A stretch of 64,000 bases of DNA from assembly GCF_046105845.1 (NCBI RefSeq), contig NZ_CP151004.1; one strand, 5' to 3'. This stretch comes from Escherichia coli. Its GTDB lineage: Bacteria; Pseudomonadota; Gammaproteobacteria; Enterobacterales; Enterobacteriaceae. The position numbers were made by a program, and so were the translations under genes. Below are positions 1 through 64,000 of the stretch, piece by piece. Positions within the stretch are counted from its first letter, which is position 1. The number at the start of each line of letters is the position of its first letter. A model generated the notes under the pieces. The model was not told where the DNA came from, did no database searches, and saw only the letters and a list, made by a program, of their open reading frames with translations.

Positions 1-311
1 CACAAGCGTAGCTATTCTCCTGAAGATAAACTTTGCGTGGTTCTTTATGCTCTCGGGCATTCTGAGTCTCTACCCCGGGTAGCTGCCCGGTTTAACATTC
101 CCAGCCACAACACGGTTAAAAACTGGATAAAAGGCTACCGCAAATCTGGTAATGAGGCCTTTATCAGGCGCAGGAAGGAGAAAAGCATGACCCGTTCTGA
201 TGATACCCATGAAAACGAGGCAAACATGACGCCGGAAGAGATGAAGAATGAGCTGCGTTATCTTCGCGCAGAAAATGCATATCTGAAAGCCATGCAGGAG
301 CATCTCCTGGA

Positions 312-1221
<910 letters not shown>

Positions 1222-1372
1222 CAGAAGGGCATCCGGCATTACCACAGCAAATCCCCCTGATTTAGCGATAAAAGCTCTCTGGATTGCGCCCCCTGGAAGT
1301 CGGGCGCATAATTAGTGTGCTTATCTTTTCTTCTTATGTTCACCGCGCCTGGCGCACCAACAGCGGATTGCT

Positions 1373-2599
1373 ATGTCACCCTGTGAAAATGACACCCCTA
1401 TAAACTGGAAACGAAACCTGATCGTCGCCTGGCTAGGCTGTTTTCTTACGGGTGCCGCCTTCAGCCTGGTAATGCCCTTCTTACCCCTCTACGTTGAGCA
1501 GCTTGGCGTTACGGGCCACTCCGCCTTGAATATGTGGTCCGGTATTGTCTTCAGCATTACATTTTTATTTTCTGCCATCGCCTCACCGTTTTGGGGTGGA
1601 CTCGCCGACCGTAAAGGCCGAAAACTCATGCTATTACGCTCTGCCCTCGGCATGGGCATCGTGATGGTGTTGATGGGGCTGGCACAAAATATCTGGCAGT
1701 TTTTGATCCTGCGGGCGCTTCTTGGTTTACTTGGCGGATTTGTCCCCAACGCCAATGCTCTTATCGCCACACAAGTACCGCGTAATAAAAGCGGCTGGGC
1801 GCTGGGTACGCTCTCCACAGGCGGCGTTAGCGGTGCGTTGCTCGGCCCAATGGCTGGCGGTTGGCTTGCCGATAGCTACGGCTTACGTCCGGTATTCTTT
1901 ATTACCGCCAGTGTGCTGATACTCTGCTTTTTCGTCACCCTGTTTTGCATCAGAGAAAAATTCCAGCCGGTCAGCAAAAAAGAGATGCTGCACATGCGGG
2001 AAGTGGTGACATCACTTAAAAACCCGAAACTGGTACTCAGCCTGTTTGTCACTACGTTAATCATCCAGGTGGCGACGGGCTCAATTGCCCCCATTCTGAC
2101 GCTGTATGTCCGCGAACTGGCGGGTAACGTCAGTAACGTCGCCTTTATCAGTGGCATGATCGCCTCGGTGCCAGGCGTGGCGGCTCTGCTGAGTGCACCA
2201 CGACTCGGCAAACTTGGCGATCGAATCGGCCCCGAAAAGATCCTGATTACGGCGCTGATCTTTTCTGTACTGCTGTTGATCCCAATGTCATACGTTCAGA
2301 CGCCATTACAACTTGGGATTTTACGTTTTTTGCTCGGTGCCGCCGATGGTGCACTACTCCCCGCCGTACAGACACTGTTGGTTTACAACTCGAGCAACCA
2401 AATCGCCGGGCGTATCTTCAGCTATAACCAGTCGTTTCGTGATATTGGAAACGTTACCGGACCATTGATGGGAGCCGCGATTTCAGCGAACTACGGTTTC
2501 AGAGCGGTATTTCTCGTCACCGCTGGCGTAGTGTTATTCAACGCTGTCTATTCATGGAACAGTCTACGTCGTCGTCGAATACCCCAGGTATCGAACTGA
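1373..2599 (+). CDS. mdtG: MFS multidrug efflux transporter MdtG
   Basis: 408-aa multi-TM ORF matching remembered MdtG length and sequence; synteny with msyB. Confidence 0.9.
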
Positions 2600-2681
2600 T
2601 TTTTCGCCTTTCATACTTGCAAAAGCGGAGAATCAGCTATCCTTTTCCCTGAAACCTCATCAACTCAAAGGGAGAATCGTG

Positions 2682-3056
2682 ATGACCATGTACGCAACGC
2701 TTGAAGAAGCCATTGACGCTGCACGCGAAGAATTTCTTGCAGACAACCCCGGCATCGACGCCGAAGACGCGAATGTGCAACAGTTCAATGCCCAAAAATA
2801 CGTTTTGCAGGACGGCGACATCATGTGGCAAGTTGAGTTTTTTGCCGACGAAGGGGAAGAAGGTGAATGTTTACCTATGCTTAGCGGTGAAGCCGCGCAA
2901 AGTGTCTTTGATGGCGACTATGATGAGATAGAGATCCGCCAGGAGTGGCAGGAAGAGAATACATTACATGAATGGGACGAGGGGGAATTTCAGCTTGAGC
3001 CACCGCTGGATACCGAGGAAGGACGCGCAGCAGCTGATGAGTGGGATGAACGTTAA
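2682..3056 (+). CDS. msyB: acidic protein MsyB
   Basis: 124-aa highly acidic ORF (D/E-rich C-terminus); synteny. Confidence 0.85.
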   Translation: MTMYATLEEAIDAAREEFLADNPGIDAEDANVQQFNAQKYVLQDGDIMWQVEFFADEGEEGECLPMLSGEAAQSVFDGDYDEIEIRQEWQEENTLHEWDEGEFQLEPPLDTEEGRAAADEWDER

Positions 3057-3284
3057 TTACTCATACGGGCCATGATGAATGTCGATCGGCAGCAGTAAAG
3101 TATCAAAAACCAGGGAGAATGGCAGATCAAGGATTGTGACATAACGCCAGGCGGAGTCACGCACATCCCATTGCACACCGGGATAATATTGGTTGCCATG
3201 CCCCTGCCCCGGTATAGTGCGACTAATAATGCTGCCACAGCCACTCAGCAAGGTCACCATGATGCTCACCACAATTAAACGCAT
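3057..3284 (-). CDS. yceK: lipoprotein YceK
   Basis: 75 aa with lipobox (LLSGC); synteny. Confidence 0.8.
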   Translation of the reverse strand: MRLIVVSIMVTLLSGCGSIISRTIPGQGHGNQYYPGVQWDVRDSAWRYVTILDLPFSLVFDTLLLPIDIHHGPYE

Positions 3285-3300
3285 TTGATACCCCTTCCGT

Positions 3301-3332
3301 AAAAAAATACCGGCATAACGCCGGTATTTTTA
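3301..3332. terminator. symmetric hairpin flanked by A-run and T-run (bidirectional intrinsic terminator, likely ends the opgGH transcript)
   Basis: aaaaaaataccggcataacgccggtattttt seen in sequence. Confidence 0.55.
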
Positions 3333-3348
3333 TTGGCTCGTTGTTTTT

Positions 3349-3446
3349 GCCGAATGCGGCGTGAACGCCTTATCCGACCTACAAAATCTTGCAAAATCAA
3401 AACATTGCAGGAGCGATGTAGGCCTGATAAGCGTAGCGCATCAGGC
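3349..3446. repeat. REP/BIME palindromic units downstream of opgH
   Basis: gccgaatgcggcgtgaacgccttatccgacctac and gtaggcctgataagcgtagcgcatcaggc match the E. coli REP consensus. Confidence 0.65.
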
Positions 3447-3456
3447 AACTACGTTT

Positions 3457-7639
<4,183 letters not shown>

Positions 7640-7921
7640 TCAGCACGCTGGCTCATGGATTAAGCACCTGATTGCAACCGTTTTCACTTTCCGTGCTTCT
7701 CCTAAAGACAGAAGCATCGACTTCGTGTAGGGTTTGCCAGCAAATTTATTTATCAACCGTCTTACAGACGCTTCCATTCTGGTTAGTGGTAGCGATGATG
7801 CTATGCATAAAAACCTTGAAGCCTGCGCCTGGCGCGGTCAGGTCGGTGTCGCTATGGCAACAAGCCTAAAGGCATAACCCGACAGGGATAAGACGAAAAA
7901 TCCGAGATTAGTTAACCATAT

Positions 7922-9079
7922 ATGAACCCAGTACCCGCGCAACGTGAATATTTCCTCGACTCCATCCGCGCCTGGCTGATGTTGTTAGGGATCCCTTTTC
8001 ATATTTCTTTAATCTATTCGAGCCATACATGGCATGTGAATAGCGCCGAACCGTCATTATGGCTGACCCTTTTTAATGACTTCATCCACTCGTTCCGCAT
8101 GCAGGTATTTTTCGTTATATCCGGGTACTTTTCCTACATGCTTTTTTTACGCTATCCCTTGAAAAAATGGTGGAAAGTACGTGTCGAACGTGTAGGGATC
8201 CCGATGTTAACAGCCATCCCCCTACTGACATTGCCGCAATTTATTATGCTGCAATACGTCAAAGGGAAAGCTGAAAGTTGGCCTGGACTGTCATTGTATG
8301 ACAAATATAATACGTTGGCCTGGGAATTAATATCGCACCTGTGGTTTTTATTGGTGTTAGTGGTCATGACGACGCTGTGCGTCTGGATATTCAAGCGCAT
8401 CAGAAATAATTTAGAAAATTCTGATAAAACGAATAAAAAATTCTCGATGGTAAAACTATCGGTGATTTTTTTGTGCCTCGGCATCGGCTATGCGGTAATA
8501 AGAAGAACGATTTTTATTGTGTATCCGCCCATTCTGAGTAACGGCATGTTCAATTTTATTGTCATGCAAACGCTATTTTATTTGCCGTTCTTTATCCTCG
8601 GCGCACTGGCTTTCATTTTCCCTCATCTTAAAACCTTGTTTACCACGCCGTCTCGTGGCTGTACCCTTGCAGCAGCATTGGCATTTGTCGCTTACTTACT
8701 CAACCAGCGCTATGGCAGTGGCGATGCCTGGATGTACGAAACCGAGTCGGTGATCACCATGGTCCTCGGTCTGTGGATGGTGAATGTGGTCTTCTCCTTT
8801 GGCCACCGTTTGCTTAACTTCCAGTCAGCGCGGGTGACTTATTTTGTTAACGCATCGCTGTTTATCTATCTGGTTCACCACCCGTTAACGCTGTTTTTCG
8901 GCGCATACATTACACCGCACATCACCTCCAACTGGCTTGGTTTTCTCTGTGGCCTGATATTCGTAGTAGGGATTGCGATAATTCTGTATGAAATTCATTT
9001 ACGCATCCCGTTACTGAAGTTTTTGTTCTCTGGTAAACCGGTTGTTAAGCGTGAGAACGATAAAGCACCAGCCCGATAA
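7922..9079 (+). CDS. opgC: OPG succinyltransferase OpgC (MdoC), acyltransferase-3 family membrane protein
   Basis: 385-aa multi-TM ORF divergent from opgGH. Confidence 0.85.
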
Positions 9080-9086
9080 GCCGCGT

Positions 9087-10517
9087 TTACAATAACCATT
9101 CCACAGGCAATATCGACGCCAGTCTGACCATAACCCGCTTCCAGAAACTGGTGGCGGGTTCTTTTTTGAGAATAATCTCTTTCTTTGCATGACGATCAAC
9201 CCAGTTGATCCGTCCCCACCTGTCCAGACGGAGCTGCCAGGCCGCATCATACTGGCTCTGAATAAAGCGTTTATCAATTAACTGTGCCAGCGTTTCGCTC
9301 TCTATCACGAAGCCCATTTCAGTATTGAGCAATGTCGAACGCGGATCGAAATTGAAAGAGCCGATAAACACCGTTTTACCATCGATGCTAAAGGTTTTAG
9401 CATGCAGGCTGGCACCGGAATTACCGGTTATGCCGCGATCGTGTAACGTACTACTTTGTTCACGCGTCGGCTTGAGTTCATATAATTCCACGCCGTAGCG
9501 GAGCAATTTTTTGCGCCAGCGCGCGTATCCGGCATGGACGACAGCAACATCGTTAGCGGCAAGAGAATTGGTTAGGATCGCAATCTTTACTCCTTTTCTC
9601 ACCATCCGTAAGAGTTGCGCCACACCTGCGCGTGTCGGTACAAAATAGGAAGAGATAATATCGATGCGTTCACTGGGTGAGCCCATGATATCGAACAGGC
9701 GCTGCGGTAACAGTGAATGCCGTTTTGCCTTGCCCTCCCCTTTCGCCGGATCATCACTTAATAAACGTGTCTTCGCCCAGATAAGCGGCAACGTTCCATC
9801 AACCAGATGATTTATAAACGGGCTGGATTCCATTTTGCGTAAATAACGATGCGTAATGGCATCGTTATGCCAGGAGGCGGGTAACTCGATGCGATCCGCC
9901 ATTTCACCTTCCGGGACATCCAGCACCTGCTGTAAGGGTGAAACCGATTTGCAATACCAGTAGCGGGCGAAATCATCGGCAACGTCCTCTACAACTGGTC
10001 CTATTGCCATGACATCTAAATCCGAAAAAAGTGGCTCTTCCCCTGCACCAAAATAGGCATCACCAATATTTCGCCCCCCTACCAGCGTCACCACGCCATC
10101 GACAGTGAAACTTTTATTGTGCATACGGCGATTGAGACGGGAAAAGTCGGTGATATAACCAAGCGGACGTAGCAAGCGAAACGAGAAAGGATTAAAAAGC
10201 CGGACTTCAATGCGGGGATGACTGTCAAGCAAGCGTAAAATGTCGTCAAGCCCGGGTGTATTGTTGTCGTCCAGCAACAAACGGACGCGAACGCCACGCT
10301 TTGCTGCGGCTAACAGGGCGGAAAACAGTAACCGACCCGACATATCGTCCTGCCAGATGTAATACTGAACATCCAGCGTATGCTCTGCCATTTCGGCCAG
10401 ACGATACCGGGCGGCAAACGCATCCAGACTTTTCTCCAGAGGAAAAAGGCCACACTGACCGGGATGTTGCGAACACAGTGGCAGCACCGCGCTCGCCAGC
10501 CGGGGCAAATCATTCAT
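9087..10517 (-). CDS. clsC: cardiolipin synthase C (phospholipase D family)
   Basis: Two HxK(x)4D-like PLD motifs (e.g. [18 protein letters not shown]); start placed at the Met overlapping the ymdB stop (476 aa); upstream in-frame Mets exist, so start is uncertain. Confidence 0.8.
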
Positions 10518-11043
10518 CTCCTTGTTGAGTAAGGAGTCTTTCGTAGAGGTGGGCGTTTTCTTCATCATAACAGACAAAGTATACCTGTTCGGGTAAAGCG
10601 TGACGGGTAATAAATTCTGAAACGGTTTTTACTGCGATTTCAGCCGCTACCGCACGAGGGTAACCATAAACCCCAGTACTAATTGCAGGAAAAGCCACTG
10701 ACGTATAGCTGTTTGCCGCCACCAGTCGTAGGCTATTGAGATAGGCATCCTGCAAAAGCTGGTCTTCGTTTTGTTCACCACCACGCCAGACTGGCCCGAC
10801 GGTGTGCACTACGGCTTTAGCGGGAAGATCGCCTGCAAGCGTAATAACGGCATGCCCCGTAGGGCAATCGCCCTGCTGTTGCCTGACTTTTAAACAGGCA
10901 TCCAGCAGCGCCGGACCCGCTGCGCGATGAATGGCCCCATCGACGCCGCCGCCTCCCATTAATGACGGATTAGCCGCATTCACAATCACATCAACGGCCA
11001 GTTTGGTAATATCACCCTGCACAACATGAATACGCGTTTTCAT
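10510..11043 (-). CDS. ymdB: macrodomain protein YmdB (O-acetyl-ADP-ribose deacetylase)
   Basis: 177 aa, macro-domain motifs ([19 protein letters not shown]). Confidence 0.85.
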
Positions 11044-11137
11044 AACGCCTCCTTACACCTTCTTGTTTCTTAAGTGTACAGCAGGCTTTTTGGTTAAATC
11101 GCATTTTTCTGCTCAGCAAGGTGAGTTGTTCAGAAAC

Positions 11138-11517
<380 letters not shown>

Positions 11518-11547
11518 CCGCAGCAGACCATTCTCTCCAGATTCATT

Positions 11548-11902
<355 letters not shown>

Positions 11903-11912
11903 ATTCTTCTCC

Positions 11913-11938
11913 CGAAAAAAAACAGGGCTTGCGCCCTG
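11913..11938 (-). terminator. intrinsic terminator downstream of csgA
   Basis: On minus strand: hairpin cagggcgcaagccctg followed by T8. Confidence 0.7.
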
Positions 11939-11960
11939 TTTCTTTAATACAGAGGATGTA

Positions 11961-12416
11961 TTAGTACTGATGAGCGGTCGCGTTGTTACCAAAGCCAACC
12001 TGAGTGACGTTAACGCTGGAGTTAGATGCAGTCTGGTCAACAGCAGCACCGTTACCGCCACCGAACTGTTTAACAGTCATAGTAGAATCTTTACCATTCC
12101 ACTGATCAAGAGTAGCGCTGTTACCGAAGCCACGCTGAGTCAGATCGATTGAGCTGTCATCAGAACCTTGGCCAACATCTGCGCCGTTACCGCCGCCGTG
12201 CTGGGTAATGGTCAGATCAGAGTTACGGGCGTCAGCTTGCAGAGCAAGAGCAGAGTTACCGCCACCGTACTGGTAAATGTTCAGCTCTGAATTTGGGCCG
12301 CTATTATTACCGCCACCACCGTGGTTACCGCCGCCGCCGTACTGAGGAACAACACCTGCCAGAGCGCTACCAGAGAATACGATTGCTGCAATTGCTGCTA
12401 CTTTTAAAAGTTTCAT
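11961..12416 (-). CDS. csgA: major curlin subunit CsgA
   Basis: 151 aa, signal peptide, Gln/Asn/Gly-rich imperfect repeats. Confidence 0.95.
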   Translation of the reverse strand: MKLLKVAAIAAIVFSGSALAGVVPQYGGGGNHGGGGNNSGPNSELNIYQYGGGNSALALQADARNSDLTITQHGGGNGADVGQGSDDSSIDLTQRGFGNSATLDQWNGKDSTMTVKQFGGGNGAAVDQTASNSSVNVTQVGFGNNATAHQY

Positions 12417-12456
12417 GTAAAACCCCCATCGGATTGATTTAAAAGTCGAATAGTAA

Positions 12457-12912
12457 TTAACGTTGTGTCACGCGAATTGCCATTTGCGACTGTCTCTGCA
12501 CTACAATTGCCGTTTTTTGAGTACCATACTGTGTAATATTTGCTTTATTACCAGAACCTTTCTGGATAATCATCGCAGTATTACCATAAGCACCTTGCGA
12601 AATACTGGCATCGTTGGCACTGCCCGCCTGATCAATATATGCAAGGTTATAATCTCCTGTCTGGTCAATCTTTGCCCGATTGCTACTACCTTCTTGCGCA
12701 ACAACCGCCAAAAGTTTTGAGCCTCCCTGCCGTACCTGAGCACTATTATTAGTCCCAGCTTGACCAATTATGGCTGCCTGATTAAATGAAGACTTACTCA
12801 ATTCATTTACCGCGAAGTTATATTCTGAATTAGCTAAATCATAACCTGCTGCGGCTGCAATCCCAGGCGCACCCAGTATTGTTAACATCATAAATAACAA
12901 TTTGTTTTTCAT
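12457..12912 (-). CDS. csgB: minor curlin / nucleator CsgB
   Basis: 151 aa from MKNKLLFMMLTILG; track ORF has a 9-codon upstream extension. Confidence 0.9.
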   Translation of the reverse strand: MKNKLLFMMLTILGAPGIAAAAGYDLANSEYNFAVNELSKSSFNQAAIIGQAGTNNSAQVRQGGSKLLAVVAQEGSSNRAKIDQTGDYNLAYIDQAGSANDASISQGAYGNTAMIIQKGSGNKANITQYGTQKTAIVVQRQSQMAIRVTQR

Positions 12913-13666
12913 GTTGTCACCCTGGACCTGGTCGTACATTTAAGAAATTAAATCATTTCAACTTGGTTGTTAACGCAACCTGTATTTTGTTAACGCTGCG
13001 TTACGATGGAAAGTATGTCTGCGGAAATATTTTTAATAACTCACCCGCGCGTTGTATTTTTCTTTTTTTGTTCATACCAAAGTATTAAAACCCACGTAAA
13101 TACGCTGTTATCTACGCAAAAAAATATTTTGTTTTCTTTTAAATCTCCGTTTTCCGCAATCAAAAATCACCAGACAGCCATTCTTCTTGCCCGTCGCTGA
13201 TTGCTGCGATATGTCTTGCGCACAAGCCGTGACAAACCTCGTCTTTTTGCAGTAAAAAATTGTCCACGGAGGTGTGAAGAAAAAACAAGAACGTTTTACA
13301 TGACGAAAGGACTACACCGAAATATTTTTTATATGCATTATTAGTAAGTTAGCACCATTTGTATGATTTTTTAAAATTGTGCAATAAAAACCAAATGTAC
13401 AACTTTTCTATCATTTCTAAACTTAATAAAACCTTAAGATTAACATTTTAATATAACGAGTTACATTTAGTTACATGTTTAACACTTGATTTAAGATTTG
13501 TAATGGCTAGATTGAAATCAGATGTAATCCATTAGTTTTATATTTTACCCATTTAGGGCTGATTTATTACTACACACAGCAGTGCAACATCTGTCAGTAC
13601 TTCTGGTGCTTCTATTTTAGAGGCAGCTGTCAGGTGTGCGATCAATAAAAAAAGCGGGGTTTCATC
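12913..13666. promoter_or_regulatory. divergent csgBAC / csgDEFG control region (long AT-rich intergenic with csgD 5' UTR)
   Basis: ~750 bp AT-rich non-coding DNA between divergent csgB and csgD; known hub for OmpR, CpxR, IHF, RpoS, MlrA and sRNAs (established knowledge, individual sites not all mapped here). Confidence 0.8.
13460..13483 (+). promoter_or_regulatory. OmpR binding site of the csgD promoter
   Basis: gttacatttagttacatgtttaac direct repeat, about 185-205 bp upstream of csgD ATG, matching the published OmpR box as I recall it. Confidence 0.6.
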
Positions 13667-14317
<651 letters not shown>

Positions 14318-14321
14318 AGCC

Positions 14322-14711
14322 ATGAAACGTTATTTACACTGGATTGTGGCGGCAGAATTTCTGTTCGCCGCAGGGAATCTTCACGCCGTTGAGGTAGAAG
14401 TCCCGGGATTGTTAACTGACCATACTGTTTCATCTATTGGCCATGATTTTTACCGAGCCTTTAGTGATAAATGGGAAAGTGACTATACGGGTAACTTAAC
14501 GATTAATGAAAGGCCCAGTGCACGATGGGGAAGTTGGATCACAATAACGGTCAATCAGGACGTTATTTTCCAGACTTTTTTATTCCCGTTGAAAAGAGAC
14601 TTCGAAAAAACTGTCGTCTTTGCACTGATTCAAACTGAAGAAGCACTAAATCGTCGCCAGATAAATCAGGCGTTATTAAGTACGGGCGATTTGGCGCATG
14701 ATGAATTCTAA
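14322..14711 (+). CDS. csgE: curli secretion specificity factor CsgE
   Basis: 129 aa with signal peptide; operon position. Confidence 0.9.
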
Positions 14712-14735
14712 ATAAAAAATTGTTCGGAGGCTGCA

Positions 14736-15152
14736 ATGCGTGTCAAACATGCAGTAGTTCTACTCATGCTTATTTCGCCATTAAGTTGGGCTGGAACAAT
14801 GACTTTTCAGTTCCGTAATCCAAACTTTGGTGGTAACCCAAATAATGGCGCTTTTTTATTAAATAGCGCCCAGGCACAAAACTCGTATAAAGATCCGAGC
14901 TATAACGATGACTATGGTATTGAAACGCCCTCAGCGTTAGATAACTTTACTCAGGCCATCCAGTCACAAATTTTAGGTGGGCTACTGTCGAATATTAATA
15001 CCGGTAAACCGGGCCGCATGGTGACCAACGATTATATTGTTGATATTGCTAACCGCGATGGTCAATTGCAGTTGAACGTGACAGATCGTAAAACCGGACA
15101 AACCTCGACCATCCAGGTTTCGGGTTTACAAAATAACTCAACCGATTTTTAA
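14736..15152 (+). CDS. csgF: curli assembly protein CsgF
   Basis: 138 aa with signal peptide; operon position. Confidence 0.9.
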
Positions 15153-15178
15153 GCCCCAGCTTCATAAGGAAAATAATC

Positions 15179-16012
15179 ATGCAGCGCTTATTTCTTTTGG
15201 TTGCCGTCATGTTACTGAGCGGATGCTTAACCGCCCCGCCTAAAGAAGCCGCCAGACCGACATTAATGCCTCGTGCTCAGAGCTACAAAGATTTGACCCA
15301 TCTGCCAGCGCCGACGGGTAAGATCTTTGTTTCGGTATACAACATTCAGGACGAAACCGGGCAATTTAAACCTTACCCGGCAAGTAACTTCTCCACTGCT
15401 GTTCCGCAAAGCGCCACGGCAATGCTGGTCACGGCATTGAAAGATTCTCGCTGGTTTATACCGCTGGAGCGCCAGGGCTTACAAAACCTGCTTAACGAGC
15501 GCAAGATTATTCGTGCAGCACAAGAAAACGGCACGGTTGCCATTAATAACCGAATCCCGCTGCAATCTTTAACGGCGGCAAATATCATGGTTGAAGGTTC
15601 GATTATCGGTTATGAAAGCAACGTTAAATCGGGCGGTGTTGGGGCAAGATATTTTGGGATCGGTGCCGACACGCAATACCAGCTCGATCAGATTGCCGTG
15701 AACCTGCGCGTCGTCAATGTGAGTACCGGTGAGATCCTCTCCTCGGTGAACACCAGTAAGACGATACTTTCCTATGAAGTTCAGGCCGGGGTTTTCCGCT
15801 TTATTGACTACCAGCGCTTGCTGGAAGGAGAAGTGGGTTACACCTCGAACGAACCCGTTATGCTGTGCCTGATGTCGGCTATCGAAACAGGGGTCATTTT
15901 CCTGATTAATGATGGTATCGACCGTGGTCTGTGGGATTTGCAAAATAAAGCAGAACGGCAGAATGACATTCTGGTGAAATACCGCCATATGTCGGTTCCA
16001 CCGGAATCCTGA
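15179..16012 (+). CDS. csgG: curli secretion channel lipoprotein CsgG
   Basis: 277 aa, lipobox LLSGC. Confidence 0.95.
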   Translation: MQRLFLLVAVMLLSGCLTAPPKEAARPTLMPRAQSYKDLTHLPAPTGKIFVSVYNIQDETGQFKPYPASNFSTAVPQSATAMLVTALKDSRWFIPLERQGLQNLLNERKIIRAAQENGTVAINNRIPLQSLTAANIMVEGSIIGYESNVKSGGVGARYFGIGADTQYQLDQIAVNLRVVNVSTGEILSSVNTSKTILSYEVQAGVFRFIDYQRLLEGEVGYTSNEPVMLCLMSAIETGVIFLINDGIDRGLWDLQNKAERQNDILVKYRHMSVPPES

Positions 16013-16020
16013 TAGATAAA

Positions 16021-16091
16021 AATGCCGGAATTAATAATCCGGCATTTTACTGTTTAAGCGAAAGCGTGAGTGCCCCTCACGCTTTATTTTT
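16021..16091. terminator. convergent terminator region between csgG and ycdZ (two hairpins, second followed by T-run)
   Basis: aatgccggaattaataatccggcatt palindrome, then gcgtgagtgcccctcacgc + tttattttt. Confidence 0.5.
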
Positions 16092-16568
16092 GATTTGCTG
16101 CTCACGGTGAGCGGTCTTCGTACTACGCGCCGCCAGCCACAGGCCGCTGTTTTTCATTGCGTAACCAAATATCAACCCGAGCCCCAGCGAAGGTAACACC
16201 AGTTTCCAGTCACCCTGCCCGGCAAACGTCGCGCATGCGCCTATAAACGTTCCCGGAACAAATGAAAGCAGCAGCTGTTTGGCCTGAATACACATCAGAA
16301 ACGCGACAATACCGGTTATGACATAACCGAGAATTTCCAGATGTGGTGCCAGTGCACTACCGTAAATAATGACCATCGCCCACACCACGCCACTAAGCAG
16401 GGTTGCAGCGGAGATCGCCAGCCCTTTCAGCCCACCTTGCGGGCAGGCAAAGTAGGCCGTACAGCCCAGGAAGCCCGCCCAGCTTAGTAAGCCCAGGGAA
16501 ACAGCCACCCATCCCCAGATACCGGAGAGAATGCCTGTTGTGATTGCAATAGAGAGAAGTATGTTCAT
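16077..16568 (-). CDS. ycdZ: inner membrane protein YcdZ (DUF1097)
   Basis: 163 aa from MNILLSIAITTG; track ORF over-extended. Confidence 0.8.
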   Translation of the reverse strand: MNILLSIAITTGILSGIWGWVAVSLGLLSWAGFLGCTAYFACPQGGLKGLAISAATLLSGVVWAMVIIYGSALAPHLEILGYVITGIVAFLMCIQAKQLLLSFVPGTFIGACATFAGQGDWKLVLPSLGLGLIFGYAMKNSGLWLAARSTKTAHREQQIKNKA

Positions 16569-16669
16569 GCCGCGCATGATAGCAGAAAACGCGGCCATGA
16601 ATGAGATCGAGCACACATTTTATGCAACAACAAATTATCTGTTGCAGTTATGAGTGATGCAGATCACAT

Positions 16670-17224
16670 TTACTCTTCAGAATCTTCTTCCAGCTCGTCC
16701 CACATTGCACTAATAGCATCGCGGGTTAGCGGTGCCATGGTGCGCCAGAAAGGCGTAGTTGCATGGGCCTCCACTTTGCCAAGGAACGCACCACACCAGG
16801 GTAACAGATACTCACTGAACAGTGTTTCCAGTGCTTCGCTCTCATCTTCCGTTGACTGATCTTCCAGCCAGGAAGCCGCGAGCAGCAATGTGCCGATGTG
16901 ATCGGCTGGCGTATCCGCTAATGGCATCCCCCTTTCGGAAAGAAAAGCGCGCACTTCCGCTTCCGTCGCGCCCTCAACCCATGCGCTACGATATGGCGGC
17001 ACAGCACATTCATCGCCGATAAACAACGCATTGTAATCGGCAGAGACTTGCGCCATATCACAGCTTTTCTGTAAACGCGTCAGTAACTCATCCTGCTCCA
17101 GTGGCCAGTTCGCAGCCAGTTTCCCCTCACGAATCAGGGTAAACAGCGGCACCAGTAAAGGATCTTGCGGTTGGCGGTAATAGAGCGAACCCAGCACACG
17201 ACAGAGGATAGAAAACTCGTTCAT
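16670..17224 (-). CDS. ycdY: TorD-family redox enzyme maturation chaperone YcdY
   Basis: 184 aa; synteny with ycdX. Confidence 0.85.
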   Translation of the reverse strand: MNEFSILCRVLGSLYYRQPQDPLLVPLFTLIREGKLAANWPLEQDELLTRLQKSCDMAQVSADYNALFIGDECAVPPYRSAWVEGATEAEVRAFLSERGMPLADTPADHIGTLLLAASWLEDQSTEDESEALETLFSEYLLPWCGAFLGKVEAHATTPFWRTMAPLTRDAISAMWDELEEDSEE

Positions 17225-17247
17225 TAATATATTTCCATTACTAGTAA

Positions 17248-17985
17248 TTAAAGGTCTGCAAATTCCGCAATCGGTGCCATACCACGAGATTCAAGGAAGT
17301 TCAGTAAGCGGCGCGGAGAAACATTCAAAATGCGCTCTGGCGGAAAATCTACCGCGTCGAGGATTTTAAGACACTCTTCAAATTCACCCATGGTAAACGC
17401 GGTGTGAGAATCCGAACCTAATGCCACCCAACCTCCAGCGTCACGTACCGCTGCGGCTACCGCACGACAGTTGTCTTCACTGCCCTTACGTGAGTGTAAA
17501 AATGAGGAATTATTGATTTCCAGCGCCACCTGATGTTTCGCAGCTGCTTCAGCAACGGCTTTAACATCTATTTCATATTTCGGATTTCCGGGATGGCTTA
17601 TTATATGCACATTGCCGCTGGCGATAGTGGCGATCATCGCTTGCGTATTGGTCGCTTTGTCATGCGGCGCAAACACCGGCTCATGAAAACCGGCAATAAT
17701 CAGATCCAGCGAATCAAACATTTTGCCACTGCAGTCAATTTCACCGTCAACATTTTTAATGTTAGCTTCGATGCCGCGCAGGATCCCTACTCCATCAACC
17801 ACTCGCGGCCAGATACGCATGTTAATGAAGTGCCAGTGATGCGGCGCATCTTCCATATCCGGGCCATGATCGGTGATCGCAAAAAGTTTAATGCCCTTTT
17901 GTTTGGCCTGGGCAATGTAATCACTCAATGTGCTATATGCATGCGTGCTAGCAACGGTATGCATATGAAGGTCGACGGGATACAT
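17248..17985 (-). CDS. ycdX: PHP-domain zinc phosphatase YcdX
   Basis: 245 aa, N-terminal HxH PHP motif ([10 protein letters not shown]). Confidence 0.85.
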
Positions 17986-18039
17986 AACTCTCTCCTGTAT
18001 TCAATTCCCGCCAAGGATAGCAGGAAACCTGATGCTTTA

Positions 18040-19017
<978 letters not shown>

Positions 19018-19211
19018 TTATCGTTATGATCAACAAAAGCTACCAGCATAACAAATCCGTGGTCGGTGGCAAAAAAAGCAGATTTCGCTTATTAAAACCA
19101 CACATTGATTGAAGTTTGAATAAACGCGCGATTTTTTAAAAAAGTTTGTTGACCTCAGGTCATGATTTCCCTAAATTAGCGCCCGTTCCAGCAAGACAGG
19201 AACGACAATTT

Positions 19212-64000: not shown

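Follow-up and report, generated by a model that had tools for sequence, protein, structure and literature searches.

The 5′ end of clsC, which encodes cardiolipin synthase ClsC, appears to be overprinted on the 3′ end of ymdB in Escherichia coli and to be served by two initiation routes, neither of which uses the ATG at 10517; on balance this is the explanation we favour. In the first route a promoter inside ymdB, with the −10 element TATACT (10583..10578), would begin a transcript at the G at 10571. [quoted passage not shown] In the second route a ymdB-clsC transcript would use the SD sequence AAGGAG and a TTG start at 10508 to give a ClsC of 473 aa. Predicted pairing of the SD with CUCCUU (10536..10531) would mask the site, while ribosomes translating ymdB would open the structure and terminate beside the TTG, so that the site would fire mainly at that moment through translational coupling. 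From the lineage comparison we propose that the first route is ancestral in Enterobacteriaceae and that the second is confined to the Escherichia/Citrobacter clade.

The ymdB/clsC junction and its annotated starts

Positions are those of the window, the whole 64,000-nucleotide stretch of E. coli DNA that was analysed (contig NZ_CP151004.1). The two genes are placed as follows:

10510..11043, minus strand: ymdB coding sequence, a 177-aa macrodomain O-acetyl-ADP-ribose deacetylase (ORF list, Pfam, NCBIfam, RefSeq annotation)
9087..10568, minus strand: clsC long form, 493 aa plus stop from ATG 10568 (PGAP call, RefSeq strains)

Read directly, the minus-strand ORF 9087..10577 is open and the 3′ end of ymdB runs ...GGA GAT GAA TGA, with the stop codon at 10512..10510. 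ymdB and the long form of clsC share 59 nt, with clsC in the +1 frame, and a sequence scan of the minus strand found no terminator-like site between the genes. The identities of the two products are clear. YmdB matches the Pfam Macro family (PF01661, E=2.7e-45) and NCBIfam NF001660 (374 bits, cut-off 271, covering residues 1–177 of 177). ClsC contains two PLDc_2 stretches (Pfam, E=1.6e-40), with HxKxxxxD (HKD) motifs found, when residues are numbered from Arg3, at 128 and 367 in the nine related loci that were compared; it has the two PLD domains, each with an HKD motif, of a PLD-superfamily cardiolipin synthase, and its RefSeq product name is cardiolipin synthase ClsC. As later literature describes the work of Tan et al. 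(2012), the enzyme forms cardiolipin from phosphatidylethanolamine and phosphatidylglycerol.

The initial annotation regarded the clsC start as ambiguous, and public databases bear this out, since forms of 473, 476, 492 and 493 aa are all present and PGAP conflicts with the K-12 record. The curated K-12 entry (NC_000913.3 b1046) and UniProt give 473 aa from TTG 10508, while PGAP gives 493 aa from ATG 10568 across thousands of genomes; the 492-aa form starts at ATG 10565. The 476-aa form is a minority annotation carried by 72 contigs, which rules out the view that it is annotated nowhere. The frame contains exactly three ATGs (10568, 10565 and 10517), so that an earlier count of three methionine candidates stands in number. 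It does not stand in membership: the supposed upstream methionine at 10577 is a TTG, a mechanical ORF start (496 aa) lying upstream of the mapped transcription start site (TSS). The in-frame TTG at 10508..10506, which is the curated K-12 start, had been overlooked. The description of ATG 10517 as lying inside caaggagATGAATGA, with an 8-nt overlap and a 476-aa product, agrees with the sequence as read.

A candidate promoter and paired ATG inside ymdB

The first route would depend on three elements within the ymdB coding sequence:

10578..10583, minus strand: TATACT, a −10-like hexamer in ymdB codons Val154-Tyr155-Phe156, at −12 to −7 relative to the published TSS
10571, minus strand: TSS (G) listed in Table S2 of Romero et al. 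(2014); ATG 10568 is 3 nt downstream
10563..10568, minus strand: ATG ATG pair, candidate near-leaderless starts for 493 and 492 aa (conservation and TetRP)

TATACT matches the consensus TATAAT at five of six positions, including A2 and T6, and in Yokenella the hexamer is TATAAT itself. Its synonymous sites in YmdB are near invariant (GTA/ATA 22/26, TAC 23/24, TTT 21/25). The position of the TSS was predicted from conservation alone before it was compared with the published table, where Romero et al. (2014, Table S2) list FWD_(II)-1105515 (U00096.2) as a TAP-enriched TSS overlapping a RegulonDB TSS. Coordinate 1105515 corresponds to window position 10571, a mapping that was checked on the K-12 sequence, and lies exactly 7 nt after TATACT. 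It is a class II site, which lacks a leading edge, and comes from exponential-phase mapping. The −35 candidate, CCGTCA, has three of six matches and falls short of a sigma-70 −35 at 16–18 nt spacing, and a consensus promoter scan found no full sigma-70 promoter on the minus strand. A weak −35 is common among stationary-phase promoters. The poor −35 lowers the claim for a promoter at TATACT without removing it, and the TSS at 10571 probably reflects a working promoter.

Neither ATG 10568 nor ATG 10565 has an SD, the best upstream duplex being −2.8 kcal/mol and itself upstream of the TSS. Added 5′ nucleotides have been reported to reduce leaderless translation, and lambda cI and Tn1721 tetR provide examples of leaderless or short-leader mRNAs. 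clsC resembles these in having a TSS 3 nt before the AUG, no SD and a strict requirement for AUG; it differs in that its AUG is not at the extreme 5′ end, that promoter and start lie inside another coding sequence, and that initiation there is only a candidate. The 3-nt leader, which may well support initiation at ATG 10568, is not a 0-nt leader but is below the 10-nt limit of Romero et al. (2014), who reported only five E. coli host mRNAs with leaders under 10 nt; clsC was not counted among them because the annotated TTG start gives it a 63-nt leader.

The arrangement of TATACT and ATG 10568 is kept in 23 of the 31 Enterobacteriaceae lineages. TATACT-N9-ATG is retained in 25 lineages and survives in four (L013, L019, L020 and L097) where the ymdB frame is broken or a pseudogene. 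The 20 nt upstream of ATG 10568 are near invariant at YmdB synonymous sites, and the first ATG of the pair arises from the use of TAT for YmdB Tyr159, seen in 21 of 21 lineages. The long clsC frame is open in 28 of 31 lineages, where synonymous resampling gives an expectation of P=0.2–0.3 per species, and synonymous diversity is lower in the overlap zone (median ratio 0.65 vs 0.90, p=0.03). Of 14 clade lineages, 13 use CTY for YmdB Leu171, a bias so extreme that only two of 55 all-Leu columns, this one included, reach it. With CTY no TGA arises here in the frame of clsC; the single CTG ACC lineage, L093, does have the stop that this predicts, and Cronobacter uses CTG in a context where no stop would arise. 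Part of the synonymous signal could stem from other causes, since CTT at Leu171 also persists in species without any stop risk and other YmdB Tyr columns are biased as strongly as Tyr159. The clustering of ATGs in the clsC frame was set aside as evidence in itself, being expected from the YmdB sequence with P of about 0.9 under synonymous resampling; judged from these alignments, signal is carried only by the −10, the open frame and the specific TAT codon of Tyr159. The overlap thus resembles other overprinted gene ends with internal promoters in its +1 frame and in the constraint on YmdB synonymous sites at clsC signals, and differs in that the constraint falls on signals (−10, ATG, open frame) and not on the peptide, the overlapped clsC tail of about 20 aa having almost no amino-acid conservation.

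Salmonella, Leclercia, Lelliottia, Cronobacter, Superficieibacter and further genera, at least seven among those examined, have no canonical start besides the ATG pair. In all eight lineages without the TATACT/ATG 10568 arrangement the start codon abuts the ymdB stop, whereas a stop-adjacent ATG or GTG occurs in none of the 23 lineages with the arrangement intact, a pattern of loss and compensation that represents about 3–4 independent events. Lineages in which ATG 10568 has turned to TTG gained another start, and in some (L019, L020, L097) the overlap has been resolved, leaving a decayed ymdB 3′ remnant. L019 and L020 are weakened as a clean natural experiment on the long form by an alternative TTG 10–12 codons before Arg3, a position that PGAP uses in Phytobacter sp. 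AG2a. Within the species there were 5423 matching genomes, and twelve Escherichia sequences were inspected around the junction; ten of these (nine E. coli records and the cryptic-clade L002), which share the E. coli type of junction, keep all candidate starts and the SD. The common junction variants are ACT/ACC, ClsC Pro2Leu and CGG/AGG, and E. coli population variation does not discriminate between the starts.

Tetracycline-inhibited ribosome profiling (TetRP) gave depths of 0/30.1/16.1 at −57 vs 0/0/5.7 at the TTG. Its authors graded ymdC ‘not conclusive’ (5′ ORF), because the site lies inside a translated gene. Cell-free INRI-seq and Ribo-RET gave zero signal at TTG 10508; the INRI-seq lacked both ymdB translation and the upstream ATGs and so was a proper test of neither route. 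The TRAINSPOTTER and Salmonella N-terminomics supplements have no clsC entry. The initial annotation had named conservation and ribosome footprints at an upstream methionine as the evidence that would overturn its choice of ATG 10517; synonymous-site conservation, the TSS 3 nt upstream and the stronger TetRP signal at −57 largely amount to such evidence, for ATG 10568/10565 and not for 10577.

The stop-adjacent TTG and possible coupling to ymdB

Around the ymdB stop codon a second set of elements is found:

10531..10536, minus strand: CTC CTT (YmdB Leu170-Leu171), 5′ arm of the SD-pairing hairpin in MFE and centroid folds
10518..10523, minus strand: AAGGAG Shine-Dalgarno sequence (YmdB Gln174-Gly175-Asp176), 9 nt before TTG 10508 and 0 nt before ATG 10517
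10515..10517, minus strand: ATG (476 aa; 8-nt overlap ATGAATGA), read in the sequence and annotated on 72 contigs
10506..10508, minus strand: TTG start (473 aa), 1 nt after the ymdB stop; NC_000913.3 b1046
10471..10494, minus strand: predicted 10–12-bp hairpin from about 12 nt after the TTG, in MFE and centroid structures of 111- and 146-nt folds; a prediction only

For TTG 10508 the AAGGAG duplex is −8.4 kcal/mol with an aligned spacing of 6. The TTG is kept in seven of ten close (Leu-type) lineages, compared with a control maximum of six among 46 Leu columns. Citrobacter has an ATG at the same position and retains the 1-nt gap from the ymdB stop, and C. werkmanii has a true ATGA overlap at the junction. 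In E. albertii TTA replaces the TTG and the SD is lost too; clsC is intact. The CUCCUU/AAGGAG hairpin is present in both MFE and centroid structures at three fold lengths, with an energy that is not significant relative to shuffled sequences (z −0.4 to −1.95), and it is not conserved outside Escherichia. As far as these folds can be relied upon, a hairpin that masks the SD may form.

These features can be compared with translational coupling at ATGA and TGAnATG junctions. ymdB and clsC are adjacent on the same strand, the TTG is 1 nt past the TGA, Citrobacter shows TGA-t-ATG and C. werkmanii the ATGA overlap, and the clsC SD lies inside the ymdB coding sequence and is predicted to be base-paired. 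The proximity of stop and start expected for coupling is found for the TTG, whose 1-nt gap is conserved in the clade, and for ATG 10517 with its 8-nt overlap. In contrast to the classical junctions the E. coli start is a weak TTG, the dependence on ymdB translation is putative here, most genera are without any stop-adjacent clsC start, and the 8-nt overlap is not a conserved geometry.

Competing explanations and a proposed role of ymdB in cis

The alternatives differ mainly in which of these elements they leave idle. It is rather unlikely, though a serious contender, that the TTG is the only start, so that ClsC would be 473 aa, the internal TSS would supply a 63-nt 5′ UTR with AAGGAG and TTG (or the ymdB transcript would be coupled), and the upstream ATGs would be unused in E. 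coli. This fits the start curated for K-12 and in UniProt, and the TTG ranks best for SD geometry and by the rough thermodynamic score and is over-conserved in the clade; also consistent is the use of a 473-aa-type pBAD-clsC as the source of ClsC in activity assays without ymdB; the long frame has also been lost twice beside a stop-adjacent start (L008, L093), which implies that a proximal start is sufficient. The same reading leaves TAT at Tyr159 and CTY at Leu171 unexplained, and has to accommodate genera that must use ATG for want of a proximal start, a TetRP signal at −57 above that at the TTG, an intact clsC in E. albertii without TTG or SD, and the zero INRI-seq initiation at the TTG. 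We consider it improbable that the upstream conservation is unrelated to clsC initiation, reflecting YmdB codon or context preference, RNA structure or another element, with the TSS marking a spurious promoter of little strength within the gene. Class II TSSs are frequent inside genes, the −35 is poor, and an equal bias is seen in some of the unrelated Tyr and Leu columns, with CTT kept where there is no stop risk; against this, the element and its spacing to the ATG survive in the four lineages with broken or pseudogene ymdB, loss of the element is matched without exception by the gain of an ATG or GTG next to the stop, and at least seven examined genera would be left with an intact, conserved clsC and no other canonical start.

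ATG 10517, which the initial annotation took to be the likeliest start, is the least supported candidate by SD spacing, conservation, TetRP and INRI-seq, and a 476-aa product seems very improbable. It would require ribosomes ending at the ymdB TGA, 5 nt downstream, to slip back and reinitiate, with SD spacing unneeded. No start codon is stronger than AUG, and with its 8-nt overlap this one is within reach of a terminating ribosome. All the Escherichia sequences inspected carry the codon (E. coli, E. fergusonii, E. albertii and a strain of the cryptic clade), as do L093 and L102; in E. albertii and L102, which both lack the TTG, no start lies nearer, and some annotators have chosen it. The spacer from AAGGAG is however 0 nt, leaving no usable SD register, and the site scores about 9 kcal/mol worse than TTG 10508 by the rough thermodynamic score. 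ATG 10517 derives from the YmdB codons Asp176-Glu177 (GAT GAA); its frequency in related lineages is about that predicted from GAT vs GAC usage, with no sign of selection, and it is missing in four of ten close lineages (L098–L101), where GAC or GAG is used and the TTG or another start is kept. No lineage was found in which it is the sole possible start, TetRP flagged no alternative site there (−9), and INRI-seq gave no peak although the construct contained it. The codon is best read, on this comparison, as a by-product of the YmdB Asp-Glu codons that is not beyond chance.

Several further readings were rejected. A YmdB-ClsC fusion or programmed frameshift is not indicated by the 651–653-aa ‘Macro+PLD’ proteins, which are mid-gene frameshifted ymdB alleles or assembly errors. 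A downstream start at GTG 10487 is excluded by its very poor site score and because homology across distant Proteobacteria begins at Arg3. The LPLC sequence of E. coli ClsC is not a lipoprotein signal, since it has no valid lipobox and its cysteine, Cys12 in the 473-aa form, is unconserved in other genera. A ClsC-like outer-membrane lipoprotein cardiolipin synthase does exist in Acinetobacter baumannii (ClsO, PMC12846801), and ClsO and ClsC share the PLD-type family. Distant ClsC homologs have ClsO-like signal peptides with a lipobox about 20–25 residues before the position of E. coli Arg3, whereas E. coli ClsC and all its Enterobacterales relatives lack signal peptide and lipobox; a hydrophobic core followed by L-[AST]-[GA]-C was found in none of the E. 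coli ClsC N-termini. Enterobacterales homology begins at Thr/Pro2-Arg3-Leu4, and N-terminal truncation may be why the clsC start is evolutionarily labile.

Two initiation routes would also bear on the relation between ClsC and YmdB. Clones that include ymdB yield more ClsC ‘by an unknown mechanism’, and the title of a 2024 paper states that the ymdB product is not required. A promoter and start inside ymdB, together with a stop-coupled TTG, would make ClsC output depend on ymdB DNA in cis and not on the YmdB protein, and this model suggests why ClsC output follows ymdB DNA. The link in cis between ymdB and clsC expression that had been proposed for this junction is in this respect in agreement with the literature. 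The sequence features, the published TSS, the conservation patterns and the conflict between annotations are observed directly; which ClsC product dominates in vivo is inferred. A bolder statement, which we put forward only tentatively, is that clsC is a conserved chromosomal near-leaderless gene whose −10 and AUG are embedded, out of frame, in the final 75 nt of ymdB, that the ‘YmdB requirement’ is purely cis, that E. coli has two transcripts and two initiation mechanisms yielding ClsC forms of 493 and 473 aa, and that lineages repeatedly swap these mechanisms.

As a matter of annotation the clsC start is of moderate weight, and the design of ClsC constructs, antibodies, mass-spectrometry searches and structural models hinges on the correct choice. 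If the explanation is true, the ymdB-ClsC question would be directly testable with a few mutations silent in YmdB. Short leaders are rare among host-encoded E. coli mRNAs. If one is conserved for a lipid enzyme of stationary phase, it would make a useful model, and the repeated swap between an internal-promoter, leaderless start and a stop-adjacent coupled start would provide an example of how overlapping gene ends evolve.

Candidate starts of clsC

The locus has the E. coli chromosomal gene order csgBAC-ymdA-ymdB-clsC-opgC, with the genes studied on the minus strand. Family assignments were confirmed for YmdB, a macrodomain deacetylase, and for ClsC, which has two PLD domains and carries two HKD motifs in the nine related loci checked. 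The features at the junction are as follows.

10510..11043, minus strand: ymdB, 3' end GGA GAT GAA TGA by direct reading
10568, 10565 and 10517, minus strand: ATG codons in frame with clsC, from the sequence
10517..10515, minus strand: the ATG preferred in the initial annotation, giving 476 aa with an 8-nt ymdB overlap, within caaggagATGAATGA
10508, minus strand: in-frame TTG, 1 nt past the ymdB stop and 9 nt past AAGGAG

The initial annotation called the start ambiguous, and the ambiguity is real: PGAP RefSeq records give 493 aa from ATG 10568, overlapping ymdB by 59 nt, the curated K-12 record gives 473 aa from the TTG, and all four proteoforms occur in public data. Its motif, overlap and product length for ATG 10517 are also correct on direct reading. 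Its list of candidates was incomplete, as TTG 10508 had been overlooked, and the codon at 10577, given there as a Met, is a TTG that only marks the mechanical 5' limit of the open frame.

Table. clsC start candidates, with public contigs carrying each proteoform (exact look-up) and the total of a rough home-made initiation score patterned on RBS calculators (kcal/mol, approximate).
Start; proteoform; contigs; score
ATG 10568; 493 aa; at least 1000; about +5.5
ATG 10565; 492 aa; 25; about +6.6
ATG 10517; 476 aa; 72; about +12.0
TTG 10508; 473 aa; at least 1000; about +3.3

By this rough score all four candidates would be weak as autonomous sites. AAGGAG lies at a workable distance from TTG 10508 and directly abuts ATG 10517 with zero spacer. 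At three fold lengths, the MFE and centroid structures both predict pairing of the Shine-Dalgarno sequence (SD) with CUCCUU (10536..10531, YmdB Leu170-Leu171), and a 10-12-bp hairpin is predicted 3' of the TTG; the fold energies showed no significant advantage over shuffled sequences. A terminator scan also returned a plus-strand stem-loop with a T-rich tail at 10518-10536 (CTCCTTGTTGAGTAAGGAG TCTTTCG), which is the SD/anti-SD palindrome of ymdB read on the opposite strand and suggests no function.

The junction in related bacteria

The comparison drew on the junctions of 31 Enterobacteriaceae lineages, in each of which ymdB either overlaps clsC or lies directly against it, and on DNA from Erwiniaceae, Hafnia and distant Proteobacteria. 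In every compared locus Thr/Pro2-Arg3-Leu4 marks the beginning of ClsC homology, which requires a start 5' of Arg3; just 4 nt separate the end of the ymdB stop from the Arg3 codon in most genera. No ATG, GTG or TTG separates the upstream ATG pair from Arg3 in Salmonella, Leclercia, Lelliottia, Cronobacter, Superficieibacter, Pseudenterobacter or Enterobacter ENT03; judged from sequence, the upstream ATG must be the clsC start in these genera. clsC was intact wherever checked directly (Leclercia, Pseudenterobacter, Enterobacter ENT03, E. albertii, C. werkmanii, C. youngae, and loci L013, L019 and L020).

The presence of an ATG cluster was rejected as evidence, an ATG there being already expected from the YmdB sequence (P about 0.9). 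The open clsC frame is unexpected by chance (P = 0.2-0.3 per species) yet was seen in 20/21 lineages at first count. It hinges mainly on YmdB Leu171 being CTY when the next residue is Thr, as in 13/14 lineages of the Escherichia/Citrobacter/Salmonella group; just 2/55 all-Leu control columns are equally extreme, both within the overlap zone, although CTT persists also in species free of stop risk. L093, the sole lineage with CTG ACC, carries the in-frame TGA exactly as predicted, while Cronobacter uses CTG before a codon beginning with G, giving no stop. Within the overlap zone ymdB shows less synonymous diversity (median ratio 0.65 vs 0.90, p=0.03), the dip beginning 10-20 codons before the ATG pair.

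Several observations concern the wider locus. ClsC homologs from distant taxa (Alcanivorax, Rubrivivax, Cupriavidus, Methylobacillus, Salinicola, Idiomarina, among others) have a hydrophobic N-terminal stretch together with a lipobox L-[AST]-[GA]-C and the conserved motif ALPSLE-x-R, located about 20-25 residues ahead of the E. coli Arg3 equivalent and some 60-140 nt 5' of position 2501 in loci L052, L056, L058, L061, L063-L065, L067, L069, L075, L078 and L082-L084. These resemble ClsO lipoprotein signals, whereas all Enterobacterales ClsC are without them; enterobacterial ClsC thus resembles a derivative that has lost its N-terminal part and with it the signal. ClsC identity between E. fergusonii (L092) and E. 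coli is only about 81-82%, a divergence matching that of Citrobacter, compared with 94% for E. albertii and for a cryptic clade, suggesting that the locus was recombined or replaced; its junction architecture is nevertheless that of E. coli. Two mismatch classes are frequent in the 37-nt junction core of E. coli genomes, with one mismatch in about 705 records and two in about 200. Six inspected variants carry CCC to CTC (Pro2Leu, 10503-10505) and/or CGG to AGG (synonymous, 10500-10502); residue 2 of the 473-aa form is unconstrained, since it is Thr in most other genera. Gene calls joining Macro and ClsC PLD domains (P0016 and P0017, E. coli, 651 aa; P0024, 653 aa, and P0025, 652 aa, Salmonella-type) were rejected as true fusions, as a mid-gene frameshift in ymdB or an assembly error lets the clsC frame extend back to the ymdB ATG. 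P0024 represents 28 member sequences, some of which may be genuine ymdB-null alleles.

A probable promoter inside ymdB

According to the codon table, synonymous sites hardly vary across the 20 nt 5' of the ATG pair (R-TATACT-ttgtctgyt-ATG). YmdB Tyr159 is TAT in 21/21 lineages, although two other Tyr columns are equally biased. TATACT makes a good -10 hexamer, with a poor -35 (3/6 consensus matches), and predicts a transcription start site (TSS) at the G 7 nt downstream, about 1105515 in U00096.2, a position fixed before the published table was consulted. Table S2 of Romero et al. 2014 (reference U00096.2) lists FWD_(II)-1105515, TAP-enriched and marked as overlapping a RegulonDB TSS, an exact match. 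Mapping on the K-12 sequence confirmed the TSS base as G, with TATACT at -12..-7 of it and the ATG at -60, counted from the curated TTG, starting 3 nt downstream.

10583..10578, minus strand: TATACT, -10-like hexamer
10571, minus strand: TSS (G), from Romero et al. 2014 Table S2, mapped via K-12
10568, minus strand: ATG (-60), 3 nt downstream of the TSS

TATACT-N9-ATG is kept in 25 lineages, in four of which ymdB no longer codes through the element. Intestinirhabdus (L013, 2296-2490) retains just 65 codons from the 3' end of ymdB, with a premature stop. In Phytobacter and UBA3516 (L019, 2303-2500; L020, 2316-2500) and Yokenella (L097, 771-966) the genes no longer overlap: downstream of a complete 180-aa ymdB comes a spacer of 100-195 nt, which ends in the degraded relic of an earlier ymdB 3' end, still with TATACT/TATAAT-N8-9-ATG (TATAAT in Yokenella) before clsC.

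Two proposed routes to ClsC

The best-supported picture is that clsC has two initiation routes, neither using ATG 10517. Route A, ancestral in the family, would run from the promoter inside ymdB through TSS 10571 to a near-leaderless ATG 10568 (or 10565), giving 493/492-aa ClsC. Route B, clade-specific, would use AAGGAG and TTG 10508 beside the ymdB stop to give 473 aa, and probably depends on ymdB translation.

Across lineages the two routes would replace each other. Element A, taken to comprise a good -10, an open frame and an ATG starting 3 nt downstream of the TSS, is intact in 23/31 lineages. In all eight that have lost it (five of the C. freundii group, Cedecea, Buttiauxella and L093), a canonical start lies directly against the ymdB stop (ATG 5, GTG 2, TTG 1). 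Stop-adjacent ATG or GTG occurs in 0/23 lineages with element A and stop-adjacent TTG in 6/23, E. coli itself combining element A with a TTG and strong SD. Fisher's p for this pattern is 3e-6, with only about three or four independent events underlying it. The C. freundii group has ATG at the E. coli TTG position, likewise 1 nt past the stop, and C. werkmanii has a true ATGA overlap with an in-frame TAA just upstream. Ten lineages have Leu at the start position, encoded by TTG (seven), TTA (two) or CTG (one), while 0/46 all-Leu control columns of the same genes reach seven TTG, synonymous sites being near saturation; codons neighbouring the TTG vary freely.

ATG 10517, which the initial annotation took as likeliest and read as implying translational coupling of ymdB and clsC, is the least supported candidate, having no SD spacer, the worst rough score and no lineage in which it is the sole candidate. 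It is present in 6/10 of the Leu-type lineages, as predicted by GAT vs GAC usage. L098, L099 and L100 lack it and keep TTG; L101 also lacks it, with TTA at the TTG position and a GTG kept four codons upstream.

Published start-site data bear on both routes. In cell-free INRI-seq the synthetic clsC transcript starts 30 nt 5' of the TTG, including the SD, ATG 10517 and the TTG and excluding the upstream ATGs. Initiation at the TTG was zero in 5/5 replicates despite abundant transcript, and no alternative clsC site at -9 was reported. In vivo Ribo-RET in the same table gave zero signal at the TTG, and the ymdB start was strong in both. Tetracycline-inhibited ribosome profiling (TetRP) lists an alternative ATG for clsC (as ymdC) at -57, window 10565, with depth 0/30.1/16.1 vs 0/0/5.7 at the TTG, which its authors call inconclusive as the site lies within a translated gene. 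Conservation and footprints favouring an upstream Met, named in the initial annotation as counting against its start, were largely found for 10568/10565, and not for the TTG at 10577. The small gene 5' of ymdB, ymdA (11138-11449; also loci L001-L003), was not detected by INRI-seq at its annotated start (0 / 5.5 / 0 / 0 / 0), and RefSeq names it inconsistently as "type 1 fimbrial protein", "protein YmdA" or "hypothetical protein".

Where clsC starts is an annotation-level question. In the best-supported picture, both routes put essential clsC expression signals in ymdB DNA. A passage in the literature states that ymdB-containing clones give more ClsC "by an unknown mechanism", which fits signals in that position. 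The two routes would offer a concrete, cheaply testable cis mechanism for this stated question on ymdB and ClsC, and clsC may represent a conserved short-leader mRNA in E. coli.

Follow-up and report, generated by a model that had tools for sequence, protein, structure and literature searches.

The csgB-csgD intergenic region of an Escherichia coli strain lacking pga-dgcT at the usual site: very probably the canonical curli control region in a common natural allele

Results

The csgB-csgD region and its genes

The 754 bp between csgB and csgD are the subject of this report; they lie in a 64-kb stretch of an E. coli chromosome, referred to below as the window (Table 1). The two genes diverge: csgB (minus strand) has its start codon at 12912, and csgD (plus strand) has its ATG at 13667. 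The initial annotation of this DNA had described an intact intergenic region of about 750 bp, and that description was accurate, with boundaries at exactly 12913 and 13666. The window runs in reverse relative to K-12: blastn against the K-12 chromosome shows that positions 1220-64000 are collinear with MG1655 from 1,115,643 down to 1,044,364, at 97-98% identity. The MG1655 counterpart (NC_000913.3, 1,103,197-1,103,950) has the same flanking genes and the same length, differs by seven substitutions, and is also given as 754 bp in a 2026 preprint. The intergenic DNA is rich in A+T (66%, vs. 50% for the whole window).

The curli genes on both sides appear sound. The seven csg ORFs all run their full length, as had been claimed of csgBAC and csgDEFG, and their translations carry zero to three amino-acid changes each relative to K-12. 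These are L60V in CsgB; T61A, N110D and E112T in CsgA; T3A and V24M in CsgC; S19P and S110A in CsgD; R6H in CsgE; and F60Y in CsgF; CsgG is identical. No internal stops were found in the csgB, csgA and csgC ORFs, and Pfam assigns a GerE domain and a VpsT-like receiver domain to CsgD. The identities and order of the genes agree with K-12 and with the RefSeq annotation, which confirms the synteny.

Table 1. Features of the curli locus and of the pga site in the window. Positions in the fourth column are relative to the csgD transcription start site (TSS) at 13519.
Feature	Window position	Strand	Relative position	Remarks
csgBAC operon	11570-12912	-		csgB 12457-12912, csgA 11961-12416, csgC 11570-11902
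csgB-csgD divergent intergenic control region	12913-13666			754 bp, flanked by csgB and csgD
Candidate CsgD box CGGGTGAGTTA	13037-13047	-		125-135 nt before the csgB ATG; identical to K-12
Substitution, window T / K-12 A	13069		-450	majority allele in the window; K-12 alone differs
Substitution, window A / K-12 T	13158		-361	within the ten haplotypes, shared only with 190693 and AF40
Substitution, window T / K-12 G	13167		-352	window has the commonest allele (7/10); K-12 alone has G, two strains have A
Substitution, window C / K-12 T	13178		-341	within the ten haplotypes, shared only with 190693 and AF40
Substitution, window A / K-12 G	13277		-242	within the ten haplotypes, shared only with 190693 and AF40
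Substitution, window G / K-12 T	13352		-167	window has the majority allele, K-12 the minority one
Presumed MlrA palindrome AAAATTGTGCA-N12-TGTACAACTTTT	13373-13407		-146 to -112	upstream of the OmpR box; identical to K-12
Variant mqsRA-like palindrome	13430-13441			window AACCTTAAGATT vs. K-12 AACCTTAAGGTT; 13439 G>A
Substitution, window A / K-12 G	13439		-80	tri-allelic (G, A, T) in the ten haplotypes
OmpR box, D1-type activator site	13460-13483	+		exact unique match; identical to K-12
-10 hexamer TAGATT, sigma-S-dependent csgD P1 promoter	13508-13513	+		6-7 nt upstream of the TSS
csgD 5'UTR	13519-13666	+		148 nt, identical to K-12; SL1 13583-13640, SL2 13657-13682 running into the CDS
csgDEFG operon	13667-16012	+		csgD 13667-14317, csgE 14322-14711, csgF 14736-15152, csgG 15179-16012
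Segment replacing ycdU-ymdE-IS3D-dgcT-pgaABCD	19923-21134			1.2 kb of unrelated DNA flanked by the serX repeats and phoH
DUF2726 ORF	19929-20615	-		Pfam DUF2726, E = 3.9e-18

The OmpR box

The 24-mer GTTACATTTAGTTACATGTTTAAC, which had been assigned to approximately 13460-13483 as the OmpR site, occupies precisely those positions. No second match occurs anywhere in the 64 kb when up to three mismatches are allowed, and 100 shuffles of the sequence gave none. The OmpR activator box itself, the 20-mer GTTACATTTAGTTACATGTT at 13460-13479, spans -59 to -40 and is centered at -49.5 when the TSS is placed at 13519. This computed center agrees with the published one, which Prigent-Combaret 2001 reportedly also put at -49.5. 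In E. coli, deletion of ompR abolishes curli expression (PMC12713406), and D1 is the only OmpR site that this species shows (PMC10002515). As a control, we inspected the box in an alignment of ten haplotypes (described below), and found that it is not universally invariant; O157:H7 Sakai has T>C at -53 within the box (aligned to window position 13466) and a further change, G>C, a short way upstream at -61.

The csgD promoter and leader

Transcription of csgD is expected to begin at about 13519/13520. We place the TSS at 13519 because the published csgD leader is 148 nt long (PMC4152358). Independent support for this placement comes from the Rfam family ES056 (RF02752), whose full-length match covers 13520-13611 with a score of 119.7 bits (vs. 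a gathering score of 43). In the published leader, the stem-loops SL1 and SL2 extend from -83 to -28 and from -10 to +16 relative to the ATG (PMC4152358). The minimum-free-energy fold of 13519-13690 contains hairpins at 13583-13640 (-84 to -27) and 13657-13682 (-10 to +16), which match these two structures. This 5'UTR is the target of the small RNAs OmrA/B, McaS, RprA, GcvB and RydC.

The -10 hexamer TAGATT was found one base away from the position (about 13507) at which the initial annotation had put it. Primers designed for promoter replacement in W3110 set the native -10 directly before TGAAATC, consistent with our placement (PMC5014196). The P1 promoter has no consensus -35, and a sigma-70 consensus scan of 12800-13800 did not call it, returning two matches vs. 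3.8 expected by chance. Because P1 is a sigma-S-dependent promoter that also depends on activators, such a scan is uninformative there.

The whole of the sequence from 13440 (-79) to the csgD ATG, including the OmpR box, the -10, the TSS and the 148-nt 5'UTR, is identical to that of K-12, as are the csgB-proximal 156 bp of the intergenic region. The Salmonella-type promoter-up changes of Romling 1998 reportedly fall in the spacer/-44 region. The interval from -52 to +123, where published promoter-up types map, is unchanged relative to K-12. None of the known promoter-up alleles (the -10 type of Uhlich 2001 and the Salmonella type of Romling 1998) is present, given that -79 to +148 is K-12 sequence.

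Other regulatory sites

Two further elements can be placed with the aid of motif definitions. The inverted repeat at 13373-13407 is what we take to be the MlrA palindrome; the motif of Ogasawara 2010 is said to read AAAATTGTACA-N12-TGTACAATTTT, with a footprint around -146/-113. On the csgB side, the sequence at 13037-13047 is presumably a CsgD box, and we regard it as a candidate only; Brombacher 2003 reportedly defined the motif as CGGGKGAKNKA. Published footprints also place RcsB at -31 to +53, H-NS over -201 to +28, and RcdA at -308 to -192. Functional data for the control region derive from K-12 and UPEC only: deletion of rpoS, mlrA, csgD, ompR or ihfA abolishes csgBA expression (PMC12713406), and ompR, mlrA and ihfA/B were recovered in a UPEC transposon screen (PMC6106082).

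Substitutions relative to K-12

The alignment to MG1655 includes 754 of 754 columns and contains no indels and seven substitutions, for an identity of 99.07%. Disruptive indels in the csgD promoter had been singled out beforehand as the finding that would speak against an intact control region, and the alignment thus upholds the annotation on this point. To these two sequences we added O157 Sakai, UTI89, an O111:H8 strain and five genomes chosen across the identity range. The resulting ten-haplotype alignment has 36 variable columns and is invariant from -52 to +123. The alleles at 13158, 13178 and 13277 (the trio at -361, -341 and -242) also occur together in genomes that have the identical 754-bp allele, e.g., strain 1190. 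Each of the seven departures from K-12 is a standing polymorphism. The idea that the 13352 T>G change creates a promoter-like match at 13349-13377 was considered and rejected: TTAGCA and TTATCA both agree with TTGACA at four of six positions.

Of the seven substitutions, only the one at -80 falls in sites that have been described close to the core promoter. Soo & Wood quote a palindrome at -78, CpxR sites at -68 to -80 and -90 to -102, and an IHF site at -37 to -96 (PMC4894380). The -80 base is part of the right arm of the MqsA palindrome, forms the edge of the CpxR box at -68 to -80, and falls within the promoter-proximal IHF site at -37 to -96. The perfect MqsA operator pattern, AACCT-N2-3-AGGTT at -89 to -78, is not present at this site; through 13439 G>A, the right arm reads AGATT.

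The exact 57-mer that carries the A allele at -80 occurs in 2001 of 5426 complete genomes (37%), vs. 1507 for the K-12 form. At least 37% of complete genomes thus have a disrupted MqsA-operator palindrome at csgD, and three alleles occur at this position.

Distribution of the allele

The region is found at ≥80% coverage in 5329 of the 5426 complete E. coli genomes, and many complete genomes are 100% identical to it over the 754 bp. From an evenly spaced ranking by identity, which has fallen to 99.7% by its second step, the exact allele is estimated to occur in roughly 0.5-2% of genomes. Strain 1190 (NZ_CP023386.1), O166:H15 JNE21-009 and the GPEC chicken isolates are among those with the identical 754 bp. 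The flanks of the identical-allele genomes are just ~99.0-99.4% identical to the window, and csgA encodes 152 amino acids in strain 1190 vs. 151 in the window.

Strain 1190 and the window share one identical run of 1722 bp (12373-14094), comprising csgB, the intergenic region and two-thirds of csgD, and a second of 1586 bp (17417-19002) at ghrA/ycdX. We considered whether the zero differences from strain 1190 betoken a special constraint on the regulatory DNA, and rejected this notion; the identical runs also cover genes, and they reflect mosaic ancestry. No genome among the 5426 complete E. coli genomes matches the window above ~99.4% (99.0-99.4% over stretches of 5-22 kb). The strain seems to belong to a lineage that is poorly represented in this set, or to be strongly mosaic in this part of its chromosome.

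The pga site and other features of the window

The 10.9-kb segment of K-12 that contains pgaDCBA, dgcT, IS3D, ymdE and ycdU (1,086,099-1,096,961) has no blastn match in the 64-kb window. The absence of pga-dgcT at the phoH-serX position is therefore confirmed, within this one 64-kb window. The initial annotation had spoken of an apparent loss of pga. The genes are indeed missing at their K-12 position, but the site is filled by the 1.2-kb replacement, and a loss is not proven; we thus rejected a simple pga deletion as the established event, as the junction holds unrelated DNA. The serX-DUF2726-phoH layout occurs in 609 of the 5426 complete genomes, strain 1190 among them, and in 1040 of the 5426 pgaBC have no match at all. 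The same pga-less layout has been described, and other strains carry pga in other genomic contexts (Cimdins et al. 2017, PMC5635171). The missing pga-dgcT island is a matter apart: its presence or absence next to serX, a variable spot, is a frequent polymorphism that has been described before.

Several other features of this neighborhood were recorded. The tRNA-Ser gene serX (19212-19296) is followed by ~3.5 tandem copies of a ~180-bp unit that reach 19922. Each repeat restarts with the 3' end of the tRNA (aatccccccctcaccgcca), and some RefSeq genomes annotate an RtT sRNA here. Because the copy number of the repeat varies between strains, no genome exceeds 98.6% identity over this stretch. In phoH (21178-22260, minus strand), the N-terminal extension of the 354-aa K-12 form is broken by in-frame stops, and the 262-aa RefSeq form is intact. 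An Rfam match to the antisense RNA Ysr251 (194 bits, above the gathering score) lies at 21183-21376 on the plus strand, opposite the 3' end of phoH.

Toward the end of the window, the genes gfcB, gfcC, gfcD and gfcE for the export of group-4 capsule are intact ORFs at 59032-63700. K-12 has an IS1D element upstream of gfcA that the window lacks (~58587-63700). In K-12, this IS1 reportedly silences the group-4-capsule operon; the gfc operon may be expressed in the present strain. The initial annotation went too far in calling the strain's matrix capacity at this region curli-centered: the capsule-export genes gfcBCDE are intact in the same window, and the cellulose (bcs) genes map elsewhere.

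Elsewhere, the window begins inside an IS3-family element (1-1219) located between lpxL and mdtG, with a rve/HTH_21 transposase ORF at 465-1187. The two genomes that share the element have it annotated as IS1397, and K-12 and most others are without it at this place. Between efeU and putP there is a 2.5-kb insertion relative to K-12 (26013-28558); its 447-aa ORF (27069-28412, plus strand) has no Pfam match and is annotated "hypothetical protein" in strain 1190. The efeU ORF (25048-25887, minus strand) is intact, whereas in K-12 the gene is a frameshifted pseudogene; because of this intact ORF, the EfeUOB operon for ferrous-iron uptake is probably functional. Two more Rfam matches exceed their gathering scores: a cspA-type thermoregulator leader in the cspG/cspH area (57415-57837, minus strand, 158 bits) and the sRNA ES036/CssrF just downstream of opgH (3383-3425, plus strand, 45.5 bits).

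Discussion

In this report, we found that the DNA between csgB and csgD in the window is, with little room for doubt, the canonical divergent regulatory region for curli of E. coli, present as a common natural allele. All of the sequence-defined features by which we tested membership in this class were found, except for the disputed MqsA palindrome. The core reading of the initial annotation was right, and the annotation as a whole is partly supported; the words "complete," "loss" and "curli-centered" were overstated. For the first of these, the OmpR box, the -10, the 5'UTR, the MlrA palindrome and the csgB-proximal DNA are unaltered, but the mqsRA-like palindrome is broken.

From the elements identified here, a regulatory scheme may be proposed. 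The sigma-S form of RNA polymerase would use the weak -10 hexamer TAGATT to start csgDEFG transcription near 13519/13520. It would be helped by OmpR bound at 13460-13479, by MlrA at the palindrome spanning -146 to -112, and by IHF, whereas H-NS, CpxR and RcsB would act against it. Hfq-dependent small RNAs would then target the 148-nt leader, and the CsgD protein would in turn activate the opposite csgBAC promoter. We infer, by analogy of sequence, that these cis elements have the same function in this strain as in K-12.

An intact cis region could nonetheless reside in a curli-negative strain, by virtue of defects outside the window or of post-transcriptional silencing, and we consider this unlikely but far from negligible. 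Curli formation requires many unlinked genes (PMC12713406, PMC6106082). Among these, rpoS, ompR, mlrA, ihf and the genes for c-di-GMP enzymes lie beyond the window, and natural isolates frequently carry mutations in rpoS and mlrA (PMC3874044). Further, the loss of curli and biofilm in STEC is mostly due to prophage insertion in mlrA, mutations in rpoS, and impaired motility, not to csg lesions (PMC3874044). On the other hand, the window itself offers no pointer in this direction, since the structural, export and regulatory csg genes are all open, and the identity of the region as the curli control region would be undisputed even if the strain proved to be curli-negative.

A second question is whether the allele alters regulation, as a promoter-up or promoter-down variant acting through -80 G>A or through the lineage-specific trio at -242/-341/-361, for example toward a semi-constitutive, temperature-independent rdar morphotype. 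The position of the -80 base in the published MqsA, CpxR and IHF sites lends some credence to this idea (PMC4894380), as does the observation that a five-base mutation of the same palindrome arm drastically reduced MqsA binding in vitro (PMC4894380). Also, natural csgD promoter types differ in strength when placed in a common K-12 host (PMC3874044), and a 2026 preprint describes the clustering of semi-constitutive rdar isolates with csgD-csgB variants in the sites for OmpR, IHF and CsgD. However, MqsA is without effect on csgD at physiological levels, and its role as an operator-binding protein here is disputed (PMC6918082). Deletions of mqsR, cpxR, rstA, basR and rcdA leave csgBA expression unchanged (PMC12713406). 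Known promoter-up mutations fall within the -10 region, which is unaltered in the window, and the occurrence of three bases at -80 in a sample of ten strains suggests weak constraint. Given the null effect of MqsA, the neutrality of the mqsR and cpxR deletions, and the fact that the A allele is commoner than the K-12 form, the importance of the -80 change is doubtful. Indeed, the spread of the broken palindrome through the population fits the published view that the MqsA operator is not physiologically important. We therefore deem a regulatory variant improbable; quantitative differences from K-12 expression could arise through -80 or the trio.

A more specific form of this idea is that -80A together with -242A/-341C/-361A could alter the level or the temperature dependence of csgD in a lineage that is also without pga-dgcT. 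If so, a retuned control of curli would be coupled with the loss of a matrix polymer along with the corresponding diguanylate cyclase. We view this coupling as slightly less probable still.

We thus return to the canonical control region in a common natural allele as the preferred reading. To judge from its sequence, the strain would retain the complete set of cis-acting and structural elements for making curli, and pga-dgcT is missing from its customary location. Each of these states is common in E. coli and has been described before, and their import is mostly one of annotation. The allele of the control region, its polymorphisms and the pga-less layout are all present in public genomes and in the literature; nothing in them is new.

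The corresponding region of Salmonella Typhimurium provides an instructive comparison. The csgD (agfD) promoter of that organism has the same divergent layout, the OmpR D1 site, IHF, MlrA and the dependence on sigma-S (PMC10002515). It differs in having the extra OmpR sites D2-D6, opposite effects of H-NS and RcsB, and a divergent sequence from +1 to +54; the window is of the E. coli type throughout. Within E. coli, the closest described parallels to the arrangement around the locus are the strains Tob1, Fec101 and B-8638 (Cimdins et al. 2017, PMC5635171). Like the window, they lack ycdT, the pga operon and IS3 in the phoH-csgG interval, and they keep serX, ghrA, ycdXYZ and the curli operons; those strains were studied for their semi-constitutive rdar morphotype.
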